Source of the DNA: Gracilinanus agilis
Taxonomy: Eukaryota
DNA length: 64,000 nucleotides
NCBI RefSeq assembly: GCF_016433145.1
Contig: NC_058133.1
Span: 484,435,659 to 484,499,658 of the forward strand
Direction: 5' to 3'
Shown here: piece by piece, positions 1-64,000 of the stretch
Position numbering within the stretch: position 1 is the first letter of the stretch
Layout of the letters: each line of letters starts with the position of its first letter
The notes under the pieces: model-generated
What the model saw: only the letters and a program-made list of their open reading frames with translations
Databases searched by the model: none
What the model was told of the DNA's origin: nothing
Position numbers and translations under genes: made by a program

Positions 1-1039
1 AGGGTCACCTCCACCACCACGAGGGCCCTCCCTTTCAAGCTACCTGGTATTTAACTAGTTGGTGTTCAGTTTTCTGGATGCCCTTCCCATTTATGTAGTA
101 GAGCTGTCCTTGCTGCCTGTTAGAGGGAGGATCTTCATTCTGTGTAGGCAAATCCCTAGAGCCTAGCCCAGTGCCAGCCACGTAGTGGGTGAATAATAAA
201 TGCCTCTTGCTTGACTGATGCTGGCAGTCACCCACAAAGAGGTTTATGGTTTATAGATCTGGAGTCCTGAGGGAATCCAGAGGCCGACACATCAGCTAAA
301 GCCACCGGAGTCTGTGAGTCCTCTAAAGAAGTCCATTTGGAACCACTTTGGGGGTATTTCTCTCCACTGAATGATTTCTAGGAAAACACCAGCTTCCATG
401 TCTTGGCAGGGCCTTCTTCTCAGAAACCCACGAGCCGCTTTGGGCCTACGAGGGGCTACCTATCTTGGCCGCTCTCCTGTCATGAAGAGGCCGCTGGTAT
501 CCCTTCCCACTTCAAACTGCCTCTGGAAAAACTCAGAACTCAGCCATTTTCTTTGTGGCAGCCCAGCAGCCTTGGGCTAAGCTGGGCCCTGCTTGGGAGG
601 AGATGCAGGAAAGCTTGCCAGAGAGCATCTGATGCTATGCTGCGGGCTCATTTAAAGGCGCCATGGGCCATTATTCTGCCCCCCCAGACCCCGTCAAAGC
701 CACAGCCTCCTCTCTAGTGTCCTCACCCCTCGCCCTGAGCCGGGGCCATCCTAAAGCTCCCAGACTAAGGCACAGGCCAGGCTCCCTCCTAGCTAGATGC
801 TGCTGCCTCTGTCGGGGCTGGAGCCCCCATTTCAGCGGGGTGGGTCCCTCCTCCCCTAGGAGACTTGGCTTCCTGGGTCCCAGGGCTTTGGGTGAGGAGG
901 GTCAGTGGACAGGCTTCCCTGCCCCGCCCTGGAGGCGGGGACTCGCTCACAAAGCTTCCTGTCAGGCCTGAGGCAAACAGGGCCAGATGGAGGGTTTTTT
1001 CCCTCCTCTGACATGTGCCTGAGTGGCAGCTGAAAGGAA

Positions 1040-1172
1040 ATGTGTCATCAGTGGCTTAGTTTTAAAAGTGGAAAGCTCGCGCCCGTCGGAGCGACTCTAA
1101 TTTTTGGTCCTTGGTCCGCTGTGCTTCCAGAAGAGCCAGAGACGCAGGGGGCTGGAACACAGCTTTGGTCAG
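1040..1172 (+). other. EVI2A: Candidate non-coding first exon of EVI2A (5' boundary uncertain)
   Basis: GC/CpG-rich block (about 400-1700) upstream of the coding exon; good donor CAG|GTATGT at 1172/1173; EVI2A is known to have a 5' non-coding exon. Exon identity is inferred. Confidence 0.4.
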
Positions 1173-3088
1173 GTATGTCACTAAGAGCTTTGCTTCTGCC
1201 TCCCGGCATCCCTGCCCAGGGCGCTTCCTAGCTGGGACTCTCACTACTGGGGCTCACCGTCCCAGATGGCTCCTTCCAGTGGGTTGGATGTTCTGCCTGG
1301 AAATGGCAACGTCCCCACGACGAGGCGTGCGAGCTCGGGAGTGGGGCTCCCGAGGGCACTAACACCTTGATTCAAGGTGACAGAAAGGTGGCCTGGGACG
1401 AGTCTCCCCTCGGAGAGGCCACAGGTGAAGGAGCCAGAGAGCACGAAGGACGCCGAGACGCCTTCCCTTGGAGCCTCCTGCTTTCTCTGAGGCGAAGTCA
1501 AGGCCTCCTTTTGTCAGGCCAGCTTGTTTACTTGTGGGTGGTGGCCATCTGGCCAGAGACAATGAACAGTGGGGCCCATTATGCGCCCAGTGGGAATCAT
1601 GGTCACAATTTGGGGAGAGGGTGCAGCTCAGAGGCTCTAAAGTAGTCCCAAGGACACATTTCAGAGTCAAAACGCCTGGTGCGGAAGTGCACTCCAAACA
1701 GAAATGCCTGGCCGGGCCTTAAAGGTCTATCTTTTTACAGGTGACTCACTACTAAGTGCCTGAAAACAATTTTATGTGCACCAATCCTGTTAGCCAATTT
1801 CTAGCTCTTCTATAGGGCTAATTACAAAATGGTAACAAGCTTCTCCTAAAGACTCTGCCTTAACATCTCAACATGAAAAAAAAAAAACAGTCATAAAATT
1901 TAATGCCTAATCCATGCAGCAACCAACATATTAACCAGATGAATTCACAACCCCAAATGAATCTAACCTTTGGCACAGCCTAGAAGGCTTCCACCACACC
2001 CTTCGCCCCCAGTTGTCTTATTAAAACAGGAAATTCTGAAGGTCAGATGGGAGTTGGCACTCTCTCCCTCACTCTATCTTGTGTAGGACGCAATGCTATA
2101 ACCCGCTTAGTTTTTCTGAGCACAGCTCTATCTAAAATGCTTCAACCAATAACACACAACATGCATCTTCTTGAACAAGAGACATTTTTCATGGGAAATC
2201 TGTGCTGGGTTCTTGTTAGAAGCAATTTGATCTATTAATCTCAGAAGGTGGATCAAATGTGCTTGCCTCTAGCTTCTACACAAGATCTAAAAGGAAAACA
2301 TAAAGTCAGGGAACTGTTAAAAAAAAAAAAAGATAAAAACCAAACAGAGCCCTCAGTCATGCCCGTTAAACTTGTCTTTCTCCAAAGGAAACAAAATTCT
2401 TTCCTCTTAGATTCTGCTTAGACTCAGAAACACGCTGCCCATTTTAAGTGACTTGGGATGAGTCTCTGTACCACTGCAATTTTAGATCTATTAAAATGAC
2501 TAATTAAAATAAGAATTCTTGTTTTTTCAAATTAATTGCATTGTTTGTTCCTTCTATCCCAAGGCAAAAATGCCTCCTGGCCCCACTTCTCCTTTCACAA
2601 TAAAGACAGTCAGACATTTGCTTAGAGGGTGGGGAAGTTTCTACAAATGATCCTTAACCATAGCAAAAAAAAAAAAGGAATTAAAAAAAGTAAAAGCAGA
2701 AGCAAATGACTCAAAGCTGAAGTCTGGCTTGCTTGAAAGGAATAAGTGACCACAGGGCTCCCTTGTGCACAACATTTAGAAATGATTAATACATCTTTGT
2801 AATGCTTGCTTCCTCCCTCTCTCTACAGTTAGAAGCAGATCACAGAGATTTACATTTCCTCATCCAAGAGCACAAGAGTCAAGGGTGTATATAATTCAGT
2901 TAAGCTGGAGTTCATTCAACTAGGACAGGAAATCTTAAATGCAAGGGTGCTACAAAAACAAATATTTAAGTTCTACTTGACGCCGGAGCTGTCCATCATT
3001 TTGACCAAAAGCCCCTCAGTTCTAGTTTGTGATCACTTACTTATTTGTATTTCTACCTTGGCAGACTGATTACCAGGTGAGACTGGCC

Positions 3089-3778
3089 ATGGAGCCTCCG
3101 GGACTTTACCTGCATGCCGCTCTTCTGGCAACCACCATCTTTTCCTGGATTCCCCAAGTCAAAGCAAAGGACGAGCCCTTCTGGGCTATCAACAGTACTG
3201 CCTGGGACGGCGTGATTCAGAATAAAACAAATGGAAGCCTCCTAAACCCAGAGACTCCAGAACCAGTCACAGTCTATCCTCCCAACGTGGTGGAGACGAG
3301 GACGCCACGGGCCCCACCTCCCTCCCCATCCTTAGTGCCTCCAACTGGACACCATCTTGACACACCTCCTTCTCTGGACAGCAGCACTGGAGCCCTGCCG
3401 AGCACTGACCACCCGGGCAGGGGCCAGGATGACGTGCTGAAAAGGGACATTTGTGAAGAGGGCAACAACAAGATGGCCATGCTCGTCTGCCTGGTCATCA
3501 TCGCCGTCCTCTTCCTCATCTGTACTCTCCTCTTTCTGTCCACTGTGATCCTGGCAAACAGGGTGTCTTCCCTCAAGCGATCGAAGCAAGTGTACAAGCG
3601 GCAGACGAGAAGCAACGGGGATTTTCTGGCCACCAGCGGCCTGTGGCCTGCAGACTCTGACACGCTGAAAAGAGCAGAACAGCTCCAAGGGCCACGGCTG
3701 ATAATGCAGGCCACGGGGACCCTCACAGCTCAGAGGGAAAGGAAGGAGGATGGGGCAACCGAGAAACTCGCTCCCTGA
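3089..3778 (+). CDS. EVI2A: EVI2A, single-pass type I membrane glycoprotein, 229 aa, single coding exon
   Basis: Signal peptide; WDGVIQNKT; DICEEGNNKMAMLVCLVIIAVLFLICTLLFLSTVILANRVSSLKRSKQ TM/juxtamembrane segment and RSNGDFLA-SGLWPA tail match mammalian EVI2A. Acceptor ttctaccttggcag ends at 3064 and the ATG is at 3089. The ORF-track GTG start at 3029 is intronic. Confidence 0.97.
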   Translation: MEPPGLYLHAALLATTIFSWIPQVKAKDEPFWAINSTAWDGVIQNKTNGSLLNPETPEPVTVYPPNVVETRTPRAPPPSPSLVPPTGHHLDTPPSLDSSTGALPSTDHPGRGQDDVLKRDICEEGNNKMAMLVCLVIIAVLFLICTLLFLSTVILANRVSSLKRSKQVYKRQTRSNGDFLATSGLWPADSDTLKRAEQLQGPRLIMQATGTLTAQRERKEDGATEKLAP

Positions 3779-3799
3779 GAGGGGTGAAGAGAAGGGATC

Positions 3800-3805
3800 A
3801 ATAAA
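3800..3805 (+). terminator. Polyadenylation signal AATAAA after EVI2A
   Basis: AATAAA 21 nt after the stop codon; use not demonstrated. Confidence 0.45.
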
Positions 3806-4586
3806 GTCGGGTGGCTGGTGAAGGAAGCGATCCTGTATTTGTGCTGCTGGCAGTAGAGAACCTGGAAACCAAAGGTCAGACAGGAAGGATGCAAGAGAAA
3901 AGTATGTCTGCCCAGAGGACCAGGGTTCCAATTCTGACTCTTCTTTTACTTAGTGGTCCTGGCTGAGTCATCTGGCCTTTATTAAGAGCCTCTAATTAGG
4001 GATCCATCGAGCAAGAATGTTTGGACCATATGGCCTATGATCCAATTCAGTCAAATACTTTAAGCTTGCACTTTTATTAGGACCCTGAAGGTTTCATGGG
4101 ATATTGGTGAAGAAGGACCTAAGATATCAAGTAGCCAAAGATCCTGGAAGGTTTTATAATAAGGCAGCAAAGAATCTGGACCCGAGAGAAATGTAGGAAA
4201 GAGATGGTACAAGACAAAGCAAGGGAAACATTCACCCTCTTCAGCAAGAGCACTTGACAGAAACTCCATCTTGACCTGGTCAGAATAACTGAAATTCGAT
4301 AGTTTAGTCCATCCTCATAACTCGTCACACGTTTCTAGTGGTTAACAGAAGCCATCCAAGTTCTAACTCACTTAAAGGCATCCAGGCTGACACGGTACCG
4401 TCTTCCATTTCAACAAAGCTGGTTCTAAGCCAGTGAAATGGGGACTTTCCATTATGGGCAAGAACTCAGAAAGCTTATTAAAACTATTTTACCTGATAAA
4501 TCCTGGAGTAATCCTTTCTCTTGTATGCTGAATAAAAGCTAGCACAGCAAAACTTTGGCACCGCGCTCCTTGAAAATGTCACTTCC

Positions 4587-4773
4587 GGGGGTAGCTGGGT
4601 AGCTCAGTGGATTGAGAGCCAGACCTAGAGACGGGAGGTCCTAGGTTCAAACCCGGCCTCAGCCACTTCCCAGCTGTGTGACCCTGGGCAAGTCACTCGA
4701 CCCCCATGGCCCACCCTTACCACTCTTTCACCTTTGAGCCAATACACAGAAGTTAAGGGTTTAAAAAAAAAAA
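4587..4773 (+). mobile_element. Full-length young tRNA/CORE SINE (opossum SINE-1-like)
   Basis: GGGGGTAGCTGGGTAGCTCAGTGG A-box head, GGTTCAAACC B-box, CORE segment GCTGTGTGACCCTGGGCAAGTCACT, tail and poly(A). Confidence 0.9.
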
Positions 4774-6729
4774 GCTCTCCCCAGTCCAGCCCAGGCTCAA
4801 TCCTCCATCACCAACTCTTGGCGTCCTCTCTGAGGTCACCACCATTCTCTTCACCGCTCTCCTAGCAGCTGCAGGGACTCCTCACTCTGCTCTCCCCCTC
4901 CGTCTCTCCAGGCTCTCCCTTACTTCCCCAACACACCAATACAGGTTGAATCCTGCTCTGACCAAATCAGATCCCATCGTGCTGCTGCCTTTAGTGTGCC
5001 ACTGCAGGCACCCCCCAGCCCCACATGGGCCTTCATTTCACAGCCCTGTCCTTCACTTGCTCTAGTGGGAACTCTTTCCCTTCCACCTTCCCTCTCCCAG
5101 CAACCACTAGGCCTCCAGGAGATCTCCCTGGCTTGCCCAGCCCCACCTACTTCTCTGGATTGTTATGGGTGTTTTCAGCCTCTCTGAGCACTTAAGAGTG
5201 GGTACTAAGTTAAAAATTCCTTAAAGAATATGTTATCTTTGGGTACCAAAAGCCTCCCACATGGTGCATGTGTCTGTTGACAGGACCTTACAGCAAAGGC
5301 CCAGTCAGGATCAATGAGGAACAGTGAGTGGTGAAAGGGAACCCCGACAATGCTAATGAGCAACCTCGCCTTCGGAAAAGTCTCTCTCCCCTCGCTGGAG
5401 AAGTGGGGCCTAGAGGTCCCGAATGGCCACCTGTTGTCCCACACGTGGATGGGGCTTTTGCTTCTGATTATTTTTTCCTCTTGCAGACACAAGAGAAGGC
5501 TGGGGGTAGGAGCTGCTATGGAAGGAAGATTGTAGGGTATGACTGATATAAAAACAAAGGGTGATGATAAAACTTTTTTTTTTTTTTTTTAAATTTAAAG
5601 AAAAGGCAACAAGGGACGGTAATTTGTATTAGTTCTAAAAGCACCAGAAGGCCAGAGGGCAAACATACAAGTTAGACTTCTGCCTGTGTCTAAGTGCAGC
5701 ATAAGCCTTCTTTTGTGAGCCATAATAGAAAGTTCCCAATTCTGCCTCACTTCAAGGGTAGACCTCCCCATAGAGCCCAAACTACATTTGCATGAATTGT
5801 CTTCCATATCCAAGGAAAAGTCCCACCCAAAAGGCTTTGGAAAGACTGAAATCATCATCCCAGGCAATGATCAATTAACATTACTGGACAATTTATTGAA
5901 AAGACAAACAAAAGGAACCAAGACACAGGTGGCCTAATGATCTTGAACATACAGCCACACTGGAAAAGCTGCTTTGACACAGGTTCCCTTTTGATTGAAC
6001 ACATCCTTGTCAGGCTGACAAGGAGAATATTCAGAGTAGGCGACAGTCTTCTCTCATCCTCTAGGTTAAGTCATTAATCTTGGGCTTTGTGCCAAGAGTC
6101 ATCCAGGGACAGATTTTAAATTCTTAACAATTATGCTCCTGCTTTTATTTTCCCATTAAGTCAAATTTGTCATCCATCTCAATACCCTCTCCCTTCAACC
6201 TTTTGCTCTAAGAAAATGGGCTACATTTTTAAAAGGGGGGGGGGGAGGAGAAATATGCACTAAAGCAAAATATTGTGACTGATTGCTAAATGCGCTTCTA
6301 ATTTAACAAAAATTAGCTACTTTGAGGAATTATTTATATAGGGGAAAAAATAGTGCTGGAGTTGAGTGAGGACAATCATGGATGTCAATCCCAGTTTCAA
6401 TATTTACTAGTTAGTGATAACTCATTTAATTCTGAGACTCAGTCTCCTCATTGGTAAAATGGGAAATAAATTACACTTTTGTCACTGACCTCTTTGATTT
6501 GTTGTGAGGGAAAGTGCTCCAGAAATCAAGTTTGTAAACGCCCATTTTACTTCTTCTGAATGGATTTTTAACTTCAGACAAACTAAATTATAAAGCATCA
6601 AATCACGAAAAATTTGGTATCTGAGTTAACAAAACCTTAAGTTCCAGTTTTTCACTCATCTTAAACATCCTGGGGCTAGGCTTCTTGGTCTTTCTTGTGC
6701 CCTGCATACCTTGGGTATGATAAATGTGG

Positions 6730-6890
6730 ATAAATGATAAACTCTGGATCTCTTTTCAGAACTATGCTTTTTAAAGCATAAAATAAAATAGAGGATTATA
6801 AAGGAAACCAATCATGTTGAAATATAGCTGTCAAAATACTTTTTAAAAGACAAGTTGACAGACCTCTGACTTAAGAACTCCTACCCTAGA
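6730..6890. mobile_element. Old hAT/Charlie1-type non-autonomous remnant
   Basis: Degenerate match to the Charlie1-like motif TCAGAATAATG...GCATAAAATAAAATA..GGATTA.AAAGGAAACCAAT...TTGAAATA.AG.T.TCAAAATA; family recognised from memory. Confidence 0.5.
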
Positions 6891-7117
6891 TGTTCTGGAC
6901 CATACTGTAAGATCTGAAAATGAGTATATTGGTCATCTAGTACAACCAATTTATATTTTACAGTTACAGAGACTTAAGTCCCACAGAGGTTAAGTGACTT
7001 GCCCATGTTCACATAGGTCCTAGATGGAAGAGTCAGGACTAGAATCCAGGTCCTCTGGGCACTTTACATTGTACCACCACTTATCAGGTTAAGTTTTCAT
7101 CACAAGTTTAACTAAAT

Positions 7118-7333
7118 GGGGCAGCTGGGTAGCTCAGTGGATTGAGAGTCAGGCCTGGAGACGGGAGGTCCTAGGTTCAAATCTGGCCTCAGACACTTCC
7201 CAGCTGTGTGACCCTGGGCAAGTCACTTGACCCCCATTGCCTAGCCCTTACCACTTTTCTGCCTTGGAGTCAATACGAGTCAATATACAGTATTGACTCC
7301 AAGAGAGAAGGTAAGAGTTTAAAAAAACAAAAG
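7118..7333 (+). mobile_element. Full-length SINE with 15-bp TSD
   Basis: TSD CAAGTTTAACTAAAT at 7103-7117 and 7334-7348; A/B boxes; CORE; A-rich tail. Confidence 0.92.
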
Positions 7334-7985
7334 CAAGTTTAACTAAATGCTACAATTTTTATATTCCTTATTTAGGTTAAATATGTATTCTTCATTAATG
7401 GAAAGCCTCTGGTGCCAAGGACATGTACAGTTAATCAGTTGTCATGAATGCTGATAAAAACCCTACTAGGGAGTCACAGGGCTCTACTGGTCACTTTGCT
7501 GGTGTAACATTTCCTAGTTATTGATAACTGCCAAACATGACAAGTAGACAATATTTTTTGAAACAACTTTATGACTCCTATTTTCTAATATCACTGGTTA
7601 TTACTATTTGTCTACTATTAGCTTAACTAGCAGATTAAGAAAAAAAGAATAATTTAGTCATGCAGTTTAATAAAACAACAATGATTTCTTCTAGATGACT
7701 TCAGACACGTTCTACGACAAGAACATTTCACTGAGCTCCTGACAAAAGGAGAGACAAGACCCAACAGACCATTTGCCCACTTTTCTCTTAGGGCTGCCCT
7801 CTGCATAGCCCGTGACGCAGCATGTCAAGACACCAAGGAGTAGGGGTCTACTTAGTGGTGGATCACCGCGGCCCGAGCACAAAAGTGCCAGGGCTCCTGG
7901 GCGGGGATGAGCATCCTGTGACGAGGCAGCCTTAGGCACTGCTTTGGTTGCTGCCTCCACTGCCTGAAGCAAGTGTTGCTACACT

Positions 7986-8002
7986 ACTTCCTCCTCTTCC
8001 TC
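7986..8002. promoter_or_regulatory. Paired ETS/PU.1-type motifs in probable EVI2B promoter
   Basis: ACTTCCTC and TCTTCCTC (GAGGAAGT and GAGGAAGA on minus strand) about 110 bp upstream of the candidate exon-1 donor, beside a GC-rich block; fits the known haematopoietic expression of EVI2B. Confidence 0.4.
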
Positions 8003-8039
8003 AGGCCCCTCCACAGACACCATCTTAAACGGAGTTCAG

Positions 8040-8111
8040 CTATCACTTCTGCTTTCTTTGTCAAACCACTCAAATGTCCATCCCTTGTTGACAAGAGAAG
8101 TTACAGCAGAG
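8040..8111 (+). other. EVI2B: Candidate non-coding exon 1 of EVI2B (5' boundary uncertain)
   Basis: Ends AAGAGAAGTTACAGCAGAG|GTAAGG (strong donor at 8112), resembling my recollection of the human EVI2B 5'UTR; would give a ~6.5 kb intron to the acceptor at 14638. Confidence 0.5.
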
Positions 8112-11100
8112 GTAAGGAGCAATTTTCACAGGGGCATATCTTGGGTTTATATTTGTTTTGTGATGGGTTTCCTATTAAAATGAGTAACTGGTATTCTTCA
8201 CTGGCCTGGAAGATGGCAAAGTGGGTTTTATTAACAACATGGTTGGGTTGATAAGACTTTTAATTAGCTTCCTATTGTGTTTATCATACTAGAAGCAAAT
8301 GAAAGCAGTAACTGAGCTCTGCTATTAGAAGCATTTTATATCCTTATCTTTAAGAACTTTCCTAGTAAGGATTTACGTGAGTGGCAAGAGGCATTAATCT
8401 GCAATTTATTAACAAATTTCTATATTTAAAATAATTAAAATGTCCAATTGCAGAGAAACCTAAATAAACTAGCAAACTAAGGATGGGTCACTATGATCAT
8501 TTGTGGTAAAAGTAGACCCACACACCAAGAATGGGACATCTTTATTTCCTGAAATGTCAAACCTTTGAGATATTTCAGAATCCTGGCTATTATTTTTAAA
8601 TTACCAAAGTCCACAACCAGGAAATGAGAACACTCATTCTTTTCACTTAATTTTTAAGAGACTCCAAAAGAAACAAACCTGAGTACCACATTGTCAATGT
8701 CTTTTCTCCTTAAAATTGAATTGAATTTTAGAGCTTATAGAGTAGAAACAAATATATATAAAGAAGAGAATAGAACAAATGTTCCAAGTTCCCCAGAAAA
8801 AGCATTTCTTGGCAGTTTCTCCGACTGCCTCCCTCCAAACCCCTACAGAAACATGGCTTTTTGAGCTAGAAGGAACCTAAGAGACTACATCTTTGGCAAA
8901 TTACCTAATCTACAAATTGAAGGGAAAGGAGGAGGCAAAAGAAAGAGCATGCTCTCTGAATTGGGCCATAGCTCAGAATTTTTAGATGACTACTCAGGTG
9001 TACCCATTACCAAAATAGTTACCTGATGCTTCTTGCTCTAGTCTCTGAATGCTAAATATACTCTTCACAGGCAGAGTTAGACTCAGTGTATTTTTGCTTT
9101 AGGGTGATCAAATAAAATAAGTTTTTGAATTCCTCTAATCTGTAAAGAAAGAAGGTACAAAACACCAGTCCCCATAGGGCACCAAACAAAATAATCTTTG
9201 TAACAAACCTATTATGCTTAACATCTCATAATAAGTAAACATTACCTAAATTGGGCCTGCTCTGAGTGAATTGGGCACTACAAAATATCTGTTTTGTTTT
9301 TTAAAATCAGAAAATGCTCTATAAATCTAAAGGTTGTACAAAGAGTCTGATGATCAGAAATTATATTAAATCTACTTCATCAAGACAAGGTAATATTCCT
9401 ATATTGTCTTTCCATAAATGCTTTTACTTAACAATTTTTTAAAATTCTGAACTTAATCACCAAATAAAAGGAGCATTTCCATGCATGTAGGTCAAAAAGA
9501 AGATTATACATAAACTACAAATCCCAAATACATCCAAACTTGCTTTTAAGATCCTAATATTCAGGCTTCTTTTGTACCTCCTTCAAGACAGTCATTCAGA
9601 AGCATGAGAGTAATATTTCCCCAGAGTGGCTTCTCTATTTTCAAATCCTTTAAAAATGCCATTCCTGAATTTAGGCAGTATTCAAGGATGTTTTTTTCTA
9701 TTTTCAACAATTTCTAGCTTGATTCTCCCTGAATGACAGGAAGCAAGTGTTAAAGGTGCTGCATTGTTTTCTTAAATAAAATTAAAGCTTTACAAAATAT
9801 CCAGATTGATTAAAATGACCAAAGCAATAAATGAAGAAAGTTATGGTGGCTCCTGGTCAGTCACCCAGTGTTGCAAGGGGGTATTCTTATGGAAACACAG
9901 AGCTGAAAGAACCTGAAAACTGACCAAACAAAAAATCCCAAATGCCCCCCACCTATAAAGCTAGGCCTGTCTGTACCTCCCTCCCCACCAAATTCCAACC
10001 CCCCAGAAGAAAATTTCAAATTTTATCCCTGTTTTACAGTCATTTAAGCAGTACTTCTTAATGTCTAAGCTAATACCTCATTGTAAGGAAAAGCCACTGA
10101 TCTGATTCTGTACTTTCAAACTACTTAATAACAGCTATAAATAATGCCCAACATTTATATAGCACCTACTATGAGCCAGGCACTGTGTGGAGCACCTTGT
10201 GATTTTTTTTATCTCATTCTGATCCTTACAATGACCCTGGGGAGGTAGGTACTATCAGTAGCCCCATCTGACAGATGCAAACTGAGGCAAACAGAGGTTA
10301 AGTATTTTCCCAGGGTACACAGCCAGTAAGTTAACTGAAGCTGGATGTGAATTGGAGGCTTCCTGACTCCATGCCCAGATCTCTCTCCAGCCGCTGCTTC
10401 TATTCCACCCTATAATATTCAAAATAAGCACAGAAGCTCTTCTCCACTTATCCTCTATCTCATTTCAAAGCTCCCATATCTAGACCATGAGTGTGCTGTT
10501 CCTATGGGATGGAGAGTGGGGGGCAGGGTAGGCTGGGAGAAGGGAAAAGTCCTGAAAACTACACTGGCTCCCTGGGACCTTCCCTCAGGAGTCCCTGACC
10601 GGGGGGGACGTCCGCCACCCTCCCCTCTCCCCAGGAAGCGCTTCTCCTTGAGCCCGGTTCCCCATGCTCCCCCTACAAATCCACCTCCTGCCATCATGAG
10701 CCTACTGTATAAAAGGCACCAAAGGTAGGTGAAGGCGGGTCAAACACAATCTCTGCGCCCAAGCAGGGGGACGATGCGCCTCTACAGACAGCGTAACTCA
10801 GGACAGGGATGAAGGAGAAGACAATCATCTCAGCGGGGGACTCAAGGAAGACTGCATGGAGAAGGTGGCCCCCAAGCTGCCGTTCCCCCTAACCTTAACT
10901 TCACCTCTCCTCAAGATTCACTTTATACATTTACCAATTTATTTTTAAAACTCTCTCCTCCCTTTCTGGTGTCCTCTCTGGACAGTGTCTGGCACATGGC
11001 AGGTGCTTCACAAACTGCTGCTGAGGGATACCCCTTGTTCCTTCCTTCCTAGAGTCCCCAGGGGACCCTTGAATAAACACCTGTTGAGCTGAGCAGCTTT

Positions 11101-12976
11101 CTTCATTTCATCTGGCCCTAAACTGTCTCCTTCTTCTTCCTTTCTGGCTCAATCAGTGCTGAGGCATCTCTGTGAGCTCTTACAGCTCATGCAGATAAAG
11201 AAATGAGGCCCAGGAAAGGCCACTTGTCCACGCTCACAAAGCCACTGGTGACCAGAAAGCTGTCATGGGCAGCCAAGGGTCTGGGGTCCTTCCCGTGGCC
11301 CCTCGGCTGCTTTTCTCAATGTTGTCCTTCTGTCTTCCAAACTCTTAAAGACACATGGCATCATCTGTGCCCACACATGTTCCCATTCGGCAGCTCGCCA
11401 CAGGGACAATGACACTCTCCTGACTTGTTCTCAGCTACCGGTCTAGGATGTTCACCAAAGCCGGGAAACAGTCCTCCTAGTCTGGAAAGTCCACTGAAAA
11501 CCATTCATTCCAGTGGTGGAGCGGAAGAAAGGAAGTGGACCGGAGCTTTGGATCAGAGTAGATAGACTCCTTACACAGCAGGGGAGAGCACTCACCTCTT
11601 TCACAAAGTTGTGGTTATTTCTACTTTCCTGTTGACAAGAAAGGATGTGAACATAAAAAAGACTCATCGATTTCAAGAGTTTCCTTCTAAGTTCGTAATT
11701 CTAACTTTGCCTTGAGAGTCTTCCTTCTAATGAATTAGTGGCTCACTGGAACAAGGCATACTATGGCAAGCATTTTTTTTTTAAAGTAAAGCCACAAAAT
11801 GGCAAATATTTTTGGCTGAATATACTTTTGAATATTTCGTGTCTGTATTTTCTGTTGATTCAAGAATTGCCAAGAATGTTTTCTTCCAGGAAAATCAACT
11901 TTTTATTAGTCACAATACTAGGAATAGCCTAGCTAATCCAACATTTAGCTCAAGTTAATAGACATAAAAAGACTTCTCCAAAAGTTCCACCAAAGTTGAT
12001 GAAAGAATCTCATAAAACTGGGGCAGGCCCCCTCAGAAGATCACTTTTTTGAGCAACTCTGGGCAAGCTGTGGAACTTCTTTAGGCCTTGACTTCCCTGG
12101 CTGAAAAATGAAGGAATGAGATCCCTGTTGGCTTTCTCTAGGTTGCTATGAAAGTGGGTGTATTCCAGTTGGGTCTCCATAGATTTGGACAAAGAGAGAA
12201 GAAATTAGATAGCCAAGGGCCAGGGAACATGAGAAGTAGCTAGGACAGAGAAGCTGGAGGAGTAGGAGCAGTGAGGCATTTCAATAGGAAAGAGAAGTCG
12301 GGCTCCAGATGGTGGAAGCCCCTGGGCTTCCTTTGACATGTCATGGGTGCCCCTTCCCTCTGTTATTCTGTACTGACCTTCTGGGGGCCTATTTATGTCC
12401 ATTTTGTTTCCCCCTTTCAAATGTAAACTCTTAGAGGGCCAGAGCCCTTCTTTCTGTTCCCAAAGCTGAACACTGGTCTTAGCACATAGGAAGTGCTTAA
12501 TAAATAAATGCTAGGTGACTAGTTCACTGACTGATGATTCCCCTGTCTGAGGCCCAGAGCAGTCAAGGTTGATGCTAAGGCCTGTTTCTCCATCTGTTAG
12601 ATGTGGGGGTTCGATTAGATAACCCCCAATTTCTACCTCCCGGGGTAGCCCAGCATACGTGGGAGACACAGCTTGAGGCCACTGCCACAGTCTGCGTATT
12701 AAGTCAGCTAGAGGCCCTCAATGAGAACGAAGGGAAGAGCTGTGAGGAACACCGAAAAGGAAGAAGCAGACAGCACTAGGGGGGCTGTCAGCATGCTTAA
12801 GGAGAAGAAAGCACCAAGTATGCTGTGGCTGGAAGCTCGAATGAACAAGTATAGGATCATATAATCCTCACTCTGGAGGAGGGACTTCAGAATTCCCTTT
12901 TAGTCTACCTCCCTCATTTCATGGAGGAGGATCAGTGATTTTTGCCTGAAGTTATACCAGGAGGAAGAAGACCATC

Positions 12977-12977
<1 letters not shown>

Positions 12978-13022
<45 letters not shown>
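12978..13022. repeat. (GAT)n trinucleotide microsatellite
   Basis: Uninterrupted gatgatgat run. Confidence 0.95.
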
Positions 13023-14677
13023 AACCATACACTTTTTTTTTTACATTTTAAGGTTTGCCATGTACTTTTACATATAATCTCACTGGAGTTTCATCACCAC
13101 CCTGTGAGGTAGGTACTACAGCTTTTATCAATCCCATTTAATAGATGAGGCAAAAAGTTGAATAACTTGCCCTTGATTCTACAATTATTAAGTATCAGAA
13201 ATAGGATTTGAACTTCTGTTGTCTTTCTGACTATACTGGAAAGATGTTGATACCATTAATAGAAATAGGGAAGTCAGGAAAGGAAGTCAGCTTTGGGTAG
13301 AAATTTGAGAAGCTTTAAATACTTTAAATGTAAGATAACAGCAGTGCATCAAAGCAACAGGAAGCTGGAAATGTGGGATAAAAGCTCTAGGAGGTAGGTC
13401 AGAAGTCAATAAACATTTACTAAATACCTACTATGTGCCAGGCACTGTACTAAGTGTTGAGGACTATGAAGGCAGAGATATACGATACATCTCCACAGGA
13501 AAAGAGATTATAGAAAGAGTAGACCGAAAGGGGGCTAGAAAGAGGTATTATCAAAAAAGAGAAAGGGAACGGTCAGAGAAGGTGAGAGCTAAGATGCTAC
13601 AGCATTCCTGAAAACCAAAAAAAACACCAAACATCCGAGATTGTGTGAAGAGGCACAGGCTATCTGTCCAAACGGCAGATCATGGATTATTAAAAGCATA
13701 GTCAGTCAGTCATACAAGTCTTTCCTTGGGGCAGATAGCCAGGTCTGGAGTTGGGAGGACCTGGGATCAAATATGGCCTTGGACACTTCTTAGCTGTGTG
13801 ACGGGGAGGGAGGAAAGAACCAGAGAAGGAAGGAAGGAAGGGAAAGAAAGGAAGAAAAATTTGCTCCTCTTTGATGGACTTAAATATAATCTTGTTATTC
13901 TAAGACATTTCTAAATAAAACAAGGCAATATGAACATATTCAGCCTTTCAGTAGAAAGCCTAAAAGTGATTGCTAAATGAGTCTTTTGGATGAGCCAGTA
14001 TCATAGAGAAGAAAAGTTGAAGCCCTCAGAGATGGATCACCAATGTTGACTGCTACAGAGAGGGGAAGGAGAATGAGAGCAAAGGACAGCACCCGTCCAA
14101 TCAGTGATTAGATGGATACTCTGGGTGCTTCAGAGGGTAGAACAGGTAAACCCCATATTGCAAGTGGGGGTAGTAGTCATTGAACACTGAGGAATTTGGC
14201 AGCAAAATGTAAAAGAAAAAGGTAGCTGCATTAAACAAGGGGCAGGCAGTTTACTTGAACTATTTGAAAGTCAGGGAACCTTATGCCAACAGTCTGCAGC
14301 AGGAATGAACGGCTGGTCCCAGAATAATGAAGCAGACTCTGCATTTGTTTTCTGTGTATTGCAACACTTTAAGGTTCCGCCATTTCCGAGGCTTGAGTAA
14401 CCCTTTCACTGCTGTGAATCTTGACCCTTCTGAGACTCCTTAAATCACTTTCATGAAACTAAGTATACCACCATGTAGTCAACTTGACAGTGGGTCTACC
14501 CACATACTGGTCCTCAATAAATGGCATGCAGTTCCTCACTGACATTTCCCTGTATCATCTCTAAATAGAGAAAGTAAACAAAAGCCCAAATATAACCTAC
14601 AAAATGATAGCTAACTCTCCCTTTGTTTTCTTTTACAGTGGGGAAAAAATCAGCTTGTTATGATTTAGGCTTTTGAA

Positions 14678-16120
14678 ATGGATCTCAAGCATTTCATCAT
14701 AATGTTCCTCTGTGGCTACTTGAAAATCCCAAATCTAGCAAAAACCCAGGCATACTCCACAGCCTCACCTCTGACTAGTCCTTTTAAATCATCAGTGTTG
14801 GATACAACAGCTAATTTTGGAAAAGGAATAGAGAAGCCTCTCAATCAACAACCCATCAACACTCCATCAGCACAACCACCACCATCACCGACCTCCAGCC
14901 CTCGTGGGCAACCACCACTGCCAACTGTTCTTGACACCTCTGGACAGCCACCATTGTCATTGATCCCTACGACTTCTGGTCAAACACCAGTGCCACCTGT
15001 CCTCAAGTCCACCATTCAACCAACGGCATCACCTGCCCACAATCCCACCAGGCAACCGCCAGGACCACCTGTCCCCAGCTTCTCTGGGCAACCACCAGCA
15101 TCACCCATCCCAAATTCCTTCAGTCAATCACCAAGACCACATGTTCACTACTCCCTCAGTCAATCACCAGAAACTCCTGTCTCTAATTCCACTAGACAAT
15201 CACCAGAATCATCAGTCCCTAATTCCACCAGACAACCATCAGTAGCACCAGTCCCTAGCTTCTCCAAGAAACCACCAGAATCCTCTGTCCCTAGCTCTAA
15301 TAAGCAATCGGCATCAATAGTTGTAACCCCAGGATTCATTGAAGAAGAGAATAATGATCCCATCAAAAAAAAACCTCCAAGCTCTTCTGCCAGTTCAATA
15401 GCTGGGGTGTTAATTGGCACAATTCTGACTTTTATGATAGTAGCTATAGTTGTGATTGTACTCTGGAAATGCTTCAGAAAACCAATCCTCCATGATCAAA
15501 ACTGGGCTGGCCGGTCTCCCTTTGCTGATGGAGAAACTCCTGATTTGTGTGTGGACTACAGCAGAGAAAACAGAAAATCCATAAAACGTTCATCAATTGT
15601 TTCACTTGAGATCTGGAAACCAAACAAAAGTATGCTCTTAGCAGATGATTTGGATGTCAAATTATTTGAATCGAGTGAAAATCTTGAGGAGTGTCCTAAG
15701 TCTGACACAGAGAAAATGAAAGACCCACCAAATGGCATATCAGAGGACAGTACTGACAGATCAACCATTGGCACCGCCATTTCTTCTTCAGAGGAGACAG
15801 AATTGAATCCAGCTCCAGCTCTTCCTGCTTTAGAAGAGCCAGGAAATCAGAATCCTGACTCATCTAACATGCCTCTAAGTGATTTCTCTCATCTACCACC
15901 TCCTGTGGACAGTCTCGATTCCGAGGTCAGGCCTCCTCTCCCTGACTCGTTTACACTGCCCCCACCTCCAGAAGACCTTCTCAACAGTCAGGAGGAATAC
16001 AGCACAAAATCCCCTAATTCAGTTTCATCAACATTAGAGACCCAGTTCCCTATTCCGCCTGACTCTAGCCAACAAGCGTTGGATGAATCGCTGCCACCAC
16101 CACCCACAGAATTATTGTGA
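14678..16120 (+). CDS. EVI2B: EVI2B (CD361), mucin-like type I membrane protein, 480 aa, single coding exon
   Basis: MDLKHFIIMFLCG signal; Pro/Ser/Thr-rich ectodomain; TM SIAGVLIGTILTFMIVAIVVIVLWKC; tail QNWAGRSPFADGETPD, LLADDLDVKLFESSEN and C-terminal ESLPPPPTELL match EVI2B. Acceptor ttgttttcttttacag ends at 14638. Confidence 0.98.
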   Translation: MDLKHFIIMFLCGYLKIPNLAKTQAYSTASPLTSPFKSSVLDTTANFGKGIEKPLNQQPINTPSAQPPPSPTSSPRGQPPLPTVLDTSGQPPLSLIPTTSGQTPVPPVLKSTIQPTASPAHNPTRQPPGPPVPSFSGQPPASPIPNSFSQSPRPHVHYSLSQSPETPVSNSTRQSPESSVPNSTRQPSVAPVPSFSKKPPESSVPSSNKQSASIVVTPGFIEEENNDPIKKKPPSSSASSIAGVLIGTILTFMIVAIVVIVLWKCFRKPILHDQNWAGRSPFADGETPDLCVDYSRENRKSIKRSSIVSLEIWKPNKSMLLADDLDVKLFESSENLEECPKSDTEKMKDPPNGISEDSTDRSTIGTAISSSEETELNPAPALPALEEPGNQNPDSSNMPLSDFSHLPPPVDSLDSEVRPPLPDSFTLPPPPEDLLNSQEEYSTKSPNSVSSTLETQFPIPPDSSQQALDESLPPPPTELL

Positions 16121-16159
16121 ATGATCAGTTTGCTGATTTGAAGACTTTTGAAAAAAGAC

Positions 16160-16325
16160 AAGAGACAGGGAGGTCCTGGATTCAAATGTGGCCTCAGACA
16201 CTTCCTAGCTGTGTAACCTTGGGCAAGTCACCTAACCCCAATTGCCTAGCTCTTACTGCTCTTCTGCCTTGGAACCAATACTTCATGCCTCTTTTAAGAC
16301 ACAAAGTAAGAGTTTAAAATAAGAA
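16160..16325 (+). mobile_element. 5'-truncated SINE in the EVI2B 3'UTR
   Basis: B-box, CORE and tail begin about 40 nt after the EVI2B stop. Confidence 0.85.
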
Positions 16326-16972
16326 AGTAAAAAGACTAACTTTACTATTTCCCCTTCAATGATGGGAAAATTAAACTGCCATCCAATTTAGATTTCCACA
16401 CAATTTGCTTAACATTCATTTTTGTTCATGTAAATATTAACAAGTGCTACCCATAGAGTAGAAATTATTTTCTGATACTTGACTATTTGCTGAGTTCAGC
16501 AGAGTATCTACCTGTTAAGTTTCAAAGCATAGGAAAAAAAAATCTGTTTAAAGTTTTAATAGATAGCTCTCTGTTCAGGAGTTTTACATGATAGTGGTCT
16601 TCTTACTTAAAAGAGGACTTATAACAAGGTGTTGTATTGAATTTCTCAAAAGTTACAATCTTTAAAATGGCATCACTCTCTAAGATGTTTCTTCAATTTA
16701 ATTAAACTATTTTAAATGTAGTGTCTGTCTTCAGTTACTTAGTAATTTCAGAAATTCCTAATATTTCTCAAATAGAGGGCATCTCTCATTATTAAAATGA
16801 GTTTATGAAAGGATGAAAGGAAATGTAATTTATGTAAAACAATATTACTTTCTTACTACTTACCACCAGAATTTCAGAGATGCGTCCCTAAAGAGGAGGG
16901 GGAAATACTGCATCCCTCATGTTAAAAACAAAACAAAACAAAACAAAAAACCCTTTTTATTTAGAAAATGTG

Positions 16973-17135
16973 GGGGGCAGCTGGGTGGCTCAGTAGATTG
17001 AGGCCCAGAGATGGGAGGTCCTGGGTTCAAATTTGGCCTCAGATACTTCTTAGTTGTGTGACCCTGGGCAAGTCCCTTGACCCCCATTGCCTTGCCCTTA
17101 CTGCTCCTTCTGTCTTAGAACCAATACACACATAC
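16973..17135 (+). mobile_element. SINE
   Basis: GGGGGGCAGCTGGGTGGCTCAGT head, B-box, CORE, partial tail. Confidence 0.85.
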
Positions 17136-18134
17136 TGAGTCAAAACAATGTTAAAAATGCAGTCAAGTTCCACCAAAATGCTCTGTCTCATGTCATTGGG
17201 AAAATGCTTGGGTCCTTCTGGCAAAACAAAAACAAAAAATGAATTTAATGATATTAGTTGTCTTAACTTTTTGACATGTTTGGATCATCTGAATAAGTCA
17301 TTAATGCTTCTCAAAAATCTCAGGATATGGTCATAATTTGGGTCATTTCCCAAGAATGGCAAGTAACTCAACACAGGCCAACTCTTACAGTAAGTGCTTT
17401 GGAGGCTGGGCCTCTGAGTACTGGTGGTCCACTTACTAGCTCCTAGAACCCGTAACATTGAACAACACTTGTCCTGACCTCACACAGTGATTGGCTTTGA
17501 GAAAAACATTTGGTAACCCTAAAAACTCTACAGAAATGAAAAGTTATTGGTGTTCTTGCCATTAACTCTGAATTTGGCAGGTACTTCCCATGAGACTCTA
17601 CTGACTCCAACCACATAAACATCACCAGGATGTTCAAAGCTGAGTCATAATATCCTGTTTCACATATAGAATAGGAGTGAGTTGGAAAGAATCACCCAAA
17701 GAATCATGACCCCGCTCAGTTCCTATTTTCTTCTCCATACCTGTGGCAGATGAAACAACAGACCATCACAAACTAGGTCATGTTGTCTGTAGTAGTCATG
17801 AATATGTATTTTGTTTCAATTCCTCAATTAAGTCCTAAGGTGGCAAAGACTTTGGGTCAAGGACTGAATTAAGTGAATTGTTTTGTTCTAAAGGAAAATC
17901 TACCTTCATATTAACAGAAAGATCATCTAAAGTTTATTTCCACAAAATGCCTCCCATAACAACAACACAAAAACATTAGCTGCTCTTAGTGGTTACTCTC
18001 ATCAATGATTTCTTTTTCAAAATTTCAGCACCATCTGCTTCTGTGATGGAAGTCTCCCAGTCACTTTAATGTTACACAAATCATCACTGCCTTTCAATCT
18101 TGCTGAATAACATTACTAAAAATGTCGATTTCGG

Positions 18135-18329
18135 GTACATCTGGGTGGCTCGGTGAATTGAGAGTCAGGCCCAGAGACAGCAGGTCCTGGGTTCAAATCT
18201 GACCCCAGACACTTCCCAGCTGTGTGACCCTGGGCAAGTCACTTAACCCCCATTGCCTAGCTCTTACTGCTCTTCTGCCTTAGAAGCAATACATAGTATT
18301 GATTCTAAGAGGGAAGGTAAAAAAAAAAG
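18135..18329 (+). mobile_element. SINE
   Basis: Head, B-box, CORE, tail and A-run. Confidence 0.85.
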
Positions 18330-19239
18330 TTGTCAATTTTAGGTTTTTCCATCTATCTTGCATCTTATTTACATTTCAAATCCTCAGATTGGCCATCAAC
18401 ATGCATACTCATGGTAGTCAACAGTATTGTAGGTGGGATCTTTCATCAACTATATTAAAAATCTTTCCTATTTTAGGTCTGTATTACTGAAGCCAATTAG
18501 CTTAAGAGTAATCAAAGGCATTAAAAAAAACTCTTCCCTGTAAGGAATCCAAGGAGAAAAAAGCTCTCAACCATTTCTTTCTGGATCTATCTTAATACTT
18601 AAACTTTAGATTTCCTAATTTTACATGTAAGCTAGTTGTTTTTTGTTTTTCCTTTTGCATATTTGATATTTCGTTTACTTCTCCCTTTTCCCTAGTAATT
18701 TAGGACAGATGGGGGACAGACAACTGCAATATAAATTCTGAATAGTAAAGGTAGGAGCTGGTGCTGGCTTTTGCAAGACTGAGACTTTATCCACTTCTAT
18801 CCTGTAAAACTGGATTTGGTGAAGGAAATTTTATAAGAATTCATAGCCAAAAAAAAGCTTTATTCTTGCTGCAGACATTTTCCCATCCTGAGTCCAATAG
18901 AGGAGGGGATCAGCCAAAGCAAAAGTATTTGTTCAAATCAGCAAAAATAAATGCAGGCAAATTAAAAGTAAGAGAGGGCATAAGCAAAGGCAGGCAGGAT
19001 GAATGGAAAACCCAGAGAAACAAAATTAGAGATGCAAGATCCACAGGATAAAGTTTATTTTAGTAACATGGCAAAAAGGAGATGATTCAAGTACCACATG
19101 ACTAGAAGATGAATCAACATGACAACCAGCGGCAGGCTGCTCCCAGGGGTCTAAATTAGATTTGAGCCACAGCACAGAAGATCTGAATCCTCTGGCAAGC
19201 TAAGCTAAGTGAGGTTGGCCTGCACAGAGTCATGACTTA

Positions 19240-19900
19240 TCAGTCCTACCTCCATGATCTCTTTCAATCCCACCCCTTCGATCACTTCTGCAGTCACCAT
19301 GCCATCCTAATTCAGGCGCTCATTATTTCCTGTCTAGGCTTTTCCTTATTGGCACCCTTGCCTCAGTTATCTCTCCTCTAGCCCATCCTCTGCATTACTG
19401 TCAGCAACATTTCTAAAACACAGGTTTGGCTTTGTACTGCCCTGCTTGAAAAGCTCCAGTGGCTCCCCATTTCCTCTGGGGTCTAATACCAACTCCCATG
19501 CCTGGCATTCCAGGTCCTTTAACACCTGGTTTAAAGCTTTCCTTCATGTCCAACAGGTCATCCATCCTCGGTGCCTGGAATGCCTCTCTGCCCCTCTCCC
19601 TGACAGCTTCTGTTATCTTAGCCATTTCTACAGCTGAGAAGCCCCAGTGCTCTTCCACATTCAGCTCCCCTGCTACTTCCCACAGGAGTCCTGTCTGAGC
19701 CCTCCCGATCCCTTGAGCTGCCAGGACCCACCATATAGACACATTGGATTTACTCAGCTAGATGTGTCTCGTTCTCCCTAAGAGAAACCAAGTACCTAAT
19801 TGTCACAGGGACAATTTCCTTTTCTCTCTGTATGTATCCCCATTGCTTAATTATTTCAGGGCCTGGCAGAGTCACATTTAATAAATGCTTGTTCATTAAC
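19240..19900 (+). mobile_element. L2 LINE fragment
   Basis: Pyrimidine-rich L2 3' region (AAAAGCTCCAGTGGCTCCCCAT...GGCATTCCAGG) ending ATAAATGCTTGTTCATTAACTGAA. Confidence 0.6.
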
Positions 19901-21569
19901 TGAACTATGTACCAAATGGTAATGTAGGTATCTGTGCTTTCAAATAGAATAGGCATGATTCACAGGAAAAATGAGGAACTTTCATTTCCTCTCCTGGCTG
20001 GGGAAATCCAACATAAAGAAAGGCTCAGATCCGGGCATTTTGATTTACTAACTTAAGCCAAGTCACTTAACCTCTCTGGTTTCAGTTTCCTCAATGGTAA
20101 GCATCACAGAACCATAGATTTCAACCTGAGAGGTCCCTACAGATCTCTCCTTCCTCCCAACCAGAGAACCATTTTTATTACAAAGAATTTTTTTTAAAAA
20201 GAAAGATGAAGTATAGCTCAGCAAAAACTAACCTATACATCAAGTTAAGTCTGACATGATATGCTGCCTTCCACGTCCACAGACTCCAGCTTCTACCAAG
20301 TGGGGTGGGGTGGGGAATGCATTTTTCTGTCTCCTTAGCAAGCACACTTGGGTCAGTTCTTTTAATACCCGAGTATAAGGTTTCTTTTTGACAAGTCTTG
20401 CAAGCTGCCTGGCAAATACTTTCTTAGCTGCCTAGAGTGGGCTACCATCTCTTAACTGGCAATCTATCATCCCTGTATTTTGAGCTTTGGGCCAAAGGCC
20501 CAAGTTCTCCTCACGGACACCCTCCTTTCCTTTTCCTTCTTGAGTTTTCTTCAACTTCTACTCCCTCGTTCTCTCTGATCCTCCAAAAACCTTCCTTGGT
20601 TCTTTTATTTGTCTTTGATCATCCTCTTTCACTTTCAGAAGTAGAATATAAGCTATTCTCTAGTTCTGAAGATTTTTCTACTGCAGACTTCTCTCCATTA
20701 TCTTCAAATTCCCCTCTCCAAGAGGATCTCTGATTGACTTCACTAGTCTGGCCCTTCTGCTGAATAAGTCCTTCTCTCTTTCCCTGTTCTTTCCCAAAAC
20801 AACCGCCTCCCATGGAAGCCAGAAATCAAATACCCAAGATACACTGGTAACTGACACAACTATATGTGTGAGACTCTGCCCAGTAGATAACATGAAGTCT
20901 TCAAAGAAGAAAAACAAACCGCTCACAATCATTGCTAGCATTTATACAGAGCTTTAAAGTATGCAAAGGAGTTCACATCAGTCAGTCAGTAGTTAACAAA
21001 CATTTATTAAATGTGATGGGCACTGGGAAAAGTCCCAAAGGAAGACAAAAAATCAGTCTCTATCCTCAAGGAACTCACCATCTTAACCAGTTTTTTAAAA
21101 TATGCTTTTTTTTGTTTGTTTCTGAGATATTTGCATTACATTAAAAAAAGCTCAAGATGTCCTGAAAAATCACAGAACCACAGTTAGAAAGCAGTATGTT
21201 AAATACAGGATGCCCCCAAGGACTTGGTGCAGCTTTAAATTGCATTAAGCTTGAAACTACATTGAGATTTTGGGGACACCTTCTATGACTATTATAGCAA
21301 GAAAAACTAGGTGCCTCTCTAGCATCTATGTAGATATTTCTGAATGAAATGTTTTTCAGCAAATTACTTTGAAGCTAGCATAATCAATTACCACTTAAAG
21401 AACTCTTAAGAGTCAAAAGACAGAGTATTTAATTCCAATCCTCTTTTGATCGTGCCAATCAATAAAACAGTTCTAATGTTACTGATTTGAAAACAGAGCT
21501 CCAGGAATATCAGCTTTTTACAACAGATGAATCAGCATAATTTCCTTTTGTCGAAAATGATACCCCTAG

Positions 21570-21760
21570 AGCAACAAGGTGGTTCAAGCAGATACAGAGC
21601 CAGGCCTAGAGAGGGAGGTCCTGGGTTCCAATCTGACCTCATATATTTCCTTGCTGTAAGACATTGGTCAAGTTACTTAACCCCCAGTGCCTAGTCCTTA
21701 GTGCTCTTCTGCCTTGGAACCAATACTTAGTATTGACTCTAAGAAAGAAAGGGTTTTAAA
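21570..21760 (+). mobile_element. Diverged SINE
   Basis: B-box/CORE and CAATACTTAGTATTGACTC tail. Confidence 0.8.
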
Positions 21761-21929
21761 AGAATCAACAAAAAAGAAAGAAAGAAAACGATAGCCTGCA
21801 CCATTTCATATTTATTTTAGGGTACATTGTAAAAGTTTAGATTACAACTCATCTTAACTGCAGCTAAAATTCAAAATACTGGCTAGTGAAAAAAACTTAA
21901 GAATAGAGACGCTTTCCTCATTAGCTTGG

Positions 21930-22440
21930 CCTAAAGGAGTGTTGTCTACATATCTGATGTTCTAATAGTTAATGACTGTTTAATGGAACTGATATGGTGG
22001 TCACGATGCAAATCTCTACTTATAATGCAAAGTGAAGTGAGAAGAACCACAAAAACAGTGTATATAATAGTAACAGAAACATTGAACAATGATCAACTGT
22101 GAAGGACTAAACCATTATAGCAAAACAAGGTGCCAAGATAAGTCCAAAAGATTCAGGATAAAAAAGTGCTCTCCACAGCTGAAAAAGGAACTCTTGGAAA
22201 CCGATTACAGATCAAAGCATGCCATCTTCCATTTTCTTTCCTCCATGAAATTTTTATTTTATGTGTGATACATATCTTCTGTCACAACATGAGCAACTGT
22301 ATAAAAGCACTAGTATAATCTATATCAGATGATTACTGCTAGGAGGAGGGGGAAAATAATCAGCATCACAAATGTCATAACCCAATTGTCAGAAAATGTT
22401 TCTACATGTAATTTAAAAAAAAGTTTTAAGTTTAAAAAAA
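21930..22440 (+). mobile_element. L1 3' end fragment
   Basis: ATGCAAAGTGAAGTGAGAAGAACC and ATGATCAACTGTGAAGGACTAAAC motifs shared with the L1 at 32.4 kb; A-rich end. Confidence 0.7.
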
Positions 22441-24289
22441 GAGAAAGAAAAAAATGTGTACTTATATCTGGTGGCTAATTTTGTGATTATCAATATATAC
22501 TAATGAACAAATTTAAGAGAAAACAGAAGTAGCAGTCATAATACAGATCTCATGACAAAGTACCTACAGCAAATAGCATCAAGTATTCAGCTTCACAAAT
22601 TTAGTTTATATCTGAAAGCTAAATCAAAATTTTAAAAGGAGTCATTTTTTTAGCTTTTAGAAAAAAAAGGTAAAATAAAAGGGCAGGGTGGTTCTTTACC
22701 ATACACTGCATGGTTCCACAACATAAAATCAAGACAAATAAGCTCCTCTCTACGAGACTGAAGTATCCTCTAGAAAGGTTGAGATGAGGAGCTATGCATG
22801 TCCATTCTGATGAGTTATTTTATGAGCAACAACATATGGTGGAGAGGAAACGAAAAATTCTCCCTCTGCCTCTGTATATATCTATATCTATCCATCCATG
22901 ATCCATCCATATATGCATCCTGAAGTTCATTCCTCTACCCATGAACATGAAGAGTCTGAAACTACAATCAATAAGATGGTAGCAGAGAAGCCCAAGGAGC
23001 TCCTATGGAGATTTGTTCACTCAGGTCTGAACCCAGTCAGCACTAAGAAAAGCTCCCAATTGCTTTTTCAATAACTAAATGTGAAACATATTGAAGAACC
23101 CAAAACCACATTTGCTTTATTTTCTCCCTAAAAGAAAAAGAGGCAAAACAGTATCTACCCTAGCAGCTATCTAAGTAAATGTTCAGTTAGTCTATGTCCC
23201 AAAGGTCAATCACATCAAACAAAGACAAATCAAGGCTCCTCCAAATTCCATGGCCTTACCCACAGCCAGGAACTGTTTTGTCTCCAAGACTGAAAGGTCA
23301 TACCTACTGTAGTTAAATGAACAGAGTCCGAGCTGTTGAAACCGTGAATTTCCCAAAATTCTGGTAACTCATTCCAAAGCAGCAAAACACCCCCACAATA
23401 TCAGGAAAGGGGCACTTCAAGGAAAAGCATAATCCTTCTAAGTACTGGCAAATGTTCTTTTGTCTATCCAGAAGACCTGCCCATTCAAAAGGCAAATACA
23501 CAAGAAGCCATTTCAAAGAATTCTAGATTGAGAGCTGGAAGAGATCTCAGAACCTAACTAGTTTAACTGCCCTATTTTACAGATAAAGAGACCAAGGGCC
23601 AGAGAGGGCAAAGGACTTGTTCTGTATCATCCTAGAAGTAGGCAACAGAGACTAGATCTGTATCCAAACTTTCAAACTCAAAATCCAGTGCAATTTTCAC
23701 AATACCACATTGCTTCTACTTAACACATGCTTATTGTAATAATAATAAAAAAATGTTGCTTATAAAAAACACCATGCTTATCAGGACACAGGAGCTACTT
23801 GGGCTCTTATTCAAATGTGGCTCAGGCTGCTGAGGAGCAATTAGCTTGGGACAATTAATTATTTTTTCCTTATCTGGCAAAAATTTCTCTAGTAGGTACC
23901 TCTTAAATTTAGAAGACTAGAATGCTACAAAATTGTGTGTGTGTGTGTGAGTGAAATTAAAATTGGATTGAAATTCATAAAGCAAATTAATGCCAGAGCA
24001 GCAGAGAACAAGGTCATATATTCCCAAGCTAATTCAAGTGACATGCCTGAAGGAATGACAGGAACATCCAGACAAATGGATTGATTTTCCCAATAAATAT
24101 TACACGAAGAGGAAACCCCACATCCTCAAAGGGGCAGATGCATGAAAACAGTCCCCCTAACTGCACTCCCATTAGGGTGCCAGGTCAGGGTGCGAGGGTC
24201 AGAGCCCCCCAGCCCCCAACCCCCCACCGGCCTGCCTACCCCTAGGTAAGTGGCCATCTGAGCTGTGGTGAGGATGCAGCCTTGCAATC

Positions 24290-24527
24290 CATCAGAGTCA
24301 GCACCAGTGACAGTTCTGCAGTCCTCCAATGTGGTGCTGATCAGGTGTTGTCAGAGCCTGGCTCAGCTCACAGCGCCACAATGCAGCTGAGCAGGCTGAG
24401 CGGGGGAGCACAAGCCTCAGCGTCCTGCACACAGGCTGTCCCTGCTCTCCAGAACCCAGCGGGCGACCTTTGAGCTCCAGCCTTTCAGAGAGATGATGTG
24501 CTGAGGTGGAAGACAACCCTATCTGTG
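24290..24527 (+). other. OMG: Candidate non-coding exon 1 of OMG (5' boundary uncertain)
   Basis: GC-rich block ending at donor GTG|GTAAGC (24528), giving an 856-bp intron to the acceptor at 25383; OMG is known to have one 5'UTR intron. Confidence 0.5.
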
Positions 24528-25389
24528 GTAAGCTGATCTTTAAAGATGGGAAAGCTGGAGAGATGGAGAGAGATTTTCAGGTTCCTTTTCCACGGGTTGC
24601 TGGAGTCGAAGATAGATTCTTTGGTAGGGAGTGCATGCACCAAAAATTTGCTGCAGTGACAGTTGAGAAATTTTGTTCCAATGTTCATTTATTTTGTAAA
24701 AAAACGGTTTTCCTGTGAAAGCCAACACTAGAATATACAGGAAAACAGCATCATGCAAGATGATGTACGGGGCTGTTGGGGGTGGTGGCGGTGGTTATAT
24801 TGGATCTGGGTTTTAAATGCCTAAAATGTTTCAAAATAAGCAGGCATTCCTTTCAAATAGACAAAGCTATATTCTACAGTAAATGCTTTCTTAAAAACAT
24901 TCTCTACCACACACAGACACATGCACGCGGCTGCTACCTTACTGCAGAGATTTTAAAAACAGATCTATGATAGCCATTTTTTCCAGCTGGGTAAGAAAAC
25001 ATCAGAAAAGAGTATTTGCTCGGACTTAGGAGACAGGGTATATTGGAGCAAGAATGCTTTTTTAGAACACAAGCTCTGAGAAGGCATATAAGGAAGAAAG
25101 GGGGTAAAAGAAGGGGTGGGGGTGGGGTGAAGTGGGGAAAATGCAGGAGGGATATAGGAAAGAAAGTCTCCCTCAACCAGACAGCCCCAACAGCAGGCTT
25201 AAGCATTTGGACTCTAAATGAAGGGGAGCTTTGTTAGTTTAATCACTGGAACAATTATCAAAGGAGTAAACAACAAAGACAGTTATTGATCATTTTGCCT
25301 AATGCTAAAGAGACCATTACAGATTCCTCAACTGCCTTTGCAAGCTGAAAGAGTATCATTTGGGTCTCTCTGTTTGTTTCCAGGCAAAG

Positions 25390-26724
25390 ATGGAATATCA
25401 GATATTGAAAATGTCTCCCTGCCTGCTTGTCCTCCTGCTTCTCATCCCCGGCGTTCTGTGTATCTGTCCTCACCAATGTACATGCTCCGAAAAGCACAGG
25501 CGTGTGGACTGTTCAGGCAGAAACTTGACTCTCTTGCCACCTGGGCTCCAAGAGAACATTGTCCACTTAAACCTGTCTTCTAACCTCTTTACTGATCTTC
25601 ACAACCAACTCACTCAATACACCAACCTGAGGACCCTCGATGTGTCGAACAACATGCTGGAGCGCCTCCCAGAGCAGCTGCCCAGGTCACTCTGGGAAAT
25701 GTATGCCACCAACAATGCCATCAAACTTCTTGACAAGTCGGATACTGCTTATCAATGGAACCTTCAGCGCCTTGATGTTTCTCAGAATATGCTAGAAAGG
25801 GTTGTTCTCATAAAAAATACCCTCAGCAGCCTCAAGTTTCTCAACCTTAGTAGTAACAAACTCTGGACAGTCCCAACTAACATGCCTTCCAACATACAGA
25901 CGGTGGACTTATCCAACAATTCTCTGACACAAATTCTCCCAGGGACATTAGTAAAGCTGATAAATCTCACCCATCTTTACCTACACAACAATAAGTTCAC
26001 GTACATTCCTGATCGAGCCTTTGACCAGCTATCTCAGCTGCGAGTAATAACTCTGTACAACAATCGATGGGCATGCGATGACAAACAAAATGTCACTTAT
26101 TTACTGAAATGGGTATTGGAGACAACAGCAGAGGTGATTGGGTCTCCATGTTCCAATACTACAATGCCCTGGCAGAATCACACGGAACAATCTACCCTTT
26201 CTGCAATTCCCTCCAGTATGTTCACTGTCAGTAGCACACAGGCCACGGATGCCATTAGCTCCTTGGGTCTAGAAACGCAACATAAGGTGACCAAAATACC
26301 CAAACAATATCGAACAAGGGAGTCCACATTAAGTGCCACACTGAGCAAAAGTGTAGTCCTTACAAGCACTGATAAGCCTTTGGTTCTCTACCCAGAAGAC
26401 CTGCCCACGGGAAAGACAAATTCCCACGAGGCAGCAGCTGCAACACTGACCATTCACATCCAAAACGCAACGGTCTTAAACACGAGCTTCAAGAGCTCAA
26501 CAAAATCCTCCACCACTCCCATGACCCTCAGCATCACTAGTGGTATGCCAAGCAGCTTTTCCGAAATAGCTCAGCAAAGCACAACTCTTACCTTAAGGAG
26601 AGAGGAGACAACCACCAATGCTTTTAATACTCGCTTACTTTCCACAGCAAGTATTTGGAAAGTCCATGTGTCGCATGTCTTAATGATCAATATCATTGTA
26701 ATAATGATCATGCTGATTGGCTGA
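25390..26724 (+). CDS. OMG: Oligodendrocyte myelin glycoprotein (OMgp), GPI-anchored LRR protein, 444 aa
   Basis: MEYQILKMS start; LRRNT CPHQCTCSEKHRRVDCSGRNL; LRRs (LDKSDTAYQWNL, LSSNKLWTVPTNMPS); LRRCT; Ser/Thr-rich stalk (KVTKIPKQYRT, SHEAAAATLTIH); hydrophobic C-terminus. Acceptor ttccag|gcaaagATG; the TTG start at 25360 is intronic. Confidence 0.99.
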   Translation: MEYQILKMSPCLLVLLLLIPGVLCICPHQCTCSEKHRRVDCSGRNLTLLPPGLQENIVHLNLSSNLFTDLHNQLTQYTNLRTLDVSNNMLERLPEQLPRSLWEMYATNNAIKLLDKSDTAYQWNLQRLDVSQNMLERVVLIKNTLSSLKFLNLSSNKLWTVPTNMPSNIQTVDLSNNSLTQILPGTLVKLINLTHLYLHNNKFTYIPDRAFDQLSQLRVITLYNNRWACDDKQNVTYLLKWVLETTAEVIGSPCSNTTMPWQNHTEQSTLSAIPSSMFTVSSTQATDAISSLGLETQHKVTKIPKQYRTRESTLSATLSKSVVLTSTDKPLVLYPEDLPTGKTNSHEAAAATLTIHIQNATVLNTSFKSSTKSSTTPMTLSITSGMPSSFSEIAQQSTTLTLRREETTTNAFNTRLLSTASIWKVHVSHVLMINIIVIMIMLIG

Positions 26725-27091
26725 GGACCAGAATTCTCTGAAATTTAATGAAAATACTCCTCGCTCTGATGTATATTTGGAAAAACATGCTCGTATCTAA
26801 CCAGTGACTCAAAATTATATAAAACCCTCCAGAAGGCCAGTCTTGCATTTTTGACTTTGATCTTAATGGAGTAACTTTTGTCCTAAATACAAGAAGTGCA
26901 CAAATAATGTCTTGGTACTTTGCTGCTATTTTATTGTCTTAACTGAGTAAAATCTAACCTGTTAACTTTTTTTTTTTAATGAAACATTTATTTTGTATCT
27001 TAAGGCTTCATTTTCTTGCAAAAAATATAAAGCATCTGAACCTTTAATATGTATTTTATGTATGTTTTCATCATTAAACATCTGGAAAAGA

Positions 27092-27097
27092 AATAAA
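27092..27097 (+). terminator. Probable OMG polyadenylation signal
   Basis: AATAAA about 370 nt after the stop, following a U-rich 3'UTR. Confidence 0.55.
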
Positions 27098-28719
27098 AAA
27101 GTCTATACTAATGCCTGTGGGGTCTCTACTTCCTCCTCATGTCATTTTATGATCTAGAACATGAAAAAGACCTAACCATTTCATTGAACAGAAGCTATCA
27201 TTTCAGGTATCGTGGGCAAAATTTTAAGAGTTCAATGAAAAGCCCAAGTGTTTAAGTGGCTTGCCTCTAATGGAGTGATGGACTGGTCTCCCTCTGAATG
27301 GTAGTTTTTATTCCATCTTAGAGTCACCACTGCTTTATACCCCAATAATGCCCTGCTTCTGAAGGGCTCTTGGTGCCTTTACTCAGGACCTAAAGGACAA
27401 AGGCCCTCATAAGAGCAAGAGTACAGTGGGCCTGGCAACTGACAGGAAGGAAGTGAAATGGCTCTGTTTTAAGCATCTGAGCATATAAGAGTGTACTTAT
27501 AAAAGAACCCTGTGCAGGAAAACATTACCAGATCTGAAATGCAATAAATGTTAAATATTTAACAAGATCCACTAGCCCAGGTGGCAAAAAGTCTTGTGCA
27601 CCACAGCAGGAACTGATTTTTGTTGTGGGCAGGGGTATGGGTTGGGGAAGAGGGAGAGAAAGAGAGCTTTAAGAATAAATGATTGTCCGTTTGTCCAATG
27701 TGGAGAGAATTAAAGTGGGATGGGGAGCATTTACAGCATTATAACAATTTCCAGAAAGGTAACTAGACTCATAGCCATGCCTGACCTTAAACCAGATCTT
27801 TTGGAGAATTTCTCAGGAAGAAAAGGGCTTCAAAACTAATTTATACAAACATTCATTAAGCATTGATAATATGCAAGGCATTATTTAGAAACTTAGGGGA
27901 CACTTATGACAAATAAGGGCTCTCAAAGAGTTTACAGTCTAATCTAGTAATTAGGAGAAATGAGTGGGAATGGAAAATCAAATCACTTGTCAAACTATGA
28001 CAGAGACAAAGGGACTGAATTAAAAGAGGGGAGAGAGGAATGCTAAAGGAGATGGGCTAAAATAATGTAATGAATAGAGAACCTGCCTAAGAGAGCATTT
28101 TAGGTCACTTTATGGCACCTCCTGGCTGAGTGATTCTGAGTAATCTCTTGGTGGGTGATAGAATAGTTTTGTCAATTGCAGATATCTCTGGCTGGAGGGG
28201 AGTTACCTCACACCAATGAAATCAAGTCTCAGCCCACCTGGGGAAAAAAGAAAAGATGGAAGGAAGGAGGGCAAGAAAGAAAAAAGAAAAAGGATGCCTT
28301 TCTTCCAAAAGTCCCTCTGACTCAATCTCGGATCCTAATAAGAGGTAGACGTTTTCTTAGTCTGTGCTCAGTCTTAAATTCAAGCAAATGATCATAAGCT
28401 GAAAACAACTATTTAATTTAATACAGACAGTACTGTAGAGAGAAAAATGACAGGATATTTGTAAATATAGTATCCATCAACGACCCAAGAGTAATCTGAT
28501 GATCTTTTGTTAAGAAATGATACTTTTTGCATTTTGAATGGAAGGAGGCAGTGCTTGTCTGTACTTTCTTTTAAATTCTGTAGCTTTTATAATTTCTAAA
28601 AGCGAGCCTAACACTGAGGAGTCTGAATAGAATTATACTCTCCCCATAACTTCCTTTTGGGGCTAACCTCTTTGAGAAGCCATCTATAAAGGATAACTCC
28701 ATTTCTTTTCCTTACTATC

Positions 28720-30020
28720 TTAACCCTCTCTGGTCTGGCTCTCCACCTCACCATTCAACCTGAACTGCTCTCTCTACAGAGAATAATGATCTCTTAATTG
28801 CCAAATCAAATGGCTTTTCCTTGGTTTTTATTTCTTTGCTACTGGTCACACTCTTCACCTTGATACCTTCTTCTCACTAGGTTTTGTGAAACTACTTTCC
28901 TCGGTTCCTTTCCTGCTTCTTCTCAGTCACCTTTGCCAGATCTTTCTCCAGTTTTGTTTGCTGCCTGTGGGTGCCCCCAGGGCTCTTTTCTCCTCCCACA
29001 GTACTATTTTACTTGGTGATTTGATCCATGGATTCAATTGCCTTGGCTAGACTGAGCTCTCAAATTTACTCCTACAGCCCTAGTCCCTCTGCTAACTTCC
29101 AGTCTCCAGCTGCTCATCAGACACCTCAGGCCAAGCCGAATGTTCCCGCAGACATCTTAAGCTGAACAGAGCTCTCATGAACCCCTCACTTTTCTCCTCT
29201 TCTGTTGGGACCCCACCATCTTCCAGAGTCTCAGGTTGGCCCCCCAGGCGTCAGCCTCAACGGCTCATCTTCTCTGACCACCACACACAAAAGAGCATCA
29301 CGTCCTTCTCTCCTCGGACACGACGACACACCAGTACAGGACCTTCATTGCCTCACTCCAGGATTCCTCCGAGCGCTGGCTGGTGGGTTTCCCAGTCTCT
29401 CCCCATTCTGGTCCATTTTTTTGACTTGCTCTCCAAATCTTTTAAAGAGCAGGTCTGGGGGCGGCTTGGGAGCACAGTGGATAGAAAGCCAGGCCAGAGT
29501 CTGGAGGTCCTGGGTTCAAACCTGACCTCAAGACACTTTGTGGCTGCATTACTCTAGGCAAGTCACTTCGGTCTTGGGGCCAATACTTCGTATCAGTTCT
29601 AAGACAGAAGGTAAGAGTTTAAGAAAAAAAAAGTACAAGTCTGATCAAACTATGTATCTCTCAAATCCATGGCTCCACATGGAAAAGTCTCTCTCAGTCA
29701 GCTTCCACCTTATTCACCTCCACATACTCTAGGATTCCGGCTGATTGGCTTCCTTGCTGTTGATCACAAGAAACCTCTCCTGGCTCTTTGTCCCCAATGC
29801 ATGGAATTCTTTCCCTTTTCATCTCCGCCTCATGGCTGCCATCAAATCCCATCTTCTACAAGAAGCCAGTGCCTCCCTCTATGGATCATCTCCAGCTTAT
29901 CCTGTGCACTGCTTGAGTGCCTTCTCCCCATTAGACTGTGGGTGTGTCTTGAGAGCAAGAACTGCCTTCTGCCTTTCTTAGTATCCTCAGAGCTTTTCAC
30001 CCAGTAGGTGCTTAGCATGT
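28720..30020 (+). mobile_element. L2 LINE fragment interrupted by a SINE (about 29458-29631)
   Basis: L2-like text (ATGATCTCTTAATTGCCAAATC...TCAAATCCCATCTTCT...CAGTAGGTGCTT) flanks a SINE with B-box, CORE and A-tail. Confidence 0.65.
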
Positions 30021-30534
30021 GTTTACTGTTTCTATTGAACCTATAATCAAGAATGCTGACATCTTCTAAGTCTGATGTCAATGCATCCGTGTGTTTAGGA
30101 AAAGTAATGCATGTACTCCATTAAACTAAAACCTGCCATTAGCTTCAAGAACACAGAATAGGATGGATTGATTTCTAAAAGCCTAAACATGCCCATTAAG
30201 TCTTGCCTCTATTAAACAAAGGCCCTCTCTTTGTTTTCATGATAAGCTCTCAGCTCAAGTGTACAAACATTTCTGGGCCACTTAGTAAGTGGAAGGCACA
30301 ATCCTGTAAGCAGAGGGCAATGCAAGAAGATACTTTTCCTTCAAGGAATCTGTGATCTAAATAGAGCAGATGAAAAGACACAGGTCAGTCCAGCATCATG
30401 TGGGATATGTTCAGGTCAACGAGAGAGATCTCAAAGAAGGTAATGGTCCTTGGGGTAAGGTAGGAAGAAGGCATTGAGTCAGCAAAGTTCATCATATTCA
30501 GAGGCTGCAAGGCGTATCAGTGAAAAGAGAGCAA

Positions 30535-30712
30535 GGCTTGCAGATGGGAAGACCTGGGTTCAAATCCAACTTCAGATACTTCCTGGTCGTATGACCCTGG
30601 GCAAGTCACTTAATTCCAATGGCCTCATCCTTCACACTCTTATACCTTGAAAGTATTGATTCTAAGAGAGAAAGTAAGGATTCAAAAAAAAAAAAGAAAG
30701 AAAAAAAAAAGG
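30535..30712 (+). mobile_element. 5'-truncated SINE
   Basis: B-box, CORE, tail, long A-rich end. Confidence 0.8.
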
Positions 30713-31869
30713 AAATCATATTTGAGCTAGGCTTAGAACGATGGGCATCCATTCCAGGAATGACTAAGAAAATTATTCACATTTATGTAGCATCTTATAA
30801 ATTAGTTTCTCAAACCCCTTCTCTCTGGATTACTGAGAAGACTGCTGTGAAATTATATACCTTTGGATTCCACTTTGTAGAAAAGAGAAACAAGGCTCAG
30901 AGAGGCTAAATGCCTTAGGTTAAAAATAAAGGATGCTCTGCCAGTAAATGTCAAAGATGAGACTCAAATCTAGGTCTTCTGATTTCAACGTCAGTGTGCT
31001 TGAACTGCAATGCAAAGTGACTGAGAGCCTCTACAAAGTTACTTGGATTTGATGCTTCTTTTAATCCTACTCATCCCTGCTCCCTTCTCATCCTGAGCCC
31101 CTTTTCCACCTAACGTACCCAGGACTTTTCTCTAAATGCTTTGCCATTAGTAGGACTTAATTAGTCCCTCACTCTCCTCCAAAGCAAGCTCATCTTCCTT
31201 CCTCATCTCTCACACCACATGTTTTATAAAACTTCTCCTATGGAGTTCTACACTGAATTCAAAAGCATTTATTCTGAGCCAGCTATGTAAGGTCTCATAT
31301 TAGCCAATGGGCATTCAAATACTCAGAATGGAATAATCTTGTTTCCAATGAGCACAATTATTATATCAAGGGAAACAAAACCATGTAAAGAGCTACAAAG
31401 ATGCAAATAAATACCATGTAAGGCACCGGTGCCTGTGGAGGATGAAGAAAGACTTCAGGTGGGAAATAGTGCTGAGCTGCATCTTCTCAGAAAAAATATG
31501 GATTCAATTTAAAAAAAAATGGATTCAATGAGGTCAAAGTTGAGGAGGGAGATTATTCTAGGGAAGAAGAATGAAAGCAAGGAGCTGAGAGTTCTGTGGG
31601 TAAGGAACAGGTTGGATGGCTAGGTCACAGAGTATAAGAAGGGAAATAATATATAATGAAGGAAAAAAAGTTTGAGGCCAGCCTGTAAAGAACTCATTTA
31701 GATAATTCTGGAAGCTTAGGGTCCATCCATTAATACTTTATAGACTTCTTAAGCCTGACATAAGCTTTGCCAAATGACTTTTTCTTTGAAGACTATGGCA
31801 TTCTACAAAGCATTCTTCAGTTAATAGTCAAAGGATATGAATAGATAGTTCTGAGATAAAGAAATTAAA

Positions 31870-32460
31870 ATTATAGCCATATGAAGAAATGCTTCAAATC
31901 ACTACTAATTAAGAGAAATGCAAATCAAAACAACTCTGAGATATTAGCCAGAAGTGGCTAATATGACCAAAAAGGAAAATGGTAACTACTAGAGGGGATG
32001 TGTGAAAATTGGGACAGTTACTCACTGAGGGTGGAAATATGAACTGATACAACTGCTCTGGAGAACAATATAGTACCAAGCCCAAAAGATGTTAAAACTA
32101 TGCATACCGTTTGATCCAGCAATACTTCTACTGGGTCTGTATCTTAAATAGATCAGATATGGGGGAAACGATCTACTTCTACCAAAATATTTTAGCAGCT
32201 CTTTTTTGTAGTGGAAACTGAGGGGATGTCCACCAATTGAAGAATATCTAAACAAGCTATGAGATATGGTTGTAATGGAATATTTTTGAGCCTCAAGAAA
32301 TGATAAACAGGAGTTCAGAAAAACCTGTAATGATTTATATAAACTGATAAAAAGTGAAGTCAGTAGAACAGTATATATATATATATATATAACAGAAATA
32401 CTGTACAACGATCAACTGTGAAGGACTAAACTATTATCAGCAAAGCAAGGTTCCAAGATA
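31870..32460 (+). mobile_element. L1 fragment (ORF2 C-terminus plus start of 3'UTR), decayed
   Basis: AGAGAAATGCAAATCAAAACAACTCTGAGAT...TTTGATCCAGCAATAC..CTACTGGGTCTGTATC, typical of the L1 ORF2 3' end. Confidence 0.85.
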
Positions 32461-32479
32461 AAATGCTATCCATTATAAT

Positions 32480-34090
32480 TTTGATTATATTTAAATTCAA
32501 AAGGTTTTATACAAAGAAAATGCAACCAAGATTAGAAGGAAACCAGAAAGCCAGGTGAAAATTTTTGTATCAACTACCTCTGATAAAAGACTTAGTTCTC
32601 TATATATTTGAAAAGTCAAATTTATAAAAATAAATCATTCTCAAATTGATAAATGGTCAAAGAACATCAATAGGTAATTTTCAGATGAAGAAATCAAAGC
32701 CATCATAGTCATGTGAAAAAAATATTCTAAATCACTCTTGACTGGAGAAATGCAAATGAAAACAGCTCTGAGTTAACACCTCATACCTATCAGATTGGCT
32801 TATATGACAGAAAAGGAAAATGACAAATATTGGTGGGGATGTGGAAAAATTGGGACACTATTACATTGTTAGTGGAGTTGAAATCTGATCCAACCATTCT
32901 GGGGAGCAATTTGGAACTATGTCCAAAGGACTCTAAAACTGTATATACCTTCTGAACCATCAATACAATTAATAGGTCTGTATCCCAAGGAGATAAAAAA
33001 AAATGGAAAAGGACCTATTTGTACAAAAATATTTCTTGCAACTCTTTATGGTAGCAAAGAATTGAAAATAAGGGGGTTGTCTATCAACTGAGGAATGGCT
33101 GAACAAGTTGTGTTATAATAGTGATAGAATATTATTGTGCTATAAGAAATGACAAACAGGATGATTTCAGGAAAATCTGGAAAGATTTCCATGAACTGAT
33201 GCAAAGTGAGGTGAGAAGAATCCGAAGAATATTGTATGTAGTGACAGCAATAGTTTTTGATAAACAACTGTGAATAACCTAGTTATTCTAAGCAATACAT
33301 TAAGACAATCCTAGAGACTGATGATGAAAAATGCCATATGCCCTCTGAGAAAGAACTGATGGGAGTCTGAATGCAAAAGGAAATATATTATACTTAATTT
33401 TCTTTTTTTTGAGATCTTTTTTCATACCATGACAAATGCAGAAAAATGTTTTACATGATCACACATCCAAAATCTATATCAGATAGTTTACAATTTCAGG
33501 AAGGGGGCAGGGCAGGGAAAGTAACAGAAGAAGGAAATTGGAACTCAAAACTTAAAAAAAAGTTTAAAAATTTGTTTTTGTTTGTAATAAGGGAAAAATA
33601 TTAAAAAAAGAAAAATATCCACAGCCAAAGAAAGAATTGTTAGGGTGTAACTGCAGATTAAAGCAAGGCATCTTTCACTTTATTTTCTTCATGAGTTTTT
33701 TTTTTTTTTTTAAATTTTAAACCCTTAACTTCTGTGTATTGACTTATAGGTGGAAGAGTGGTAAGGGTAGGCAATGGGGGTCAAGTGACTTGCCCAGGGT
33801 CACACAGCTGGGAAGTGTCTGAGGCCGGATTTGAACCTAGGACCTCCCGTCTCTAGGCCTGGCTCTCAATCCACTGAGCTACCCAGCTGCCCCCTTCATG
33901 AGTTTTTTATTGTGTGGTATGATAAGTGTCTTCTTTCATGGCATGAGGAATATGGAAATATATATTGTATGACAGCACTGGAATAACCTATATCGACTAT
34001 TTATTGCCTCAGGGAAAGGAAAGAGAGAATCTGAATCATAAAATGTCAAAATTTGCTTCTGCATGTAACTGAAAAAAAATGTTTAGGTTA
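32480..34090 (+). mobile_element. Second L1 3' fragment (ORF2 end plus 3'UTR) carrying a young SINE insertion
   Basis: GGAGAAATGCAAATGAAAACAGCTCTGAG...GATCCAACCATTCTGGGGAGCAATTTGGAACTATG...ATGCAAAGTGAGGTGAGAAGAA. Confidence 0.85.
33696..33894 (-). mobile_element. Young full-length SINE with TSD
   Basis: TSD TTCATGAGTTTTTT at 33688-33701 and 33895-33908; close to the 4587 copy in sequence. Confidence 0.93.
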
Positions 34091-36596
34091 GGAAAAAAAA
34101 ATTCCAAGATTCCTTATCCTACACAATAGTACAACACGGATGTTGAAAAAACAAGCTATGTTTTTATTCCAAAGAAAAGTTTCGAGTCATTAAAAATCAC
34201 GCAAAACTCCCCAAATCTTACTAGTTGTTGCTATTGTTATTGAGTTGTTTGAGGCATGTCCAACTCTTCATGATCCCATTTGGGGTTTTGTTGGCAGAGA
34301 TACTGGAATGGTTTGCTATTTTTGTCTACAGTCCATTTGACAGATGAGGAAACTGAAGCAAAAAATACTCAAGGTCACAAGGCTAGGATGTATATGAGGT
34401 TGGACTTGAATTTATCCACTATGTCACTGAGCTGCCCAGTCTTAATAACACTTTAAAAAATATCCAAAAAGAGTTGTGGAGCTTCATAGATGTGTTTATT
34501 CCTTCCATCAGTCCATAGATGCCCTCCCTATGCCATAGTTTTTAGTATTCATTATTTGCTATGGGCAAAAAATATATACCACCTGCTTGACTTGGGCCTG
34601 GACACTTCAATGTTCTAGGAACAAACTCCTTCAAGCTGACTTATGGAACTCTGCCCCTCTGACCTGCCAGAGCTTTCTTCCTATTCTTTCTTTCTCTCTT
34701 GTTCAATCTCTCTTTTTCTCTGCCTTAATATATACAGTCAAGAAAACCAAAGACAATCCCTGACACCATCACATTAGGGGGCTCTAGTGACTTTGTCTCT
34801 AACCCATGCTCTATTCCTAGTTTAGGAATTTTAAAAAGAAAGAGTATTTTTAGCTTTTTGTTTTGTTTTGTTTTGTATTGAGTGAGGTCAAAATAGTCAA
34901 AAGGGGCATCTAAAAGAATTCGCTCCTGTAATTTGGCCTGGCAGGTTCCCAATGTTCTTAAAGCATCTAAGTTTGTCTTGCCAGGCCAGTTCAATTCCAA
35001 ACTGATAAACTCCCTTCACACTGAGGTAGCTATGACTAAATCTTTTACATGTGGAAGCAACGATGGGATGGAGATTAAAAACAAAAAAATGACAACAAAC
35101 GCCCATCAGTAAAGGGTCATTCCTGAAACAATGGCTTTAGCAGACAGAAGAGACCAGGAGGGTGAGTGGGGCGATCTTTCTTCTCCACTCCACCTCCTGG
35201 CTTCCTTTGCCCCTACAAGGAACCTAGTCTCCATGAGGTAAGCAGCTTATCAGTATGTGCTTTTCACTTGTTGTCTCCCACTAGTATTATGAGCTCCTTG
35301 ATGCAGAGATTGTCTTTTGTTTCTTTCTGTATTCCTGGGACAAAGTGGAGCTCAATAAATGTTAATTGATTGATTACAATGAGCTTTTACAATAGGAGCT
35401 CATGAAATATTTGTGCCATCCAGAGGGTGACTGAGAGGCACAGGAGAGGCTCATACAGTAGGTGTGAACAGCTACAACTCATGAAAAAGAAAGAATTGCA
35501 TAGGAGAATTATCATATAGGATATCTTTAACTTGAGGGGAAAGACTATAAGTGAAGAGATTAATTAAGAAGGGGGAGGGGGAAGACTACCAGACCTTACA
35601 GTGGGTCACTTAATCCCTCTGGACTACAGTTTTCTCATTTGTGAAAATGAATTGTATTAGCTAACATTCTAAATTTTATGATATTAGGAAACAGAAAAAA
35701 ACAACATCCACAATTCAGCACTGTATAAAGTAATGCCTACCCACCCCCTCCCCCCAATTTTCTTTTACATATTTGGGCTAAATCAACTTTAGGCAACCCT
35801 AGACACTGATTTTGTATTCTTTTCATCAGCTGTCTCAGATTTTAAAAGTGCATGAGCAATCCTGAGAAGGTATCACAATTTATTCTTTAATAAGCCTAAT
35901 TATTAACATAAGGTCAACCTCCCTGCAGGTATCTGTATTAGATAGTTGAAAAGGAGAGGGTGGGGGGAAGGTGTTCTGTCCCTATTAATCCTGGAGAAAT
36001 AGGGAAAAAATAAAACTGACCACCAAGGCTCTGGAGATGTTCTGTCCAGGTTTTTTTAAAGTGCTCTCCTTCATTATAAAGCCATTCCTACAGCTCAAAA
36101 GGAAGAAAGACTTAAACGGAATAAAGAAAAGAGAAAAAGGAATACAAGTGGGGAAGTGAGGCTAAAGGTTTCCATTTTGATCACACTTTACTTTATATGA
36201 GTATAGGGAAAAAACCCAGCAAATTATCACACTTAAGTCACACAGGAAACCAACTCTTGCAGTGTGGTGCTACCTCTGGAGAGTTCCCAGGGAAAGGCCA
36301 TCTCCTTCCTGACATAGAGACCTTTCAGGAAAGAAATTCTTAAGAAAACGTGTTTCAGGAATGGAAAAAACAATGTGGCTGAGTGCTAATTTGTCAGGCA
36401 AATTAGTTTGTTTGACACTCTGAAAGGTGTAATCTAAATTGAAGTCTAAGAGAAAACAACTTTATAGAACAGCACTTTGCAAAAAGGTCAGAACAGACAA
36501 ACAAAATATAGTAGAGCTGATCAAGGAATGTGGTGGGGTGAGTGTGTTGGGAGCAGGGGTGTATTCACACACTTCATAGATGTATCCATGCATCAC

Positions 36597-36598
<2 letters not shown>

Positions 36599-36642
<44 letters not shown>

Positions 36643-36668
36643 GCACGCACGCACGCACGCGCGCACAG
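36599..36668. repeat. Compound (AC)n-(ACGC)n microsatellite
   Basis: AC run followed by ACGC repeats and GCGC. Confidence 0.95.
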
Positions 36669-36794
36669 CACATTCCTCCTTCCTCAACTATCCAGAGAAA
36701 GCTGAACTAGTTTTGGACACAGTGTACCCTACAATCCAGAGTTGTTATTTATTTTTTGAAATAAGCAAATCAAGCTACTCCTGAGGATCCTTGG

Positions 36795-37030
36795 GCAGCT
36801 CTGTGGGCCAGTGGATAGAGAGCAGGACCTCGAGTTGGGAAAACTCATCTTCCTGAGTTTAAATCTGACCTCAGACACTCACTAACAGCATGACCCTAGG
36901 CAAGACATTTAACCTTGATTTTGTCAAAGGAGCAGGAAAAGATCTTGGGAAACCACACCATTATCTATGTCAAGAAAGCCCCAGATGGGGTCACAAAGAG
37001 GGGGGCACTCCTGAAAAACAAGTAAACAAC
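36795..37030 (+). mobile_element. MAR1-type CORE SINE with RTE-like tail
   Basis: CORE segment plus GGAAACCACACCATTATCTATGTCAAGAAAGCCCCAGATGGGGTCACAAAGAG tail. Confidence 0.75.
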
Positions 37031-37775
37031 AAAAGTAGACTCCTGGGTAACAGCTGAAATATAAAATGGAATAAAAGGTCCAAGCTTTGAGAAGAACACA
37101 GCCCCTTCGAGAAGTTAAACCTTTATGGGATTGTTCAAATACAACTAGCCTAATGGATGCAGAGTAAAGGCTGTAGATAAGGGGGAAAAAAGGTAATTAA
37201 AAGGGTTATTAAGGCAATTAAGAGGCACAGAAAACAAAAGAAAGAGGGTCAGAAGAAAAGGCTGATAAGCAGGGTAGCTTTGGAACTAATGAGCAAAACT
37301 TGTATTCAGAAACAGGATCTTGTAATAGAGATTCATGGTCTCACAGATGAATATCTTTTTCTGTTCATACTTGTACATGAATGTACTCATATTTGTTCAT
37401 GTTTGCCAAGTTCTGAATAACCAAAAAACAACACAATTTTATTACACAAACACCACCACTATCAACAAAAATCATAAAAAATCTAGCAAGGATTACAATG
37501 AGGAAAGAGAATTGAGTACAAAACTGGATTTGTTGACCCTTTTTTTTTTTTTAAACCACTTTACCCAACACATACTAAAGCTTTTGATTTGTTCTTGAGG
37601 TATCCATGGGAAGACTTCCTAGCAGGAAGTGCCACCTCTCTCATGGTTACAAGCTCTCTGTTGTCCATAGTTACTGTTCCAAACGACACAAATACTTCTA
37701 GAGGGTTCTCAATGGCTTGTCAAATATTTATTTAGAGAAAGAAAGAGTACGTTAAATATGGAAGGGAAGAGATTA

Positions 37776-37777
<2 letters not shown>

Positions 37778-37831
<54 letters not shown>
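37778..37831. repeat. (CA)n microsatellite
   Basis: Long pure CA run. Confidence 0.95.
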
Positions 37832-37833
<2 letters not shown>

Positions 37834-38489
37834 GAAAAAAGGTGAGAGATCAGAACAAGCAAAACTATCAGGGAAGTAGTTTATATTCGCCAATCCACAC
37901 TTTAATTGCCCTGATTATCTCAGGCATACACGTGATCTAGCACAATGCTATCAGTTACAAACTCTTAACAATGACTGTCTCAGCACTACAAAGGGTTTCC
38001 CCATATGTCAAATCCAAAATACATCCAACTAACAAAGAAAAGAATTTTTCTTAATTTATTTGGCTCAAATTCCAGCCTGTTTATTCCTAGCCACTAAGGT
38101 CACATGAAGTCCTTTCTCCTTGACCAAGTTAGCACAACTAAACTAATTTATTGAATGTGGTAGTGCAGAGGATAGAACTCTGAGTCTAGAAATGAGTTCA
38201 AATTCGACCTCAGCCACTTACCAGCTCTATGCCCTGAGGAAGTTACTTTTGAGACTTCGGTTTGCCCAATTACTGTCAACTATAAAATACGAGTACTAAT
38301 GGCACAAACTTCCCAGAACTGTTGAGAGGATCAAATGTGGCAATATTTGTAAAGTGCTTGTTACAGCTCAGAAAGGGCTTAAGAAATGCTTGTTCCACCC
38401 TGATATTCCTGTGGGAATTCCCTTCTTATATATGAGAAAAGAACCCTAGCCATGAGATTAAATATACAATTAAAAAATGTTTTTAAAAA

Positions 38490-38672
38490 CTCTTACCTTC
38501 CATCTTAGGACGGATACTGGGTATTAGTTCCAAGGCAGAAGAGCAATAAGGATTGGGCATTTGGAGTGAAGTAACTTGCTCAGGGTCACACATCTGGGAA
38601 ATGTCTGAGATCAAATTTGAACTCAGGCCCTCCCATTTCTAGGCCTGGTTCTCAATCCACTGAGTCACCTAG
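38490..38672 (-). mobile_element. SINE
   Basis: Reverse-complement tail, CORE, B-box and head. Confidence 0.85.
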
Positions 38673-39074
38673 ATGCACTTAATGTCTCTTTTTAAAAAAC
38701 AATTTTCTTCTATGTAGGAATGACAATATGCTTCTCAGGTAAGGTAGTATTTCTGATTGCAAGCCACCCTTCCTCCCCAGCAAGAGGACAACAAAATGTT
38801 TAGGACAGAGGAGAGAAAAAGAATGTAGGAAACTGTCAAGATACTGGAAAAATGGGACAGGATGCTAGTCTCATGGGAGGACCTCCCCTCCCACCCACAC
38901 CCCACTTTCATTCACATTTGATCAAAAGGACAAGAGGCAAAGTGCAGAAATTCCAGGCTCCTTTCCCTGAAGATGAGGAGCAGGGAAGAAAGAATGGGGA
39001 TCAGAGCAGGAGGAGGGGAACCCATACATTGTAATGGAAAAAGTCACTTGGCTATACAAGGTGGCTGCATGAAG

Positions 39075-39730
39075 TGTGTAAATGGAATTAGCTGGAGCCC
39101 ATTCATAGTCAAAAATCTACCCATCCTAGGTGTAGAAATGATGTCATCCTCACCTTCCCTAGTGGGGAGGGGAGACGAGTTACCCACATGTGACAATGAT
39201 TAGCAAATCAAGAACAAGGGACTGTCCTTTGGGCAGTCCAAATCAGTGTAGAGGCTGCCATTTGTCCATTTGAATTAGAGGTGGACCCAAGGGAAGTGAC
39301 AAAGGACACTGTCTCTTTAAGTATGTTACTCACTTCCTGTTGAGGGAGTTGCCTTCTCGAACTCCGTGCTGAAGCATCTCCTGAGACCACAGACAGCTTA
39401 CACTCTGTATTGTCACGTGGGTAAGTTAGGCTGACTTCCTTGGCCTAGCTGGGCCGCTTCCAAACTCTGCCTATCTGGCTGTTGTGCCTTGTGGCTTACA
39501 GCTTCATTTATTTAGCCTTTTAACCTTCTCTCTCGTCCAGGCCTGGTCAGGCCTGGACTAGCCTCTCCTTTTCTCTTTATTCCTATACTTTACCTTCCTG
39601 ATTGTAAATAAACTCCTCAACCCGATGCTGACTTGGGTCTGATTTAATTACGGAATCAACCTGAATTGTTGATTCCTGGCGGCCACACTTTAAATTTATA
39701 TCTATAATACCTAAATTTTCCCCTCTTACA
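39075..39730 (+). mobile_element. Solo ERV LTR, 656 bp, 4-bp TSD GAAG
   Basis: Begins TGT, ends TTACA; GAAG at 39071-39074 and 39731-39734; GATTGTAAATAAAC polyA-signal region. Confidence 0.8.
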
Positions 39731-41470
39731 GAAGACATAGAAAATACTGTGTCAGGACAGATGTTTTTCAAGAAAAAGCACTCTTCCTGGAATTCAGAAC
39801 ATGTGGATATAGACATGAGGTTCTCCTCACAATCAGGTGGAGAATGCATGGCTGGTCAATGAGCTGCCGATGGATATCGAAAGGAATGAGATGAGAACAC
39901 TGGAAGGTTAAGCCTGATCAAGGAAAATCCCCTTTTGGAGGATTTTGGAGGAAAGCAGATGGGGAATGGTGGAAAGTAAAGGGAATGCAGGTGGCCTAAA
40001 AGTCATAAATGAGGAGCAACAACATTAGCTATTAAATGTGCTTTAAAAGGGGGGGCCTGCATGAAAAGAAAACCATTGGTTTCTCAAATACAAATGAGGA
40101 ATATAATTAGCAGTTTGTCATCCAAATACACAAATGGTTCTACAGCAAAGAAGATGTTAGAGAAAGAGATGTTGTAATTGATGGCAACAGATTCTAAAAA
40201 TGCATTTTCACAATTTGAAAGTTGTGTTGCTGGAGGTTCCATGGCCACATCTCAAAAAACCATCATCATCTGATACTGATGGTCTAAAGCCCTAACTATG
40301 GATTGCCCAAGTATCTGATGCCCCTTTTTATACTCCCCAGTTATGCCAACCCAAAACGAAGGAGTTATGACTATTTTTGTTTAAAAAAAACAAACAACCT
40401 AAGTAGGAATAATTGTGTCATCTCCTATGTATGGTTGAGGCTCATCAATAGAAGCCTATTCTAAAATTGAGTTTTAGGCTCAAAGCTGCTATTGAGAAAT
40501 TTTGTAAGGAATGACTGATTTAGAAAAGAGATCTGAATTCAATCTAGCATCCAGAAAAGTATTTACTAAAATCCAGAACCCTGGGTCAGCAGCTGAAGAA
40601 GACAAAAAGACACAATCCCTAACAATAGCACTTTTGCAAAATTCAAATTTATGTTATAAATTTGTAAACAAATGTACAAATAATTACATTCTATATATTG
40701 AATTTTTTTGTGTATTGCCTTTGTTTTAGGAAGAATCTGTGAACTCAGCAATTCAGGAGACACTGGGTTCAAATTGAGCTCAGACACTTCTTAGTTGTGT
40801 GGCCCTAGGCAAGTCATTTAACCTCAATTTGTCTTAGAATTGACACTAAGATAGAAGGTAAGGGCCCCCAAATAAATAAATAAATAAACAGCAAAGTATA
40901 AGAAAGAAGGAAACTATTAGATATTTTCTAGTTTAACTCCTGCATAAAGACATCTGCTTTTTCAGTGAAAACAGTTAAAATAAAAGTAAATAAAAAGGAG
41001 ATGGAGCAAATTCACTCTTGCTGGCAGTGAATGTAGTACCATAATTCTATAATTTAGTATAAACAAATGAGCTCCAATTTGGGTTCGTGTTAGCTCTTGA
41101 TGCAGACAAAATCTGCCAACAGGACCATCAGGAGGCAAAGGCTAAGCCTAATAAAAGGGTTTAGTCCTTGCATTGCTGGCTTACCTGAACAAAAAGTATA
41201 AAAACACTAAGTGATGTAAGTTTTTGGTATGTTAAAAACAATGGAATACTTACTCTATTTCTCACAGTTTTAAAGCACAAAGGCTTAGGGGTCATCAGGT
41301 TGAATCCTATGACTTTACAGAGGAAACTTGAGGCCCACCGAGGTTAACTGATGTGCCCATGGTCACACACGCAGAAAATAGCAGAGCTGGGATCTTGGTA
41401 TCATTCTGTGTATGATAAAATGAGCTTGTTTCCCAAAATGCACTGCAACTTTAAAAAAGTTGAAATAAGG

Positions 41471-41594
41471 GGCTGTGTGACCCTGGGCAAGTCATTTAAC
41501 CCCCATTGCCCACCCTTACCACTCTTCTGCCTTGGAGCCAATACACAGTATTGACTCCAAGACGGAAGGTAAGGGTTTAAAAAAAAAAAAAAAA
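41471..41594 (+). mobile_element. 5'-truncated young SINE
   Basis: Starts within CORE; intact hairpin tail CTTGGAGCCAATACACAGTATTGACTCCAAG; poly(A). Confidence 0.88.
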
Positions 41595-41804
41595 GCTGAA
41601 ACAAGACAACAATTATAGATGATCATTTGGAATGTTAAGAAATTAAATTTTATCTTCATACTTTTTTGTCTTTGGTTTTTAAAAGTGGAAAAAAATATTA
41701 CCTTTCATGACGGATAAAAACAGTTTGAAAAGAAAATCTACTATAGTAGCCAAAACTAATCCAAGCAAAGATGACAGAAAGAGATAGCTAAAAAGTAGGC
41801 AGTC

Positions 41805-42470
41805 AGTCAATAAGCATTAAGTGCCTACTATGTCCCAGGCACTGAGCTAAGTGCTGTGGAAACAAAGAAAGCCAGAAGACTGTCTGAGCTCTTAAGGAGC
41901 TCAGATAAATGGGAAAGAGAACATGAATACAATTATGGACAAACAAGATATATATTAGATAAACTAGAAAGTATCAGCAGAGAGATCACTAAGGGGACTT
42001 CTTGGTGCTAGTAAGAGTTTAACTGGGGCTTGGAAGAAACCACAGAAGCCAGGAGGGAGAGTGTCCTGGGCATGGAGGACAGCCAGAGAAAATGCCCAGA
42101 ACTGAAAGATGGAGGTAAGGAGCTGGGGCAGCTGGGTGTCCCAGTGGATAGTACAGGGTCTGGAGTTGGGAGGCCCTGGGTTCAAATCAGACCTTAGAAA
42201 TTTTCCTAGCTGTGTGACTCTGGGCAAGTCACTTAACTGTTTGTCTAGCCCTTGTTCTTCTATCTTAGAGTCGTTACTGAGACAGAAAGTAAGGGTTTAA
42301 CGGGAGAAAAAAGGTAACAGCAAGGAGAGGGCTCACTGAGAGAAGGAAGCAAGAAGACTGGAAAGGTAGGATTAGGGAGGTGGAGAAGAGCTTTGAATAC
42401 CAGAGGATTTCATGATCCATCTAGAAGAAACAGAAAGCCACTGGAGTTTGCTGAGTTGGGGGAAGGGAGT
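41805..42470 (-). mobile_element. L2 fragment interrupted by a plus-strand SINE (about 42126-42300)
   Basis: TCAGTCAATAAGCATTAAGTGCCTACTATGTCCCAGGCACTGAGCTAAGTGCTG is the L2 3' end in reverse; the SINE head, B-box and CORE lie inside it. Confidence 0.7.
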
Positions 42471-43339
42471 GCTGGACTTATAGAAAATATGTTGAAAAAC
42501 ATTGCTCCTATGTACAAGGATCTTTCTAATCAACTAATAGTTTTTCTAATCAACTAATTCTAATCAAAGTGATCTCATTTTGTATAGCAAAAACATGCAG
42601 TAAAAATGATCTCTTGATAACATGTACATATTTTCAGAATAAAATTAAGTTCTTATATTAAGCAACCTTAAAGCAAGCTTTTCCATGAATACAACAGGAT
42701 GTAAAAAGGATTATCTATGAAACTGTGGTGAATTTCATACCACTTGCCTTTTTTACAAAAGTATTAAATACATTTAATATTTTATTTTCAAAAATATCTC
42801 TCTCACCTGTGCTTCCTTCTGTGCCTTAAAAAATGCCATTTTGGTGGTGCTCTTTTTATTTACCATCATTACTGCCAAACTTCCTTTGTGACCTCTCCAA
42901 GTAAAAATGAGGGGTGGTGGGGGAAGAGAAAGGAGGGAACTACTCATAACTCAACAGCATAGTAAAGCAAAATGAATCCACACCACAGCCATCTCCAAAA
43001 AAGGACATCTCTTTCTGCATCTCGTGGCATCCCTTCTGCCCTGAAGAGGATGACACAATTCCACATGGGTTCTCTGAAGATGTGGCTCGATCACTGTTCT
43101 GATCAGAGTTCTTAAGTATTTCACAGTGATTTCAATTTACAACGCAATCATCATTGGATACACTTGCTTTCTTGATTCTACTTATTTTGTCCTGTATCAG
43201 TTTATACTACCCCATATCCTCTGAAATGATGTCGCTTCCTTGTCATTTCTTATGGCACAATCATCTTACCTTCCTATATCACTTAATCCCCCACTGCCTA
43301 GCCCTTACTGTTCTTTTGTCTTAGAACCAATATTTAGTG

Positions 43340-43537
43340 CGGCAATGTATGGCTCTCGAGCCATATCTGGCTCTTTTGAGGGCCAGATATGGCTCTTTCT
43401 GCAGCAGCCATAAAGTCAATTTTTTTCAGGTGCTGTTACAGGAGCGGCACTGTGAGCACTGTACGGCTCTCACAAAATTACATTTTAAAAAATGTGGCGT
43501 TTATGGCTCTCATGGCCAAAAAGGTTGCCGACCCCTG
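43340..43537. mobile_element. hAT-type MITE inserted in a SINE tail, 8-bp TSD ATTTAGTG
   Basis: Right TIR GGTTGCCGACCCCTG; left TIR partly deleted (CGGCAATG); ATTTAGTG at 43332-43339 and 43538-43545; SINE tail sequence on both sides. Confidence 0.8.
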
Positions 43538-44519
43538 ATTTAGTGTGTCAATTCTTAGACAGAGGGTAAGGATTTTTTTTTAAATTGACCTTCATGTAAT
43601 CTGGACTTCTTCAATTGTATCAAGAACAGTGACATAGTTTTAAAGGGTAATCAACTATACATATAGATTTAAAAACTTGTTAATGATACAGAATTTTGAG
43701 AAACTGATCATTTTGATTAGAGCAAAGAACTTCTATTATTGTTAAATACGTTGGCAATTTTGTGACAGTTTTGTTAAGGAAGTTTAAAGTAAAAGGAGAT
43801 GTTATCAATGCCTAAAACAATGGGAAAGATGAAGAAAGTTCAGTTTTCTAATAAAAATTTCCTTCTGAACTCCCATATTTGATGAATAGTTTGGTTTTAA
43901 CTGAGTACTTTAAGTAAACTGTGGCATACCAGGTATATTATCATCTTGAAAGTACTATTGATGCATGGTTATTGTAACGTATCTGCTCAAGTATCAGACT
44001 CATAGTCATTTTATTTCTGGATCATTGTATGTTATTGGTACTCTAAATCTTAACCACCCTCCAAACCATATGGTCAAGAGAATTCCTGTGCAGAGACAAA
44101 TGGTCCTAGCTAACACTTTATTAGACCACATTCCTTTACAGCTCATGTGTTTGATTAACCTCCTCCTCTTTGATCATGTGGTTGGCTATTGAGCCAATGT
44201 TAAATCCTATACCATGTCAGATGTTCATTAGCTACCTCCCATTCCACATTCCTTGACACCTCAATAAAAGTTTGGGAACACGTGCATCTCTTTCTCTACC
44301 ACCATCAGAAAAACAAGCACACTGAATCCCATGTTCCTGAAGCCAGTGTCTCTGAGTCTTTGTTCCTTTGTTGCATACTCTCTCTTTCTATTTTCTTCAC
44401 TTATCCTCCCTCAGTTTCCAATTCTCTTTCTCAGGTGTCCATCCACGAATATATTAATGTGTGGACGCAGGCAGGCACATAAACCAAAGCAAGGGCCTAA
44501 AGATGTTCTAATGCTCATT

Positions 44520-44937
44520 CTTTTTTTTTTCTTTAACATTTTTCTTTAATTAATTTGGAATATTTTTTCATGACTTAATGATTCATGTTCTTTCCCTCCC
44601 CTCCTCCCATAGCCAAAGAGCAATTCCACTGGATTTTACATGTATCATTGGTCAAGACCTATTTCCATATCATTAATATGGAAATAGTGATCTTTTAGAG
44701 TCTCCATCCTTAGTCACATCCCCATTGACCCATGTGATCAAGCAGCTGTTTTTCTTCTGCATTTCTGCTCCCACAGTTCTTTCTCTGGATGTGGATAGCT
44801 TTCTTTTGCATAAGTCCCTCAGAATTGTCCTGGATCATTGTATCTCTGCTAGTAGAGAAGTCCATTATGTCCGGTTGTACCACAGTGTATCAGTCTCTGT
44901 GTACAACGTTCTCCTGGATCTGCTCCTTTCGCTCTGT
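44520..44937 (-). mobile_element. L1 3'UTR fragment (opossum L1-like)
   Basis: Poly(T) start, then CCCATGTGATCAAGCAG.TGTTTTTCTTCTG.ATTTCTGCTCCCACAGTTCTTTCTCTGGATGTGGATAG. Confidence 0.75.
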
Positions 44938-45154
44938 AACTGATGCTCATTCTAATACCATAATTTATTCATAGATCAAGCTGCTTATTACTAAGTTTAA
45001 TGAGACCCTGAAACCCAAGCCTATTAATGTTCTCTGATAGGATGAAGAGAAAAAGCTTAGGATTCCTCAAAGCACAGATCAACAAATGAGGAGAAACTTG
45101 TACCAGTCTATTGGTTGTTCCTCCCAAATTTGTTTACAATACTTTAACTCCTTT

Positions 45155-45835
45155 GATGTGATGTAATGGCTAGAACAATGGGCCCAGGGTCAGGAAGAAC
45201 CAAGTTCAAATCAGGCCTCACTCTTCCACAACCTTAGTTGTGTGACCCTAGGCAAGTCATTTAACCATCTCAGTTTCCTCATCTATCAAATGGGGGTGGG
45301 GGCGAGGGGCAGAGAGAAGGAACTAGCAAACACTCCGGTGACTTTGCCAAGGAAATCCCAAACAGAAACACAAAGAGTCAGATGGGGACTGAAGAGACAA
45401 AACAACCACCACTCCCTGAAGCCAAGGGACAACAAAGCGCACCAGGCCCCGTTGCTAGGGGCACGCCTTGCCTTAGGAGTGCTGGACTAGAGGACTCTGA
45501 CCTGAGTGAAAATGGCAGAGCAGTGTCTATGTGAAAACAACTCCCATGCCTTTGGCCTCTACAAATAAATGCCAAGAAAGAGAGGAGGCAGCCCATTCAG
45601 GAGGCAGTGATAGAGCACTGGGCCTGGAGTCAGAAAGATCTGGGTTCAAATCCAGTCCTAGACACTACCTGGCTGTTTGAGCCTGGGTAAGTCACTTCAC
45701 CTCGGTTTGCCTTCATCTGCTAGAGAAGCAAACAGTGAGTCGCTGGAGTACTTCGCCAAAGACACAGCCCTGGGGGGGCCGTGCACAGCCCACGGGGTCA
45801 TGAAGACTCGGACACGGCTGAATGACGAGCCAATA
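45155..45835 (+). mobile_element. Two adjacent MAR1/MIR-type CORE SINEs
   Basis: Two CORE segments (about 45155-45410 and 45600-45835), each with a GCAAAC...GCCAAG/A...GGGGTCA.GAAGA.TCGGACAC-type tail. Confidence 0.7.
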
Positions 45836-47127
45836 AGAACAGCCCAACCTGAGGTCCTGCCTTCCTCTCCTGGTGTTTGAAGCTCACCAGTCGTGTGGCT
45901 GTGCTCAAGACTCTGACTGTCTTTGAGCCTCAGTTTCCTCATCTGTAACAATGTGTGCCATCTGCCTTACTAGATTACTGGCAAGAAATCTCTGAGGATC
46001 TTACATAGGCTATAAATGGGATACCCTCAAGAAATCCCGTTTTGTCAGAATGTTGATCTCTTCCAGGGCCACAAGAGGTGCTTCCTAAAATGGCTGATAA
46101 AAAAACAAACAAGTTTGCTGAACTGAACTGAACGAAGCGTGGAGCGCTCTGTGAGGTCCGTATTTTTTTTAAAAAGGTGACAAAGGACACAAAGGCCTAA
46201 GTCGGAGACATGAACGGACTTGTCCGTGGCTGCCCGTGCTTCAGCAATGCCGTTGTCCTACGTCAGCCCCAGCGCCGCCTCAAAAGCTGGCCGGTGTTGG
46301 GTCGTGCTCGGAGGCCCCTTCGCCCCGCTTCCTCCTTTCCTGTGCTTCCTGGAATCAGGGCTCCCTCTCTCTCCCCACCCCCAGTGCTGGCTCAACTACC
46401 ACGGCAAGACTTTCTTTGTAAATGAAAGGGAAAAAAACCAGAGAATTTAGCTCATGGTCCTCATGCCAAAAAGGCGAGGTGGGCTGCCATGTAAAATAAG
46501 GCACCAAGAGATTTCCTTAGGAAGGCATCGAGCTGTGTGTGGTGGCATCAGAGCTACGTGAGCAAGCCTGGAGGTGTTCCGCTCCTGAGCCATATCAAAG
46601 CCTGACACAAATACAGCAGAATGTTAATGTTAGTAAGAAACAGAAGCAATGTTTAGGGGTTTTCTCTTAAGCTAGTAAAACTATCAAACAGAATGTTCTC
46701 CTAGTCAGAGCCCACGCGAGTGGGGATAGAGAGCCGGGCCCGGAGTTGGCCAGTCCAAGGCTCCCCTCCGGCCTCAGCCTCTTCCTGGCTGGGTGACTCC
46801 GGCCAGGCCGCTTGGCCCAGACTGCCTAGTCCGTGCCACTCTTTTATCTTAGAACTGGCACTATGACGGAAGGCAAGGATTAAAAAAAAACATTGATATA
46901 AAGGCACATTCCTAAGGATGGTTGGGTAAATGGGGCTGCAGAAGAACAAAGGGACATTAATGGTATTCTTTTAATAAACTGGAAGCTCTTTGCAAGATTG
47001 CAAATTCATCTAAACTCCTTGAACTCTGGCTTCATTCCATCTGTTTATACCTGTTGCTCTGGAAAATGCTACATAAGAAAAAAGTAAACAGCACTCAGTC
47101 CAGAAGGCGGTCTCAGGTGTCACCGCC

Positions 47128-47239
47128 TATAAAATGGTATTTGAGCAGCTTTTGAAGGAATAAGAAGTCAGAGGTACCAGGGCAGGCACAAAAGACCTCT
47201 CGGGTTCTAATCTTCAAAAGAAAAATAAAGCCTCAACAG
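47128..47239 (+). promoter_or_regulatory. TATA box (47128-47134) and candidate ATG-free first exon of a novel embedded gene
   Basis: TATAAAA, about 80 nt of ATG-free exon, then CAG|GTAAAG donor at 47240; GTAAACA forkhead-like motif just upstream; CpG-rich block at 46.1-46.9 kb. Linkage to the 48278 ORF is inferred. Confidence 0.4.
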
Positions 47240-47689
47240 GTAAAGAAACTTTCTAAGTTGTTTAGTTCTAACTTTCAAAATGTTTTCTCCTAAGAAAATA
47301 GAGTTCTGCCTTTTAGAGAACACTGGGAACTAACTCCAATGCTGCTTGTTTGTTTTTAACTAAAGGCTCAGCAATAGTATTTTTTTAATATTTCATTTTT
47401 TCTTGTTACTCTGTCATTATTCTATTAAGGAATATTGGAATAAGAATGAAAAGAAACAACAAGTGGTGTGATCTCCAACAAGCCATTTAAATTCTCTAAA
47501 ATGGGTTTCACCATTACTTAAAAAAACATAGGAGGCTGCTATAAAAAAATGAATCTGCCTTGCTCTTTCTGTCAGCCAGACTGGGCTCTTCCTCTTCCTA
47601 CCTATAAACCTCTCCCCACCCCACTTGATCCTTCTCCACTCCTTAAGTTTATTTATTTATTTGCTTGTTTATTTATTCAGTGGTTTTTT

Positions 47690-47883
47690 TAAACCCTCAC
47701 CTTCTGTCTTGGAGGCAATACTGTGTACTGGTTCCAAGGCAGAAGAGTGGTAAGGGTGGGCAATGGGGGTCAAGTGACTTGCCCAGGGTCACACAGCTGG
47801 GAAGCGTCTGAGGCCAGATTTGAACCTAGGACCTCCCATCTCTAGGCCTGACTCTCAATCTACTGAGCTACCCAGCTGCCCCT
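47690..47883 (-). mobile_element. Full-length SINE
   Basis: Reverse-complement tail, CORE, B-box and head ending CTACCCAGCTGCCCC. Confidence 0.9.
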
Positions 47884-47996
47884 CCACTCCTTAAGTTAAA
47901 AAAAAAAAAAGTTTTGTTTTCTCCATAGAAAAGTTAAGGGGGAAATGAACATTAGCTAGATCACTAATTTAATACGCAAAGAAGAAGAGTCTAGGT

Positions 47997-48185
47997 CAGT
48001 GATGGGCAAACTTTTTTTAAAGGAGGGGGCCAAAGGAAAGGAAATGCTCATCTGTCAATCTGTTTCTAAGGCAAGTCTTTTCGAAGTTTCATTGTATTCT
48101 TCAGATTAGGAATAATGTCACACAGCAGGAAAGAATATTTCAAGGGGCCTCATCTGGCCCACAGGTCATTGTTTGCCCATCACTG
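47997..48185. mobile_element. hAT-type MITE, 189 bp
   Basis: Perfect 15-bp TIRs CAGTGATGGGCAAAC / GTTTGCCCATCACTG; degenerate 8-bp flanks GTCTAGGT / GTTGAGGG. Confidence 0.85.
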
Positions 48186-48277
48186 GTTGAGGGAATTAAG
48201 ATCTATGTTACTTCTTTGTCTGATGTTTTAAAATAAATGTTGGCAATCATTTGTATTATGTTGAAACAGAAAAGAAG

Positions 48278-48520
48278 ATGGGGTCTACATTGTGGTTCAT
48301 CAGCTTACTCCTTGCACTAGGAGGGGCTCCTCTATCCAGCAGAGATTCTACTGGGGGTGCTCTGGCTTATGGCAATAATACAAGCACCCTTCAGAAAAAT
48401 CCAGCTGCAAATCGAAATCTAACCCAGACCAACAGCAGTCCTGGCCTCAGAGAAATGGATGACCTGCCATTGCTTTTCTTCATGATGCCTTTCTTGCTGC
48501 TTTGTGGGTTAGTGAGATGA
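48278..48520 (+). CDS. Candidate novel 80-aa GPI-anchored small glycoprotein (CD24/CD52-like architecture)
   Basis: MGSTLWFISLLLALGGAPLSS signal-like N-terminus; sequons N33, N34, N47, N52; N52-S53-S54 omega-like triplet; C-terminal LPLLFFMMPFLLLCGLVR. Acceptor CAG at 48267-48269 with no other AG in 48201-48267; CTGAT branch-like motif at 48220; aagATGG Kozak; ATTAAA 48769 and AATAAA 48869. Confidence 0.62.
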   Translation: MGSTLWFISLLLALGGAPLSSRDSTGGALAYGNNTSTLQKNPAANRNLTQTNSSPGLREMDDLPLLFFMMPFLLLCGLVR

Positions 48521-49190
48521 ACTTTCTGAAGTTGGTCCATTCGCTGCCATCTACTACAACATGGAAAGCTCAGTGGGAAAGCAGCCTTCTGTACTGCATC
48601 TCAATTACTAAAGAATGACCACCATTAGGTTTTAATTTATGGTCTTTTAATATCTTGGTTATTTCTGGAAGTTCAATAACTTGATGGTTTGTAGGCACAA
48701 TGTTCACTCAATCAATGTTTGTTGAATGGATGGAGAAATCTTTTTTTTCCCTTTCCTCATGGCATTCAATTAAAAAGCAATCACAAACCAGATGTTGTTT
48801 CTCTTCAGGATTATAAAATGGAGTCCAATCTCCAATGGGCACAATAGAAACAAGGACAGAGAAAGCGGAATAAATTCTTGGTATTGCCATCTTCTGTTCA
48901 GAACACTTTTAATCAAGTACAGAGTGGGTGTGTGGGTGTATTTATACCTTAATTATGACAACCACAGGAAGAAAAAACTCCCCAGAATTCCCAAAGGAAG
49001 CTCACTGGTCTGGGCTACTATGGTACATGGGAGCAGGACTGGTATCTACAGTAATGCTTTCTGTCCTCGATAGCATGGCATATCCTATACACATTATCTC
49101 ATGTGACCATCATACAACAAGCCTGTGAGATGGGAACTTATAAATAGCCATCCTCATTTTGCAAATAGGAAAATGGTCTCAGGAAGTTTA

Positions 49191-49318
49191 TTTTAATAAT
49201 TTTATTTTTTTTAAATCCTTAACTTCTGTGTATTGGCTCATAGGCGGAAGGGTGGTAAGGGTGGGCAATGGGGGTCAAGTGACCTGCCCAGGGTCACACA
49301 GCTGGGAAGTGTCTGAGG
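49191..49318 (-). mobile_element. 5'-truncated young SINE with 16-bp TSD, inside a MIR-like element
   Basis: GGTCTCAGGAAGTTTA at 49175-49190 and 49319-49334. Confidence 0.9.
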
Positions 49319-49964
49319 GGTCTCAGGAAGTTTAAATGGTGATTTACAGGGTGAGACTGTGTAGAATGCTGGAGGCAGTATTCACATCCAGGTCTCTCAC
49401 CAAGCAGTACAGCAATCTTTGTCCTTTGCTACTGATGGAGAAGATCCTCTCCAGAGGCCGAGATGGGTACCCACTTTCTTATCACCGTCTCTTAAGAGTA
49501 GATGGCTTGTTTTACCCAAAACCAGAACAGGAAAATGGAGATTTACAAACCAACCAACCAACGTTAGGGGGTGACTATTCACTTGACAAAATAATTCTTT
49601 ACAAGAGGCACTGCTAGTTTTTTCCTGGGTAATTAAAAGATGACTTACACCAGTGAGTGTATAATGGTAATGGGACTGGATATCGAGTCAAATGAACTGA
49701 GTTTGAAATCCATTTCTTCCCTTTATAGTCTAAATGACACTCTCCGTATCATAACCAGTGTCCTCATATGTAAAATAAGGAGGTTCAAGCATTCATTCAA
49801 TACACATTTATTAAGTGCCTACTATGTTTCCCCAGATACTGCGCTAAGTTCTGGGGATGCCCAAGGAGACAAAAGACAGTTTGCCTTCAAAGATACCCAG
49901 GCTCTCTTTCCATTTTGAATCTTGTGACCTTGTACTCCTATACAAATATCCTATCCCCAAACTT

Positions 49965-50222
49965 GGGAAAAGCTAGATGCCACAGTGGACAGAGTGCTTT
50001 TGACTGGAGTCAGGAAGATTCCTCTTCCTCAATTCAAATCTGGCCTCAATATTTACTAGCTGTGTGACCCTGGGCAAGCCATTTAACATCGTCTGCCCCA
50101 GTTTTCTCATCTCTAAGAAGAATTGAAAAAGGAAATGGCAAACCACTCCAGTATCTTTGTCTTTAAAAAAAAAAACCCAAGTGAGATCACCAAGAGTCAG
50201 ACACAACTGAAAAGGTTGAACT
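49965..50222 (+). mobile_element. MAR1-type CORE SINE
   Basis: CORE plus AAGGAAATGGCAAACCACTCCAGTATCTTTG...AAGAGTCAGACACAACTGAA RTE-like tail. Confidence 0.8.
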
Positions 50223-51269
50223 ACACCCCCAAACCTCCCTTTGGCATGGCTGCTTTGCTAGTCCCCACCTATATTCCCTTAACTCTTTTTCTGCTTCAAT
50301 GGCCAGTCTTATACAGGGTGGTATGGTGCTTAAGTAAGATGGGCCTGATGCAGCTGGTCCAAGATCCTTAGATGGTAAATGGATCTAAGCTGAATGAGGG
50401 GAAGGATGCCTGAATGGCCACCAAGGTGAGCCGGTAACCACCAGAGCTTATAAATGCTCAGCTCAGCTAAGCACTTGACCCACAAACAGTGCCCAAGCCT
50501 AAGTGATTAGATGAGAAGCTATATATTGACTCACACAGATCCTCTGGTTATTAGGCTTAGGGTTGGGTTGATGGATAAAGTTTGTAATAAGGACGATTGA
50601 TATTGGGTTGGATAACGCCAATGACTGCGATTTCGATAAAGTCCCTTTTCCCCTTTGGATATAATTATCCACTTGCTCTTGGAATGATATCAGCCTTCGC
50701 TTAAATGGGTTCAAGGATTTAATGCTATAAACTCAAAGAGGTATGGTCCAGGATAAGGAAAGTGATGTTGGGGATGGCTATGCTAAATCTATAGAAGCTA
50801 GAATAGGCTGACTAATCAGTAACAAGTTGACAACTGGCTGGAGAGGTTCTTCTCCCTCACAGACCCCTGGTCAGATCCAGCCATGGCCTAGATCAGGCGA
50901 AAGGAGGGCTTATGATCTTCTTGGTAGATGTTTGATATGTATCTCTCAGCCCTAATTAGCCACAGGTGAACTGAGTACTTGAGGCAATAAGGTACAGATG
51001 CTGGAGTGCAGGTCTATAGGCCTACCCAACCTCACCACCTGGGACCCTTCTCAAAAATGAAGACCCCTGGGCGTTTATAGTGGTGGTAGCCACTGTCTTT
51101 TGCCTTTGGCTCATGCCACCTGGGCAAATTCTAAGTTCTATAACTGACAATCTGTCACTCAAGTTGGTCTCCATCTTGTTCCCAGAAGTTACCTATTACA
51201 CCAGTCACTCAAATGGTATTGTTTAAACATATAAACCACCCCCCCTTTTGCAGAGTCTGCCTAATGCCA

Positions 51270-51640
51270 TTCTCATCATTACTTAACGCTACTGAAAAAT
51301 AAAAGATACTACCATAAAATAATCAAAAGTGAGTGCTGAAAAATTACAAAGACCAAGGATGAAACCCCCTAAAAAAGACAGAAGAAGATGCCCACCTCTA
51401 CCTAGCCCCCTCATTTGACTCATTTGCAGGGGCAGGAGGTCCACATGTATGGAACGTTATATGTCTTTTTAGACTTTTTTCTGATTTTTTTCCTCCTCTT
51501 CCTCCCTTCCTTCTAAATTTCTATCATCTAGAATAGCTCTTTGGGAGGGGGGAAGGGAAGGAATGCTGGGAGAAATTCTGGAGATGTAAAAAACTAGATA
51601 TCGATAAAAAGACATTAAAAATAAAAATATAAGACAAATC
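51270..51640 (+). mobile_element. Probable L1 3'UTR fragment
   Basis: Purine/pyrimidine-block 3'UTR-like text ending in an A-rich tail. Confidence 0.5.
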
Positions 51641-54470
51641 CAGTGTCTGTCTTATAGAGACACATATAACCTTTCTGTCTTAATTGTGACCAAACTCACA
51701 AAGATCTGAGATTCTTCAGCTATATGAGATTTGGACCAGAAGATCTCTTAGGTCTTTTTCAGCTCTAGATTGTGACAATCCCCCCAACCTACCCTAAAGG
51801 AGAAAGGTAAGGGAGAGTCTGAGGGCTCAGGCCATTCCAGATAGGAACAATGAGCTGGGAAGGCCAAGTCCAAAGAAAGGAATGAAGGCTTCTAAGTAGA
51901 GAGAGTAGCAGTAGGAACATCAAGGCTTGTCACTGAGCAGCTTTGGAGTCAATTTATAGAACCAATGAAGAGGTCAGAAGGTCATATAGCCAGTGCTCTC
52001 CACTTCAAGCAAAGCTCCCTCCTTAAAAGAGAACTACTATGGACATCTAGAATCCAGATGTCCTTTCACTCTGCCCAAAGCAAATCCAATCTCTTTTCCA
52101 AGGAATGAAGCTATACTAATTTGTGCACATATACCTTTATCTAACAGGAGCAGGATCTCACCTTCTAGGACACATCAATGTATGACAGTATGCTAGGTAG
52201 GGTCAGCATTAAAGTGAATTACCGTGTCACAAAAATGGCCATCTCAAATCTGGCCTCAGATACTGCCTAGCTGTGTGATCCTGGGAGTAACTAAACCCCC
52301 AGTGCCTAGTCTTGGACCAATATTTGTATTGATTCTAAGACAGAAGGTAAGGCTTTAAAACAAACAGACAGCCATCTCTGACCACAGGCTGCATGAGCTG
52401 GCCTAACTGCCAACATTGGTGATACCATCCACTCTGCAAACTACTGACTTTTCTCCCTGGGCAGGGCTACATCGCCAAAGAAACAGCGTGAAAGGGCTTT
52501 TCTCTCTACAGAGGAGATCTTGGCTCGGGGTCTGAAAAGCCTAACCCTGTGGCAATGGCTCAATCCATCCATTGGCCATCCCGGGCCACAACAGATTCTA
52601 AAACTTCTCCTCCGGTTGTCAGAAACCCTCTGCAGCCTCTAGCAAGAGCCCTTTCCTACTTTCCATGATGCTGCTCCCTGGAAAGGACGACCACATAGGT
52701 GGGTTCAGTCTGTCATCTGGCCTGGCTCTGAGTACCCTTAGGGGAACCTGCAGGATGCCTTCCGGGCAGAGAGAGGAATAAAAGGAAGAGAACCTATCAG
52801 AAGCAGCAAAGCACCTGCTGGATCCCTTAGTAAAACAACTAGTGGAGGGCCAAGGGATGGACGCATAGACATATAGCATGAACTGGGGCAAGAAACCCTG
52901 AGAAGAGAGGGAAGTAACAGCTCCTTTTGGACATTTCTTGATTTCCTTTCTGTTTCTGGTCTTAAATAAGCAGGCTTGATATTTAAACAAACAAACAAAA
53001 ACACTCCTCCCAGTCAGAGCTCCCCAAAATGAGACAGACTGGTTTGGCAAACAAGAAATCCCTCAAACTGTAAGTCTTTAAGCAAAGATTGAATGCATAT
53101 TGGAAGGATGTCTTAGAGCGGAGGCCCTGAAGCTGCCACTCATGGACCTCAAGCCCTCCACCAAGTGCCAGGGGGTTCAAAAATACATGAATGGGGGGAG
53201 AAATTACTCTTACTGATATTCCGCATTTCCTTCAACAACTTAAGTATAATATTCTGAAGAGGGTCCATAGGCTTTCCTGGCCTGCTGTACGAGGGGTTGA
53301 GGACACCCCAAAAGGAGATCTATCTCAGAGGGGTTCTGGGGGAAGTACAGGCCATACTAGATTAACTTTGAAGTGCCTTCCAAATCAGATGCTGTGAAAC
53401 ACCTAGAACTGTCCCTGGCCAGCTCCTCCTTCCCTTGTTCAGCTCTCCTCCCTAAACTAAGAATGACTACTAGGCTGCCTGTAGACCCAATTCCATCGAT
53501 AAGTGCCGGGCTGTGGGAGGGAGATGATTTGGGGAAGGGAAGCCTTTACTAGCTTGGCATCCAGGCTCCCCAGGACATGCCAAGGAGGCAGGGGAAGATG
53601 GAGCTTTGCCACCTTCTGTCACTTCCTGGAGCCTCCACTTCTCTTATGCATGCCAAGCCCCGCACAGAGCTCTCTACACACTTCAAGCCTCTCACAGCAA
53701 CGAGCCTGCAAGCACATGTGTTCCCAACCTCCCCTCACAGTCTGATGGAGGACAGCGGCTCTCCAGGTGGGCAGCAACATGGTGTGAGAAGGCATGATCA
53801 GCTCAGGGCCTTCAGAAGGGCCGAGGGGTAGATAAAGCTCACTCTTGGACGACTGGGAGGTGTTCAGTGGTCAGAGACGGCATGTGTTCTTTTCTGCTGA
53901 ACGCTCCCACTTTCCTATTGGTTTTAGTCTGTTCTCTGCCTCAGAGATTGACTATGCACCCCACACAGAAGCTTTCTCAAATGTTCCAGGAGTGATGCGC
54001 CCGTGCTCTGGCTCTTAACCCTCACCTGTGAACGAATAGCAGCTTCCCTGGAGGAGAGATGCTCTGGGAGGATGGGGGTAGTTTCACCGTGTCCAGCCCC
54101 AGGGCCTGGCAGAGAACCTCACAGACACTGAGCGTGGAACACATGGTTGGTTCAGGGGATTTACTGCAAAAGAGGCAACCGATCCCTTGAGAGTAGTGAA
54201 TGATGCCACGTGGGCACCCACGTGCCCATCTGGAATGAGCCAGGGTCACACCAAAGCATGCCGACACTGGCCTTGGCTATCATCAGAGAGAGTGGAAGGG
54301 ACAAGTCAACAGTTCTGACTCTGATGATGCCTCATATGGGTCCAGGGCTGGGTTCCCAATAGCTGCTGACTTCCGCCATCTCTTTTAATACCTCTTATGC
54401 CAACAGTCCGTCTCTAGCTATCGACATGCCATCTTACTTTTAAGTCAGACGCAAAGATGCAGAGGCCTTA

Positions 54471-54761
<291 letters not shown>

Positions 54762-56035
54762 TCAGAATGGACCCAAAGGACTATCTCAGGGGCAGGAAAA
54801 CAGATGCTACCTAAGGGGAGGTGGGGAGTTGAGACCCACGTGTGTGAGTGTGCGCACACATGTCTGAAGTACTCTGTCATTTTTCTAAGGGAGAAAAAGG
54901 ATTGTAGCTCTTAAGAACTGTTTAAAAAGAAAAAAAAAGTTAGTTGCTTTAGTCCTCTATAGATGCTTGTTTGTATAATATGAATATTCAGATACAGGAC
55001 TAAATACCAATACCAAATAGAGCCGAATAACAGAAAAATCCGTTGGGGGCAAAGATTTTTCAAAAGGTTGTTATAGCGTCCACCATATTAAAGAAGTGGG
55101 TGTCATTTGTGCCCCACTGTGGCCTGGATAGAAAATCTTAAGTTCGTCCCCTAGTTCTGGAAGACAAGTCCCCAGAACTGAGGGTATGAATAATTCTCAG
55201 GTTAGAAGACAGGCTTTCAAGTTGTATTTGATCAGTGGAAATCCAAGGCTTGTTTGTGCTTCTGGCTCATTAATGCCTGTACCACAGAAATACTGAATGT
55301 ACATATTTTTGTTGAGCGTTTGTGATATACAGGTCACTACAAATGCCATCTCATGAAGATTCAGCACGCTCCACTTCACTGAGTCATGGTTATGTCTGCT
55401 CTTCAGAAGAGCCATGTACTGTGCTGTCCTTTGTAAAAGGAAGGTAGAGAAAGATTTCAAGGAGCTTTTACACCGGGCTAATACTGCAGCCCTTACCAGC
55501 TTAGGAGAACTTGTCAGAGCTTACATTTTGCCAACATATATGAAAGTACAAGATGCCCCATGGAACCAGGAAGGACTAAAGTAGAAGACCATTTAAAAGG
55601 CATTATGGAGGACATGTAGCTTGGGAATGCTGGCAAGCCAGCTACATTTCAAGAACCAAGCTGCAGTGCTTTATGTGTTTCCTTAAAATACTGAAAGAAA
55701 AAAAAGGAAGTTCTGACACATACTTGGAAGAAGTTTCAAGCTGCTGAAACCTCTGATCCACTGGAAATTAAGGGGATGTCTATCAGTTGAGGAATGGTTG
55801 AACAAATTATGGTCTCTGAATGCAATGGAAGACTAATTTACTCTAAGAAATGATGAAGGGGATGTTTCCTGAAAAACCTAGAAGGCGTGTATGAATTGAG
55901 GCAGAATAAAGGGAGAAGAATCAGAAGAAAATACTAGGAGGACAAAAAGCTTCGAAAACCTGATGGTCTCTGATCAATACAAAAACCAACCACCATTCCA
56001 GAGGATAGAAGATGAAGTCCATGGCTGCCTATTTT

Positions 56036-56171
56036 TTTTTTTCTTTTTAACCCTTGTACTTCGGTGTATTGTCTCATAGGTGGAAGATTGGTAAGGGTGG
56101 GCAATGGGGGTCAAGTGACTTGCCCAGGGTCACACAGCTGGGAAGTGGCTGAGGCCGGGTTTGAACCTAGG
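56036..56171 (-). mobile_element. 5'-truncated young SINE with 16-bp TSD, inside an L1 3' fragment (about 55760-56210)
   Basis: CATGGCTGCCTATTTT at 56020-56035 and 56172-56187. Confidence 0.9.
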
Positions 56172-56219
56172 CATGGCTGCCTATTTTCTGATGGAGACAG
56201 GATGGACAAGGGTATATCC

Positions 56220-56409
56220 CAGTGGTTCCCAAACTTTTTTGGCCTACTGCCCCCTTTCCAGAAAAAATCTTACTTAGCCCCCTGGAAATTAATTTTTTTA
56301 AAAATTTTAATAGCAATTAAGAAAGATAAATGCACCTGTGGCCATCACCACCGCCTGGATCGCTGCAGCACCCACCAGGGGGCAGTGGCACCCACTTTGG
56401 GAATCACTG
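56220..56409. mobile_element. hAT-type MITE, 190 bp
   Basis: TIRs CAGTGGTTCCCAAA / TTTGGGAATCACTG; 8-bp flanks GTATATCC / GTATAGAC (6/8 match). Confidence 0.85.
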
Positions 56410-57571
56410 GTATAGACTGAAACATAAGTTTGTTTGAATACAGACTGCTGGGAATCATCAAAACCCACCCTGTCTGACATGGTCACAGGGGGAACCTCGA
56501 GGAAGTACATGACAGCCTCAGGAAGGATGGAAACCCCTCACTCAGATACCCCTGTGTGACTCTTCTCTTACTAACACTCCTTATTATTGGAATCATTGTG
56601 ATCAATATCCCCACTCAGCCCCAGGGAGATACAGAAGAACATTATAGGCTATTATTAGAGCCCTTACAGGTCTCCTAAAAACTCCTAGGAAATTCCCACC
56701 TTTACAGAATTCCCCTAGAAGTCACTTCACAACAAACCAGCAAATAGTGAGTTAATGTTAAAAATTTAAAAATCCTAACTTAGGTCTCCCATACACAAGT
56801 GCCTGCAAAAACAGGCCAGAACAGTCTCCAAGTTTTTCCCCCCTCCCTGATCCCTGATTTGGTATAGTACATTAACATAAAAGAACAATGAATGATAAAT
56901 GGAGAAATTGTCTCCCATGAAAAGGCCTGTGCTTTCCCACCACTGTAGCCCAAGAGATATGTCAAACACACCTTGAAAAATATTGAAAGTTACTGGAGAA
57001 TGAAAAGTATGACTTAATACATTGTCTCTAAGAAAAGATGTATGATGAGAACGGATTTCAATGCCAACATTACATGTGATCTCAAAGTGTATAAGAAAGT
57101 ATATAAAAATAAACCTTACTCAAGGCAGAGCAGAGCAATATTCATGATGCCTGCCTGGCTGAAACACTGACTGTCTTTCATTTGTCTTAATCATCTACGT
57201 TGTCCCACCTCCTCAAGACCCTGGACCTGTGGGAGTTATAGTCCAGCAACTGACAATGTAGGAATTTGTTTTGTTTCACTGACAAGATCTGTTGCAACTT
57301 TTTTTCCTCTTCCAATATTGGGGTGGGAGGGAGAGAAAATTTGAAAAATTTTTAAATAACAAAAACCAAAGAAATCACATATCCTCCAAAGAATCAAATT
57401 AAAATAATCACACAAGATAGAACTGGTATCCTTAAAATGGGTGTTAGAAGAATGTAAAGAACAAGGAAGTTTTTTCAAAAAAAGGAGGCATGTCTAGGAA
57501 ATGGATACTCGGTTTTGTGGTACAAAGAAAAGAAAGCTATTTGACATCATAACTCTATGGTTCTCCCTTAC

Positions 57572-57718
57572 CTCGTCATAAATTCCTCAAATTTAGAACT
57601 GGTAAGATTCAGGCTGGACCAGTGAGTGTCAGCTACAGGCTTGTGTTCTGGAGGACCCAGGTAGGCAAGGAGAGTTGCCATCTTATCAAAAGGTCGTCTT
57701 CCAACAGCTTTGTGATCT
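57572..57718 (-). CDS. NF1: NF1 exon, legacy 27a (147 bp): DHKAVGRRPFDKMATLLAYLGPPEHKPVADTHWSSLNLTSSKFEEFMT
   Basis: Translation matches human as I recall it; canonical AG/GT; phase 2 on both sides. Confidence 0.97.
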
Positions 57719-59796
57719 CTAGAAAGAAGAAGTGACTTATCAAGGAGCTCGTGACCTTCCAGTACAAGTTCCCTAAATAATCAGTTGGACACTTGGGTTT
57801 AGCGATTGCTGGTATTCAATGCCCATGAACAAATAGCATGGGGGGAAAAGACATTTAAATGGTCACTAGTCTACAGTGACATCTTGAATCTCTTATGCAG
57901 AGTTGCAAAAAACTCTAAGCACTTAGAATAATGAAAAAACATTTTGTGTGTGATATAAAGTTTAGATCAATAAGAATACACGGTTCATGCCATCATGGAT
58001 TTTAAAATTAAGAGAATGACACACATTAAAAAATATATTAATTTAGGTTATGCAGCCATTTGGAGCTTGTGTTATGTGAATTAAAGATGCTAGTTCAAAC
58101 TTAGTTTTTCTCATATTGCTTTCTAGTGTCCCCAGGAATTTCAATCCTAGCTGCCTTGGGATCTCTCAAAATACTATACTGTTACTCTGGATTACTTCTG
58201 GGATAATTTGCCTAATATGATCCAATGATTTTTTAAAAACTATTACTAAAAAGATTTGATGACTATTGTTTTTGAGTCCAGTCAAATCTAGGAATGAGAA
58301 GCTGTATCTAGCATTTCCCCTGAGATTCATGATCTTTTGCTCCCCTGGAGCAGGAAGTTCATCCCTCTTTCTGTTGGCAGCAAACTGAGGAAGTCTACAG
58401 ACCCTTCTCAGAATAATGCTTCTAACTGAAGAAAGTAAGGAAATCAATGGTATTAAGTTTCAAAAACACTAAAACACATCCCCAGAACCAGAAGAATTCT
58501 GTTATAAGTTTAGTTCTAGAAAATAATCTTCAGTAATTTTATTGGTGTTACAGTGAATAAGTAAATTAAATTATTAGTATCACTGTTTTTATTATCTTTA
58601 CAAATAATGGATAAATGACAGAAGAGTTATTATTTGAGTTCTGAGAAGGAAAGGGTTAACACAGATTAGGAGTTTAGGGATGGTTTTGTGGAGAAGATGG
58701 TACCGAGTCAGGCTTCAAAGCATTATACATCAAATGGAATTGCTGCATTAGCATTCTATTATAAGGCGGCACATGCTAACAGATTTCTATCCTGATCTGC
58801 ACCTAGTTCTCTGGCTATTTTACAAAGTGCAAGTAGGTTTTCTTATTCCTAATCCACTGGTCAACCCACCTCAGGAGCCTATTTCAGAGCTGGTAACCCA
58901 CTTTAATAGTTTTGTTATGTCATGGCATTTTTTCCTGGGTACTGACAAACTCCCTCATATTATTTTAGTCATTTTCTATTCATAAGACAAAATGTTGCTC
59001 CTTAAGGAGCTGATAAATATATGGAAAATTAAGAACAAAGTAATGCATTTAGCCAGCTCTTGAGAATGCCATTAGAAAGTCTAAAGAAAGATGAGAGAAA
59101 AACAAAAAAACTATGAATATGATGGAAATGAAATGTAAGCCAGCACCTTAATTCACATACCACAAAGATGATAGGATGATGTGCTTCTTCTAAATCTGAA
59201 CTCTTAGCACTATTTTAAGCTTTGAAAATCTCAACAATAAGAATGACTCACATGAACATAATGCCTTAAGCTTTGCAAAGAACTTATTTCATTTGATCTT
59301 CATGACAAGCCTGGGAGGTAAATGCTATTATTCCCATTTATCAGAAGGGGAAACTGAGGCTGGGATAAAGGATGTGACTAGGCCAGGGTCACATAGCTAG
59401 CAAATATCTGAGGCCAGTAAAAAGTCCCCGCTTCCTGATTCCACGTGAAACAAGTGACCTGCCACACTAAGATGTCTCCTTAGAGAAGGGAGCTGCTTCC
59501 CAAGTTAAAACAAGCCTGAGACTCCCTGGGACTGAAAATTTATACACTCATTGAGGAAAAGAGAACATGTGGCAAGGATTGGGAGTTTTCTAGCCTAAAA
59601 CAAAATCTGATCACAATAAGCAAGGTCAGGCAGCTGAGTAACAGGGAGACCAAAGCAGTGGCTGCAAGCCACAGCCTCACTTTCTACACTAAGATAGAGA
59701 AGGTCCTTGGGATACCACTCAACATAGCTGTTGTGGGAAGAGAAGAAGGTCCATGTCAGACACAGGGCAGTTTTGGCATACTTCTGGGTGCCTTTC

Positions 59797-59843
59797 TGTG
59801 TGTGTGTGTGTTTTGTTGTTTTGTTTTGTTTTGTTTTGTTTTC
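59797..59843. repeat. (TG)n-(TTTTG)n compound microsatellite
   Basis: Directly visible. Confidence 0.9.
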
Positions 59844-60115
59844 AGGGAGCTTGGTGTGAGGGGATACTGTATAGGGGCCAAACCAAATTGTCTGATGAAG
59901 GGTTGGAGGCTCAGGCAATACAAAGGAGATTTAGCAAGTGAGTGATAGACAAGCTCATTTTCACAAAATTAATGTGAGCTATTTTCCATAAGAAATAACT
60001 TTTGCATATAAGGGAAATTATAATTCTTTCCAAGTCATATCTCTTAACCAAACAAAAGATGAACTCGGATGCACTATTCACAACCAGGTAAGCATAGCTC
60101 TAAGATCATCTATAC

Positions 60116-60262
60116 CTGTTGCTTGAAAGATATTGGCCAATTTTCTCTTGGTTGTTCCAGAGGAGACGGTGAAGAGCAAGGACATTGCCATCACTGATGA
60201 AGGAAAGGCTGTGGTTTATGGCATCACTTACAGGGCAATCAGATGCAATATCAAGGAAAAAT
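60116..60262 (-). CDS. NF1: NF1 exon, legacy 26 (147 bp): FFLDIASDCPVSDAINHSLSFISDGNVLALHRLLWNNQEKIGQYLSSN
   Basis: Near-identical to human; ttttggtag acceptor and GTATAG donor. Confidence 0.97.
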
Positions 60263-60599
60263 CTACCAAAATACAAATGTCATTACAATTTTTGAAATCT
60301 TACACTAAACATTTGCATTAAATTTGCATACTCTATCCACACATTATCAGAAAGCTGTAGTATTACACCATACATCCTTTGGGGGACCCACAAAGGGAGA
60401 GGGGAAGAGGAAAAGGGAGAGAAACAGACACAAAGCTATAGTCCCAATTCTTTATTATTGGGTTCTCAGTTTCACAAATATGCCTTTTAATATCAAATGG
60501 TCAGAATAAGCTGAGGAGACATTTGAGTGTTCATCATAAGATTTTATCACAAGGTAAAGTAAGCTCTAGAGCTTTCAGTTTTTAAAAAAGCCTGCTCAG

Positions 60600-61760
60600 C
60601 AAATGAGGAATGGTTGAACAAGTTGGGATTTGTGGTGGTGATGGAATACTACTGTGCTCTAAGAAATGATGAGCAGGATGATTCCAGAAAAACTTGGGAA
60701 GATTTAAATAAACTAATGCAAAGTGAAGTGAGCAAAACCAGAACACCACTTGTGATAATTAGATTAAATCTACACTGCCCATCTTTAGATTTAATCACCA
60801 AAGGTGAGAGCACCTCCAATTCGTGACCCACGTGTGCTAGAGTGGGTGATGAATCAGTCAACTGACTGCCCCCTAGGCAGTCCTATGAGAATTGTCTGTT
60901 GTGATTAGACACGCAAAGTAGGAGGGAGGAACAGGAAGTGACGCATAAGTGACCCCTTTAAAAGGAGAAGGTCTTCTGCAGAAGGGGGGCTGCTGGTGAA
61001 GAGGGCAGCTGATGAAGGAGCTTTTCTAGTGTGTGGAGGAGTGCTGGCTGGAATGCTAAAACCTTGGTGAGCTTAAAGACTGACGGAATCTTCCTGAACT
61101 TCTCTTAAGAAACTTCTTTTAATAGACTCTGTGAATGAAGCTTTGCTCCTTTCACCTCCAGGCCTCTGGCCCTCTGACTCACCCGCCGAGGGTTAATTAG
61201 ATATACCTGGATTAATTAGAGGATCTTAATAATTTACCTACTGTGTTAGATTCTTATTTCCTTTCTCTCTTCTCAATTGTAAATAAACTTCCATAAAGTC
61301 AATTTTGACTTGAGGTTATTCCTAAATTGGAGAGATTTCCCCTGGTGACCACCTTTTAATATATTGAACCCCAAAACCCCTAATTTCCCCTTATACACTA
61401 TACATAGGAAGAGCAATATTGTAAGAGTTAGATAATTTGATCAAGCCCTTTCTGAAGGACTTATAATGAAAAAAAATGTTCTCCACCTCCAGAGGGAGAA
61501 CTGATGGAGTGTGAATGCTGGCTGAAACATAATTTTAAAACTCTTTATTTTTGCCTTTTTTTGTCTATGTTTTCTTTTGCAACAAGGCTAATATAAAAAT
61601 ATGTTTTGTATAACTTCACCTGTATAACTGATACCAAATTACTTCCTTCTCATAGTAGTGGGGAGAGACTGGAGATAATCTAGAACTCAATTTTTTTTTT
61701 AAATATCAAAGATTTTTTTACATGTAACTGGGAAATATTTAACAATAATAATATAGAGGG
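60600..61760 (+). mobile_element. L1 3' fragment interrupted by a solo LTR
   Basis: ATGAGGAATGGTTGAACAAGTT...ATGCAAAGTGAAGTGAGCAAAACCAGAA before the LTR; AGCAATATTGTAA...ACTGATGGAGTGTGAATGC after it. Confidence 0.8.
60751..61395 (+). mobile_element. Solo ERV LTR, 645 bp, 4-bp TSD CACT
   Basis: Begins TGT, ends CCCCTTATA (CA>TA); CACT at 60747-60750 and 61396-61399; 3' end resembles the LTR at 39075. Confidence 0.78.
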
Positions 61761-62296
61761 ATGGGTTTTTTTCTTCCCAATGTGTAGTTAGTAAAATTAT
61801 AAATGTCAATATTCAATTCTCATTTTTCAGTGTCCTGACACAAATCAACAGAAATGAATGAAGAATGATTCCTTCCCAGCCTTCTACAGGATGAAGAATA
61901 ATCAAAATGGCTGTGAATTTGGGTCCCCAAAAGAGGAAGAAATCAGAGGGATGAGCTCCTGGAGCTAAATGGGGAAAAGGGTAGTCTGAAGTAAGGTTGG
62001 GCTTTCAGTGGTCCAGGTGTCTCCCAAAAGGGCACTCCCCCAGGGAATGCAGCCTGGCCTCTCTGAGGCACAGAGAGGGACTTGCCCAGAAACACACAGC
62101 CAGGGTGTGTCAGAGATGGGACTCAAACCTGAGTCTCCCTGACTGGTAATTTGCCTTCTAGCACACTCTCTTCTCTCAAAAGAATGAATGGATGAATAAA
62201 TGTAAATATGCATACAAATATATCACTTCCGCATGGTTTCAAAATTTCACTAAAAGAAACGGATAAAGATAATTAGAAAATGGCCTTGCCGCTTAC

Positions 62297-62394
62297 CTCC
62301 TGGCTACGTCAAAGTTGCTTTTCACAAAGTCGTTAAAAGGCCTCATATACTCTTCTTTTGTGAAGAGGACGTGATTGGCAATACTCTGAAGTAT
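62297..62394 (-). CDS. NF1: NF1 exon, legacy 25 (98 bp): ILQSIANHVLFTKEEYMRPFNDFVKSNFDVAR
   Basis: RasGAP domain; canonical gtttag acceptor and GTAAGC donor; 98 bp as in human. Confidence 0.97.
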
Positions 62395-62931
62395 CTAAAC
62401 AAAAAAAGGTCACCAGATAATGCAGACCACAGCCAAACTGTGCATTTCCTTTTATAGAATGGAGACATTTTTCACTAAACTGATTTCTGTTTCATAGGCT
62501 CAGAGATTTGGACTGCTTTTTTCCAATTCATGAGGTGTACTAGATCTAGTGCCTGCTTTCTTTCCAGCAGGTGACTAGAGTGGAGAGCAGGGCATGTAGA
62601 GCCCGAGCATCTTTGGAGGCTAAATCCCCATCGGTACACCTACATCTTTGCTCACTAGACGAACCCTGAAACTACCAAGCTGAATGCATTTGGGTAGAAT
62701 GCACTGCTTAAGACAGGGTCTCACAATGGAGAGAAGGCTACTGAGGACTTTCACACATGATCAAATTGCAATAAACTGAAGCAAAACAACAGAGAACTAC
62801 ACAAGAAGTTTTCAATATTCAAAAGACAATCCTAGCCACAGAAACCTGTGAGATTGCTAGGGGGTTACGAAAGAGTTTTCCAGGGAACAGGGCAAAAATG
62901 AAGACAGTTGAGCATCAATGTAATTCATCAC

Positions 62932-63090
62932 CTTTGACATTAGCTTCAATCCCCTTTCAATTCTAGGGATCGGTTTTCTCTCTAAAATCCCTGCCTCGTA
63001 GGGAGACACAACGGCAGGGTTGATGAATCTCAGGAACATGGCACTCCCCACGGCGCCAATGCTGTTCTGAGGGAATCTCTGGCTAACAAC
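62932..63090 (-). CDS. NF1: NF1 exon, legacy 24 (159 bp): VVSQRFPQNSIGAVGSAMFLRFINPAVVSPYEAGILERKPIPRIERGLKLMSK
   Basis: Contains the RasGAP FLR motif and the LMSK lysine; ttttag acceptor and GTGATG donor; 159 bp as in human. Confidence 0.98.
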
Positions 63091-64000
63091 CTAAAACCAA
63101 AGAGGTTAGAGTGATTAGTGTATATGGCTTAAATTCAGGGAAGATGAAGGGGAAAGGGACCAGAAGGTTATGGGGAACTACAAATACTCAGGCTCTCATC
63201 CCGCCAGACCAGACATTTGGCTAAAGAGCTAAAAAGACACCCAGACACACGACAGGCTGTTAAAAGTCCTTTCTAGCAGGGCAGGAAGCAACATTCACTT
63301 TCAGTTCTTGACTTGCACAAATAAGATGCAAAAGAAAAGAAGTCACTGACATGAATTAAGCAGAAGAGTCCAGAAAAGAGATCTTAATTTCAAAGCCATC
63401 AAGCATACAATTCCATTGTGAATTTAATAAAGCCCTTCTAAGCTGGAGCAAATAGCTTCACATTTTATAAAGGAAATCAAAATGGAGAGACAACTTGTTT
63501 AATGCAGAGGCCAGGCTTGATTTCCTGCTTCTGGAATAAATCTTCACTAAGTTAAGATGGATTCTCTTTGGGCCAAGGACCTTTCTCTTCAACCTTTCCC
63601 TCAGGTTCTTTAGCAACTGGCTCATCTTAGATAAAATACACTGTGAGCTGAAAGTAAAAACATGTCTTACAAAGAACATCACTGTCAGGCTTTCTCTCTT
63701 CATCAGAATACTTTACAACAAGGGTATTTTTTTATTTAAACCATGGAGAAAGGGGCATTCTTGGGGACTTAAAGAAAAAAAGGGCCCCAAGAGCAAGAAA
63801 GAGAACATAAACAGTTACCTCATTTTAGAGTATTCTATATCATTTCAAAGTTGAATTTTTATCTTTCTTTCCTTTTTAAACTTTCTACTCTCAAAATGGA
63901 AAGCTGCTAGCTCAAGAATTCAAGACAGAAAAGGAAAAACGTTTTAAATGGCCTCTTCATGACACAAATATCTCTTGACAGGAAGTGCTTTAATAGATGA

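Follow-up and report, generated by a model that had tools for sequence, protein, structure and literature searches.

Intron 27b of NF1, with its three embedded genes EVI2A, EVI2B and OMG, has served as a textbook example of gene nesting for over 30 years. One of the three products, OMG, is GPI-anchored. Proteins of the CD24/CD52 class signal through their glycans, which act as Siglec and selectin ligands, and the coding sequence for the CD24 signal peptide is interrupted by an intron. Human CD24 has a precursor of 80 aa and a mature peptide of 31 aa (PMC9604962). CD52, the CAMPATH-1 antigen or epididymal HE5, is a very small GPI-anchored glycopeptide which owes its function to the glycans, the mature peptide comprising 12 residues with one N-glycan (PMC6719568).

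In a stretch of 64,000 nucleotides from Gracilinanus agilis (GCA_016433145.1), hereafter called the window, a locus was analyzed which is best explained as a whole by a nested two-exon gene encoding a GPI-anchored glycopeptide, a reading to which a probability of roughly 0.7 is assigned. The precursor has the same length as that of CD24 (PF14984), and the candidate fits the CD24 layout of approximately 76-80 aa with a core of approximately 30 aa. Like CD24, the candidate is predicted to have a signal peptide, a mucin-like core bearing sites for N- and O-glycans, and a GPI signal followed by no cytoplasmic tail. On the other hand, the candidate did not match the CD24 profile at E <= 1, its whole ORF lies in exon 2, and its locus between OMG and NF1 exon 27b is not the orthologous position, human CD24 being located at 6q21 and not at 17q11.2. 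What separates the candidate from CD52 is a predicted mature peptide of some 31-37 residues carrying two to four sequons, a different locus and the lack of sequence similarity in Pfam and database searches. With EVI2A, EVI2B and OMG it has in common the intron, the strand and the order along the strand, a single coding exon after a non-coding exon and, putatively, a surface glycoprotein as product. However, it comprises 80 aa compared to 230-480 aa, it has no sequence relationship to these proteins, and it has so far been found only in didelphid opossums. A signal peptide and a GPI signal on either side of a very short glycosylated core are also the layout of plant arabinogalactan peptides (PF06376 and others), but these belong to another kingdom and carry hydroxyproline O-glycans, so that the resemblance is one of convergent architecture only. 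Judged by its sequence, the candidate is no relative of CD24 or CD52. This agrees with the initial annotation, which had proposed a likeness to both in architecture and not in sequence, since an hmmscan of the peptide against Pfam-A yielded no family at E <= 1.

Location of the gene within NF1

The translation of NF1 exon 27b corresponds to neurofibromin residues 1554-1591 (PDB chains 7r03 and 3p7z; E 1e-18 to 1e-19). Exons 27b, 27a and 26 were found on the minus strand at 54.5, 57.6 and 60.1 kb, while exon 28 lies beyond the window. EVI2A, EVI2B and OMG are all located on the plus strand at 3-27 kb (Table 1), OMG being annotated in the source genome as a 444-aa LRR protein adjoining EVI2B within NF1. 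Because of this arrangement, the candidate on the plus strand at 47.1-48.8 kb can be assigned to NF1 intron 27b, as had been suggested initially. It is separated by 21 kb from OMG and by 5.7 kb from exon 27b and is, like its three nested neighbours, antisense to NF1.

Table 1. Positions of the gene, its predicted product and neighbouring features in the window
Feature	Position	Strand	Remarks
EVI2A coding exon	3029..3778	+	PF05399 EVI2A, E 2.7e-99; ORF as listed, true ATG inside
EVI2B coding exon	14678..16120	+	language-model Atlas EVI2B cluster, score 0.97, 216 shared features; PF27913 in source annotation
OMG coding exon	25390..26724	+	LRRNT and LRR Pfam domains; nearest known nested neighbour of the candidate
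TATA box TATAAAA, candidate's own promoter	47128..47134	+	read from sequence; RNA contig 5' end 32-38 nt downstream
Exon 1, non-coding, ATG-free	47160..47239	+	start approximate; X21 contig reaches ~47166
Intron, 1030 nt, GT..AG	47240..48269	+	junction 47239/48270 in RNA contig X21; canonical on + strand only
MIR-like SINE in candidate's intron	~47690-47895
MITE, 197 nt, in candidate's intron	47993..48189	.	perfect 15-nt terminal inverted repeats 47997-48011 and 48171-48185
Exon 2, terminal, whole CDS and 3' UTR	48270..48785	+	colinear RNA contigs
CDS, 80 codons and stop	48278..48520	+	starts at first ATG of spliced mRNA
Predicted signal peptide, residues 1-21	48278..48340	+	hydrophobic core LWFISLLLAL; Kyte-Doolittle 9-residue maximum 2.57
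Polar S/T/N-rich core, putative mature glycopeptide	48341..48430	+	hydropathy -1.0; sequons N33, N34, N47
N52-S53-S54, candidate GPI omega/omega+1/omega+2	48431..48439	+	read from sequence; omega assignment rule-based
C-terminal hydrophobic tail L63-R80, without cytoplasmic tail	48464..48517	+	Kyte-Doolittle 15-residue maximum 2.65
Poly(A) signal ATTAAA	48769..48774	+	cleavage ~48784-48786 (CA); T/GT-rich stretch 48792-48806
NF1 exon 27b (legacy numbering)	54471..54584	-	bounds the intron on the candidate's side

Gene structure and transcripts

All signals on which the initial annotation had based its gene model were verified, i.e. the TATAAAA box, the ATG-free exon 1, the splice donor and acceptor, an AG-free zone of 67 nt, the CTGAT motif as well as ATTAAA and AATAAA. 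The stretch from the TATA box to the donor (CAG/GTAAAG, 47239/47240) contains no ATG. The acceptor (...GAAACAG/AAAAGAAGATGG, 48269/48270) is preceded by the AG-free zone and a weak polypyrimidine tract with 48% pyrimidines, and CTGAT occurs at 48220. The start ATG is situated 8 nt into exon 2 and has A at -3 and G at +4 (AAGATGG). AATAAA was detected at 48869, within the intron at 48232 and within exon 1 at 47224. The last of these had been named as a caveat; it is indeed present, yet it did not prevent a spliced transcript in a relative.

Transcripts were analyzed by use of RNA contigs from relatives approximately 7% diverged from the species of the window, three runs of relatives being compared (X21, X15 and X1). 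The X21 contig fuses exon 1 to exon 2 exactly at the predicted junction, AACAG (5 nt) being common to both sides. It is colinear with the window at 48265-48728. Ahead of 48265 it carries 69 loose letters, the final 30 of which correspond to 47205-47234 with 29/30 identity, the sole such match in the window. Transcription of exon 1 is known solely from this loose end. The X15 and X1 contigs, which derive from two organisms, are colinear at 48200-48784 and 48190-48786, respectively, and thus end 10-12 nt past ATTAAA. The gene model of the initial annotation, drawn from the sequence alone, agrees with these independent RNA data, X21 beginning just past the TATA box.

It is very improbable that there is no separate gene at this locus and that the contigs represent NF1 pre-mRNA, DNA carry-over or OMG read-through containing a chance intronic ORF. 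Such an origin would match the observation that the spliced form was found in one of the three relatives' runs, whereas upstream of the acceptor the X15 and X1 contigs follow the genome unspliced, and that Logan contigs contain no strand information. It is largely refuted by X21, though, as this contig lacks exactly the 1030-nt GT..AG interval. X21 does not originate from NF1 pre-mRNA because its junction would read CT..AC on the NF1 strand, and genomic DNA is excluded unless it contained a retrocopy, which would itself need a spliced mRNA. Moreover, the 5' end of X21 lies behind the TATA box and not within OMG, and one poly(A) site terminates the contigs of two organisms. The locus is a real spliced gene. 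In related species, transcription starts near 47160 from the gene's own TATA promoter and, after removal of the GT-AG intron, an mRNA of about 600 nt is polyadenylated about 10 nt after ATTAAA. The unspliced form has four upstream ATGs. Exon 2 words are present in equal share in each of 22 RNA runs, which stem from more than 10 studies and in some cases comprise as few as 28-53 million letters. As this is a share of words only, it is no more than suggestive of expression.

Architecture of the predicted peptide

The initial annotation had described an ORF of 80 aa at this position with four N-X-S/T sequons, an N-S-S triplet and a hydrophobic end, all of which were recovered. The first AUG of the spliced mRNA, which is in strong context, would open the 80-codon reading frame. 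Nonsense-mediated decay would not apply, given a stop codon in the terminal exon. The N-terminal signal peptide would direct the chain into the ER. According to the -3/-1 rule only, it is likely cleaved after G15, which has small residues at -3/-1, or after S21.

A hydrophobic C-terminus without cytoplasmic tail, following a polar spacer and a small-residue triplet, is the standard signal for GPI attachment. It calls for a small triplet, 5-10 polar residues as a spacer and 15-20 hydrophobic residues at the end. By rules, this layout was found in the candidate, in which the spacer P55-D62 (PGLREMDD) and the tail form the putative attachment signal. The hydrophobic run comprises 17 residues to V79 and is followed by R80. 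Triplet, hydrophobic stretch and the lack of a cytoplasmic tail had already been recognized correctly in the initial annotation; the spacer has a length of 8 residues. GPI transamidase may replace the C-terminal signal, consisting of N52-S-S, the 8-residue spacer and the 17-residue hydrophobic end, by a GPI anchor. The outer face of the membrane would then bear an S/T/N-rich peptide of 31-37 residues or so, modified by N- and O-glycans, which might serve there as a small mucin-like glycan carrier as CD24 and CD52 do. Between its two hydrophobic ends, the peptide is expected to be disordered.

In a comparison by a protein language model, plant arabinogalactan peptides ranked top and the CD24 cluster was second-nearest (score 0.90). 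All neighbours are composed of a signal, a short glycosylated core and a GPI signal, albeit with a low Atlas recognition value (168 shared features, just below the mark of 170). A translated product without GPI anchor is quite improbable, whether it were secreted or inserted by its C-terminal stretch as a single-pass micro-membrane protein. It would be in line with the charged last residue of the chain (R80) and with two prolines (P64, P72) inside the hydrophobic run, and the GPI call is rule-based. However, the C-terminus has the standard layout of a GPI signal, the same layout exists in CD24 and in OMG of the same window, and the Atlas neighbours are GPI-anchored families.

The frequency of the architecture among other ORFs was determined with thresholds set after the candidate ORF had been seen. 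The window contains 103 ATG-ORFs with a length of 50-150 aa, of which the candidate alone has it. In 200 simulated 64-kb sequences, strict thresholds identified it in 0 of approximately 22,000 ORFs. With loose thresholds, it was present in 62 of 16,705 ORFs (0.4%).

Comparison with the related species

The ORF of the relative, rebuilt from the listed differences (one X21 substitution was unlisted, which leaves the reconstruction not fully certain), is intact and encodes 78 aa due to a 6-nt in-frame deletion. Base differences to the relative amounted to 13.5% in the core vs. 5.3% in the flanks (p = 0.011). Despite this heavy change, the core is still rich in S, T and N. Sequon N47-L-T in the species of the window corresponds to N45-Q-S in the relative, i.e. 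one sequon was shifted by two residues and retained. N52-S53-S54 is the same in both, and the tail L63-R80 is identical at the protein level, both base changes being synonymous. For residues 56-80, a dN/dS of 0.12 was calculated with a single amino-acid change, which is polymorphic. A core evolving faster than its flanks is a pattern also typical of CD24 and CD52, and in CD52 the signal sequences are better conserved than the mature peptide. The core of the candidate changes 2.5 times faster than the flanks, and this rapid change hints at a function in recognition, be it immune or reproductive.

These data also bear on the possibility that the locus gives rise to a spliced, polyadenylated long non-coding RNA, whose 80-codon ORF is untranslated and resembles a signal-plus-GPI protein by coincidence. 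The frame proposed in the initial annotation is open in the relative and contains an in-frame indel, but the dN/dS of the whole ORF (0.48) is not significantly below 1 (p ~0.1, one species pair), which would suit a non-coding RNA. Under simulated neutral change, the ORF would remain open 41% of the time, making its neutral survival only mildly unlikely (0.41, times about one third for the in-frame indel). Besides, divergence is higher in the ORF region than in the flanks formed by UTR and intron, and neither the peptide nor a homologue was found in the protein collections searched. On the other hand, the architecture is rare in random ORFs at strict as well as at loose thresholds, and the ORF begins at the first AUG, the context of which is strong. 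The GPI-signal region is spared by amino-acid changes, its two fixed base changes being silent, while S/T/N composition and one sequon were retained in the heavily changed core. A search of 46800-49200 against Rfam revealed zero families at or near the gathering score. Since neither the exons nor the intron contain a family such as a snoRNA or miRNA, a function as host gene for these RNAs was rejected. A long non-coding RNA is regarded as unlikely, and the product of the gene is probably a new, fast-evolving CD24-like GPI-anchored glycopeptide.

Origin and significance of the gene

When 5.8 billion proteins were searched by a word index, there was no match at E <= 10, and exhaustive phmmer against 1.84 billion representatives revealed no CD24-like match. 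The one hit obtained by phmmer (E 7.5e-4), a 622-aa tandem-repeat protein, was matched in 8 stretches and rejected as a composition artefact. The peptide is missing from all protein collections searched, though EVI2B, OMG and NF1 of the same genome are present there, which corroborates the earlier suggestion of an unannotated gene. In the literature searched, neither a report of a fourth gene in NF1 intron 27b nor marsupial work on this intron was found. Because no usable homologue was detected among 15 billion proteins, an origin de novo from intronic sequence is conceivable. More far-reaching, and slightly short of even odds, is the assumption that in opossums, and perhaps in all marsupials, this fourth gene of intron 27b founded a new sequence family of CD24-like GPI-anchored mini-mucins, maybe arising de novo from the intron. 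In this view, the mature peptide evolves 2.5 times faster than the non-coding DNA next to it, which suggests diversifying selection, while both targeting signals are preserved.

A fourth gene of the same design at this place in marsupials changes the picture of nested genes and raises the question whether the intron is favoured for the birth or retention of genes for leukocyte and neural surface glycoproteins. Should the product prove to be a GPI-anchored mini-mucin, it would extend the CD24/CD52 class by a third, sequence-unrelated example. This member would be fast-evolving and restricted in lineage, and recognition in the immune or reproductive system of marsupials would be a candidate function. 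The locus illustrates that short ORFs of the secretory pathway are missed by standard annotation even in an annotated, chromosome-level genome.

Apart from the MIR-like SINE, the intron of the candidate harbors a MITE. The latter is absent at the corresponding site in organism A, whose X1 contig skips 47993-48189. In X24, a run of the window's own species, the MITE is covered at word depths of up to 28,000.

Location in NF1 intron 27b

The initial annotation had placed a two-exon candidate gene in NF1 intron 27b, and this placement was borne out by its neighbours (table). In the window, EVI2A, EVI2B and OMG each have their entire coding sequence in a single exon. When all six reading frames were probed with short motifs of neurofibromin, three NF1 exons were found at about 54.5, 57.6 and 60.1 kb on the opposite strand. 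Due to these positions, the candidate (47.1-48.8 kb) lies inside intron 27b, antisense to NF1, 21 kb past OMG and 5.7 kb from NF1 exon 27b. Compared with the human structure sequences, exon 27b has N in place of S in KTLNIFY and T in place of A in YVTRR. By an exact match of its EVI2B, the window belongs to GCA_016433145.1 (AgileGrace), the assembly of Gracilinanus agilis, the agile gracile opossum (PMC11438212). NF1, EVI2B and OMG are called genes in it.

Direct inspection confirmed the 80-codon ORF of the candidate and every flanking signal previously described. Between the TATA box and the donor no ATG is present; the start codon is located 8 nt into exon 2 in the context AAGATGG.

Features of the candidate gene and its neighbours (window positions)
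Feature	Position	Strand	Basis or remark
EVI2A	3029-3778	+	Pfam PF05399, E 2.7e-99
EVI2B	14678-16120	+	EVI2B cluster, score 0.97
OMG	~25390-26724	+	LRRNT and LRR domains
TATA box TATAAAA	47128	+	sequence check
Donor CAG/GTAAAG	47239/47240	+	sequence check
CTGAT	48220	+	within AG-free zone
Acceptor AG	48268-48269	+	preceded by 67-nt AG-free zone
ORF, 80 residues	48278-48520	+	translated; same peptide as in the initial annotation
ATTAAA	48769	+	sequence check
AATAAA	48869	+	sequence check
Additional AATAAA	47224 (exon 1), 48232 (intron)	+	sequence check
NF1 exon 27b (legacy numbering)	54471-54584	-	neurofibromin residues 1554-1591, solved structures, E 1e-18 to 1e-19
NF1 exon 27a	about 57570-57720	-	motif probing
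NF1 exon 26	about 60130-60300	-	motif probing

Transcript evidence

Part of exon 2 was present in RNA runs from two related species (organisms A and B). To judge by how many studies organism B has and by their dates, it is presumably Monodelphis domestica. An identical 0.12 share of the sampled words occurred in each of 22 runs from more than 10 studies, some of them libraries of only 28-53 million letters, which is suggestive of expression only. Contigs from four runs, which carry no strand or tissue information, were aligned to 47915-49150. A 527-nt contig of run X21 (organism B) spans 48265-48728 and extends upstream by 69 letters off the aligned stretch; the 30 of these displayed match 47205-47234 at 29 positions, the sole such place in the window. 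These upstream letters are exon 1. Since exon 1 and the intron both end with AACAG, the junction lies exactly at 47239|48270, the very splice that had been predicted, and it was shown by this one contig. The excised interval has GT and AG ends on the + strand only, which excludes NF1 pre-mRNA as the source of the RNA. The reading that there is no separate gene, the signal coming from NF1 pre-mRNA or DNA carry-over, is contradicted by the spliced contig and is highly improbable.

Counted back 74 nt, the 5' end of the X21 contig falls at about 47166, 32-38 nt past the TATA box. The 3' ends of contigs from runs X15 (organism B) and X1 (organism A) were found at 48784 and 48786, respectively, which places them 10-12 nt past ATTAAA, at CA and ahead of a T/GT-rich stretch. 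Neither contig is spliced upstream of the acceptor; both keep at least the final 70-270 nt of the intron, yet finish at the poly(A) site (word depth 38 in X1). Alongside the spliced mRNA there is therefore an isoform that either retains the intron or starts internally; the unspliced form contains four upstream ATGs (region 48200-48277). As every contig is colinear over the ORF and 3' UTR, there is no further splicing within the 80 codons. In the relatives, the transcript thus starts close to the promoter, loses a 1030-nt intron and is polyadenylated after ATTAAA, which supports the proposed two-exon model. A real, spliced gene is thus present at this locus, and its predicted 80-aa product is absent from every protein collection searched.

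In the four aligned runs, no contig covered 48797-48880. Past the poly(A) site and AATAAA, a low-depth (2.9) X21 contig at 48891-49029 may represent read-through or NF1 pre-mRNA.

Coding potential and evolution

The ORF of organism B was rebuilt by applying the listed X21 contig differences (33 of 34 substitutions, one being unlisted, and 7 of 7 gap positions) to the window sequence. It is intact with 78 codons, a 6-base deletion being in frame. Residues 1-8, 22-30 and 49-80 are the same except for a G56D polymorphism, and in the hydrophobic tail the two base changes are both silent. The polar core, the putative mature glycopeptide, is strongly altered (YGNNTSTL to D-TTTTS, AANRNLT to AMNQSQT) while its richness in S, T and N is kept; sequon N47-L-T of the window is replaced by N45-Q-S. 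The dN/dS ratio (Nei-Gojobori, one species pair), a comparison already proposed, was 0.48 for the whole ORF, 0.51 for the signal peptide, 0.70 for the core and 0.12 for the C-terminal signal. The overall value is below 1, but with 20 changes the departure is not significant (p about 0.1). Since, in addition, the ORF stays open 41% of the time when the same substitutions are placed at random, the comparative support for coding from this single pair is modest. The core diverges at 13.5% of bases versus 5.3% in the adjoining intron and UTR (p = 0.011), which suggests diversifying selection or locally clustered mutations rather than simple neutrality.

Architecture and position are a stronger argument. 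Under a strict definition (hydrophobic N-terminus, polar core, small triplet, spacer, hydrophobic C-terminus), only the candidate was recovered among 103 window ORFs, and none of about 22,000 ORFs from simulated sequence; a loose definition was matched by 0.4% of simulated ORFs, the thresholds of both having been fixed after the ORF was seen. The ORF opens at the first AUG of an mRNA that was independently confirmed by RNA from a related species. That the locus yields a spliced non-coding RNA whose ORF is due to chance would agree with the weak dN/dS, but is unlikely in view of the rare architecture, the ORF at the first AUG and the pattern of amino-acid changes, and Rfam revealed no embedded small RNA at the locus.

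Putative product and related systems

The product is most probably a new, fast-evolving, CD24-like GPI-anchored glycopeptide. Translation would begin at the first AUG, and the predicted signal peptide would direct entry into the ER, with cleavage after G15 or S21 (-3/-1 rule). GPI transamidation is expected at N52, ahead of the spacer PGLREMDD and a hydrophobic end (L63-V79). It would leave on the cell surface a mature peptide about 31-37 residues long, presumably N- and O-glycosylated. That the protein is translated and carries no GPI anchor is improbable. As with CD24 and CD52, the function would lie in the glycans rather than in the peptide, which would explain why the core changes in sequence and not in composition.

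The candidate would function in the manner of CD24. Human CD24 has an 80-aa precursor, the same length as here, and a 31-aa mature peptide (PMC9604962). However, the candidate lies at a different locus and matched neither a CD24 profile nor any protein (Pfam profiles and protein collections searched), and is therefore outside the CD24 family; the likeness is one of architecture, as had been assumed. CD52, with a mature peptide of 12 residues (PMC6719568), is no nearer. A protein language model placed the candidate beside the CD24 cluster, at a score of 0.90 with 168 features in common, and beside plant arabinogalactan peptides, all of which share the build of signal, short glycopeptide and GPI signal; due to the low recognition value, this is only a lead. 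With EVI2A, EVI2B and OMG it has in common the intron, the orientation and a non-coding exon followed by one coding exon (the coding exons alone of these neighbours being read here), but no sequence. Most probably, it adds a fourth gene to the nest within NF1 intron 27b of didelphid opossums.

Repeats in and near the candidate intron

A MITE of 197 nt (47993-48189), whose 15-nt terminal inverted repeats (CAGTGATGGGCAAAC / GTTTGCCCATCACTG) are perfect, is located in the candidate intron, 80 nt upstream of the acceptor. It is absent at the corresponding site in organism A and reached word depths up to 28,000 in a 100-million-letter Gracilinanus agilis run, and for these reasons looks young and very high-copy in Gracilinanus. 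Copies of a MIR-like marsupial SINE with the common core GGTCAAGTGACTTGCCCAGGGTCACACAGCTGGGAAG were detected at 47690-47895, inside the same intron, and at 49200-49260.
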